Assembly (NCBI GenBank): GCA_051294375.1
Contig: CM119267.1
Span: forward strand, 22,817,486 to 22,881,485
DNA length: 64,000 nucleotides
From: Paraspadella gotoi
Taxonomy: Eukaryota > Animalia > Chaetognatha
Direction of reading: 5' to 3'
The position numbers and the translations under genes were made by a program. The notes below the pieces were generated by a model that was given only the letters and a program-made list of their open reading frames with translations, did no database searches and was not told the origin of the DNA. Within the stretch, counting starts at the first letter, position 1. The number at the start of each line of letters is the position of its first letter. Positions 1 to 64,000 of this stretch are shown piece by piece.

Positions 1-868
1 AGTTCTATTTTTTTAGTTTTTACGGTCAGTCGTTCACATCGTAAAAAATGATTTATTCTTTTTAATACATCATTAAAAATCCCAACACGATGAAACATCG
101 ATGAAACAAGGTCGACGCTTAAATTACGGATGGGCTTATCTCAGTAAAGAAGACTTTTGGTTAAACTAATCCTTTTAAATTATTCACAAAGTCTTGAATC
201 TTTATTTATTAAACTGGATACCTTCTTTCTGACACCCCCTCTAAAAACCTCCCTTCCCACAACACCGTATCGCTCCAAATCCCCCATCCCCCATCCCCAT
301 TTTCCCATCCCCCTTTCCCCATTCCCCTTTCCCCATCCCCCATCCCCCTTTCCCCATCCCCCACCCCAATCCTCGTTATCTCTAAAAAATTATCCCAGTC
401 CTGAGATTCCCTTTTATTTTTATATTCGAATTCATCGAGTCTCTTTTTTTTTCAAACAATTTTTTTCTCCTTTTTTTCGAACAATTTGTCTAATTTACGT
501 CATTTCTAATTTCGAGCGAGAAAAACCAGTTTTCCGCCCAGTTTCCGATTTCGAAAAAAAGGCGGGGGACGATATTTGGGAAGGGGGAGGAGTATAGGGA
601 GGGGCAGTTGAATGTAAGAGACAGAGAGAGTTTTGGAAAAAGTTTTGAGTGGGGGGAGAGCGAGTCAAAAAAAGGAGTTGTTTTGGCGAGGAAAGAAAGT
701 TTAGTTCGACCTTTTTGGAAATCGACCGTTTTATTGTTATTCGAATGATAGGTTAATTAAACAAAATAAAGTCACAACACAAGTAAAGCGAAAACAAAAA
801 TCTTTTGTCAATTTATAAGTGACATAATTACAAATAAGAAGTCATTTCTTATTTCAACCGCGACTCAC

Positions 869-957
869 TTTGACTCCCTTCGCCATCTCGCCGAGGTTGG
901 ATGAAATCTTGCAGATGGCAGCACCGACGGCCGTGTAGTCCGTCTCGTCTTGTTCGC
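869..957 (-). CDS. TLN1: Talin, coding exon 12 (rod R1); gene continues beyond the window
   Basis: (G)EQDETDYTAVGAAICKISSNLGEMAKGVK matches the talin ETDYTAVG..ISSNL motif. Donor AAA|GTGAGT. Confidence 0.94.
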
Positions 958-1029
958 CTTTTGTTTCAAAAAATATATAAAAGCATTACGAATATCACTT
1001 ATTTTTCGTGAATTAAGATTTATCTTCAC

Positions 1030-1183
1030 CCGAAGTTAGCGTGACGACTTGGGCGGTGGCGCCGGTTATTGCGGCGACCTGCGATCCTACGTTTTGTTTG
1101 TTTACGTCGATCGTGTTTTGGCGCCATTTGAGCGACGCCGGATCGGATCCCAGCGCCGGAATGTCGGCGCCTTGCGACAATTC
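1030..1183 (-). CDS. TLN1: Talin, coding exon 11 (rod R1)
   Basis: ELSQGADIPALGSDPASLKWRQNTIDVNKQNVGSQVAAITGATAQVVTLTS. TTACAG acceptor, G|GTGAAG donor. Confidence 0.94.
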
Positions 1184-1381
1184 CTGTAATGAGGGAAAAA
1201 AAATGATGGTCCATAACCGTAATTTTTTTTAGTACTTTGCAAGTTTTCGCTTATCTTTTAATTGGAACATATTTTATAAAAAATTCGACCCAAAGTTGAG
1301 AATTAACACGTGAATGGCTAATGGCCAATGAGTCCTCACTCCTCACTCCTCAGTCCTCACTCATTACTCCTCACTCCTCAC

Positions 1382-1501
1382 CCGCTGCGCGTCTCCCAGT
1401 TCCCCGTAGGATTTCTCGATCGTGCCAAGCAACGCCCGCTGCCCAGTGTTCTGTCCGTTCAAGTAGTTGCCCGCGTTGCCAAGCTGCGGCGCTTGGTGAG
1501 C
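1382..1501 (-). CDS. TLN1: Talin, coding exon 10 (linker/rod R1 start)
   Basis: AHQAPQLGNAGNYLNGQNTGQRALLGTIEKSYGELGDAQR resembles talin AQQALTGTI. GAAAG acceptor, CGG|GTGAGG donor, phase 0/0. Confidence 0.88.
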
Positions 1502-1601
1502 CTTTCGAAAGGAAAGCAGGAAAGGTAAACGAAGAAAAGAGTTAATGAGCGGGATAATTCAAAAAACAAAATACAAAAATATTCAGAGTTATTTCCCTTA
1601 C

Positions 1602-1726
1602 CTGAAAGACTTGCCCGGTTTGGGCGACAAGTTTGGCTTGATCGTCCATCGTGCCCGTCGTGTAGGAGGAGGGGCCTTGTCCGCCCGGCCTCATCACTCC
1701 CGGAATTGCCACTTGGCCCATTTGAC
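1602..1726 (-). CDS. TLN1: Talin, coding exon 9 (head-rod linker)
   Basis: (G)QMGQVAIPGVMRPGGQGPSSYTTGTMDDQAKLVAQTGQVFQ resembles the talin GSVALPAIMRSG linker. GCCAG acceptor, CAG|GTAAGG donor. Confidence 0.92.
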
Positions 1727-2424
1727 CTGGCGAAGAGATCGAGAGCATTAATAAGGTTAAAAAATACGAGACATGGAATCGTACGTATAACTGTAATAAG
1801 TGTATAATAGTGTATAATGTATAATGTATACTGTATATATGTTCGGAAAGTTTTTTTTTCCATTCTATTTGTATTTAATAGAATTGGCCATCTTTCTTCA
1901 TTTTATGAGGAACATAAAGAGCGGATGGCATCTCGCCACCGTCGAGTCGCCACCCGTCGAGTTGGGATATATTGAATTTTAATTGAAAGATAAATTCTGA
2001 TTTTATCGTAAAATTAAAAGCAGCAGATGTGATGATTCGGTGAAAAAGAACAGGAAAAAAAAGAAGAATAATAAAGATAGAAAGAAAATGAAAGAAAGAA
2101 AAAAATATATAAAGAAAGAAAGAAATATAGAAAGAAAGAAAGAAATATAGAAAGAAAGAAAGAAATATAGAAAGAAAGAAATAAATATTGAAAGAAAGAA
2201 AGAAATATAGAAAGAAAGAAAGAAAAAAAGAAAAAAAGAAAAAAAGAAAGAAAGAAAGAGAAAAAGAAAGAAAAATACCTCCCAATCCCATGTCTCACTT
2301 CCTCAATTAAAGATTGCGAATAATCCCTTTCCTTGTTGGGATGAAAAAAAGGCTCCTGATATTTTAACCCTTTTTCTCGAAAAATATGGATCAAACGAAA
2401 TGTGTGAGAGTTAGTGTTAGGGGG

Positions 2425-2460
<36 letters not shown>

Positions 2461-2869
2461 GAGAGAAAGAGAGAGATACATTTATTTCTTTCAATCTTAT
2501 TTCCATCTCCCTTCCTGCCTCCTTCCCTCTCTCTCTCTATGTTTCTCCCTCTCTCTCCCTCTCCCTCTCTCTCTTTTTTTTTCCTCTCTCAGACACGTCT
2601 CGGTCTCAATCTCGTTAAATTTCCCGAGGGTTATAACTTAGAGCCTCGAGGGCGTTTCACAGTGCCAACTCGGATTATGACAACAAAAATTATTAAGCGG
2701 AAAGAAAAAAAAAGGGTCAATTTCTGGTTTAATACAAAATCTACCCTCTATTATTTATTACTTTAGAATTAAAGATCTACGTTTTTAAAAATCCTTTCAA
2801 ACTATACTTTTAGTATTAAATTTACCTTTAAACTACAGTTAATTATTTTAATACATGTACCATACTTTA

Positions 2870-3025
2870 AACAGAGTTACTGAGTTTTGATGTTACAAAA
2901 TGCTCACATTTTCGCAGCGTGCTCGAGCTTAGATGCTGCGAGATGCTCACCTTTCAGCAGCGTCCCCGAGTTTTGATACTGCAAGATGCTCACCTTTCAG
3001 CAGCGTCCCAGAGTTTTGATGCTGA
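2870..3025 (-). repeat. 43-bp tandem repeat (~3.5 copies) spanning the talin exon 8 donor
   Basis: Unit CAgcATCAAAACTC.GGGACGCTGCTGAAAG|GTGAGCATCTTG. GTGAGCAT starts at 2993, 2950 and 2907. Confidence 0.85.
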
Positions 3026-3139
3026 ACAATGGTCGCCCGTCGAGGTGAAAGGAAATCGTCGACCATGAGTTCCTCTTCGTCGCCATCGATGCCCAGATGG
3101 TCTTGGCCTTTTTTCTTCTTGAGGATGATGTCGATGTAG
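2994..3139 (-). CDS. TLN1: Talin, coding exon 8 (F3 end/neck)
   Basis: YIDIILKKKKGQDHLGIDGDEEELMVDDFLSPRRATIVQHQNSGTLLK. TTCCAG acceptor, G|GTGAGC donor. Confidence 0.94.
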
Positions 3140-3493
3140 CTGGAATTAAAATTTAACCAAAATATTAACAAAAATGATGACAAAATGAAAAAAATGACGC
3201 TAAAATAATGAAGTAAAACAAATTAAACAAAAGAAAGTATTTTGAATTGAATTGAATTGAATTGAATTGAATTGAATTCAAACAAAAGAAAGTAATTGAA
3301 TTCAAAATTCAAAATAAAAGAGCCGACTTGTAAATATTTTACAAAAATTTTTTTTCACAAAACTTGTATTTTTTATTATAGAAAATACAAATACTAATAC
3401 AGGCACAACAAGCTTAGTAGACCAACAACGAAAGTAATGAATATATATATATAATTATATATACATAAAGTCCCTAATAGAAACCATAACTAC

Positions 3494-3627
3494 CCGGCTA
3501 TGAGTTGGGAGATCTGTTCCCCTTCTGTTGTTTGAACTGAGTAATAAGATTCTGAGTAATCGCCGAAGTCGAGGGTGAAGGAGTTGGGGGATGCGGCCCA
3601 CCGTTTGACAGTCGTCAGAGGCCACAC
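3494..3627 (-). CDS. TLN1: Talin, coding exon 7 (F3, integrin-binding PTB-like subdomain)
   Basis: VWPLTTVKRWAASPNSFTLDFGDYSESYYSVQTTEGEQISQLIAG, with the conserved KRWAAS. TTCAAG acceptor, GG|GTAGTT donor. Confidence 0.96.
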
Positions 3628-4080
3628 CTTGAAGGAAGAGTTGATTACGAATTTGATAATATGTGATAATCATAAATTGCTTAAACGAACAGAAAAGACA
3701 GAAAAATATATCGTTCGGATCGCCAATAACGAAGAAAATTTTTCATTTTCTTTTCTCTATTGCTCGGTGACACTCAATGTAATTTGAATATTGTATTGAT
3801 AGGCGAAATCTATATAAATTCGTAAAGGACTTTGTTTTAGGTTAGGAATAAGAAAATACACTTCAGGTAATAAAATTTCAGACATGTTTTAATTTCGTCT
3901 GAAACTAAGCGTTCTGAATTCATACTTGATGGGTAGCGAGGGAAAAGTATGAAATGAAGCTTTATTGCCGTCCCTAATGATATTTCAAAAAATATTCTAC
4001 CGTTTCGACCAAAGATTTTAGCAAGTATCTTCCGTATGTTTTATGGATAATTACTAAATTGATTTGTCAACAAAACTTAC

Positions 4081-4167
4081 TTTTAAAAAGTCTTTCGTTT
4101 TCTCGTCCATCCGAATGACGCTGTCCTTCGTCACTCCCAAGAGTCGAGGTACAAGTCGATTCTTTCC
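4081..4167 (-). CDS. TLN1: Talin, coding exon 6 (F3)
   Basis: GKNRLVPRLLGVTKDSVIRMDEKTKDFLK. CTACAG acceptor, AAA|GTAAGT donor. Confidence 0.96.
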
Positions 4168-4322
4168 CTGTAGAAAAAGATAAATAAGTCCGTCAAATAT
4201 AATCTGTCTTTATGATGGTACTTACTTTTAACTTTGCGCGATACATTTATCAATATTATCAGTTATAACAGGAAACAATAATAGTAATTATTTATTAATA
4301 ATAATGATTTAAGCAGTTTCAC

Positions 4323-4462
4323 CTTCATCTTTTCCTTGACGAGAAAGAAAGTGACCCCGTAGGTTTTCAAACTTCGCGCCAAATGAGTGTAGGAGACTTT
4401 AGCGTCCAATTCCACGACGCCGGCGTGTTTCCGATGCTCAAAGTAGATTTTCTTTTCGATTT
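4323..4462 (-). CDS. TLN1: Talin, coding exon 5 (F2/F3)
   Basis: (E)IEKKIYFEHRKHAGVVELDAKVSYTHLARSLKTYGVTFFLVKEKMK. CCAG acceptor, AAG|GTGAAA donor. Confidence 0.96.
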
Positions 4463-4640
4463 CTGGACGTAAAATTGATTCGGCGTTAAAGTGCAATCAT
4501 TACATTCAAACTTTAAATAAAACTAAGGAATAATTCGCATCAAGAAGAATTAAAATGCAATGAAGGACTTCAGGTTATATGGATTGCTCAAACCTTTTGG
4601 TTTTTAATTTACAAAAAATTCTTCCTAAAAAAGAACTTAC

Positions 4641-4804
4641 CTTTGGTTTTGAGGTACTCCTTGGGCAGAAACTCTTTGAGGTCGATGAAGCCGCGTTTGT
4701 GCTTTTGTTCGACGTGATCGCCGAATTGGATCTGCGCCTGGAGGCCGGCGAACTCCAGCGCCTTCTCGAGGGAAACGGGGTGGTTGCCGTTGATGATGGC
4801 GTCT
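4641..4804 (-). CDS. TLN1: Talin, coding exon 4 (F2)
   Basis: (R)DAIINGNHPVSLEKALEFAGLQAQIQFGDHVEQKHKRGFIDLKEFLPKEYLKTK. CCACAG acceptor, G|GTAAGT donor. Confidence 0.96.
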
Positions 4805-5100
4805 CTGTGGACACAGTGGGGGGGTAAGAGTATAAATAAGTGAGGTTAGGTTGGTGAGTAAATGCTAAAAAGTTAATTATATTTTATTCTCATTAATTCC
4901 CTTGTTTTATTCATTCTGGACAGTAATCGAGAGGGCACTATTTTCGAATCTTGTTTTAAAACATAAGAACAGTTTTTCAAACAGAAAAGATAAGGAGAGA
5001 TAAGGGAAAAGCAGGTTCTGTTGAGTCCGCCTACGCGTCAAGGGCCTAGTCAGCCTTGTCGGCGTAGTAATCGAATAAGGTTTTATGATCGTTTCTAAAA

Positions 5101-7189
5101 ATGGCGACCGCCCTGCCGCATCTACAACTGCAACGGGCCGTCCGTACGGCCGAAGAAACCCTTCGGCGGTTCCTGGACGCGCATCTGGACGCCGCCGAGT
5201 TTCAGCGCCAACTTGAACACTCTGGCGACGAACTCCCGAACTACGTTCAGCGGTCGATGTTATTTCCTCAAAGCGCCTTTAGATTCGCCGATTGCGACGC
5301 CACTCACCTCAAGTTCGTCGCGGAAAAGGCCAAGAAGTTTAATCTACTCAACATAAATAACAAGCAGGCGCGCGCTTTGGAAATCTTCAGGAAAGCGCGA
5401 AATTTTTTATCGCATCAGGTTGAGCGAAAGAATGTCAGAGAACTGAGAAGCAGACGGACCGAATGCGATAAGTACGTTGGAGAAGTCAAGGGCGCGTTGA
5501 AGATTTTTCAAAATCCCGGGGATTATGAACGCTCTCTCAACGCGATAGTGGCGCCGTCGACGGCCGCGGAGGAGAACGAACTGACTCCCGGTAACGACGC
5601 CACTATTGACGCTACTTGGGGAGATCGAGGGGAAGGTGCCGTCGGTGTCTCCGTCAAAGGAACTGAGACGAAGATCGTGGCGCCGCTGGAAGAGAGCGCA
5701 GCCGAGTCGAAGAGTCGATCCTTCAACTTGAAGCGGGTTACGGATGGAAAACAACACGAGATCGTCGAGGAGGGCGGGCGGAAGTTTGCGATTCTTGATT
5801 TGGCGCCGTCGACGGTCGAGCGAGAAACGATCCTTGGGAATCAGAAGATTACCGTCGAGGCGAAGATGAAGATCCCGACGTCGCCGGTGCGGCTCGAGGT
5901 CTGCGGCAGCGACGCTGCGAGCGACGATGACGGCGATGACGAAAAGCTTCGACTGACGGTGAACACGATGACCAAAGATAACGCGATCGGCGTCGACGCG
6001 CAGGTGGCGTGCTCGTCGAAGCAGGTGCGATTGGTCGAAGCGGAAAGTGGCGGCGTTTTACAGATGCAGCGTCTTTGCGAAGACGACGAATGCAGCGAAG
6101 AATTAGAAGTTGAGGAAGAATTAGAACCCGACCCGATCAAGAGCGGAAAAAGATTTGGTAAATCGAATCGAAGGTTGACGAGAAAAAGAAAAGTTGTCAC
6201 TACCAAAGCTAACGTCGAAATGAGAGGAAAAAGGACGAAGAAATTCGGACTCTTAAAAATGACTTACACGATCGATTACAATCTCGACGGTTACCCTTTG
6301 CATCAAGCGGCGAGAGACGGAAACGTTCAACGAATTCGCGATCTCTGTCAAACGTTGGACTTTGGCAGCGTCAATGCCAAAGACGAGAAAGGCAACACGG
6401 CGCTCCATCTGGCGACGATCGAGGGCAAAAAGAAATCATTTGACGAACTCTTGCGTCTCGGAGCGAAAGTCGACGTCAAAAACGCGGAAGGTCAAACTTG
6501 TTTGATGATCGCGGCGTCGACGGGAGACGAAGCCACGCTCGATTCTCTGCTCGACGCCGGCGCGGGTTTGGACTTTGTAGACCATGACCAAAAGACGGCG
6601 TTGTTGCTCGCCATCGAAGGCGGCTACGCGGAAGTCGCTCGTCGACTCTGCGATCGAAAAGCCGACGTCAACTTCCACGAGGGCGACGTCTGCTGTTTGA
6701 GAAAAGCGTTGGAGGCCTGCGGAGATTCGGGAGCGGATTTCGAGCCGGTCGTCGCCGCATTGCTCGAGGGAGGCTACGATGTCGACTGGACGAATAAATC
6801 GGGACTCTCCACTTTGGAATGGTCGAGGAAGACCGAGAGGCTTCGGTGGTTGCCGGAAAAGTTTCGATCCATGATGGAGGCCGTCACGAAGCGGGAATTG
6901 GATTTTCTTCAAGCGGCGTCAGAGGGTAACGAGAGTTTCGTCAGGGAATATTTAAAACAAAAGGGCGACGTGAACGCGCGCGGCACCGAAAACGAAACGG
7001 CGCTCATTCTCGCTTGCGAGAGACAGGACGAACGGATGGTCAAGAGTCTCTTGGAACACGGCGCCAATCACAGTTTGCGAAGGCGTGATGGAAAAGGCTC
7101 CATTGAAATTGGCAGGGAAACGGACAATCACGCGATTGTCTGGATGCTCTGTGAAAAGTCGAAAGATGATCCACGAATAATTATCGAAG
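5101..7189 (+). CDS. Nested gene, exon 1: putative DZIP3-like HEPN domain + linker + ankyrin repeats
   Basis: Long GC-rich ORF starting AAAATGGCG. Contains LFP..DCDATHL..RKARNFLSH, then about 8-9 ankyrin repeats (YPLHQAA, NTALHLA, QTCLMIA, KTALLLA, ETALILA) at ~6292-7150. Probable donor AG|GTGAAA at 7190; GTATGA at 7250 is an alternative phase-1 donor. Confidence 0.85.
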
Positions 7190-7371
7190 GTGAAATGAGA
7201 ATTCCTAATATTTGTAGTCGGGCATTGCATAAGTTCACCACGCCTATAAGTATGACACCTTCAGTCATGACCCGGTGGCACATTGAGTACGAGACAATTA
7301 AGTTACACTCATAGTAAGTAAGCCGAATAATCAGAAATTAATAATTTATTCCATCCTCAAACTTTCATCAG

Positions 7372-8348
7372 CTTCCTCACCGAAAATATCCCTGGACCTG
7401 ATCGAGCATATTACCATCCCCGCGGTCAATCCTTTTCTCTCCGATCGATTCCCTGTCGGCGAAGGATTCGTCGTCGCTTTTGTCGGCAGCAAGATTCTCA
7501 TCTGGGGCGGACGACAGCTATCACGACTCGACGGGACAATCGTCTTCCTTCGTCCCGACTTCATCCACGCCGCCGATCATAACGACCTCACTCGGTGGAG
7601 CCACGTCCGAGCCTCCGGCGACATCCCGCCACCCACCGCCAACTCCGCGGTCGTCGTCTTCGGCGATCTAGTCTACATTTACGGAGGTCAAACGCCGCTC
7701 GGTCGAAGCAACGAGATTTATTCTCTCTCGGTCGACGGAAACTTCGCCAAGTTGTCCGTGGACCTTCTCTCTCCTCTCCCGGGCCAGATCTGCTGGGCAG
7801 AGGGTTGGATCCATGGCGGCAGGCTCTGCTTCTTGCGAGCCAACCTCGGGGAGAATCCTGAAGTGGCAGAGTTTGATCCCGATGAAAATACGTTTCGGGT
7901 TTTGCCAACGAAGGGAACGCCTCCCGGTTTGAAGCCTACTATGGACTGCCACCCTTCCTTGGCGAAGTTGAGGAACGAGTTGTTCTGTGGAAATCCACTA
8001 GGGTCGGGGCAGTGGCACTCGTTGAACCTAGAGACGTTGGAGTGGACGATCGTTTCCGCGGGATTGCTAAAATCTTGCGCAGATCTCACCGTCTCTGCGA
8101 TTTCAGAGTCGGAGGTTTTGATCGTCGGCGGCAAAGGGTCCAATCAGGTCTGGGTGTTTGACGTCGAGAATCGTCGGGCGCGGCGGCGAAGGAACATCAA
8201 GCAGAGAGCTTGCAAGGAGGGAGAGTATTACAAGCACAGCGCCGTGTCATTGTGGATTGACGGCAAAGTCCCAAAAGTGATCTGCTTCGGCGGATACAGG
8301 AAAGCGACGAGACATGCTGAACATGTTCTACAATTCTACGTTTCGTGA
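7372..8348 (+). CDS. Nested gene, exon 2: Kelch-type beta-propeller
   Basis: Acceptor TTTCATCAG at 7371, phase 1, in frame with ORF 7752..8348. Kelch-like motifs ILIWGG, SGDIPPPTANSAVVVFGDLVYIYGG, WHSLNLETLEWT, VLIVGG..QVWVFD and HSAV..VICFGG. Stop TGA at 8346-8348. Confidence 0.82.
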
Positions 8349-8719
8349 TCAGGGGGATTTGGATGCTACTGATTTATTAAATTGTTATTAAATTATTAAA
8401 ATTACGATTTTTTCCTCCTCCATTTTTTTCTTTTTTTTTTACTTTCTTTTTCCTTTTTTCGCTTCTCGGCAAATACCATTTTATTGAGCTTGATTCCAAG
8501 GGCTTGATTTTACAATCACCAAATTATTAAATTTTAACTAATACACATTCCATCAATTATTTTTAAAAAACACCGTTTCTTGTATTTGACGAGTATTTTT
8601 TAGCGTCATATTAATTTTTTAAAAAATACATTTGCGTTGTGATTTAAATGAAAACAAATAAACAGCTGTACTCACACTCCCGCACCTGCCCATCTCACCC
8701 CCCCCCAACTACTCGGCAC

Positions 8720-8936
8720 CTGCACTGAACGTAGAGCAGATTGAGCTGCACCGGATCCCGCGCGTCGACGTTCTGATCCGAGAAGAAGAACTTCCGCTTG
8801 AGCAGCAACGTGACGGCCTCGTCGATGCCTTGCTCGCGGAGAGTCTTGGAGTGGTCGAGCCAATTGATGTCGTCGTCCGTCGGGATGCGTCGCTTCATCT
8901 CCTCCATCTTGCGGGTGCTGCGGTCGAGGGTCGCGC
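8720..8936 (-). CDS. TLN1: Talin, coding exon 3 (F1/F2)
   Basis: (G)ATLDRSTRKMEEMKRRIPTDDDINWLDHSKTLREQGIDEAVTLLLKRKFFFSDQNVDARDPVQLNLLYVQC. ACAG acceptor, AG|GTGCCG donor. Confidence 0.96.
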
Positions 8937-9977
8937 CTGTGGGTAGGGGGAGGTGTCGAGGGTGGGTTGTTGGTAAGCCGCGGGTGAGTGAGGGGAAACA
9001 TTTTACGGCTGACGATGGTTTTTTTTTTTCGAAAACTATGAAATGTTTTTTTTAAATTTTTAATCTGAACAAGATACACTCAGGAATGGTATTTTCATTC
9101 TGAAATACTATTATAAATACATATATCACATAATAATTTTGCTCAGATTCCTCTTCAATCTTATGCAACGAGAATTCCCGAAAATTCCTCCGCAAAAGAT
9201 TTCAGAATCAAGCAATAACATCCGGGTCTCGGAATGGCAGTAATTATCCAGCGGAAGTTTGGCTTTTGGCCTTATGGGGCACGTCGAGCGTTTTTCTTCA
9301 CCGAGAAAGCGGCACGCTTTTACTTCCCCCCCCCCACTACTCGGGGAATGGCTGGGTCACGTGATCTCTCACCATCTTAAACCCGTCGAACGATCATCAC
9401 AGGAATTCGTAGTTCACCGGCGGAAGTAAACAAACAAACAGGAATAGACGATTTGTGGGGGTCATCGGTTCTGGTAGTCGTTAGGCCTTAGGGGGTGCCC
9501 GTCTCAAGGCAGTTTAAATATAATGTAATTTAATTTTAATACAGACTCATGAGTCATGAGTTTTCCTTAATCTCCTTTCCCTTTTTCTGGATCAAGATCT
9601 TTTTTTGGGAATAAGAAAAAAGAAAAAAGAACAATAAAAAAAAAAAAAGAATCGAATTCCGCGCATAACTTTCCTTCTTTTTTTTTTGTTTTGGCTTCGA
9701 AGAAATCGTGACTCGAGGCGACGGAAAAAGAAAAGAGGGAAAAACTAAGGAGACAGAATTAATTGGATTCAAGAAAGAAAAGATGGAAATAGAAAAAAAA
9801 CAAAAGGGAAGCGATTAGAAAATTGGGCAGAGAAAATAGAAAGAAATGAGACGAAATTGAATGAAAAGAAGGAAACAATGAAACGAACGAACGCCAATGA
9901 GCAAACAAACAAAAAAGGGATGACCCTAATCAAAAATACCAAAAAGATAAAAGAGAAAAAAAAGGATAAGGGAAAAT

Positions 9978-10419
9978 AAAACTAGATCGGTCAATCAAAT
10001 GTGTTGCGCCGCAGTGACTACACAAGTCTGAAACAAATGCACAAGTCTGGTGGTCCTATCACCACAGATGGATTAAAGCTGTTTCTTTCGCAGCGCCCTG
10101 TAAAACCAGCCTCTTCACAAGAAGCGTTTAGTAATGTCTTACCAGTCTGCCAAGTATTAATTAAAATAGGTTTCTTAGCCCGAGTATTTATGACACGTAC
10201 TGTATCGGCATCCCGTCTTTTATTCTTTATAGTTTTAGGATTTCCTAAAGGCGGCGCTAGCAGTCACTTAGATTGAGGTTGACAACAAATGAGCAACCAA
10301 CTATAGGCGAGCATTTTTAATGTAAGTGGGACAAACCGACGGACAGACATACCGAACGACCAACCGAAAAGTAACTTATAGAGTTGCTCCGCAAGTACTC
10401 GCGTAGCAACTAAAAAAAA
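9978..10419 (+). mobile_element. Putative non-autonomous Helentron/DINE-1-like element
   Basis: Starts AAACTAGA and ends with a (GACG/GACA/GACC)-type microsatellite, TTATAG, a hairpin AGTTGCT..AGTACT..AGCAACT (10382-10411) and an A run. Confidence 0.5.
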
Positions 10420-10523
10420 GGCCCCCGAAAAAGTCAACGACCACCCAAAGAGGATTATAATCCCTTCCCCGACCTGCAACCCGCTCATCAAAAACACTCT
10501 TCCCCCGAAAAATCTCCACCCAC

Positions 10524-10750
10524 CTTTCCGCAGCGTTCCCATCTTGGTGGCGAGGGGGCCGGGGTGTCCGTGGGGGTGATGGTGGTGCCCGAGCGGGTCG
10601 TCGAGCGGGACGTCGTGTACGAGGCTGTACTCTTCGTGATTGGCGATTCCGATCTTGGAGCAAATGACGATCATGAGTTGGGCGACCGTGTTGGAGTCGT
10701 CCACGTTGAGGGTTTTGACGGTTCCGTCCAACATGCGGACGCGGAGGAGT
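10524..10750 (-). CDS. TLN1: Talin, coding exon 2 (F1)
   Basis: Acceptor CTCTCCAG, then (R)LLRVRMLDGTVKTLNVDDSNTVAQLMIVICSKIGIANHEEYSLV...GTLRK. Donor G|GTGGGT. Phase joins exon 1 across a ~23 kb intron. Confidence 0.96.
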
Positions 10751-10842
10751 CTGGAGAGAGGAGGGGGGGGTGGGGGGGGTGGAGGTTAGAGATTTTGAAA
10801 CTTTTGAAAGTGTTGGATTTAAAGGTTTCGTTGTTGCGTTAA

Positions 10843-10925
10843 ATTTGTACAACCAATAGAAAAATTATCCATTCATTTAATAAATGAGTTATCTTTCCCC
10901 TGACTTTGGACAGGCTATACTGGCT
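10843..10925 (+). repeat. Dispersed ~80 bp repeat (copies at ~29071-29150 on +, ~36976-37072 on -, plus the duplicated copy near 15720)
   Basis: Shared core AATAtAAAAATTATcCATTcATTTAATAAAT..ATCTTgCCCcTGACTTTGG..CAGGCT. Confidence 0.75.
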
Positions 10926-11475
10926 AATGGCTATAGTAGTTTAAGATCTTCCTTATTTATGAAGTGGTATATTATTTCAAAGAATGTTTAATTTGTTTTA
11001 ATTAAACTTTGACTATCTTGCTTCTTATGAGAGAGAAAAAGAAAAAAAGAAAGAAACACAAAGAGTAAGAGAGAGTTAGATAGAGAGAGAGAGAGAAATA
11101 AAGAGATTGAGAAAGCGATTAAGAGAGAGAAAAATAAAGAAAGGAAAGTAGATCAACCTTGCGCTTGAAACTTGATGCTTACTTTTACCCCATCCCGACT
11201 CTACCCGACCCAAAAATAAGTAATTCCCACTCAACCCTTACTCCAAAACCGGAACCGGAACCATAAATGCCAAACGCCACGCCCACTCGCCCAGTCGTCC
11301 ACATTTCAACCAACTCAGCAATAGTGATCGAATTTGAAGGCAGAGGCAGAGGGGAGGGGGAGACAAACTTGGTTATCTTTTCAAGTTTACTCGACTCGTA
11401 AAAATCACTTACTGGGGAGAAATAGAGCGAATTAGAAATGAGTAAAAATTACTGATGGGGAGAGAGAGAGAGAGG

Positions 11476-11551
<76 letters not shown>

Positions 11552-12387
11552 AATAATTTAACCCACGGCTTTGCTATTTCCCCCCCCCAGAAAAAAATAC
11601 TCATATCCCGGTCAAAGCGACCCTCGCAATTGCGACTATATAACCTACAGTTTCCCTTTTTTTCCTTTCAACTTTTTTCGCTAATTTGACTCAACAAAAG
11701 CGACTTATTTTTTTTCTTTTTTTAACAAAACTCGTTAGTCCAAAATGTTAGGAAATGAGTTTCACGGTTGAAAATAACGAGGTGTGAGGTTGAAAGAGGG
11801 AGGAGCGGATATTTTCGGGGGGTGATTAATTTTCGAATGAAATTATCGATGTGAATTTGCTCAAGCCTCAAAAAATTCAAGTAAATAAGTTTAAATCTCA
11901 ATAGAGCACAACGATCTTCATATTTTCATGTTGCGACTCGATCCTATAGTTTATTCTGGAAATTTCCTAAATATAATGCGATTAAAGCCTCGTCATCGTG
12001 TTTCAGTAAACAAATCGAATCGAAAATAACCAGTGGCTGCGGCAATACATTTAAATCCCTTTTAAAGGCTAAGAATATTTTAGTACTAAAAAAAATATGT
12101 TTACTAGTTTTGATATATGACATATGATAAAAATTCTTTGATCAAGACATAGAATATGAAATATAATAAAATAAAATAGAATAAAAAAATATTTAAAAAA
12201 TATCAAAAAAAGATTTAAGATAATAAAAATTTTAAAAAACAAGAGAAATAAAAAGTTATAGAGACGAAAAAAAAAAGAAAAAAAACTATAAAATTTCAGG
12301 GGTTAAGTAAGTCACTATTTACGATTTACAAATATCGGAACTGCGAAAGGTGATACGAGGGTGAATTGGAACAAAATGAACATTGTG

Positions 12388-12516
12388 GGTCGAGACTGCT
12401 TCGAAGGCTTTCATCTGGGAGTGGTGAAGTGGTGAATGAATGAATGAATGAATGAATGAATGAATAAATGAACATGGCGGTCGAGACTCCTTCGAAGGCT
12501 TTCAGCTGGGAGTGGT
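12388..12516 (+). repeat. ~38-bp direct repeats flanking a (GAAT)n tract
   Basis: GGTCGAGACTgCTTCGAAGGCTTTCAtCTGGGAGTGGT at 12388 and 12479. Confidence 0.8.
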
Positions 12517-12893
12517 ACAATTTAAATCATCGCGAAGGCAAAGTGGTAAATTGTTAATGATAAGAATATAATGATTGTTTAAAAATTCAATTCAGTGTTT
12601 TACATTTTTACGAACATACGTGCACCACTGTACCAGGTATGGCAAAAGCATGTTGAAGCATGCCCTCGTCTCGTTCAAAATTTTACTGATCGACATCTTG
12701 ATATCGGGACGGACGGACATATCGATTGACGTCGTTTCTCAAGTTTTAAACCGAGAATTTCCGGTCCGAAACCGAAATTCAAAATTCGAAGCAAAAAAGT
12801 CTGGATGTCATTTGGTCGGATAAAATCTAAAGCGGAAGCCGATTTCACACAGAGTTGGTCGGTCGGTCGTCAGACAGAAAAACTCTGTATTTC

Positions 12894-12981
<88 letters not shown>

Positions 12982-13175
12982 TTTCATCCTCAAATGTTGT
13001 CTTTATAATTTTTGTGTATATCTATCTCTTACTTGTATTTCCAAAATACCTTTTTTTAGATATATTCTTCACTCTTCACAAGTTCACACACTTTTGACAT
13101 AACTACATATGTAGCTGTCACCTGCCAGGAGTTTACATTATCTTTTCCGCAATCGAAAGACGGCTATAAAAAGAG

Positions 13176-13227
<52 letters not shown>

Positions 13228-13589
13228 GGATCTGAGGGGCGGGAAAACCAGAGAAGCGGATTAAAAAAATCCCCAGGGATAAAAAAATCCAAAAGAAAAC
13301 TCAGATAGAGAGAGAGACATTGAGAAAAAAAAGTGGGGAGAGGGAGGAAGAGAGAAGGAGAGGGGAAGAAAGAGTGTGACAAAGAGAGAGAGAGAGATAG
13401 AGATAAAGTCAGGTACGAGGATATTGGTCAGATTAACGACTTCGGCGTCATCGATTCGCATGGGTTGGTCTCATAAATTAATTCAATGAATGTCTAATCT
13501 GAAGAGACGAGAGACAGAGACGAGAGAGAGCAGAGAGCAGAGAAGCATCGAGAGCAGAACTGGAGAAGATATGAGAGAGGACGAGACGG

Positions 13590-13629
<40 letters not shown>

Positions 13630-14355
13630 CCAGGATTTTTGATTTGGGAGAACGACCGGGCGTTGAATACAGATTTATTTATTAACAATTAAATTATTCA
13701 TAAATATCCACGTTTATCCGCGATTCGAATTAGCGCCAGAGAAACGCGTTTGTATCGAAAAATTAGTCGCCGGACCACCCACATTATTCTTAACAGCTTA
13801 TTTATAATCATAATCTTTTAAAATACTCTTATATTTAAAAATATGCTAACGTTAAAAAAACACCATCATATACGTAAAGGCATCATTATCATTATCAATA
13901 TCATTCAATCGCAAAACCACTGAATTCCCTAGACAATTTGGCTTCATCATTTGCGTTCGCGCAGAAATATGTATTCGTTTATAAGAATAGTGGGGAAGAT
14001 AATAATAGAAAGAAAGAGAGAAGGGTAGAAAAAAGGAAAAGAAAAATCTCTAATAAAAGAAAGAAAAAAAAACTAACTGCTCGATAGTTGATGGATTGAT
14101 TGATCGATTGATTGATAGGGTAAACGATATATTGGCTTATGATACAAGTCGTTTTAACGAGTAGATTAAAATAAAAAGCACGAAGAACAAATGAAATAAA
14201 CTTGATAAAGAAAAATTATAAATTGATAAAAGCTGAAACAATGCGCCTTTGATCTCAGAGCAAAATCGTGACCTCGATCATTTTTTTTCTTGATTTTTCA
14301 TCTCTCTCTCTCCTCTCATCTCTCTCTCCTCTCTACTCTCTCTCTCTCTCATTCA

Positions 14356-14386
<31 letters not shown>

Positions 14387-14502
14387 ATTCTATTCCGCAA
14401 AGAGATTTGAGTGAGCTTTGCGGTGGGTTTCGCTTATTCAGTTTTAAAAACGCTATTTGTTTTGCCTGGGAAGAGAAAGGGAGGGGAGAAAAGAGAAATG
14501 AA

Positions 14503-14580
<78 letters not shown>

Positions 14581-14754
14581 ATTTTTCGAAGCCAGGGACT
14601 AGGTCTTTGTCCAGGGCTTTTAAAAAAAATATTTTAACTTGAAAATAAAAAAAATCAATTGTATATTTCATCCAATATTTAAAGACTCCACCCTTTTTGG
14701 TCTATCATCAGTAAAGGACAAGAGAAATGTGATCAATGTATCACCATATCAAGT

Positions 14755-14811
<57 letters not shown>

Positions 14812-15220
14812 AATCATTATAAAAGAGATTTTCCGATACAAAAATAAAATAAGTGATGAGATTTGTCTAAACGTATTTTTTTGTGCTGAATTCGGCATTT
14901 AATTCTTTTTAGGTCATCGTAAAAGTGTGAACGATATTTGGAGGCAAGAAAACTTAACTACGAAACAAATAACGATTAAAATCTCATCGAAAAAAAGCGG
15001 AAGTGACACAAAAATACATTAGTTTAAAATTTTAAAAATCATGAATATAAATTTTGGTTTGGAGATCGTTATCTTCCCATTAGTCATAAATGTTTTTGAG
15101 TCCATCCAAAAAAAAAAGTTGGATATCTTCGAATCATGATTATTATTAATAATAAGATTAATAATCCTTTTTTTTCTCAAATTGCCGGTTTGACATAATA
15201 AATAAGCATATTGTATTGGT

Positions 15221-15254
<34 letters not shown>

Positions 15255-15376
15255 NNNNNNNNNNNNNNNNNNNNNNNNNAGTACAACGACCACTCACAAA
15301 GAGGATTATTATATCCTTCCCCAGACTGCAACCCGCTCATGCAAAAGCACTCTCGCCCGAAAAATCTCTCACCACT

Positions 15377-15625
15377 CTTTCCTGGCAGCGTTTCCAATTC
15401 TTGGTGGCGAGGGTAGGGCCGGGGTGTCCTGTGGGGGTGATGGTGGTTGCCCGAGGGGTCGATCGAGCGGGGCGTCGTGTACGAAGGCTGTACTCTTCGT
15501 GATTGGCGATTACCGAATCTTGGAAGCAAATGACGATCATGAGTTGGAGCGGCCCGGGTGTTATGGAGTCGTCCACGGTTGAGGGTTTTTGACGGTTCGT
15601 CTCAAAAGTGCGGACGGGAGGAAGT
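15377..15625 (-). pseudogene. Frameshifted duplicate of talin exon 2 (probable assembly artefact)
   Basis: QLMIVIC..IANHEEYSL is recognisable but broken by many 1-nt indels. It lies in the noisy second copy of a tandem duplication, next to a 25-N gap. Confidence 0.7.
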
Positions 15626-16435
15626 CTGGAAGAGAGGGTGGGGGGGGTGGGGGTGGGGTGGGAGGTTAAGAGATTTTTGAAACTTTGAAAGTGTTTGGAA
15701 TTTAAAGGTTTCGTTGTTGCGTTAAATTATGATACCATACCAATAGAAAAATTATCCATTATTTTAATAAATGAGTTTATCTATTTCGCTGACTTTGGAC
15801 TAGGCACTATACTGGCTAATTGGCATATAAGTAAGTTTAGTAAGAATCTTCCTTATTTATATTGAAGTGGTATATTTTATTTTCTAAAGACATGTTTAAT
15901 TTTGTTTTAATTTAATACTTCTGACACTCCTCATCTATGGCTTCTTATGAAGAAGAGAAAAAGAAAAAACAGAAGAAAAAAAGAGTAAGAGAGAGTTAAG
16001 ATAGAGAAGATGAGGAGAAGATATTAAGAGATTGAAGAAAGCGATTAAGAGAAGAGAAAAAATAAAGATAAGGAAAGTAGATCACCTTGCGCTTGAAGCT
16101 TGATGTAGCTATACCTTTTACCATTCCGACTCTAACCAGCTACCCAGACAAAATAAGTATATTCCCATACTCACAACCTTTTACTTCCAAAACCCGGACC
16201 GGAAACCATTAAATGCCAAACGCCAAAGCCACATTCTCCCAGTCGTACCATTGCAACAACTCAGCAATAGTGATCCGAATTTGAAGGCAGAGGCAGAGGG
16301 GAGGGGGAGACCAAACTTGGTTATTCTTTTCAGTTTACTCGACTGTAAATACTTAATGGGGAGAAATAGAGCGAATTAGAATTGAGAAAAATTACTGATG
16401 GGAGAGAGACGAGAAGAGAGAGAGAGAGAGAAGGG

Positions 16436-16491
<56 letters not shown>

Positions 16492-18176
16492 CAAATATTT
16501 AAGCACGGCTTTGCTAATTTCCCCCCCACCCAGAATAAAAAATACTCATATCCCGGTCAAGCGACCTCGCAATTGCGACTATATAACCTACAGTTTCCCT
16601 TTTTTTCCTTTCAAACTTTTTTCGGCTAATTTGACTCAAACAAAAGCGACTTATTTTTTTTCTTTTTTTAACAAAAACTCGTTAGTCAAAAATGTTAGGA
16701 AATGAGTTTAACGGTTGATGAAATAACGAGTGTGAGGTTTGAAAGAGGGAGGAGCGGATATTATTCGGGGGTGATTAATTTTCGAAATGAAATTATCGAT
16801 GTGAATTTGCTCAAAGCCTCAAAAAAATTCAAGTAAATAAGTATTAATCTCAATAGAGCACAACCGATCTTCATATTTTCATGTTGCGACTCGATCCTAT
16901 AGTTTATTCTGGAAATTTCCTAAATATAATGCGAATTATAAGCCTCGTCATCGGTTTCAGTAAACAAATCGAATCGAAAATAACCAGTGGCCTGCGGCAA
17001 ATACATTTAAATCCCTTTAAGGCTAAAGTATATTTTAGTACAAATAAAAAATATGTTTACTAGTTTTGATATATGACATATGATAAAATCTTTGATCAAG
17101 ACATAGAATTGAAAATTATAATAATAAAATAGAATAAAAAAATATTTAAAATATCAAAAAAAGATTTAAGTAATAAAAAATTTAAAAAACAAGAGAAATA
17201 AAAAGTTATAGAGACGAAAAAAAAGAAAAACTATAAAAATTCAGGGGATTAAGTAAGTCACTATTTACGATTTACAAATATCGAGACTGCGAAAGGTGAT
17301 AACGAGGGTGAATTGGCAAAAACTGAACATTGTGGGTCGAGACTGCTTCGAAGGCTTTCATCTGGGAGTGGTGAAGTGTTGAGATGAATGAATGAATGAA
17401 TGAATGAATAGAATAGAATGAACATGGCGGTCGAGACTCCTTCGAAGGCTTTCAGCTGGGAGTGTTTACAATTTAAATATCATTCGGCACAGGCAAAGTG
17501 GTAAATTGTTAATGATAAGAATATACATGTTTGTTTAAAAATTCAATTCAGTGTTTTTACATTTTTACGAACATACGTGCAACTCACTGTCCAGGTTGGC
17601 AAACGCATGTTGAAGCATGCCCTCGTCTCGTTCAAAATTTACTGATCGACATCTTGATATCGGGACGGACGGAACATATCTACGATTTGACGTCGTTCTC
17701 AAGTTTTAAAACCGAGAATTTCCGGTCCGAAACCGAAATTCAAAATTCGAAAGCAAAAAGTCTGGATGTCATTTGGTCGGCATAAAATGCTAAAGCGGAA
17801 GCCGATTTCACACAGAGTTGGTCGGTCGGTCGTCAGACAGAAAACTCTGTATTTCCATTATTATTATTATTATTATTATATTATTAATTATTATTATTTT
17901 ATTTATTATTATTATTATTATTAATTAATTATTATTATTATTATTATTATTATAATTTTCATCCTCAAATGTTGTCTTAATTAATTTTTGTGTATATCTA
18001 TCTCTTACTTGTATTTCCAAAAATACCTTTTTTTAGATATATTCTTCACTCTTCAATCACAAGTTCAACATACACTTTTGACATAACTAATATGTAGCTG
18101 TCACCCTGCCAGGAGTTTACATTATCTTTTCCGCAATCGAAAGACGGCTATTAAAAAGAGCAGAGAGAGAGGAGAG

Positions 18177-18212
<36 letters not shown>

Positions 18213-18514
18213 TAGGATCTGAGGGGCGGGAAAACCAGAGAAGCGGATTAAAAAAATATCCCCAGGGATAAAAAAATCCAAAAGAAAACTCAGATAGAGA
18301 GAGAAGACATTGAGAAAAAAAGTGGGGAGAGGGAGGAAGAGAGAAGGAGAGGGGAAGAAAGAGTGTGACAAAGAGAGAGAGAGAGATAGAGATAAAAGTC
18401 AGGTACGCAGGATATTGGTCAGATTAACGACTTCGGCGTCATCGATTCGCATGGGTTGGTTCCTCTAAATTAATTCAATGAATGTCTAATCTGAAGAGAG
18501 AGAGAGAGACGAGC

Positions 18515-18597
<83 letters not shown>

Positions 18598-19303
18598 GAG
18601 ATTTCCAGGATTTTGATTTTTGGGAGAACGACCGGGCGTTGAATACAGGATTTATTTATTACAATTAAATTATTTCATAAATATCCACGTTTATCCGGCG
18701 ATTCGAATATAGCGCCAAGAGAAACGCGTTTGTATCGAAAAATTAGTCGCCGGACCACCGCACAATTATTCTTAACCAGCTTATTTATAATCATAATCTT
18801 TTAAATACTCTTATATTTAAAAATATGCTAACGTTAAAAAAAACCATCATATACGTAAAGGCTATCATTTATCATTATCAATATCATTCAATCGCCAACC
18901 ACTGAATTCCCTAGACAATTTGGCTTCAATCATTTTGCGTTCGCGCAGAAATATGTATTCGTTTATAAGAATAGTGGGGAAGATAATAATAGAAAGAAGA
19001 GAGAAGGGTAGAGAAAAAGGAAAAGAAAAATCTCTAATAAAAGAAAGGAAAAAAAACTAACTGCTCGATAGTTGATGGGATTGATTGATCGATTGATTGG
19101 ATAGGGTAAACGATATATTGGCATTTATGATACAAGTTTTTAACGAGTAGACATAAAATAATAAAGCACGACGAAGCAAATGAAATAAACTTGATAAGAA
19201 AAATTATAAATTGATAAAAGCTGAAACAATGCGCCTTTGATCTCAGAAGCAAAATCGTGACCTCGATCATTTTTTTTCTTGATTTTCATCTCTCTCTCCT
19301 CTC

Positions 19304-19360
<57 letters not shown>

Positions 19361-19500
19361 CTATCCGCAAAGAGATTTGAGTGAGCTTTGCGGTGGCTTT
19401 CGCTTATTCCAGTTTTAAAAAACGCTATTTCGTTTTGCCTGGGAGAGAGAAGGAGGGAAGGTGGAAAAAGAGAAATGAAAGAGAGAGAGAGAGAGAGAGC

Positions 19501-19538
<38 letters not shown>

Positions 19539-19747
19539 TGAGAGTAGAGAGAGGAGAGGATTTTTCGAAGCCAGGGACTAGGTCTTTGTCCAGGGCTTTT
19601 AAAAAAAATATTTTAACTTGAAAATAAAAAAAATCCAATTGTATAATTTCCATCAGCAAATATTTAAAGACTCCACCCTTTTTGGGTCTATCATCAGTAA
19701 AAGGACAGAAGACAATGTTGATCAATTGTATCACCATATGCAAGTGA

Positions 19748-19805
<58 letters not shown>

Positions 19806-21234
19806 AGCAGAGAAGAGGAGAAGAGAGATAACAATCATTATAAAAAGAGATTTTTTCCGATACAAAAATAAAATAAGTGATGAGATTTGTCTAAAACGTA
19901 TTTTTTTGTGCTGAATTCGGCATTTAATTCTTTTAGGTCATCGTAAAAGTGTGAACGATTATTTGGAGGCAAGAAAACTTAACTACGAAACAAACGAATT
20001 AAAATCTCATCGAAAAAAAGCGGAAGTGACACAAACAATTAGTTTTTAAATTTAAAACATCATGAATATAAATTTTGGTTTGGAGATCGTTATCTTCCCC
20101 ATTAGTCAATAAAATGTTTTTGGAGTCATCCAAAAAAAAAAGTTGGATATCTTCGAATCATGATTATTATTAATAATAAAGATTAATAATCCTTTTTTTT
20201 CTCCAAATTGCCGGTTTGACAGATAATAAATAAACATACTTGTATTTGGTTACTCTCTCTCTCTCTCTCCTCTCCCTCTCATCTCTCTCTCTCTCTCCTC
20301 TCTCTCTCTCTGGAATTTCTGGGCGTCCAAGCGCCCGTGGGCATGATTATAAAAGGATTTGGTATAAAAAGAATAAAAATGAAACCGAAAAGAAAAAAAA
20401 ACATTAAAAATAGAAAAAGAAAGAAAAAAGGGATTTGATTAGGAAGATTTCAAGACCACTTTGTCCGGTATAGAGATAAGACGCCGTGCTCTCTCTCTCT
20501 CTCTCTTTCTCAGACACTCACGAAAGTATATAAACTAAGCGACGAATAATTATCGCCTCACTGACTTCAAAAGGAACAAAATTTAGTTTCGACCCCCGGG
20601 AATTTAAAACTTATTTAATTACGGAAACTAAATGTAAAAAAAAAGGGTTTCTTTTGATAAATCCAACGTGACATTATCTAGCGAAGCAAATTACGCTGAA
20701 ACGACAAGAACAACAAAATAACAGTCGCTTCGAGGACAGTTAATAAAATCAGCAGAAAAAAGCTTTTGTGACAGATTTTGAAAAATATTGCTCAAGTTAC
20801 TCAAGTTACAAATCCTCTTATAAAAAAAGGCAAGTAAATAAATCAATCAATAGATAAATAAATAAATAAATAAATAAAAATATAAATGAATAAAAATATA
20901 AATGAATAAAAATATAAAAAAATTTTTAAAAAATAAATAAATAAATAAATGAGAAAGGACGTAAAAACAGTAAAAATGAACAGCGAAAATTAACAACAAA
21001 TAAATGACCAATAAACATTACTAGACAAATCCTGACGCTGGCTTTTCATCGCTTCGTCTTTGTCCTTATTCCCCTTAACTTTGTCCTCATTACTTATTTT
21101 TTCCCCTTCCTTTAACTCATGTCCCGTTTCTCGCGTGACGCCTTCGTCTCTTCGTCCCAGAGAAAAATGTCTCGACACGCGGGGATCTTGAGCGGCGCTT
21201 CCCAAACTTTTTGAGTCATAAATTCATCTCCGGT

Positions 21235-21271
<37 letters not shown>

Positions 21272-21518
21272 GCGGCGTCTTTATCTCCTCAGATAGTCGC
21301 TCAACCGCCCGTCGCAGGGAAATTGATATAAATTGAAAGTGGGGTTTTATTAAAAGGGGACGGTGGGACGGTTGAAAGGCAGGAGAGATTGAAATGCGAA
21401 AAGCCACAAGACTAACAAAGAGTAAAGGAGAGAGAAAAGGATGAGTGATGGTGAAAATTGTAAGACAAGGGCCAAAAGGGACATTGGCCTCGGGTTCACC
21501 AGAGTGAAAGGATTTATA

Positions 21519-21841
21519 AAATGAAGGAACTAACAAATGAACCAAAATGAAGAAAATAAAAAATGAACCTAAATTAAGGAACAATCAAATGAACCAAAAT
21601 TAAGGAACTAACAAATGAACCAAAATGAAGGAACTAACAAATGAACCAAAATGAAGGAACTAACAAATGAACCAAAATGAAGGAACTATCAAATGAACCA
21701 AAATGAGGGAACTAACAAATGAACCAAAATGAAGGAAATAACAAATGAACTAAAATTAAGGAACTAACAAATGAACTAAAATTAAGGAACTAACAAATGA
21801 ACCTAAATGAAGGAACTATCAAATAAACCAAAATGAAGGAA
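21519..21841 (+). repeat. 26-bp minisatellite, ~12 copies, running into a gap
   Basis: Unit AAGGAACTAACAAATGAACCAAAATG. Confidence 0.92.
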
Positions 21842-24434
21842 NNNNNNNNNNTTTCTCTTTTTTACACCTTTCTATTTCTTTCCTTCTCAGTTTCTCTTTG
21901 TCTTTCTTTCTTTCTATCTTTGTCTTTCCCTTTCTTTCTATCTTTCCATCTTCCCCAACGTTTCTTTCATTCCTCAACGCAGCCTCATCCTTTTATTCCC
22001 CATTTCTCTACCTTTTCTTCCTTACCCTTCAGTTCACCCCCCCCCCTCCAATTTTCTGTTTATGTCGTCCCTAAGCTGGTCGTTTGTGACGAGGTGGTTT
22101 GAGCACGATGGTGGATGCTGGAGTGGTTGATGGGGACAGAGGGAGGGGGGAGAGAAGGGGGAGAGATCATTTACATGGGGACAGAGGAATGGGGTAGTAC
22201 GGGGACAAGAACTAGGGCGGTTTCGTTTTAAACTTAAGCTCACGTATTTAAATCAAGAATGGAAAGGCAAAAAAAAAAATTATCTGTTAGAAGGGTGAGC
22301 GATCGTATGGCTTTAGAGTTAGAGAGACTAAGAAGCCCTGTATTTGATCTGCTGGAGGAAGAGAAGCCTCAAAACGAATGGAGTAGGGGGGAGGTTTTAA
22401 ACGGAGCAGAAAGGGCACCCTCGGGGGCTGGACGGGGTTAAAGTAAATGTCTTTATGACTTTTTCTCCGCCGGATCGAACGAACGGAGATGAAGAAGGAT
22501 GAAGAACGAACCCCACAATCACCTTACAAATCACCCAACCAATCACACCCACCAATCGCCAACCCTCAACCCACCAAGCCACCCAACCATATCTGTCCCG
22601 ACCCAATAACTACACCAAGCACCGACCTAAAACCTAATAAATAAACTCTCCAACCAAAAAATTCAAACAGTAGCTTAAAAACCCCACCAATCACCTCACC
22701 CCAAAATTCACCTCAACCCCAAATCACTCACAACCTGAACCGAGACGAAAATCCTTTTCCTTTTTCTTTCTTCTTTTTTTTTCGTTCCGGCAATCAAAAT
22801 TCAAATAAAATCGCCGAGTAAAGATTCCTCGAGTCGTTGGTGACCTCGAAAAGTTCGGGCTCTCCTATTCCTAAAAGCCGAAACCCATTTCTTTTCCCTT
22901 AATTCCCTGAACTTGGTTAACGCTATATTCAACCTTATTCTATCATTTAAGTAAGTAACAGATGATGATGATGATGATGATATCAGCGATGATCATGAGA
23001 TGGATTCATCCAATCAGAAGAGATACTCGGGTCATCGGGATTACATCTGCGAGTTCATCGCTTGTACTATATGGTTATATACCAAACTTATAAACCATTA
23101 TCCCCCTAAACCTTTAAGTCTAAACACCCCTAACTCTAAGACCCTAAAAACCAAATGGGAGTTCCCTACCACTAACCACTTACCTAATCTTAAACCAAAA
23201 ATAACTTCCAATATCCGTAATTTAAAAAAAAAGAAATATGCCCGCTTATGGAAAAATAAGGCCGAAAGAGCGCATGCCATTCCCACCGAATCGATTCAAT
23301 TATTTCATTCCATATATTCGATCGGTCATCATCGGCGAGGCGGAAGAAGAGATTCGGGATGGGGTGTGGTGATTTTATTTTGACATATTATAATGGCCCG
23401 TAATATTGACATACGGGCCATTCTGGATTATTTATGAAGTTGTATCCTCTGATTAAAAACTTATTAACTTTCGATTTGTGAGAGATGTTAAGAGAAATAA
23501 ATATTCTCGGGAGAGACTGAAAAACACCACACAGTATTTACCATATTCCCTTATTTAATCTACTCTGCCTGACTCCTCTGCTCTCTCTCTCTCTCTTCTC
23601 TTCTCTCTCGTTCTTCTCTCTCCCGGAGATGGACGAGAGAGGAGAAAGGAAGATGGATAAAGAAAACCGATGAGTAGCGAGAAGTGGTTTGACTATGGAA
23701 AAATGATAGGCAGATGAGTCTGGAGAGAGGAGGGGTGACATAGCGCAATATAAGAAAATTAAGTCAATAATTTATCACATATAAAACTATCTCGACACTC
23801 ACAAGACTTAACACGATGAGACAAATATGGAAGATGAGAGAGAGATAGATAAGTAATGATGATCATATTGAATGAGAGGTGAATTAGGAAAAGACGAGAA
23901 GACGCGAGAAGAAGAGATAGTGAAGAGAATGAGAATTTGGAGAATGAAAACCAAATAAGAAATAAATATCGATTTTTAAAAAGTGGAATTTATGGGGAAA
24001 AGAAAGAGAAAATAGGAGATTTTAGGAAAAAGACGGAACTAAAAGATGTAACTAGGGGCTGAAAAGAATAGCAAAAGAGAGAAGACAGAGGGAGAGTAGA
24101 GACGCAGAGGAGAGAGACGCCTTCTCCAGAGAGATGGAGAAAGAGAAGAAAGAGATGATTAGACAGTGTGAAGAGATCGGGAGATGATATGGAGAGAAGA
24201 TAGATGCCGAATTTGACACCAGAGGAAAGAGGAATCTCTGATGATGCCGAGAGGAGAGGAAGGAGAAGAGAGGGAGAGAAACCGAGGAGAGAAGAAAAAC
24301 GAGGAGAGAGGAATTATCGGGGGCGGCAGCTGAAGCTGGAGGAAGATTTTACCGACAACATTGACGGCGGTTGAAAGAAGTTAAATGGGAATAGGAATTA
24401 CGGAAGAGCGCAAACAAACGAATACAATCGTGTT

Positions 24435-24490
<56 letters not shown>

Positions 24491-27400
24491 GAGGAGAGAG
24501 ACGAGAGAGGAGACAGAGAGGAGAGAGAGAGAGAGAGACCAAGGGCGTTCTTCAGTTTCGAAATTGAAAGTTGCGCCATATAGTTCGCCAATTCTGTTTT
24601 CTAATAAAATGTAACAATTGCCTTTTCTCTCCCCTCTCTGGGCCCTAAACTTTATGCATTTTAAGTTTACCTTAAAATCTTAGGTGTGCTTCCTGACATA
24701 TATCTTTTTCTCATCAGTAAACTCTCATTTTACCTTTTTTTTTCTATACGTTTATTCACAGCAAGAGCTCTTTATTTGACACTATTCGATAGACTCGATA
24801 AATATATTATTTAAAAAAAAGAAGAGGGAATCCCAATCGCCTCTCATATTAACTCCTTCCTTCTCAACTGTCAATCAGACTCACGGCATCGACGTCCTGC
24901 AATCCGCTAAAGTGAGTTAGGACGCATCGATGGCGCGAGAGCTAGGACGACGGAACGAGCGACACGGAAAGACGTGACGAGACGTGACGGCGGCATGCTT
25001 TACAGCCCAAACGAACCGCCTGGGGAGGCGGAAGGGGAGGAAAAGTGAGGAAAGGAAAGGAAGAAAAGCAGAAAAAAGAGGATGAAATCGAAAAAGGAGG
25101 GCGGAGGAGGAGGGGTGAGGAGGAAGAGAACAGACGTTTCTCGAGTATAAAGGCCCTGAAGGTATGCGGAGGACGGAAAGAAGAAAAGAGTTTATTAGGG
25201 GGGGGATCAAGAGAGAGAGAGAGAGATATGACGAGGAGATGAGAGAGAGAGAGAGAGGAAGATGACGAGAGAGAAGAGAGAGGGAGAAATAGAGTCAGAG
25301 ACAGACGGCACATCCGTATCAGGGACGAAGAGACAGAGAGAGATAACCAGCCCATGAACGAAAGATAAGCGGGCGTGAGAGGCGACCGGAGAAAGGGAAT
25401 GAGAGAGAGATGAGAAGAGACAGCAGATAGAAGAAGAGAGAGGAGAGAGAGAAGAGAAGAGCAGCGAGAGAGAGAGAGAGAGAGAGAGAGCCGATTTCTA
25501 TTGAAAACTACTCTGGATTCAGTTCCTACTGCTGCGCGTCGTGTACGGCCATCTCATTGTATGTTTAATGCGGCGGAAAAACGGGATTGCGGTCTCGCCG
25601 CCTGACGCACCCCGCCGCCTATGCGGGGTTTCCGGTATTTTGCCCCTGCTTTGTCACACCGCTAGTCTCGAGCGTCTAAAATGAGCCGTATACGCGTCCT
25701 GTCGTCATACTCTTAGCGTCTCTTCACTCTCTCTCGCCGTTTTAAATCATTACTGACAATCAGTCTACTTAAGCGTCTCTGCTGTAGACTTTTTTGGACA
25801 ACAGCGCCTGGCTCCTCACTCCTTTACTTGTATAAGATCAAGTAATAATCAAATTAGTTTTAAGAGTTTAAATATTATTGTAAAATGTGTAAAGATTGAG
25901 GGAGATTTAGCAGTTAAGAATTGGTTTAGGGACTATTTGGGATTTATTCAATCATTTTCTTAACAGCTTAGGTAGGCTTGATAACAGAGTGGATTAGAAT
26001 GAAAGGGAAGCGCTTTGGAAATAAGAGTGCCACCTTTTTCTTATTCCTTCATTTACACTCACCTACTCCTCGTCTCCCTAAACTCTGGTAAACCCAGGAT
26101 TCTTCCCACTAGCCCCCCCTCGCCCTTTGGTCTCTTTTCGCCGACCCGCTTTCCCACCGATTTCTGGCTTCTGGGAAGCTCTCATTCTCATTATCAGCCC
26201 AATACAAAACCCATGCCGAGCGAACGACCGAACGAGTAGAGGAGAGAGAGAGGTGAGAGGAGAGAGAGAGACGAGACGGAGAGTGATGGAAAGGAACGAG
26301 AGAGGAGGAGATGATCGAGAGAGAGAGTTTGACCGACCATTCAAGTTCCCGCAGAGCGCGTGTTCTTGAGGCTGTGCGAGAGATGGACCCAACGCCCGGA
26401 AATGACAGCACGCTGATGGTGCTACGTTGCATGTGATCGGCTCACACTGTAAAATCGGTACCGGCCTTTTATGTAAGGCAATGCTAAGTCCGCGAAGGAC
26501 GTTCGTTCAGTTCGTCGGTTCGTTCGTTTCGTTCGTTCATCAGTTTCGTTCGTTCTTTCGTTCGGTTCGTTCGTTCGTTCTTTCGTTGTTCTTCGTTCGT
26601 TCGGTTGTTCGTTGTCATCAGTTCGTGTCGTCATTCGTCGTTCGTTCGTTCGTGTCGTTCGTTTTATCGTTCGTTCTGTTCGTTCGTTTTCGTTCTTGTT
26701 CGTTCGTTCGTTCGATTCGTGTCGCTTGTTCGTTCGCCCGTTCTNNNNNNNNNNNNNNNNNNNNNNNNNACGAACGAACGAACGAACGAACGAACGAACG
26801 AACGAACTGACGGACGGACGGACGGACGGCCCGGATTTAAACTCTCGGTCTTCATTTCGATCTGTTGTTGTTTTTGTTGTCGTCGTCATCGTCGTCGTCG
26901 TTTCTGTCGTCGTCGATTCATCTTCGTCAAAAAAGATTTTCATTAACAAACTCATTCGGATGAAGATTAAAACCGCCGCCGCCGCCGCCGCATTCGCCGC
27001 CGCCTCCGCCGCCTCCCGTGCGCCCCGATCCCGCACAGCGACTCATTCATATACGTCTCGCACAGTGGCTTGAGGCTACATTGTTAGGTTCAAAAAATTT
27101 TCTTCATCGTATAGTTACCAAATTTAATCTTGAATTGTCGAAAATGTTTCCCTAATTGTTGAAACTGTTTCCCTTATTCTCTCAATTTTCTGGCACCCAT
27201 AGGGCATTAACGTAACACAATTACAAGTTTCCATAACATTGGCAATATTATAATTTGAAACGAGGCCGATTAAAGTCGGGTCCAACTTGACGCAATAAGT
27301 ATATATATCTCGTGTGAACGTTCGACAGAACCTGTAATCCTTTAAGTAGCTGTGAGGGCGTGAATAGGAGGAGATTAGTAAGGGTTGGAGTTTACATTAG

Positions 27401-28702
27401 AAAGTTACCCTAAAACGATGCCGAAATCTCATCTTACTCTCATCTCTTCTCCTCCTCTCTCTCTCTTCTCTCTCCTTGTCTCTGACTCTCTTTCTCTCTC
27501 TCTCTCTCTCTCTCTGCAAAATCTAAATCGCATCAGCGGATAAAAACCTTGGCCCAGTCGGACGTTTTTCCGGTGGCGCGGATCAAAGGAGCAGAAAAGA
27601 GAGAGAAAACGTCTTAACCTTTTTTTTTTTCACTGAGGAAATTAAACTGGATTAAAAAAGGAGATTAACAGTTTGAAACTTTTGGTTGCCTTTTTTCTTT
27701 TTGGTAGAAAGAGGGAAACTGTTTTGAACAGACCGATGAGCGAACGCTGTATCTTTTGGCTGACTTGAGACGTCGTCACGATGGGACTATGAGAAATTTG
27801 AGAAATTTGAAAAACCTCATAAGTCATTTAAAAAATATTTAAAAAACAAAATTAAAGTATAATTATGAAATTGGTATTAGATTAATTATATTAGAGAAGT
27901 GAAAAGTACAAAACGCAGTGAAATATAATGAATACACTTCGCTTTGTTTATGAAACCTCAATTCATATTATTAAAATGTCGTAAGAAATTGGATCTGCAT
28001 CTTCAAAGATATACAACTTCATACATATCTATACCTTTAAACCTTTTCGCCCCTCAAATAAGAGACCAGACGTCCCCAGAGAGAGAGAAAGAGAGAGAGA
28101 GAGAGTCGTCTGTGCGTCTCGCCGACAGATTCCGTGAGAGTAAAAGTGTGAAATAAATATGAATCACGACACGCGATCCGGTCTCAAAGGCTTAAAGGAG
28201 GACGAAATCACCGAATGACTGTGAATCAGGACGAAGAGGATGAAAATGACTGAAGGAGCTTCAAACGACTAAGGACTTCCCCTCACTTCGCTTTTCTTTC
28301 TTCTATTAATACAACACGCTACATATTCCTTGTTTACACTACATCATTTCGAATTAAATATCCGGCAGAAAAATATACTACGGATCGAAAATATAAACAA
28401 CTTAGGATCGAGTGTATTAAATTGTTCCCGTTTGCCGGCGATGAAGCTTAAGAGAGTGAAGATATTTAAAAAAAAATATTTTTTTACATTTAATTTTAAA
28501 TTTAAAAAAAAGAAAAAAAAATAGCNNNNNNNNNNNNNNNNNNNNNNNNNNNNNNNNNNNNNNNNNNNNNNNNNNNNNNNNNNNNNNNNNNNNNNNNNNN
28601 NNNNNNNNNNNNNNNNNNNNNNNNNNNNNNNNNNNNNNNNNNNNNNNNNNNNNNNNNNNNNNNNNNNNNNNNNNNNNNNNNNNNNNNNNNNNNNNNNNNN
28701 NN

Positions 28703-28750
<48 letters not shown>

Positions 28751-31220
28751 AAGCATAATAATTTCCTTTGTAATCGTGTTCGAGTCTTCAATTAACCCGT
28801 TCGCCGGCAAAAAAAGGAGAGGCGGGTTTCCCTTTACTTTTTTTTTCTTTCCTTCATTTTCTTCCGTTTTTTTTCTTTTTGTTTTGTTTTTGTTTCGACG
28901 AAACAACGGACGTCATTCGACGAAGAAGTCGGCGTCGGCGCCTGAGAGTCTAGCATCATTTTCTTCCGGTCTCCATCACTCACTACAGCGGGCTTAACCT
29001 CAACATCAGCAATCGGGCTTAAGATCCAGCGACGGCTGAAATCAAGATTTGATCCTGCAGGAAAATTATATGAAATTGGTACAACCAATATAAAAATTAT
29101 CCATTCATTTAATAAATAAGCTATCTTGCCCCTGACTTTGGACAGGCTTTGGTGGTTTAAGGCCTCCATCACTCTTACAAGATATATTCATCAGCTCGTA
29201 AGTTGTTTGTTTTCATCGACATGGATGCCCTGAGATTCTTTGAATTTTTTTTAATTTTGAGAATTAAAAACTTACATACATTCTCTAGTTTTTGATTGGT
29301 CAAGCTGTTAGTTTCCAGATTAACCTGCTTTGATCGTATCTTATCTTAAGTCAAATTTTCCTAATGCTTGACCCACAAGACGCCATCTTTTTCTTTGGCC
29401 AGAAGGTCTTTCGAGTATCAAACGTCACCAATGACGGCCTCTCGTTTTTACAAGTCATCACTCAACCACTATGGAAAATGGAGGGAAAAAAACGAGGCAA
29501 ACAAATAATTGCCACCCAGGTTCCCAGCTCGAGAAGCCAACCGGAAATAAGTAATAACTCACCATAACCGGGGCGCCAGGGCGCCTCTCGACGTAAGACA
29601 TTTGATGATAAATAGCAGTTACGACGCATTAACCTTAAAACCAATCAGTATAACCACTACTAAAATTGACCACCGCGAAAACCTGACCACNNNNNNNNNN
29701 NNNNNNNNNNNNNNNNNNNNNNNNNNNNNNNNNNNNNNNNNNNNNNNNNNNNNNNNNNNNNNNNNNNNNNNNNNNNNNNNNNNNNNNNNNNNNNNNNNNN
29801 NNNNNNNNNNNNNTCGACAGACGATGATGATAATGATTGACTCTCTCACCTAGAGAAAAAGAGAAAGACTGAGAGGGAGTGAGTATTTTCTAATCATGCT
29901 TTTACCTTTCGATCTCAGAGAGAGAGATAGAGAGAGAAAGATATGCTGTTCTAAAATCCGATCGAGAGCTACAGAGTTTCTATGGGATACTTTTTTTGTT
30001 TACTTTTTGTTTGTTTTCATTTTTCTTGATGGGGGAGAAAGCGGAAAGATTAAGAATAAAAGTATTTGTTTCCGTAAATGGACGGGTTTATGGCAACGCA
30101 GAAGACCATCAATCGGTCATGAGAAAATAAACATTTTTTTCTTCAAGAAAGATTTTAAGCTGTAAATTTTTAACTAGTAGAGTGTAGACCTTTTTTTTAT
30201 CTGGTTTATATAGTTCATAACGTCGAACGTGCCTACAATATACTGAAATATTTTTTTAAAATTTTTGAAACGACTTATATATCAATTTTCAATTTTACTA
30301 CAGTAGAAAAATCTCCCAGAGAAAAAAAAGATCAATAACTCTTAGTTCGCTACCGAAATGAAAAAAAAACGTAAATACCGCAGAGTTTAGCGAAGGAGCC
30401 ACTTAGGATTCAAAAAATAAAAAAAAAAGAACATTTAAAACCAAAACATAAAATGAAGACAAGAAAGAAAATAAACAAAAAAAATATCCAGGGGAAAGAA
30501 CATGCACGAAGAAGAGAGAGAGAGAAAAAGGGCGGGCTGCATATTTCATCCAAAACCTCGCCTTGGAAAATAAAAATTTAAAAAAGAAGAGAAAAAAATT
30601 TAAGAAATTCTTGTAAGAAAAACAAGACGAACGGATGTTAAGAAACGATTTTTAGTAATTTTTTGGGGGCCGCTTTTTTTTAAAGAAAGTTTATACTCAT
30701 CTAAATTCCCCTTTTCAATTAGAAAATCCTATAAGGTATAAAAAGGCATGAAATTTCAAAGAAAATGTTGATTTAATTTAAAATGAAAAAAAAAGGATAA
30801 ATAACAATGAGCAAATTTTTGTAATTTAAAAAAAAAAAAGTGACGATCGACGATCTGACGCTGAGTCGATATAACCTCATCAATTTTCCAGCTCAATGTA
30901 CTTTTAATGTAACCGGAGAGACGATATGTACTTTACGTATCTTATTTAATCTGAAAGAATTGTTTTAAAAAAGTGTTATTTGCACAAGCCATCGTGAAAG
31001 CCGGAAAAAAATACCCTGTACTTTTTTCTGTGTTTGTCATCTCTCACTACTAAAAGCTCAATGTTTTTCTTGATTCTCTCTCTCTCTGTCTCTCTCTCTG
31101 TCTCTCTCTCATGCATGTACGCGAATTCGCGGACACCCGGTGACTACGACGGACGAGGAAAACCAGAGTTGTTGACTTTGAAAACCAAAACTCTGGCCAC
31201 CAAAACGAAAAAGTGGATGG

Positions 31221-31258
<38 letters not shown>

Positions 31259-31602
31259 CACCAGGCGTCAAGGGCTATGCCATTGAAAATATTGTAAAGT
31301 TTACACTTACATTTATAACAAAACAAAATACAAATCTGGATTTAAAATCTAGATTTAAAAACAAATTTCACGAATCCAGAGAGCAGAAATGTCAAATGTC
31401 GGATTTCGTTCCGTTTCGAGGTCGACCGATTTGGGGGGGGGTGGTTAAGAAAAGTCAAGACGGGAGTGGCAGAGGTGTGTGGTTGGGATCGCCACGGGGG
31501 TGGTGGGTAGGGGGTAGTGGCGAGGAGTGAAAAAAACCATGTGGGGGTTTTGAACACGATCGATTTCCTCCTGGTCGGTTGTAGCATGAAAGACGGTGGG
31601 AC

Positions 31603-31653
<51 letters not shown>

Positions 31654-32749
31654 GGTGGGTAGAGATCTTTTGCGTGAAACGTGGGTGGACAATCGAAGGG
31701 GGATTAATTAATTAATTAGCAGTTTGTATTGGAGTAGAACGGCGATAATGGCGTTTTGAAAATTAAAGCTTTGGTTTCAGTTTGTGAAATAATATTGCTG
31801 TCGAAAGACCATAGACAATGTTGTCGATGAGAGGATAGATAAAAGAAATTAAATGGTAATGATATCTTGAACTTAGTAGTGTATATCGTACAATCGTATA
31901 ATTTGTTAATAATTTGTACAATTTGAAGTGAGAAAGCTCTCTACTCGTTAAAAGATGAGTGTGCGTGGCATGCAAATGGGCCTTGATAAGAGAAGAAAAA
32001 AATGAGACCTGGGCAGTCGATGCAGGTGGGAAGAGAACTCAGGCGGTCAAAGTGTACGCGGGAGGTCAATCTGCGCGCGGGAGGTGAGCAATCGTCAAGT
32101 CGAAAAGGAAATTCTAGTAAGTTGTTTTTTTTTCGGAAAAGGTAAGGAAAGATTTTGAAAGGGAAGATAAAGCGACTCAAGATTCGGGTAAAAAGTGAAA
32201 AGAGAAAAATTAAAAATAAAAATCGTAATCGATATGAGAAAGGAGGAGGAGGAGGAGGAGGAGGAGGGGGGAGAGAGGAAATCTGGACGAAGAGAGATTT
32301 TGCAGGTACAACAGATGATACAGTTGCGGCTTTGAACTTTTATTTTAAAAAAACGCTTTTAAAAATGGAAAACTAATTAAAATTATTTCACATATTTTTA
32401 TTTTTTAAACCCGAAGTACAGCGAAGACGATTCGGTTACTCGATTAACGATACAGCGAACACGAGTCAAAGCGAATAAAAATCGCGCGTTCAACTCGCGG
32501 AAATAAATCATAATAATGGGAAAGAGTTTTCTTCAGTTCTGCTTCAAAGTTTAAAAAATGACAAATACCGACTTCGAGTCAAAACAAACAAACATGTCTA
32601 TAAACAAAAGATAAACAGTTACGACGCAATCTTCATTATCGGTCGAGAAAAATAAAACTACGGTTATGACGAACGAGGGAAAAATTGAAACTATGGCCGC
32701 TTTAATTAAAGATAAATAAGTGACGCAGAGAAAAACTAACAAGAAAATA

Positions 32750-32841
<92 letters not shown>

Positions 32842-33769
32842 GGGCGAAGTCAAAAATAGTTTTCTCCGAGTTTTAAGGGAAAAGTATCTTTGGTTCAATT
32901 AGTGTTAACCCGATTATCTCGAGTTAGTCATGGACTTAAGGGGAGATGGGCGTTTGTCGACGCGTGGATTTGTCAATGTAAGAGAACGATTATTCTATAC
33001 ATTAATAGTTTATTAGTTATGAATCATGTTTCATGTATGGGATATAGAGTTTAAAATTAAACGCGAGTTATTCATTACATCTAAACAGTCAGAATAATCC
33101 TATTCTTGTTCCACCCGCCTGTTGAGCACCTGCTGACTTTGAATCTCAAACAAAAACAAAACATAACAAAACAAAACAGAGTTTAAGAGCTCTCCCGGGA
33201 GGATGAAAAAACCTCTGATAAATTTTCTACATTTATAATGCGACTTATTTCTATTTTGTTATCTCTCAATTTTTCCTTCCTTCCTCATTTCGAATTTATT
33301 TTAAATTCTTCCCATTTGTCAATTTATTTCTCATTTCCTTTTTCACGTTCTTCCTTCCTCACCTACTTCTTTCTTTCGAACCGCTTTCGTCAACGGCATC
33401 ACAAGTTCTTAATTACCCCCGACGTGACATTCACGACCGATTTCACTTTATCAAATCTTCACCTTATGCGTCAAGCATCCGAAGGCAGCGACAAAACATC
33501 ACAAAAAAACCTTTCAACTTTGGTTCTGGAGAAAACTCACAAGCATACTATCTTACATCTTCACAACTGGGAAATCCTATTATCAACAATAGACATTTGT
33601 CATTTGACAAGTTACAAACAATCTTACAATAAGAAAGTCTTGACACTTTACATAATATGTATATGTATATATAATACATATATCTTCCATCCGCATACGC
33701 CGACATTCCCCCTTACAACTCAAAGGCCACGCCCACTTTACTAACTCACAACCCACAACCCAAATTTAC

Positions 33770-34032
33770 CTGGCCTTCTTCCTGTACTCCAGCAAGTCCC
33801 CGCTCCGCAGCAAGTAGTACTCCAGCGGCCTCCCGTTCTCCAGCCAGACTCCCTTCTTCGGGTCGTCGTCCGAGAGAAAGAGTCCAAACTCTTGAGGATT
33901 TCCGGCTGCGTGGGCCTCGGGGACGCGTTCGCGGATCTTGCGGAGGGCGTCGAAGACGACGTCCGAAGGATCAAAGTACATCGTCTTCACAACTTTTCCG
34001 TCGAGGGCGCTGACTTTTAGGGAGAGCGCCAT
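33770..34032 (-). CDS. TLN1: Talin, coding exon 1 (F0 subdomain)
   Basis: MALSLKVSALDGKVVKTMYFDPS...FGLFLSDDDPKKGVWLENGRPLEYYLLRSGDLLEYRKKA matches the talin N-terminus. Donor AG|GTAAAT at 33769, phase 2. The symbol denotes the TLN1/TLN2 co-orthologue. Confidence 0.96.
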
Positions 34033-35189
34033 TTTGGAAAAGTCGTTCGTTTTTTATTTACTTTTATTTTTTTTGTTAAGGTTTCAGTACTTTTTGTGAT
34101 TTACGATTTTATGGCTTTTTTTTTTAAGTGTTGCGATTAAGATTTGGCTGAATATATATATATATTATATTCCTTTATTTCGTTTTGTATATAGAAGTTT
34201 CTGGAAGACAAATTGTGACCTATAAGAGAGCTAGTTTTTTTTTGTTTTTTTTTAAGGCTGTCGAGAGGTTGTGGAGAGGTTGTGGAAAAGCGTCGAGCAG
34301 TTTAGGGTTGAAGGCTTTTGAGGCGTGGCGAAGGTGGCTGACCCAGAAGGGGCGGGAAAGAGGGGAAGGGTTTTAGAAGGCAAGGGCCGCCCCTCCCCGG
34401 GCCGAAGGTTTTATGGGCCTTTATTATTTTCACGCGATTTTTTTTTAACACTTTTTTTTTTCTTTTCACAAAAATATCGATTTCACTTTAAATTTTTCGG
34501 CGAAATTTTTTATCAATTTTCGTTTCCGGATTTTATGTTTGTTTGTTTATTTCAATCTCCCGCGAGACGTAAACAAAGGAGGACGGATTCGTTCATCTTT
34601 CATTCATCCCCCGTTCATCTCTCGTAGTACAAACCGGACGTTCCGTAAAAATGTTGACCGCCTGCGTGAAAGTGGCGTGAGTGAGCGTGAAACAAGAGTC
34701 ACACCCACTAGCGTGATGACGTCACCGATCGAGGAATGCGTGAGTTTGACGATAAGTATATTTTTTTTTATCTTTAATAATCGAGAGACAGAGACATTCC
34801 GATCGGGAGAGATTAGAGAAAGAGAGAGAGAGAGAACAGGGAAGTTATTTCTCTCTTCTCTCTCTCTTCTTCCTTTATTTTAATTCAAGTTTATCTCTCC
34901 ACTATTCGTGCGAGTGAGAGTTGATTCGTGTTGTGTTGTGTTGTTCGAGCGGTGAAGTTTTCTGCTTCTTCTCTCTCCATCCAATCTTTTTCTGTGTGTA
35001 TCTTTTTACGAGGGAGAGAGAGAGAGAGGGAGAGAGAGAGAGAGAGAGACAGAGAACCAACAGAAGAAGCCAGTTCGTTTCGTGGTTTCCAGCCCTGCCG
35101 CTAGGGGAAGATAGAGAGAGAGAGAGATAGAGTTATTTCGTCTCTCTCTCTCTCGCTCTGGCAGGAAGATAGAGAGAAGAGATCAGCGT

Positions 35190-35255
35190 TGGGTTCGCGA
35201 ACGAGCGACCAATCAGATCGCGAGACCGGCCGACCAATGAGAGCGCGAAACTCGA
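35190..35255. promoter_or_regulatory. Candidate promoter: paired CCAAT boxes with CGCG motifs ~1.2 kb upstream of the talin ATG
   Basis: CGACCAATCAGA (CCAAT at 35209) and CGACCAATGAGA (CCAAT at 35234), TCGCGAGA at 35218, GCGCGAAA at 35243. A CRE palindrome TGACGTCA lies at 34717-34724. Confidence 0.5.
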
Positions 35256-35545
35256 GACTCTTACGAGCAGAAGAGCTGCAGTTTTTTTTTTCTGCCAGAA
35301 AAACTCATTTCCTTCTCTTTTTTTCTTGGATTTGAGTCGCGGTTCTGTTTTGGTCCGGTTTAGTTGACTTGACTCTCTGTTTTCCGTAATTTTTTTACGT
35401 TTCCATGGATGATACGTAACTTACCGAGGAATAAACCAGATAACGACGACAACGACCAAAAATCGGATGCTATAATCGAACTTACCCGTCGTCGTATTAT
35501 CTATCAGGTGAGTTTCATCGATTTCTATCGCCTTTTGTCATCTCT

Positions 35546-35611
<66 letters not shown>

Positions 35612-36155
35612 CATCCACTTTGTCCCTTACCCTTTCTGGAATTGGGCCAAAGGGTTTGCCTCATCTCATTCAGGATTTTTTCCTCTGAGAGATTTTCCCA
35701 TAAAAATTCTCTCAAGAATCGAGATTCCAATTTTTGGCACTCGAAATCAATAGGATGATGATTCGTCCATCGCTAGGATGAAAAATACCTTTTTTTTTAT
35801 TTATTAATATTTTTGGTAGTTTTTCCCAATTATTTCTTTTAACTTTGGGATTTTTGGGAAGCTCGAGTCGTCGCGCAATTTCACAAACCTTAGAAAAGTC
35901 TTATTTGTGCTAAAAATTAGTCAAATTTTAAGGGAAATCCAATTACCTCTTTAAAAAAACCTCTTTTTTTTACTAAAATAAACATTTACTTAAGTAAAAA
36001 AATACTTTTTTTAGAAAAAAACAACTTTCCCAAAGGCGAAGCCTATTTCTTTTTCTCTCTTCCTGTCCGCTCGGTCTTCACCAAATGTCATAAACGTCAC
36101 CATTTCAAAAATCTTTTCTCTCAAACTAAAACTAAACTAAAAAATCCTTGAACTG

Positions 36156-36240
<85 letters not shown>

Positions 36241-37299
36241 CTCTCGCTCCCCCACTCGAAAATTAGCCATCAATTAGGAATTTTTAGGACGGCTATTGAC
36301 TCGAAAGTTGGGTCAAAATTTTTCTCAATCTCTCTCTCTCCTTCTTCTCTTTATATTTATCGCTCACTCTCTCTCTAGCTCACAGGTGGTCCTTGATTTT
36401 TTTCGCCTTTTTCCCTGTGTATAAGTTTTGTTGGCAAGCGAGAGAGAGATAGCGAGACAGAGATCGACATTTTGCTTCCATCGTTTCTCAAATTAACGAA
36501 CCAGCCAAAAAAGAAAAAGTTTTTGTTGTTCAAATATATTTTGTTCTCAAGGTTTAGGAAAAACAGTTATCATACTTTTGTTCATTAGCAAAGTAGGAAT
36601 CATAACAAAAGTCAAAAATTGCAAATGTTACTGTGTTAACTGTCATTATGTCAATATAAATCATGGGGCTAATTTCTTAAATTTGTAAACGAATTCTATG
36701 TCTATGAATCAATTATTGTATTTTGATGCTAGTGGAGAAGAACATAGTATTCCCCAATTTAATGCATATGGATATGTGTGGCCACTCTCACCGTCGTCGG
36801 TTTGTCGTCGTCTTTGTCGTCGTCTTTGTCGTCGTCTTCGTCATTTGGGTCGCTACATATGGTCTTTTTATCTAATTTAGAAACTTAAAAAATATCACTT
36901 GATTGATAGTTAGTAAACGAGTCTGAGATTCCTGATTGAATGATTGCAGGTTCTTGTTCTGGTATTATCTCGCAAAAGCCTGTCCAGTGCCCAAAGTCCA
37001 GTAACCAAAGTCACGGGCAAGATTGATTATTTATTAAATAAATGCATAATTTTTATATTCGTACCAATTTCGTTGTTTCCTTTGTTTCCTTCCAAAAAGC
37101 TCAGCTTTCGTTTGTTCCTTTCCCTGTGAAACTTGTGATCGATCGATCTTCTTCAAACTGTGAGTTCTCGCCGCGAACCTGTTAAGATGTGAACGGTCAC
37201 GCCGAATCGGGTGATCAATAACAGTGACATTGTCTGTTTCCTTGTGAAGTTGTCGCCGCTTCTTAATCCTTTGTTAATAGAATTGACATTCATTGCTGG

Positions 37300-37422
<123 letters not shown>

Positions 37423-37634
37423 CCCCTTCACGACAATTAAGAATAGAACTTCGAAGAACTACATCGTCTGATCGCAAATTCGATTAAGCGTGAAGTAAAC
37501 CTTTATCCGTCTCTCCGTCTTTTAAAATCCGTCTCTCCGTCCAAAAATCACGATTTTCCCAGAGGCGAAACCATTTGTCTCCAGACGAGACGCGATACGT
37601 CGAATAAAATTGCCAAAATTTTCTATTTAATTTT

Positions 37635-37681
<47 letters not shown>

Positions 37682-40304
37682 TTACTACTACTACTACTAA
37701 CTTTTATGACCCAATTGTGTGTTGTTATTTTTTCTCTCTCCTTGATTGTCTTTCCACTCAAACAAATTTCTTTCCGTTAAATATTTCTATGGATTTCATC
37801 TCTTCATCCACTTTTTTAAAGTCGATAGTCGATCGTGCTCTTGACTCTCATTTGCATACTGCAGTCCTTATTAGAATAAATCATTAACTATTTCAATGTA
37901 TATTTTTAGGTTAAATATTATTAAAAACAATTTTAGTTGGTGAAAAACAAGTTGTAAATATTTACTTGTTTACTCTTTTTTTGCGATTTCATTGTTGCTT
38001 GTTTGGGGGTGGTTTTAAATTTTCACCGAGCGGTGACGCACAACCGTAGAACATAAAATGCAGATATTCGCGTTAATTGGTAAAATCGTATGATGGTGTT
38101 TCTATTTATTGGTGATGTAGGAATTATTTTCACTCTTACACTTACTTGATATAGTTACGTGATATATACACTGTACTCTTACACTTACATTATATAGTTT
38201 TTGTGTATCTGTACTCTTACACTTACGTGATATAGTGTTTTGTATTTCTGTTAGCGTCTCATTTCGTTTTTAGCGTCTCTTTGTCTGTTTTTATTAGCGT
38301 CTTTTTCTGTTGATCTGCTGCTTATATTTATATATATATTTATATTATATATATATCATTAACACTTTAAAATATATATTTTAGTTATATGTTATACACC
38401 ATGCATTAAATACTTATGACTTTTTATAAAAAAAAACCTTGAATATTAAACACTTTTATAATGTTTTAGTTATATTTTTTGCTCTCAAGTTTTTCATTAA
38501 TGCTTTATATTTTTGTTTTTGTTTTCATATTTTTTGTTTTTGTTTTTACGCATTATCTTTGAACGTTTTATTAACATTGTTTTTCGTTTATGCTTTATAT
38601 TTTTTGTTTTTGTCTTTGTTGTCATATTTTTGTTTCTATTTTTACGCATTATCAAAAAATAAAAAATTATAAATTTAAAATAAAAACTATTGCTTCTCTT
38701 GACATTTGACATTTTTCGTTTTTTAGTTTTTTCCGTTTTCTGATTTTTACATTTGATCCTTGAACGTTCTTGAACGTTATTTTATATAGTTCTTTATGAA
38801 TAGTTCATAACATTTATTATGATTTATAAACGTTAGTGTCTTTTGTTTTATGAATTTCAATATGTAGTTTAGTTTTACTTGTTTTCCAGTCTTTTAAACG
38901 TTAGTGTCTTTGTTTTTTTTATTGAATTTCAATACATAGTTTAGTTTTCCAGTCTTTTACGCTGTTACTGTTTATGATTATGTCAATACTGTTTTTGTAT
39001 TAATTAAAAAAAATCGTTTGTTTGTACCGTCTCGTTACTTCTGAATGAATAATGAGCCAAAGTTAAAGTCAAACGCTTTCTCTTTTACGCATAACACTCT
39101 CTCCTTCACATCAAACCCTTTCTCCTTCTCTCTCCTCTCCTCGCTTCAATAACCCTTCTCCCCTCTCTCCTCCCTTCCCTCTCTCTCTCTCGCTCTCTCT
39201 ACTCTCTCTTCTCTCCTCCTCTCTCTCTCTCTCTCTCTCTCCTCGAATATTCCCTCCACTCTTCCTCTTAAGATCGAGGAATCTTCGATCGTCGCCTCCA
39301 GATGCGACGAAAGTCTGCGACGACGACGACGACAACGACAAACACTCGAGTCTATCGTCGTGGATCAAAGTGGGCGAACATCCTTGGCGACACAGTGGAT
39401 GATGATGACGATGACGACGACGATGATGATGACAATAGTACTGATGACAATAATGATGACGATACCGATAATGACGATAATGATTCTGACGGTGACTATG
39501 ACGATGACGAAAACTACGCTGATAATGATGATGGTATAGCTGGTGATATCAACTGACGTAATTCTGAACAGTGACGATATTTCTGAAAATTCCGGTGTTA
39601 ATATGTACTTTTATTCGTATTAGGATTTAGATACAATAACAAACAAAACATAAATCCATACAAAAATTTAAATAATGGCGAATATCGTATTTGTGAATCG
39701 TGAAACGATGATGATGATGATGATGATGATGAAGATGACGATAATGATCGCATCGAATGCTATATATAGTTGAAGCGACTCCCAGTCTTATGGCGACAAC
39801 CGACGATAACGATGATAAAAATGAAGACTGTAATGAGAATGATGGCGACCAAGCCATCGCAATGTCCCCCTTTTATTGGACAGCCTCTGTCATTAATCTA
39901 ATGACGATGACAAGAAGCTTCGATTTCGAAAACGACGACGACGACGACGATGAAGACGACGACGATCAAGACGACGATTGCAACGTTAATCAAAAAACCC
40001 GATCGTGACGACGTCGATGTTCACAACGGGATCTTTTCACAAAAGCCGCCATCTCGCATCTCACAAGACGCTTTTTCTTTCTTTTGGAAATATCCGCGAC
40101 CTGCCATTCACGTGAGTCCAGACGAAAGACGAGGACACAAAAGATTTTCCCCTTTTTATTGAGTTTTCTCCATCTTTTTTTTTNNNNNNNNNNNNNNNNN
40201 NNNNNNNNNNNNNNNNNNNNNNNNNNNNNNNNNNNNNNNNNNNNNNNNNNNNNTTCATCGACGAGGTCTCTCTCTCTTCCTCTCCTCTTTCTCTCTCTCT
40301 CTCT

Positions 40305-40353
<49 letters not shown>

Positions 40354-42926
40354 CTCTCTTTGCCATTGTCCCTTTCAATTGAAAAAAAAACCTTATCAGG
40401 TTTTCCACGGACCACGGGACCGTAATTAAGAGATAGCAGGTTGTTCATTTTCCTTCCTCGCCTTTCATTCGCTCTCTCTCTCTGTCTCGTTCTCTGTCCC
40501 GCCGACCAAATAAAATGAGAGGACAAAAAGGGAGAAAGAGAGAGAGTGAGTTTTATTTGACAGGAACCGTCGTCTGGCCGTCTTCTTATTTTGCTTTTCT
40601 TTCTTTCTTTCTTTCTTTTTTTGGTCGTTATTTCTTGTTTTCTTTTTTCATTGCCCTTACCTTTGTTTCAACTCTGTCTTACAGATTTGCAGACAAAGGT
40701 CTGTCACTTAGCTCCGTCCAATAGTTTCGACAATTACGCCGGTTCCTCGTTTTTTTTTTCCAATTCGAANNNNNNNNNNNNNNNNNNNNNNNNNNNNNNN
40801 NNNNNNNNNNNNNNNNNNNNNNNNNNNNNNNNNNNNNNNNNNNNNNNNNNNNNNNNNNNNNNNNNNNNNNNNNNNNNNNNNNNNNNNNNNNNNNNNNNNN
40901 NNNNNNNNNNNNNNNNNNNNNNNNNNNNNNNNNNNNNAAAAAAAAAAAAAATATTAAAAAAAATAAATCGCGCGGATAAATTAGTTACATAATTGTTTTG
41001 GAAAGATAATGAGACATAATATTGTCTTTTCTCAACTCAAATTGACAGGAAATCCGTTGTACCCGAGTACAGAAGACACCGGTTTTCGCGCCTTTTCTCC
41101 GCCGCGGGGAATTGGTTACTCTCGGATACGAAAATGAAGACAACATGCTATAGAATAAATTATGATTTATTAACAGTTTTCTGCATTTATTTAACTAATT
41201 ATATGTAATATTAAATTTAAACAATTTAAACAACAAAAAATAGAAAAGAAAACCGACTTTGTAGTCTTCCACCGCTTTAGTTTCTTGGCCACTCGCCAAC
41301 CTAAAAAAAAAAAGAAAATTCCATTCCATCGGATTCCTTTTTTCTGTTCTCTCTCTCTCTCTCTCTCTNNNNNNNNNNNNNNNNNNNNNNNNNCAATAAA
41401 AAACAACAAAAAACAACACAAAATAACAAAATAAAAAAAAAAACACAACAAACAAAAACACATAAAAAAAGCAAACAAAACAAAAGAAAAAACAACAAAA
41501 AAGCAAAAAAAAAAAAAAAAAAAAACAAAAAAAAAAAAAAAAAATAAAAAGTTTCATATTAGTATAGTTTTTTCGTATTTATTTATTTAGTTTATTTAAA
41601 AGAGAAATGGAACCTTTAAAGATTATTTTCTTCCTTGTTACTCCCCTCCTCTTCAACTGGCTCTGGTATTTTATCGAGAGAGATATTTTTTGATATTTCA
41701 CATTCATGCCGATTTGTCCTAATTCGGTGTATTTTTCGCTTTATGCTTGTAATTTATTGAGGTAGGTTTACCTCCATCCCGCTATCAATGATCAATATAT
41801 CAATAGGCTAATGATCGAGAGGAAGTGTGGGCATACGTTTGAAAAGAGTTAAAGGAAGAAGAGAGAGAGAGAGAGAAGAGAGATGAGAGCTGAAAGGAGG
41901 ACGAATAGAGAGAGCAGGAGGGAGAGTATGATGGGAACCAAAAAAGAAGGGGCGCATGAATGTCTTTATCGCGTTGAGGTGAGCTAAAGTAATTTCAAAG
42001 ATTTATTAAAAATATAAAAAGTATTGGCAACAGCCGTGGTTGCCTGTGTTGTGATGCCCATTGGGCATGGGCCAATCTCTCTGTTGTCTTTGGGGGCTTC
42101 CGACCCTCAGTGGACGCCTCAGTCACTGGCGCGCGTGGTTACCTTGGACGGTCTCGCTTGCAACGCAGAGGGAAGTCGTTAGGCATGGTTGTGTCTCCCC
42201 CTAATTGAGCCAATGGTATTGGTCTGAACGCATTGGTGGATGTTTAGCGTTGCGAATATTACCTACCGCCACAAAAGATTGATATTAATATGAAAATCTT
42301 TACTAAAAAGGTGAACCAAAACTTGATTATTTATAAAGTTTCACTGCTCAAAACTCCTTTAGTGACCTCTTTCACAAGGAACAATTTTAATTAATTTAAT
42401 GATCAAGATTTTAACCCCGTGTGACACCGTTTTCCCCCCCCCCCCACCTTCTCTCGTCTCCAGGTGGACGACGTCGCGAATGATTGACAGTCCGCCCTAC
42501 TTCGATCATCACCTCACGAGTGGTATGAGCGACCGACGGCGGGTGTGCGAAGGCTTCCTCCCACTTTTTACAAAACACCAAGATCACGTGGACGGCGGTT
42601 GGAGAGGGGTTCAGCGCCAGGCGGCCTCCTCCCCAGGGCTTGTGGCTACGCGGCTGGACTCGTCGGGCGGTCGCTTACCATCGGAGCCTTCCTGGGGCAG
42701 CGGCCTGAAGATCCTCTCGGGAGGGTGGGTGTTCTGTTTGACGATGGCTTTCTGTATTAAGGAAACGTTGTTCAGCAGCATTGGAAACCAAAATATTTCA
42801 TCCATGATTATAATCATTAATGAACGTTAATTATGCAAGTAGAAAACTGGTTCAAATCTTCCTTGTCTTAAGTAGCATCGGGCTTTGAGAGAGAGAGAGT
42901 GAGTGAGAGTGAGTGATGTAGAGTGA

Positions 42927-42959
<33 letters not shown>

Positions 42960-44041
42960 TGAGAGATGAGCGTGGGATGTTCTGCTTTTCTCGATCGATT
43001 ATATTTACTAAAACGCATCGAATTTTTATTATTATATATAACAATTATCCACATCTTTTTGGCTTTTTTATTTTGTAGTTTTTTCGTTTTGTTTTTTTTC
43101 TTGTTTTGTCTAGCAGGCGTGCCGAAAAAAAGAAAGACGCCTCTTGGTCAGCTTTGATCATGTTCAATCAGTCCGTATTATCAAATACCAATCTATTCTT
43201 TTTAAACTGACCGAAACAAATGGTTAATGTTTTTTTTTAAATTAAAAGATCCCTCGATTTCGTACATATTTATGTCTGTTTATCTGTGATAATTTTATTA
43301 TTAGTTCATTATGACCGTTTTACGGGTTGTAATCTTGAAATTTTTTTCACCGTTCATAAAATCTCTTCGTCTTCTTTATGATTGTTGGATCGTGTCTGTA
43401 AAATTTTCTTTTTATTTTCCTCCTTTTTTTTCCATCCCAGGAATAAAGCAGGAGCATACTGCCTATCGTAAGCGGCATAGCGCGCATAGGCGCGGACATA
43501 GACACTTTTTTTTCCGTCTTAACAGATTAAATTTAATACTCCTATGAATGCGGTCAACTCGCTTTAGATTTTTTTATTTTTTTAATTTTTCTCGATTCGA
43601 TTTTTTGTAACTTACGATTTCTAGGGGAAAGTGAAAAGTATATAATTAAAAAAAGCATTGCGATTATTGATAGGGGTTGTTTTTCATTTTTTATGCCCAA
43701 AAATATTAGCCAGATATCTAAGCTAAAGTGAAAACATTTTATCGGGGGAAATATCTTAAGCTTAGCTCGTCTTTACTCCTCATTATTTTATTTTGCGTTT
43801 TCCAGATTCGTTTAAAAACGTATCTAATAATTCAGTTTGCTTCTCGCTGTTGACAATCGTACGTTAAAATATGGCAGCTATTAATTTCTACATTCGATTT
43901 AGTAATTTCTGTGTCAAATAATCATGGTACGATCTCTCCCTCGGAATGGCAACGGCCCAGCCAATCTACAAAGATGACGGGCCAGTTTTGTAATTCGAGG
44001 CAATGTGACGCGTTTAATTGTAAAAAGGAGCAAAGTTACTC

Positions 44042-44100
44042 TTGGCCGGTTCGACGGCCATTTTTAAACTTTTGGCCGGTTCTGAGGCCCATTTTAAATC
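44042..44100 (+). promoter_or_regulatory. Tandem ~30-bp repeat with YY1-like (G)GCCATTTT upstream of the FHIP2 ATG
   Basis: TTGGCCGGTTCgacGGCCATTTTtAAA occurs twice, 125-180 bp before ATG 44224. Confidence 0.35.
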
Positions 44101-44223
44101 GACGCGCGTCTACGATTAGTTACCTCGAGGCTGTCGCGGTCGCCAAGGATCACTCTTCACTTAATCGAAGCTTCCACCTCCGTCAGTCCAACCTCCCCAA
44201 CTCCTTCAACTTCCGTAACGAAC

Positions 44224-44394
44224 ATGTTGAGCCGGGATCTCCAAGTTTCTTCAACCACGCCGATGGAAGCCCTCGCTCACCGCTCAAGGTCGAAGCTCTG
44301 GACGATTTCGAGTTCCACTGGCGGGCCAACACCGGTTATTTTCTCGAGAATCGAGACGCAAAGGCGCCGCTGCACGAAAGACATACTATTCCTG
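44224..44394 (+). CDS. FHIP2A: FHIP2/FAM160B (FHF complex HOOK-interacting protein 2), exon 1, frameshifted by probable sequencing indels
   Basis: Stitching frames gives MLSRISKFLQHAMEALAP.KVEALDDFEFHWRANTGYFLENRDAKAPLHE..IP, resembling the FAM160B1 N-terminus as recalled (MFSKFTSILQHAVEALAP..EDFVYHWKAITHYYIE..KAPV..NIP). Donor G|GTGAGA. Confidence 0.85.
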
Positions 44395-44740
44395 GTGAGA
44401 AGGGGTAAGTGTATGTTCGTTGTCTTATTGATCGTCGCTCTGCGTAGTCTACGAGAAAGAGGCTTGTATTCTGACGTTCTTAATCGTTGTTTAAATATCG
44501 TAAACGGTTCTGATGATATTTTTGAATTAAGGTCGTTGACGACGCTGTGTTGCGGTCATTCCGAAAAGACGTCAAGTAATTTCGATTTTCTCCTGTTGTT
44601 GCCATGTTTTAAATCCATTGCTACGATTTTGATAATTGCAATTTAAAAGTAAAAGAGATAAAAAAATGAAATGATGTATTTTACAAAAGCAATGACCACT
44701 TTATATTGTACATGTCGCCATCTGAATGACATGAACCAAA

Positions 44741-45548
44741 CGCTTTGTCGAATCTCGATTGGATCTATTGGAATGATCCGTTTATAAACATTTGTGGATT
44801 TATTTCATTTCATGTGGTTGTCTTATTTAAATAAAGATTCATTGGATGTTCATTCATTCGCCATTTGAATAATTATTTAATTGATTTTCATTAACTCTTA
44901 TCTCCCCTCAGCTATCATGAGTTTATATGATTATTGATTAATGACTGCCCGGATTCTTGCATATGAGCAACGCCGAGACTCTTTAGCTGCCCCTTTGGTC
45001 TTGCAGCCACAACCATCGACTCTTTAGGTGGATCCGCAAAGGTTTGCCCCCTAACAGTGGTGCATCGGTGATTTAGTGGTAGAATACTTCTCCTGCTACT
45101 TGTGGGTGGCCCGGCGTTTGATTCTTGGGTGGCTGCAAACCAAAGGGCAGCTTAAAGACTCTCGGCATTGCTCTCATATGGCCACTAAGACGCGCGGCAG
45201 CAGGTCATCAAAACAGTTTAATTTAGCCCAGAGTCACTACACTGTTATAACATATATCAAGAGCAGGAAAATACAATTGGAACAGTAGCCACACCTAAGT
45301 GAGCACAAAGGAATCACTAAGAAAACACAAAGAAGTACCCAAACACTCTGCTATAAAATATTAAATCCTTAACTCCATGAAAGCTGAGGGGAGAAAGAGT
45401 AATAAATCAATTAAATAATTATTCAATGGCGAATGAATGAATAATCAATGAATCTTTATTTAAATACGACAATCAATAAGATGAATTTAAATCAACAAAT
45501 GTTTATACGTTATTTCCACAAAGATCCAAATCGAGATTTCACAAGAGT
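44741..45548. repeat. Imperfect long inverted repeat (foldback/MITE-like) in FHIP2 intron 1
   Basis: 44961-45010 is the reverse complement of 45129-45180, and 44741-44925 is the reverse complement of ~45365-45548. Confidence 0.75.
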
Positions 45549-45582
45549 TTGCTTCCTGACGGCTGAACACTTAACAATTCAG

Positions 45583-46290
45583 CGTCACCTAAACTCGGGA
45601 GGCTCAACCTCTTTGTGATTGAAGAATCTCGCTTCCGATCTCCCCTTCCTCTCCTCTCCTCTCCCCCCCTCCCGCCGCCCCATCTCCGGGCACCGGCCCA
45701 CGGGCCCCTGCATGGAGATACCTCCTTCCTAACACAACATCCTCGAGACTCTCCGCGCCCTGCGGCACGGCCGACTGTCCCCCACGCGGCATGCGACAGC
45801 AGATGCTGGACTTTTTTTCGCCAATTGTCGGCCGCGTACCGCCAGCCGATCCTGCCGACAGTTGAGACGTCCCCGTTCCGTCCTCCCGCCTGCTGTGTTC
45901 AAGACTTGCGGGAAATGCCGCGCCGGGTCCGCACGGATCGAGGAGATCTCTTTTCTTGCGGACGATCCGCTCCAGAAGTTGAAGAGGTGATCCTTTATCT
46001 CGTCGACTTTTTGCCTCGAGGGAGCGAAGGTGTCGGCGTGAGAAGGCGGTGGAGAGGAGGCAAGGGGAATAGGGCGGGTCAAGGTGCTAGTACGGCCCCT
46101 CGCACCTCTCGTGCCTCTCTCATGCTCTCCTCTCCTTCTGTCTCTGCGTCCTGTGACTGTTCTCCCGACGCCTCGGATCTCTCACACACACACACAACCT
46201 CTTCTCCTGACCTCGCAAACGGAAGGACCTCAACCTCTCGCGGGTCCCTCGCCCCTACCTTCCCCCCTCGGCCCACTGGGTGGTTGACCG
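45583..46290 (+). CDS. FHIP2A: FHIP2/FAM160B exon 2 (possibly two exons), frameshifted
   Basis: Acceptor ATTCAG. Stitched reading HLN..LFVIEESR...TGPCMEYLLQHNILETL..ADCPPGMRQQMLDFF..RQPILP..KTCG..EEISFL..KLK.DPYLVDF..SPDA matches the FAM160B hallmarks TGPCMEYLL, ADCPPGM.QQ, RQPLLP and DPYLV.FF. The 3' end is approximate. Confidence 0.85.
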
Positions 46291-47779
46291 TGTGTGAGAA
46301 TATCTATCGACGTCTAAAACATGTGAAAAAACTACCAACCAGGCCAAGTTTATGGCACTCAGTCACGATAGACTTATATGATTGATCATGTCTAACCCTT
46401 GCTTTTACTCAGCACGACCAAAGAGAGAGATGAGAGAAAATGATAAATATGATATATGTATGCAGAAACTGAAATATTAATCATAAGAAAAAAGAAGATA
46501 AGATGGAACACCGAAAAAAAAGGGTCAGAAAGAAGTTATCGAGTGTGAGAGATGAGTCTTTCGATCCTCTTTCCATCTTCGAGAGAGAGAGAGAGAGAGA
46601 GAGGATCTTTTTGCCAACAGTTCCTTACGTCTTTTCCTCACTTCACTGTTACTACACTGAATTCGTTTAACAATCGACAATTGGCAATTGTTCTGTTAAA
46701 TTCTTCATCTTTACTTTAGAAATTGTTCCGTCTTAACCTCTTGATTGAGATACTATTGGAAACTTTAAGCGAAAAACTTTTCAAGTCAAGATTTTAAGAT
46801 TTAACGAAAAAGTATTTATTAATAGTTTTTTTAGTTCATAATAACCTGTTGATCTTAATCTCCTTTTTTCTTTCACACATTTTAGTATTATTGATATTTA
46901 GACCGCTTATTATTATCATTATTATTTTTACGATTATCTTCGCCTTAAATTATCTGTTTTCATCGCATCGATTTTTTTTTTCCTTCTGTTTTTCATCTCG
47001 AAGAGAAAAATCGATTTTCACCCACATTTTTTAAATTTTTTTTTCTTCGTTGTTGATTCACTCTCGACTCAACGATCACTCACCAACTCTTATGATCTCC
47101 TTACCTCACCTCTTCCGTTGACCTTTCCTTCTCATCACTCATCTCTCTNNNNNNNNNNNNNNNNNNNNNNNNNNNNNNNNNNNNNNNNNNNNNNNNNNNN
47201 NNNNNNNNNNNNNNNNNNNNNNNNNNNNNNNNNNNNNNNNNNNNNNNNNNNNNNNNNNNNNNNNNNNNNNNNNNNNNNNNNNNNNNNNNNNNNNNNNNNN
47301 NNNNNNNNNNNNNNNNNNNNNNNNNNNNNNNNNNNNNNNNNNNNNNNNNNNNNNNNNAAATTCCTCACCCATTCCTTTTCCTCTTTGACTCTGCGCCTCC
47401 CCAGTTATTTGGCGACAAACCGTCACTCTTCTTTTGACGACGTCGTCGTCTTCATCGTCGTCTTCGTTTTCNNNNNNNNNNNNNNNNNNNNNNNNNNNNN
47501 NNNNNNNNNNNNNNNNNNNNNNNNNNNNNNNNNNNNNNNNNNNNNNNNNNNNNNNNNNNNNNNNNNNNNNNNNNNNNNNNNNNNNNNNNNNNNNNNNNNN
47601 NNNNNNNNNNNNNNNNNNNNNNNNNNNNNNNNNNNNNNNNNNNNNNNNNNNNNNNNNNNNNNNNNNNNNNNNNNNNNNNNNNNNNNNNNNNNNNNNNNNN
47701 NNNNNNNNNNNNNNNNNNNNNNNNNNNNNNNNNNNNNNNNNNNNNNNNNNNNNNCGTCGGTCCGTCGGTCCGTCGGTCC

Positions 47780-48590
47780 GTCTGCCCGACACTTTTTTCG
47801 TCGAGCAATCGTTAAAATTCCCCGATATCGAAGGAGGTCCTGGGTTGGAAAAAGGTGGGTGGAGAGAGGGGGAGGGTAAGGCAGATGAGGGTAAGGTGGG
47901 AGGGAATAGGTCAAGGAGAGAGAGAGAGAGAGAGAGAGAGAGTAAGAGAGAGAGAAAAGAAAGAATTTCTTTCCCCTTTCACTGTAGGATTTCCTCGTTC
48001 ACACAGGGAGGCGGCGATCGAGGCCGAGAGATCGAAAAGGTGAAATATTCACGGATTCCGTTTGGATCGAGGTTACGAGTTTCACAGTGAGAGTTGTTGT
48101 TTTTCTTGTTGGTTTTGATGCTTAGAGTCCTTGGATGGTGGAAAGAGATGAGGAAAAGAAGGGAAAGAAGTAGGAAAGGATGTAGAAAAAAAGTAAAAGG
48201 AAATTAAAAAAAAGAAAGAAAAAAAGAAATGAGAAGATAAAAAAGAGAGGAAAAGCAAACGATAATTAAAAAATAGGAAAAATATAAGAAAAGAAAAGAA
48301 AAGAAGAGAAAAGACAAAGAAAAAAGAAAAAACAAAAAAGAAAAGAAAAAGCCAAGCAAAGAAATCGGAGAGAGAAAAAAAACCCCTAATCCCTTGAAGG
48401 ACAGAAGAGGAAAACGAAGTTTCGTGGTTGATCGATTCTGGAGTGGTCCAGCTCAGGGTGGTGGAGTGGCGAAGGAGGTGGTTTGGTGGGCGGTGGTGGA
48501 CAACTGTGGCGGGAGGCGTGGGTGCTCGACGCCGTCATGGGCGCTTGAGCAATTGGAGGGAACATTAGGGGAGATTTTTTAGGAAGGAAC
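47780..48590 (+). CDS. FHIP2A: Probable further FHIP2 exons (~47780-47853, ~47987-48088, ~48400-48590), error-ridden
   Basis: EQSLKFPDIE..W|GTGGGT resembles PQSVDPLDIE..W. GYEFH/GQ..VSWL..QLWREAWVLDAVMG resembles FPGKR..LSWFD..QL. The order is collinear with FAM160B; boundaries are uncertain. Confidence 0.5.
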
Positions 48591-49103
48591 AATTGACGAG
48601 TCGATTGGGAGGAAAAGGGGAGAAGTTTTTTGTGTGTGGGGGGGGAATGTGTGGGGATTAGGTGGTGGACGAGAGAAGGGGGATAACGACGACAAAAGGA
48701 TCACAACGATTATGACAATAGTCCAAAGAATTTTATTTATATGAGGTGGGAAAATACTAAAAACTTGTTTAAAGGTAATTGTTATGATATTATTATTATT
48801 ATTATTATTATTGTTATCTTATTTGCCGACCAGAATAGTTAGAGCGGTGATATCAAACATGATAGTTTTTGTAACGGATTCACAGATAAGGAGAACAAGA
48901 ACAACGAAACTGCGATAACAAAAACATAAGCCATAAAAACATAAGCACTTAACAATTATGATTACAACGACATTAACTCTGAGGTCGACGACCACTGGAA
49001 TAAAAAACGTTGAGTCGCTGTTGTCCACAGTAATTACGACGACAACAACAACAACCACCACCTTCTTAAGAAAGAAAATAAACCAGAGGAAATAAAACTG
49101 AAA

Positions 49104-49134
<31 letters not shown>

Positions 49135-49789
49135 NNNNNNNNNNNNNNNNNNNNNNNNNNNNNNNNNNNNNNNNNNNNNNNNNNNNNNNNNNNNNNNNNN
49201 NNNNNNNNNNNNNNNNNNNNNNNNNNNNNNNNNNNNNNNNNNNNNNNNNNNNNNNNNNNNNNNNNNNNNNNNNNNNNNNNNNNNNNNNNNNNNNNNNNNN
49301 NNNNNNNNNNNNNNNNNNNNNNNNNNNNNNNNNNNNNNNNNNNNNNNNNNNNNNNNNNNNNNNNNNNNNNNNNNNNNNNNNNNNNNNNNNNNNNNNNNNN
49401 NNNNNNNNNNNNNNNNNNNNNNNNNNNNNNNNNNNNNNNNNNNNNNNNNNNNNNNNNNNNNNNNNNNNNNNNNNNNNNNNNNNNNNNNNNNNNNNNNNNN
49501 NNNNNNNNNNNNNNNNNTAGATCACGGAGCGATCGCCGCGGTTTTTCGAGGCACGGGAGGGTGACACAGTGATCCAAAGAGATCAGAAGGGAACACAAGA
49601 GTGGCACAGTGATCGAGAATGGATTAAAACGTTCGATCTTTTCGCACACAGAGAATTTAGTTTTTATTCATAAGTCGACGTCGTCCGACTGACGTGGCGA
49701 TGACGTAACGATAATGAAAAAAAGTCACGAAAGAGGAATAAAAATGTGAAGAAAAGTGTCACGTGAGAAGTGAAGAGTTGATACTTGTG

Positions 49790-49955
49790 AAGTGAGACGA
49801 TGGGAGACGACCTTGAGGTTCGGTCACAAACGCGGATGACCTTGACGATCGACTCGGAATGTGGATCGATTCGTGAGTCTGTGAAGGTGTGATCCTGTGA
49901 AGGTGGTTGAGGCGGTAACTTCCAAAAAAGCTCACGAAACAATAGAGCGAAGGTC
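49790..49955 (+). CDS. FHIP2A: Probable FHIP2 exon, error-ridden
   Basis: Stitched RMTL.IDSECGSIRESVKV..LKVVEAVLQKAHETIERR resembles [35 protein letters not shown]. Confidence 0.5.
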
Positions 49956-50169
49956 ATTCGAGAAAACATAAAGGTTTTTTCATTGTTTATTGTTATTTTT
50001 TGTTTATTTTCTTTTTAGTCATCTGTTAATTCATTTTTCGGAGAATATTCCTTTTGTTCATTGGGATTTGTTTTTTTCCTGTTTCCTTATGTCATTATAC
50101 AATCACTTGTCTTTTTATAATCTTCACTGCCACCACAAAGTCAGTGCACGTCACTTCCTAATCCGAATT

Positions 50170-50257
<88 letters not shown>

Positions 50258-50579
50258 CGCCACGATATCAAAACCGCTTAGTGCGTCTTCTGATCTTTGT
50301 TGTGAGAGGAAGAGAGAGAGAGAGAGAGAGAGAGATTCCTGATCGCTCTCTATCGCCCCAGAATTCAAATGGAAAGAATCTAATAAAAACTCGAGTCCGA
50401 GTGATAAGACGGAGACAATGACTTAGTTGGAGAGACAGTGAGAGAGAGAGAGAGAGGGAGAGAGAGAGAGAGAGACTGGTTCTACCTCATTTTATTTATA
50501 CTCCAGTCTGTCTCTTTGAACTCTCTCTTCCTCTCTCTCTCTATCTCTTCTCTTCTCTGCTCTCTCTTCGTCTTTCTCA

Positions 50580-53500
50580 GACCACCCATTCCGTAATCTT
50601 CTACTTTTTCTTATCGACCCGTCACTCTCTTCGTCATCTCATTCCTCTTCCCTCCTCCTTCTCTCTCTATCCGAGAATTTATTAATTTAGTACGGTACGT
50701 GATCTAACGCCTTTGTGTTGTGGGGGGAGAATGTCTGTGTGGCTGAGAAAACGCGAGATGGGGACGAGGGGGAAGAGGACGGAAGAGGAGGAGCGAGGAG
50801 AGGTGGAGGAGATTTTGATTTGATGATGATGATGATGATGATGTTGAAAGTGAGGTGGTGGGACGGGTCGATTTGATGATTTTGTCCTGACTGGATGGAA
50901 TGAGTATATGAGCAAGAGGGATGAAAGAAAAGCATAATATCTGGTGTGCAAATAGAGACAGCCAGTGCGAAGGATTAAATGAGGTGCGAGTAGGGAGGTA
51001 ACGTAATAAGGAAGGACAGAGAAAGAGGTGGACGTGGAAGATGGATAGGCGTCTGTTGGTGTGTGAGGGCTGAGGGATGGGAGGAGGGAGGAGAGAGGAC
51101 GAAGATAGATCTGGACAATGAGGAGAGATGCAGATGATGACTGAGAGGAGAGAGAGAGACTAGGATGAGAGAATGAGAGAGAAGAGAGGACAATAAGGAA
51201 AACGCAAAAAAAGATTCGAGAGAGGAGATGCTTGAGGGTGATAGAGGAGCATAAGACCAAGATCGGAAAAGTAATAGCCACAACGGGTGTGACGAGCAGA
51301 AGACAGCAGAAAGAGATGTACGAGAAGATAGACATAAAGATTAGACGAATAGACAAGGGAGAGACATAAGGACAGCAAAAGAAACAAAATATATGCAAGA
51401 GAAAGGAGTAGCGGGGTAAGAAAAGGAGGAAGAACGCGCCATCACAAATAAAAAATAGTGATTGTGAAACTTAGATTTTTTTTTCCTCAAAGTCTAGAGA
51501 GTAACTATTTGCATCAAATCGTGGAAATGAAAAAAGGAGCGTCAACTTTTTTGTGCTTTTTTTTATTTTTATTTCTTGCCCTTTTTTCTTCTCCTGTCAA
51601 TGATTTTTTTTTTTTTTATTATGACAAAAATAAACTTCAAGTCAATGAAATGTCCACGAATATTTAAGAGGATTAAAAAAAAGTTTGTTTTTTTCTTCTT
51701 TGGGCATATAAAAATGGTTGGCCTATTCGAATCTCTTGTCAATAATGTTTCGCCCGAAATCGGATATTAACATTGTTGGACTCTAAGACACGAAAAAAAA
51801 AAGAAATACTTAAAAAAAAGACAAAAAGAAAATAATGTGGCGGTCCATCGTCGGGTAATTAAGAATATAACCCAGAAATGAAATGACAGTGACAGACGAC
51901 CGACTGACGAGCGAAAAAACAATCGGAATTATACGACTCTCGAGAACCCGAGAAAACACATTATAGGAGGAACAGACATCGTTACTAGACGTCTCAAAGT
52001 TTGAGGAAAGCGAGCGTTGAGATGAAATCCAACGACGGAATCAATTTAGAACGACGACCAACAAATACAAACAACATCACGACGACCCGACGACTACAAC
52101 GTAGCGCACAAAACCCGTAGTAGCGATTGGAGAATCTTGGCGAAAAGGACAACAGCCCAACGTGAAAACACCAGTCGAAACTACCACGACACGCATCACA
52201 GTCTTGATCTTGAGCCTTCGAGCTGAGATTGCGACTGTGTCCGTGCGTGAAATACCCGATACGTCGACTCGCCAGAGGAACACATCTTGAGAACCAAGCA
52301 TGAGACGTACGAAGACCGAGGGCACAACAAAAGACATGACAAGGCGAGAGACCCGCGACACTGGTCGTACATCTAGTATCAAGAGACCAAGCACGAAGAC
52401 AAGATCAAAGACCAACGGTAAAGAGAGATGAGCTGACAAACGAGAAAGACAAATATAGAAGTCGACTAATAGATAAATGCGAATTATATGCACGACGACC
52501 AGAGACTCAGACACTCAAATGAAGTATCGATCTCTATTGACGATTAATACTGCTGACACACTCAATGACAAAGCCAGATATACAGACTAGACAGACACAA
52601 AGGTATACACAATAATTGCTCGCACGCATCAGACGACCGACGATTAGAGCGGATGCGTGACAGTAAGATGTTCGTGGATGATGAAGTTGTTGAAAACTGA
52701 GTATGAACGATAATACGAAAGCAACCGATCGCCACAAAACGGACGACTGTGACCGCAAGACGACACCTGATCGCTGACGAAAGACAGAAAGACGACGACA
52801 GACTGATCAATAGACAGGACTGATTCCGACGAATACTACGTACGACGGCGACATGATTCATTTTGTTTCTTATGTAGTTTCCGTGGATATCAATATCGAA
52901 ATGGAAAGAGAGAGATAAAGGTGATGTAAGGATAGTGAAGTTCAGGACGAATGTATTTGGGAGCGGGCATGATCGATTAAGGAAAATTTATTAGACGTTG
53001 AGTCGACGCCAGAAAATTCTTTCTGATGGTATAGAGTCAAGGACGAGGGGCGATAGATGACGTTCGACTGATCCGTCAATGATGTAATTGAAAGCTTTTG
53101 GGTTGTATTATGTTCTGATTTTGCGTGATCTTGTTCCAATTTATTTTTAATTTGTTTAAATGTAATTAACATTTTTAAAGAATATATTTTGAACCTCGGA
53201 CTTCAGGTGACGTCTATTTGTTGTTGACGTGATTTAAATGCAAATATGTATCTTGTTGTATGTTCCGTTCTGTCATTGATTTGAATCTACTTTTATTAAT
53301 TTTTGTCGCTTTCTCTGTCCGCAATGATTTCATTCTCATTCTTATCTTGTTTTTTTCCTTCTTATAATAGTGGTGAAAATATACCGGTTTTTATTTGGAT
53401 ATAATTTTCATTATCGATTGTAGTTGGGTTGCAACAGGATAAGCGATAGCGGGGGAAGCCGAGAAAAAAAATTATATTCACGAGATACTTTCGTGATGAG

Positions 53501-54676
53501 CAGAGACGACGAGACGAGAGAAGCGACAAGAAAGAGATGAGAGGAGGGAGGTAAGAGTAGTTTAGGCCATGGAGGACCTTCTTGTCTCTCTTCGAAGAAG
53601 AATAGGGGAAGTGCCTAGAGAAACTATATTTCTGTAAGATTAAATTCATATGTATGAGTTACGTAGAAAGATAGGCAACGTTCTATAATATCCTCTACAA
53701 GTCTATTGTTTGATTTTTTTTCTATTTCGTCGATACTTTTACACATTATACTTTTTGATTCGGGAAACTTTTTTGAACTTCATACCATTTTCGTAATTAT
53801 GGGTATCGATTTCCAAAGTTGTAAAGAATTAAGTATACATTAACCAAATTGAACGAGCATTCAAAAATATAGAAACTAACCGAAGGTGAATTTTGCTATA
53901 AATGACCAATTACAAAAAAGAAAGAAAATCAGAGTGGCCCTAAACTAATACATGATTTTTCATGAACTTATATTAATTAATAAATATAATACTAAATGAA
54001 TATACATGCAATCATAATTAATATATCTAATCAATATTCATAAATAATAGAAATAGACAGCTTAATTATCACCCCATTACTTTTCCAACTATTCAATGCA
54101 AAGTCGTAGATTTCCTTCTCCTCGTAAATATTCCTCTTACTCTGTACTTTGATTCAAGAGTCTGAATTCCTCTCATGTCTCTTTAATCTTTCCCTTAATC
54201 CTTCCCATTTTCTTTTACCTCTTTTCCTAAACTCTTCTATCCATTCTTTTCTTTTTTCCTTATTTCCTGTGCATCTCCTGCATATGGCTTTCTGCTCCGC
54301 ATATACTCCTGAGCGCCATTTCATCAAATTTATATCGCTTTAGGGCACAACGCAAAATCTCAGAATTTCATTGTCAATTGTAAATTACCTGTAGAATCTC
54401 CTCTCCTCCTCCTCCCTCTCTCTCTCTTCTTCTTCTCTGCTCTCTCTTTATATCTCTTCTACAGCGTCTCTCGCCGACTGACGATCGCATCTCTTTTTCT
54501 AATCTTTCGGTTCTGATTTATTTCATTTGCAAACCAACAACTTTTTTTCCCTTTCCTTGTCCTTTTTCAACGATTTACTCTCTCTTTCGTCTTCAGTGAT
54601 GAATGATTAGATTCTTCTTCTTTTATCTCTCTCTCTCTCTCTCTTCTTCGANNNNNNNNNNNNNNNNNNNNNNNNN

Positions 54677-54714
<38 letters not shown>

Positions 54715-55052
54715 CAGGAATTACGAAGTGACAATGAAATTCGATTTGCGTTTGCAATCGGAAATTGGAGAATGCGCCAGGGAGGATGCGGAGCAGAAAG
54801 GCCATTGCATTTGCAAGGGAAAAAGGAAGAAAGGAAAAGAAGGGATAGGAAAGTAAGGAAGAGGAAAAGAAAAAATGGGGAAGGTATTAAGGGGAAGATA
54901 AAAGAGGCGATGAGAATTCAGACCTTGAATTCAAAGTACAAGAGGGAATATTTACGAGGGAGAATTACGACTTTGCATTGAGAGGTCTAGTTGGAAAAGT
55001 AATGGGGGAAAAAGCTTCATTTCTATTATTATGATATTATTATTATTATTAA

Positions 55053-55094
<42 letters not shown>

Positions 55095-57296
55095 ATAAGT
55101 TTCATTGAAAATCATTATTTAGTTTAGGGCACTCTGATTTTCTTTCTTTTTTGTAATTGCATTTTACAAAATTCACCTTCGTGTTAGTTTCTTATATTTA
55201 ATCTTCGTTCAATTTGTGTTATGTATGTAATTTTACTTTATCGATGACCAAATTCGAAATGTATAAAAATTCCCAAGCATAAAGAAATGGAATAACGAAA
55301 AAAAAAAATCAAAAAAATGAATAAGGAAATAAGAACGTTCCTCTTCGTAACTTCATACATATTGAATTTAATCTTCAGAAATAACTTTTCCTAGGCACTT
55401 CCTTTTTTTTCGAGNNNNNNNNNNNNNNNNNNNNNNNNNNNNNNNNNNNNNNNNNNNNNNNNNNNNNNNNNNNNNNNNNNNNNNNNNNNNNNNNNNNNNN
55501 NNNNNNNNNNNNNNNNNNNNNNNNNNNNNNNNNNNNNNNNNNNNNNNNNNNNNNNNNNNNNNNNNNNNNNNNNNNNNNNNNNNNNNNNNNNNNNNNNNNN
55601 NNNNNNNNNNNNNNNNNNNNNNNNNCTCTCTCGATACATATCTCGTGATATAATTTTTTTTCTCCTTCCCCGCTTCGCCCTTTTCCTTTGATTGACCCTG
55701 ATATATAATTCCAACAAATTATGTTCGGTCGATAAAAAAAAAATTATCCAAAAATAAAAACCGGAAATATTTTTTTCCCCTTTATGACTCGGAGGAAAAA
55801 AATTCAAGATAAGAACGAAATGAATCATTTTGCGGACAGAAAAGCGAAAAAATTAAAAAGAGATTACATACATACACTACACAAGTACATATTTTATATA
55901 AACATCACAACAAACTACGACTGAAGTCCGAGGTCAAAATAAGTTAAAAATGTAATATTTAAAAAAATTAAAAATTAAAGAACAAGATATGCAAAACAGA
56001 ATAAAAACCAAAGCTTTCAATTTCACCATTGACTTCATTCGACGTCAATCCTATTCCCCTCCCTTGACGTCTTGACCAATCAGAAGATTTTCTGCGTCGA
56101 CGTCAACTCTAATAATTTTCCTCTAATCGTCGCCCGCGTCCCTAATCATCGTCCTGAACTTACTTCCTTCCTCACCTTTACTCCTTTCCATCATTTGAAC
56201 CACGAAACCATGAAACTAATTTTTCGCCGTCGTCGTATNNNNNNNNNNNNNNNNNNNNNNNNNAAAGAGAGAGAATCAAAAATAAGTTAAAAAATGTAAT
56301 AATTTATAAAAGAATGTGATTAATTTCTTTAAGAAACAAAGATCATGCAAAACAGAATAAAAATCCAAAGCTTTCATTCACCATTGAGATTTCATGCGCA
56401 CGTCAATCCTATTCCCCTCCTTGACGATCTTGACCAATCAGAAGATTATTTCATGGCGTCGACGTCAACTCTAATAATTTTCCTACTAATCGTCGGCCCG
56501 GTCCCTAAATCATCGTCCTGAACTTACTTCCTTCCTCACCTTTACTCCTTTCCAATCATTCTGGACCCACGAACCATGAAACTAATTTTTCCGCCGGGTC
56601 GTCGTATTCGGCGTCGTCGTCTTCTTCTTCTCGTCGTATTCTTACTTCGTCGTCGTCTTTGTCGTCGTCTTCGTATTTAATCTTTAATCTTTCATGTTTT
56701 CATTTTCGTCTTTGTTCATCGTCATCCTCTTCGTCCGTCGTCGTCGTCATTATTGTTTCCTTTGGTCGTCTATTCGGTCATTCACTTTGTCATTGTTCCC
56801 AGTATTCGTCATCATCGTTTTCTTTATCTGAGCCTGTCGTCGTCTTAATCATTGTCCTACTAATTTGTCTTGTTCTGTTTGTCGCTCCCCTCTTCGTTTT
56901 CTTGATCTTGTCCTTCGTCTTTGTCCTTCGTCGTCTCGTCTTCGCTTTTTTTGCGCCCTGCGTCTTCGTCTCATCTTCTCAAGATTCTCCGCGATCGACG
57001 TGACTCGGTTTTTCACAGCGTCTCGACAGTCAATCGACGGTGAAGGCTGTCGTGCGTTGTCGTCGTTGTCGTCGACTTGTGTTTTCGTTGGGCTGTTGTC
57101 ATTTTGCAGATTGCCAACGCTACTACGCGGGTTTGTTCTCGTTGTAGTCGTCGTCGCTGTTGTTGTTGTTGTTGTCGTCCGTCTAAGTAGCCGTCGTTAT
57201 TTCCAAATCAACAGTCACAGCTTCCTGCAAACCTTGACGTTACGTTGTGTGTCCCGTAAAGTTTCGTTCTCATGTCGAATCGTTGTTTTTTTTTCA

Positions 57297-57330
<34 letters not shown>

Positions 57331-58407
57331 TCGTTATTGCTTAATCCGCGCGGATTGAGCCACCATTTTCTTTTTTTTTCTTTTTTTTTTTTTTAAAGTT
57401 TTCTTTTTTTTTCGGTGCTTTAATGCCAACATTTAGATAATCCCGATTTCGGGCGAACATTTTGGACAAGAGATTCGAATAGGCCAACATTTTTATATGG
57501 GCGCCAAGAAAGAAAAAAAAAACAGAAGTTTTTTTAATCTTTAAAATATTCGTGACATTTAGTGATTGAATATTTTTTTTGTCCATTAATAAAAAAATAT
57601 CATTGAACAGGAGAAAAAAGGCAAAAAAAAAAAAAAAAAAACACAAAAAAATGTTGACTCCTTTTTTTATTTTCCCGATTGACAAATGATTGCTCGTCTT
57701 AGACTTTGGAGGAAAAAAAACTATTTCCATCACTTTTTTTTTGTGAGGCGCGTTTTTCTTCTTTTTCTCCTTTTCCTTCTTCTGCCTTTTTTTTCTTTTG
57801 CTTCCCTTTGTCTCTCCTCTTGTCTATTTGTCTATCTTTCTGTCTATCTCTTCTACATCATCTTTCCCTTGTCTTTGCCTCTCCCGACCTCTGTGGCTTT
57901 TTCCGTCTGTCTTAGCTCCCTATCACACTCTCTCTCCTACTCTCTCTTTTTTTGCGTCTTTTTTCTTATGTCTCTCTACTCTGCACTCTCTTCTCTTCTT
58001 CGTCTCCTGCTCTCTCTCTTCTCTCCTCTCTCTCCGCTGCTCAACTCAAAGCCCCTTTCCTGCTCCAGTCCTCCTCTTTCTCTTCCTTCTTTATTCCTTT
58101 CCTCCCTTCGCACCTCTTTATCTTCGTCACTCTGTCTCTATTTCGCACCGTTTTATTTTTCTTTCTCCTTCTTTGCTCATTTCCTCTTCCTCCTCGGACA
58201 TCTCATCGACCGTCCCCCACCTTCACTTCATCATCATCATCATCATCATCATCTCCTCCCACCCTCCCTCGCTCCTCCTCTTCCTCCTCCTTCCCCCTCG
58301 TCCTCTGCCGCGTTTCCTCACACAAGACTTCTCCCCCACACACAAAGATGCGTTAGTCACGTGACTAAATTCAATAAATCTCGAGATAGAGAGAGAGAGA
58401 GGGAGGG
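50580..58407. repeat. ~7.8 kb inverted duplication centred on the 25-N gap at 54652-54676
   Basis: Reverse-complement pairs: 50680-50860 vs 58200-58385, 51440-51860 vs 57345-57760, 52990-53100 vs 56010-56115, 54080-54370 vs 54750-55010. The left arm is insertion-rich. Confidence 0.88.
55940..56607 (+). repeat. ~300 bp direct duplication on both sides of the 25-N gap at 56239-56263
   Basis: GACGTCAATCCTATTCCCCTCC...GAAACTAATTTTT occurs at 56041 and again at ~56400. Confidence 0.85.
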
Positions 58408-58624
58408 NNNNNNNNNNGCTCGTAAAAAAGTCCCGCTTTTAACGACTTCTCGATAAAAAGAAGGAAAAAAATGCAAATAAAGTGAATCGCTAAAAATCTT
58501 TTTATCGAAAATTATCGGAGAGATTTGATTAGAGAATTACGAAATGGCGGTTGTTAAACAATCGAGTTATTGGTAGAGAAAGAAAGAGAGAGAGAAAGAA
58601 AGAGAGAGAGAAAGAAAGAGAGAG

Positions 58625-58753
<129 letters not shown>

Positions 58754-59704
58754 AACGAACGGATGGGTTGGAGAGTGGACACCTTTCATCGCTGCCCGAC
58801 CGAATGCTTTGTTTATTTGTTTTTGTTTACATTTCCCTCAAGCTATACTTTTTTTAAAGCTTCGATGTTAGGTGAAAAAAAAGCTTTGTTTAATTTGTCA
58901 TTACTGTGTATTATGTAAATTGCTTGTTTTTATATTTTTACTTCATTTCTAGCGTTTTATCTTTCGTAATTTTAACCGAATCGAAATCGTTAAAACTTTC
59001 CATCGAATCTCACTTACTCCCTCATTACGAATTATTTCTACAACGTTAATCACGTTATTGCTCTGTTATTAAGTCGTTAACTCCGATTCGACAGAAAATA
59101 AAAAGAGCAATAACTCCGAACGTAAAAATCCTTATTGTTTCTCCACTTCCCAGTTTAAAGAGTTGAGGCGAATCGATATCTGAGTGGCCAGGGAAATTGT
59201 GGAAGAGGTTTTTACTCAGCCGTCAGAAATTGGGGATCGAGAATAAAAGGGAAGGTGCAGAAAAGAATTTTTTGTCTTCGAATTTACAAGAAAATGGCTC
59301 GATGCTAAATTTGAAATTGTTTGTCATTCGGGTTATTGCCAAAAATATCGGTTTCTTTGAGAATTACGTAATAATGAAAAAGTCAAAAATACCAAATATT
59401 AATTCATAAAAAAAAATAATATAAAAATTACTTAATTATGCATAAATCCATAATTCCCATTCTTTTTTTTAATTCTTTCTCATATTAAGGGTCCCAAAAT
59501 TTCTCCTTATTTTCTCTCTTCTTTCTTTCTCAATTTCTTTATTTTTCTTTCCTCCCAAAATGTTTTTTTCCTCGAGTCCCAAAGGGCGAGAGTCCTCCAC
59601 CCAATTGACCTCCTTCAACTCACTGGTCGGCGTCATTTAAATTTTAACCTCCTTTTCTCTCTCTCCCTTTCCTCTAGTTCCGTGCCTAAGAATATTGGCC
59701 TCAG

Positions 59705-59920
59705 GCACCGTCTTGCACCATTGCAATCTCTTGCGTCCCTCATGGCACTGTCTTGCACCCATGACACTCTCTAGCACCCTTGAAGCCCTTTCTTTCACTT
59801 CTTACTCGCCTAAGGCAACGTCTTGCACCCTGGAACTCCCTCGAGCACCCCTAAGATCGTGGCTTGCACTCCTCTTGTCTCATCTTGTTCATCCCACATT
59901 TGCACGCTTCTCTTGCAGAC
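59705..59920 (+). repeat. Degenerate ~20-bp tandem repeat
   Basis: Recurring TCTTGCACCC-like core. Confidence 0.6.
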
Positions 59921-60469
59921 TCTGAATTCTTAATTGCCTGACCCTTTTTTTCCAAACCATTTCCTCTCTGCCACGACCTTTCCCCTTCTCCCTCATCCCG
60001 ATTACCTTTTGTCCTTACCCTTCTCCCCTTCAATCCCATTTTTTGACTCTGCCCTTCTGGCCAGAGTAGCCCCCTTTCCCGATACTCGCTGATCAGCTTT
60101 CCTTTTTTACTTTTTCGACCCCCAAGGCTACTTCTCGCCACTCCCGCTGACCCCCTTCCCGCTCCACTTGACCCCCAGGCTCCTCTCTCTTTCTCTCTCT
60201 CTCTCTGTCTCTCTCTCTCTCTGGCCACTCCCGTTGACCTCGCCTTTAAAATTTTTCCCGTGGGTCGTCGTCGTCGTCGTCGTCGTCGTTTCTGTTTTCC
60301 TCTTTGTCGGCCTCTTGGCGGTTGACTTATTTTCTCCTTCTTCATCATCATCATCGTCGTCGTCGCCGTCCTATATTTCTTCGTCATCATCTTTTTTCTC
60401 GTCACTATTTTTTCTTTTTTTCTCCTTTAACGTAGTCATGTCTCTGATTGTCTCTCGATGTTGCATTTT

Positions 60470-60503
<34 letters not shown>

Positions 60504-61774
60504 CAACTTCTTCGGTCAAAATCAGAAAATCTGATTTCCTCGCAAAAAAATTTTCGTTTGACGAAGTTTCAGAATTATTATTTCAGAAATGTTTTGAATC
60601 CGTGTGGAATATAATTGTTTTAACTTTCAAGTCTGGTTAAATCAAATTTAAGCATTGTCCTTGGAACAAACCAGTTGAGGCGAAATTGTAGTATTTTATC
60701 TTTCATCTAATTCTTAGGATATTGAAATAGCATCGTCACAACATCGAAAATGAATTAAAAGGTAATAATGAGTGTTAATCTGGCAAGAGAATTAAAAATT
60801 GCAATTGATAATAAATATTGTAACGAAGAAAATTTAACAAAAATGATTAATAATCGGTATAAGTCTTTTTAGTTTTTTTTTTTTTGTTATTGTCTTGGTT
60901 CTCTGAATCAATTTCTTTCATTATCTTTCATTGTCAAGTTCAAATTGGAATTCAAATTATTTTCTCTTTTTCTCCAATTCTCTCTCCATTGAATTGCTTT
61001 AATTGACAGTCAAAGTTTTTTTTTCCCAAACGTTATATGTATAGAATTAACCGATCGACTAAACAAATATGCAATATGCAAATGAGAATAAAGAAAATAT
61101 AACGAGAGGAGGTCCAGACTCCAGATCGAGTTTTTTTTGGAGATGAAGTCGTCGGCAACAAACAAACGTCGAGACGTTAATCCTGTTTTCGCGAGAGGCA
61201 ACGCTGCCGTCTTGCTGCTGCTGCGGGCGGCGGCGGCGGCTGCTGCGTGGGTAAGGAAGCCTCGGGGCAAGGGGGATTTCGGCGCCGCCTACCTGTGGTT
61301 AATGCCGCGGGGCTGAAGGGGGATGAGAAGAGGGTGGAAAGAAGGGGGTTGTGGGTATAAAAATAGGAAATGGTGGTTTAAAAGGAGAGCGGGGGGGTGT
61401 TACCTCGTTGGCCGATTCGATGTCAAAACAGGATAACGAGGAAACGCGTTACCTTGGAAAGACGAGAGGAAAAAGACGTCGCGTCTTTTTTTCTTTTTTA
61501 CTTTTTTCTTCTTATCTGCTCTTTTTAGTCGATCTCGCTTATCAGCAGATCCGTACTCTTATAACTCACTTTTTCGGTCCGTCGGTCCGCCCCTCAATAT
61601 TGTCGAGGCACACATATATCATGTCAGAACATCGAATTATGATAATTATGCAAAAAAAATGAGTCCGTCCGTCCGTCGTCGTCCGTCTCGTCCGTCCGTC
61701 CGTCCGTCCTCGTCCGGCCGTCCGTCCGTCCACCTTTTAGCAAAACCCAATTATCGTGATTGATGGTGGATTTA

Positions 61775-62220
61775 ATGAAATTTTGTGTGTGGGGTAGGAA
61801 CTGTGTGATTGAGAATGGATATGAAGTTCGAGGGATCGTAGCGAGAATAGAGGGGGAAAAAATTGGTTTAAATGGGAAAAAAAAAATTATTTCCACTAAT
61901 TTGAACGCAATTGCTATGAGTGATAGGCAATTAGACTTTGAATTTTGTATGATGGTAGGGAAGTGCGTGATTGACTGATATTAAGTTTCGATGGAATCGT
62001 GCGAGTGGAAATGAGGCTTTAAATGGAAAAAACAAAAGTCATATTTACCTGTGAAGATATTTTACTTAATTCTACTCATAATTATTTATGTTTAGTTAAA
62101 AATTGGATAGATAATTCGAAATGGAATTTTGTGTGTGGTAGAAATATGTGATAAAGCTGGATATAAATTTTTTTTGACGGAATCTTAGGAGTGGAAAGAG
62201 TTCAAATTAAAACCAAAAGA
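61775..62220 (+). repeat. Three diverged ~160-185 bp tandem units
   Basis: AATTTTGTgTG..GGTAG.AA..TGTGAT..GAT(A)T..GGAATC..GAGTGGAAA recurs at ~61779, ~61941 and ~62126. Confidence 0.6.
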
Positions 62221-62312
62221 CACATTTATGTTGAATTTTTTTTAAAGTTTCTCTCTCCTATCTCTCTCTGATTGATGATTGATTGATTGATTGCTTGACC
62301 AAATATATGCCA

Positions 62313-62612
62313 ATGAACAAAAATCTGCCAGTTGACCAAATTTTAACAGCTTGACCAAATTATGCCGTTGACGCAAATTCTTGCTGAGTTGATGTCAAGT
62401 TTGCCAACGTTGACAAATTTGCCTGTTGACGCAAATTTGCCTGTTGACCAAATCATGCAGTTGACAATTATGCCAATTTGACCAATTATGCTAGTTGACC
62501 AGAATTAGGCCAGTTGCATAAAATTATGCAGTTGACCATTATGCTGTTGACCAAATTATCGTAATTGATCAAATTAGTCAGTTGAACCAAATTAGTCGTA
62601 GACCAATTATGT
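62313..62612 (+). repeat. ~17-18 bp degenerate minisatellite
   Basis: Recurring GTTGACCAAATTATGC(A/C). Confidence 0.85.
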
Positions 62613-62655
62613 CTTAAATCTCTCTCTTTANNNNNNNNNNNNNNNNNNNNNNNNN

Positions 62656-62694
<39 letters not shown>

Positions 62695-62731
62695 AAGAGA
62701 GAGAAGAGAGAGAGACCTGAGAGCAGACGAG

Positions 62732-62771
<40 letters not shown>

Positions 62772-64000
62772 AGACATAAAATAAAAAAAATCTTAAAAAG
62801 ACTCAAGATCGAGCCAGAGCCCACTATCATAGAAAATTAATGCGAAACCGGGAAAAAAACGAATGAATCATGCGATTAGACAGAATGTTTGATGTTCACT
62901 CAGTTAATTGATTGAGGTAAGATACTAATTGATTGATGTATAGTAATTTAATTGATGTAATAGGAATTGATATTGATCTCGATGAAATCAATTATTGGAT
63001 GCGATGATAGTCATATCACTGCTCGTGGATGATAGTCATCAGTGATGCGGATGATTGTCATTCATATGATTCGATGATTGTCATTCTTCATTGATGCGAT
63101 GATAGTCATAAAACAAACAAAAATGCGTGTAATGAGTGAAAGAGAGAGAGAGAGACAGAGAGAAAGAGGAGAGAGAAAGAAAGAGGAGAGAGAGAGAAAG
63201 AGAGAGAGAGAGAAGAGAGAAAGAAAGAGAATAACCAACACACCGAAAATCTCGGATAAATATGGGATTTTTGTATATGAAAAAAAAGCGCAGGAAATTA
63301 ACTGGGCAATTATAAATTAAAAAAAGTTTTTTAGAAGGAAAAAATAATCAGAATTTTTCCAAAAAACAAACGATCACGCAAAAGATACGGAACAGATTAG
63401 GGCACAGACACACACAGAGAGACAGAGAGACAGAGAGAGAGAAGAGAAAAAGAGAGAAGAGAGAGAGACGACCTGGCGGACAACGTAGAAGAACACGTGT
63501 CTCGCTCGTGTCGCTTGGACAGTGAGCTACCGCGAACGACTTTGCTTCCCAGGGTGAGGACCTAGCCGTTACGCATTATGCAGAGGTAATGCCATGTGAG
63601 CTGGAGCCGAGGGGCGGGACATCGCACCTGGGACGGGGTGCTAAGGATCGGCGGCTGCATCAAGAGTCGTTGCGGGTAATCCCCCGTGCCTGAGCCACCA
63701 CACAGCGGTCGCGCTGGAAGGCGTCTCGCGCTGGGCAGAGAAAAGAGAAAAGAGAAAGAGCGATATATAACGAGCGTGATGATTATTTAAAAGAGAGGAA
63801 GAGAGAGAGAAGCTCTAACAGCCCCTTTACTCCGTTTAGAATCAGCAGTACTTATGGCGCCGCAACGTAGCTGAGCTATCTATTCTCACCTACCCAAAGG
63901 ACCCGCCGGGTTCGCGCCCTGTTCGCGGGATCCGTTTTTTACATTAGAAGTGAACACCGACATTATATCTAAAAATTTTGTAAAAAAAAAAAAAAAAAGA

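Follow-up and report, generated by a model that had tools for sequence, protein, structure and literature searches.

A spliced gene within the intron of a talin gene

The window, by which is meant the whole stretch of 64,000 nucleotides that was analyzed, is eukaryotic and repeat-rich. Its plus strand contains open reading frames of 741 codons at 5089 to 7314 and of 348 codons at 7302 to 8348. When 5101 to 7189 was joined to 7372 to 8348, translation from the ATG at 5101 to the stop ending at 8348 gave a product of 1021 amino acids with a single, terminal stop codon. The whole of this gene falls within an intron of a talin gene of animal type, to which it is antisense. The features of the locus are as follows.

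4825..8412, plus strand: span covered by a single spliced contig of run X7, including about 275 nt 5' of the ATG; strand taken from the GT..AG on the plus strand, and limits that are those of the contig rather than the true transcript ends
5101..7189, plus strand: coding part of exon 1, aa 1 to 696 plus one base, with the HEPN-like domain, the middle region and the ankyrin repeats (open reading frame, translation, spliced contigs)
7190..7371, plus strand: the only coding-region intron of the gene, 182 nt, phase 1 with GT..AG ends, falling between the ankyrin and Kelch parts (spliced out in X7 and X8)
7372..8348, plus strand: exon 2, Kelch propeller of six blades, aa 697 to 1021 (Pfam, PDB, GG doublets)
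8720..8938, minus strand: FERM exon of talin, spliced, on the upstream side of the host intron (phmmer match to talin-2, 6U4K, E 4.6e-30)
4805..8719, minus strand: talin host intron, 3915 nt, containing the whole nested gene (CT..AC joint 4804/8720 in X7, X8 and X11)
4641..4804, minus strand: talin exon on the downstream side of the host intron (joints in a 2340-nt contig shared with the exon at 8720 to 8938)
~4322-4462, ~4079-4166, ~3494-3625 and ~2992-3139, minus strand: further talin exons (joints in the 2340-nt contig)

The FERM exon was ~74% identical to talin-2, as counted from the printed alignment. In X11, a run of another organism, talin exons were recovered at roughly 82 to 89% identity with the identical 4804/8720 joint. 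On the nested gene, X11 supplied only 33 nt of simple repeat, and X10 supplied nothing useful for the locus; the uncovered part proves nothing in either run.

Contigs from X7 and X8 omitted exactly the 182-nt intron, and those from X5 and X6 represented the unspliced form. The nested gene is therefore real, transcribed and spliced, and its ankyrin and Kelch parts are on one transcript, since a single X7 contig spans both exons. The preliminary description of this DNA had proposed a spliced product of ~1021 aa, which was borne out by the GT..AG intron and by the joint in the RNA-derived contigs, and had named separate transcripts for the ankyrin and Kelch parts as grounds for abandoning it, a situation that did not arise. 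Two separate genes, one a HEPN-ankyrin open reading frame ending at 7314 and the other a Kelch open reading frame, were also considered and were ruled out because one contig splices both. X7 and X8 were assigned as RNA-derived from their spliced talin joints, none of the runs being recorded as RNA. They are apparently one data set filed twice (talin depth 42.7 in both; 76.8 and 77.7 million letters), so the splice joint counts as one line of evidence, and it comes from a sample that differs from the possible source of the genomic stretch.

Across four runs, 10 coding variants were found, of which 7 were synonymous and 3 missense (I258M, L828V and A939S). Exon 1, at 2089 nt, held one of them, and aa 1 to 160 held none. 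With missense changes expected at 77%, the synonymous excess had a P value of 0.002 over variant sites that are linked. The intron of the nested gene contains a high-copy repeat at ~7212-7289, where contig depth ran into the thousands. No Rfam match was found over 2800 to 11000, and a bacterial promoter scan, which is irrelevant to a eukaryote, gave results at chance level.

An intron-poor gene placed within the intron of another gene, its own intron carrying a repeat fragment, might be a recent insertion, mobile or viral, with no settled function. The open reading frame is intact, however, and it is spliced and shows the synonymous excess; furthermore, depth in the possible source run was level with the flanks over the nested gene, depth not being the same as copy number. 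Together with the related proposal that its HEPN domain is a noncatalytic module (see below), this was judged the least probable of the readings considered.

Domain organization of the product

The remaining features are the three segments encoded by exon 1.

5116..5550, plus strand: probable HEPN RNase domain, Swt1-like, aa 6 to 150 (ESM Atlas, custom profile with shuffles, alignment, predicted helices)
5551..6285, plus strand: middle region without a domain assignment, aa 151 to 395, ~245 aa between HEPN and ankyrin
6286..7170, plus strand: ankyrin array, aa 396 to 690, 8 to 9 repeats, two of them degenerate (Pfam, register by eye)

On their profile matches, the ankyrin and Kelch domains are firm. 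Pfam Ank_2 matched with an E value of 6.7e-32 and Ank in six stretches, and nine registers were discerned by eye within aa 396 to 690, so the 8 to 9 repeats counted previously were a fair estimate. The C-terminal Kelch propeller, also recognized in the preliminary description, matched PF24681 (E 1.9e-18) and, in the PDB, KLHDC2 (E 1.1e-12), both with the exon 2 product. GG doublets were located at aa 742, 801, 845, 949 and 1003, with a spacing of ~50 aa, giving by eye five blades with GG and one without. By its best matches, exon 2 thus appears to encode a Kelch propeller of the KLHDC2/LZTR1 type. That the lone, phase 1 intron falls at the ankyrin/Kelch border would fit module swapping.

Pfam scans of both exons gave no kinase or KEN domain, Pfam and NCBIfam gave no NACHT or NB-ARC NTPase for any part, and no death-fold switch was among the recognized domains. 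The middle region had no match in Pfam, PADLOC, NCBIfam, the PDB or the ESM Atlas and may be a new domain. It closes with an acidic block (aa 326 to 350, net -10) and then a basic one (aa 351 to 375, net +9). This ~245-residue region, like the antisense nesting in the talin intron and the upstream E-x3-R motif described below, had not been part of the earlier account.

Motifs and profile evidence for the N-terminal domain

The active HEPN features given in section 6 of PMC3710099 include Rx4-6H with a polar residue (N, D or H) after the Arg. This superfamily feature was present as R100-N101-x3-H105 (nt 5398 to 5415), the sole RNxxxH in the 1021-aa protein and the motif reported previously at the same residues, and the upstream acidic Ex3[KR] feature was present as E18-x3-R22 (nt 5152 to 5166). 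Among shuffles of aa 1 to 160, 3% contained RNxxxH and 79% contained Rx4-6H; hence, the motif alone is weak evidence for HEPN. The same 3% leaves room for a quite different reading, in which the N-terminus would be just an ordinary helical bundle for oligomerization or adaptor function, the RNxxxH a product of chance and the whole protein a scaffold of ankyrin and Kelch parts that lacks nuclease activity.

Curated families are in keeping with such a bundle. The N-terminal domain had no match in Pfam, PADLOC, NCBIfam or the PDB. With HMMER filters on, neither PF18731 nor PF18738 was listed by the Pfam scan at an E value of ≤1 or ≤10, and the domain was below the Pfam curated cutoff for PF18731 (27.5 bits). 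In the ESM Atlas, on the other hand, HEPN_Swt1 clusters made up 17 of the 30 feature matches, the best at 0.91 and 0.90. The top match, at 0.93, was an unnamed cluster, and the shared-feature counts of 156 and 165 were below the 170 typical of same-family matches.

A Swt1-like profile was then built from 30 PF18731 domains of bacterial genomes, with the query excluded. It aligned to aa 9 to 108 with a score of 15.5 bits (P 6.5e-7). That score was reached by none of 2000 shuffles (maximum 7.2 bits) and by none of a further 2000 in which RNFLSH was kept in place (maximum 11.8 bits). The reversed sequence and the remaining windows of the protein scored below 0, while 559 pieces of other reading frames reached at most 9.8 bits. 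The query scored 4.0 bits on a RiboL-PSP profile (built from 23 of 26 loci), 2.2 on HepT-like (21 of 30), 1.4 on MAE_28990 (7 of 9) and 2.8 on ApeA (3 of 3). Of 12 Swt1 profiles built from half samples, 6 scored under 8 bits, the range being 4.8 to 17.3. Over a library the size of Pfam, 15.5 bits corresponds to an E value of about 0.016. When a near-identical profile was run against the PDB, Csx1 scored 19.6 bits, Csm6 15.9 and HepS 12.1, but a non-HEPN P450 scored 17.2, so 15.5 bits would be indecisive in a blind search. In hhalign, the comparison with Swt1-like HEPN gave an E value of 0.006 and a probability of 6%. The Pfam and HMMER check that had been proposed for the N-terminus yielded no Pfam HEPN match, and the resemblance was detected by the ESM Atlas and the custom profile.

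In a joint alignment with 29 of the 30 Swt1-like domains (the short L032 being omitted), the query residue was shared by 29/29 rows at H105, 28/29 at R100, 28/29 at L70 and 19/29 at N101, and E18 and R22 faced an E-x3-R in 8/29. Identity of the query to these 29 bacterial rows was 10 to 20%. The profile match covers 100 residues and three motif blocks in order.

Structure models of the N-terminal domain

Two models, one from the single sequence and one guided by alignment, agreed on an all-alpha domain with a helix at 87 to 104, a loop and a further helix from 112. Both placed the R-N-x3-H where that helix ends and the loop begins, as section 7 of PMC3710099 describes for the HEPN motif. The single-sequence model had a mean pLDDT of 52, and its fold search returned generic bundles only. 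The alignment-guided model, at pLDDT 87, is partly circular because the Swt1 alignment guided it; its fold search listed Csm6 (4RGP, Z 7.1, rmsd 4.2, 119 aligned, under Z 8), AbiF (8VZ6, Z 6.5, rmsd 3.9, 133 aligned), AbiA and further HEPN chains. Non-HEPN bundles of the acyl-CoA dehydrogenase kind tied with HEPN chains at Z 6 to 7, reaching 7.3, and nothing was found at Z≥8 or, by Foldseek of the N-terminal models, at an E value of ≤0.001. A homodimer prediction for aa 1 to 150, run without an alignment, scored 0.00 and speaks neither for nor against pairing.

The tie in fold search, the hhalign probability and the missing curated match would all be expected of the ordinary helical bundle. 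That reading is nevertheless quite improbable, given that the profile match exceeds the motif itself, as the motif-keeping shuffles indicate, extends over 100 residues and points to one HEPN family only, and that the ESM Atlas features, a different method, had named the same family beforehand. Taken together, Atlas, profile and alignment lend support of moderate strength to the HEPN assignment made in the preliminary description, and aa 6 to 150 probably form a HEPN domain in which both E-x3-R and R-N-x3-H are intact.

With regard to subfamily, the domain is probably Swt1-like, this family having outscored RiboL-PSP, HepT-like, MAE_28990 and ApeA; DZIP3 and CXorf38 lay outside the comparison, and for a DZIP3 profile, 0 of 251 genomes supplied members over the cutoff. 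The N-terminus carries a Q..LFP...D..L pattern, which may resemble that of DZIP3-like HEPN, the label first applied to it. In the accessible part of PMC12165695, one set of HEPN queries has Swt1, DZIP3 and AbiD/F all among its structural matches; accordingly, the earlier label was not far off.

If the domain is HEPN, it is likely to be catalytically active. Motif-less HEPN domains are proposed as RNA receptors in the part of PMC3710099 consulted, and the present one might likewise be a noncatalytic module for RNA binding or dimerization. The presence of all catalytic-type residues argues against this alternative, which was graded above jointly with the recent insertion.

Search for homologues and paralogues

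No relative of the N-terminal domain was found by phmmer among 1.84 billion protein representatives (0 matches), and none of 625 candidates from a homologue search with aa 1 to 170 had an E value of ≤0.1. The Kelch exon was compared with longer proteins, a weak test, and none of 2981 candidates qualified. Metagenome loci gave 208 pattern matches with 0 confirmed as homologues, plasmids gave 1 chance match (E 8), and the 64-kb window contained no paralogue of the nested gene. Of 7999 candidates from a mixed-alignment search, 8 were PF18731 proteins, 0 of them with ankyrin or Kelch; in the bacterial members found, the domain was joined to parts of the helicase, DUF499 or integrase kind. The query protein itself was absent from the search returns, and thus its lineage seems poorly sampled.

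Proposed function

The reading preferred here, to which a probability of about 0.47 was assigned, is that the product may be a lineage-specific defense effector, in which a Swt1-like HEPN RNase would cut RNA once the repeat modules bind a trigger. By analogy, in the portions of PMC8195603, PMC3710099 and PMC8260672 that were covered, animal proteins with an N-terminal HEPN and ankyrins or propellers are described as immune proteins in lineage-specific expansions; in PMC12165695, HEPN proteins are said to homodimerize typically. From knowledge of the family, two HEPN copies would pair, thereby forming the active site. In the resting state, the C-terminal modules or the acidic/basic middle region may separate the HEPN domains or block them. 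Binding of a ligand or foreign protein to the Kelch or ankyrin surface would then bring two chains together and allow viral or self RNA to be cleaved. Counting against this reading, the homologue searches turned up neither conservation nor expansion, by which immune genes are usually known, and the recognized domains include no STAND, kinase or death-fold switch.

A narrower form of this proposal, itself unlikely, is a single-chain animal immune RNase built on a bacterial-type Swt1-like HEPN, without an NTPase or kinase switch, in which ankyrin and Kelch would sense the trigger directly and the middle region would be an undescribed switch or RNA-binding domain. If true, it would represent an independent route to RNase L-style defense, and its Kelch exon would be an exchangeable sensor.

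Alternatively, the HEPN may be real but belong to a cellular regulator, its ankyrin and Kelch parts serving as adaptors through which an RNase or RNA-binding HEPN would reach a fixed host complex in RNA decay, the stress response or ubiquitin ligase-linked turnover. KLHDC2 and LZTR1, which have the closest solved Kelch domains, are Cullin substrate receptors. Expression was seen in RNA-derived contigs for which no challenge is recorded, just 1 of the 10 coding variants lies in the 2089-nt exon 1, and section 9 of PMC3710099 treats Swt1 and Las1 as housekeeping HEPN proteins. However, housekeeping HEPN proteins are conserved across eukaryotes, whereas this domain had no relative among the protein representatives searched, which would imply fast evolution or a narrow range, poor sampling of the lineage being another explanation. 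The same section describes the HEPN of eukaryotic Swt1 as motif-less, yet the query keeps its motif. A regulator of this kind was therefore held to be rather unlikely.

Comparison with known systems

Swt1-like HEPN (PF18731) was the best profile and Atlas match, sharing the E-x3-R, the conserved Leu and the R-N-x3-H in register. Its bacterial members occur with helicase, DUF499 or integrase parts, whereas the nested gene's product combines the domain with ankyrin and Kelch. It differs likewise from eukaryotic Swt1, whose HEPN is described as motif-less. Eukaryotic members of the Ava_2192 type, the active Swt1-like group, are listed as solo domains in the available part of PMC3710099. If the Swt1-like assignment is true, the subfamily would extend from solo eukaryotic domains to sensor fusions.

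With RNase L (ankyrin, pseudokinase, KEN), the product would share an ankyrin array and a HEPN superfamily nuclease within one chain and, as proposed, a logic of sensor-gated cleavage. This is the part of the RNase L likeness drawn in the preliminary description that stands; RNase L has a kinase domain and a C-terminal KEN, but the present product has neither, and its predicted nuclease is N-terminal and accompanied by an extra Kelch propeller. Nothing points to 2-5A binding. By domain content, with no kinase, KEN or STAND module, it is neither a member of the RNase L family nor an NLR/STAND protein.

For exon 2, the best matches in both the PDB and Pfam were to Kelch substrate receptors of the KLHDC2/LZTR1 type, the likeness being limited to aa 31 to 174 of the exon product. 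The domain searches found neither BTB/BACK nor any other ligase-adaptor domain in the product.

The invertebrate HEPN proteins of the DZIP3/hRUL138-like and CXorf38-like groups are also animal proteins with an N-terminal HEPN and C-terminal repeat modules. In the accessible text of PMC3710099, DZIP3-like and CXorf38-like HEPN domains are fused to ankyrin, NACHT, DEATH and others, and the word "kelch" has 0 occurrences in that text. HEPN-NACHT expansions in anthozoans are described in part of PMC8260672, and HEPN-Ig-DED-TRADD-N-WD40 proteins of oyster, with the propeller at the end, in part of PMC8195603. The searched part of the latter's supplement contains at least four HEPN and ankyrin rows, Lingula and Stylophora among them, and the searched part of its Figure 4 source file contains at least five Kelch rows, none with HEPN. 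The nested gene's product differs from these groups in having no recognized NACHT/STAND, death-fold or TRADD-N module and in that its propeller is Kelch.

HEPN fused to Kelch was absent from the literature searched, most subscription papers lying outside that search. The architecture had been called new, and this appears to hold for the arrangement of HEPN, ankyrin and Kelch, but fusions of HEPN with ankyrin and with a WD40 propeller were already on record in invertebrates. Such HEPN-repeat fusions are predicted immune RNases, the predictions in the sources consulted being drawn from domain architecture. The present product is compact, its catalytic set is apparently intact and its transcript confirmed, neither a STAND nor a kinase module was recognized in it, and it thus offers a clean object for examining how HEPN-repeat nucleases may switch on without those modules.

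Variation and contig depth across the HEPN-ankyrin-Kelch gene

Across the four sequencing runs, 10 coding variants of the gene were found, the majority of them synonymous and linked. Nine were located in the Kelch exon (7372-8348; 977 nt) and one in exon 1 (2089 nt). In the run X9, the contig at 4627-6143, covering the HEPN-like domain and the middle region, had a depth of 38.7, against 9 to 14 across the ankyrin and Kelch parts, depth not being a measure of copy number. This excess could reflect additional copies of the 5' part of the gene, or an enrichment library.

Within the middle region, nt 6076-6225 encode an acidic block (aa 326 to 350) followed immediately by a basic block (aa 351 to 375). 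The latter may serve in nuclear localisation or in binding nucleic acid, or else act as a charge latch inside the protein. Ahead of the start codon, at a distance of 16 nt upstream, an ATG in another frame opens a short overlapping frame (5085-5216), identified by eye from the sequence.

Repeats in the gene's intron and in talin

The intron contains a short high-copy repeat (7212-7289), for which the summed contig depth was in the thousands and loose contig ends were numerous at 7212-7213 and at 7289; no second copy was found within the 64-kb window. Elsewhere, ~2.2 kb including a 5' exon of the host gene, talin, is present twice (10435-12500 and 15284-17450; 88% identity). The frames of the second copy are broken, and an N gap adjoins it. 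This second copy is a tandem duplicate that has decayed, or else a copy that was poorly assembled.
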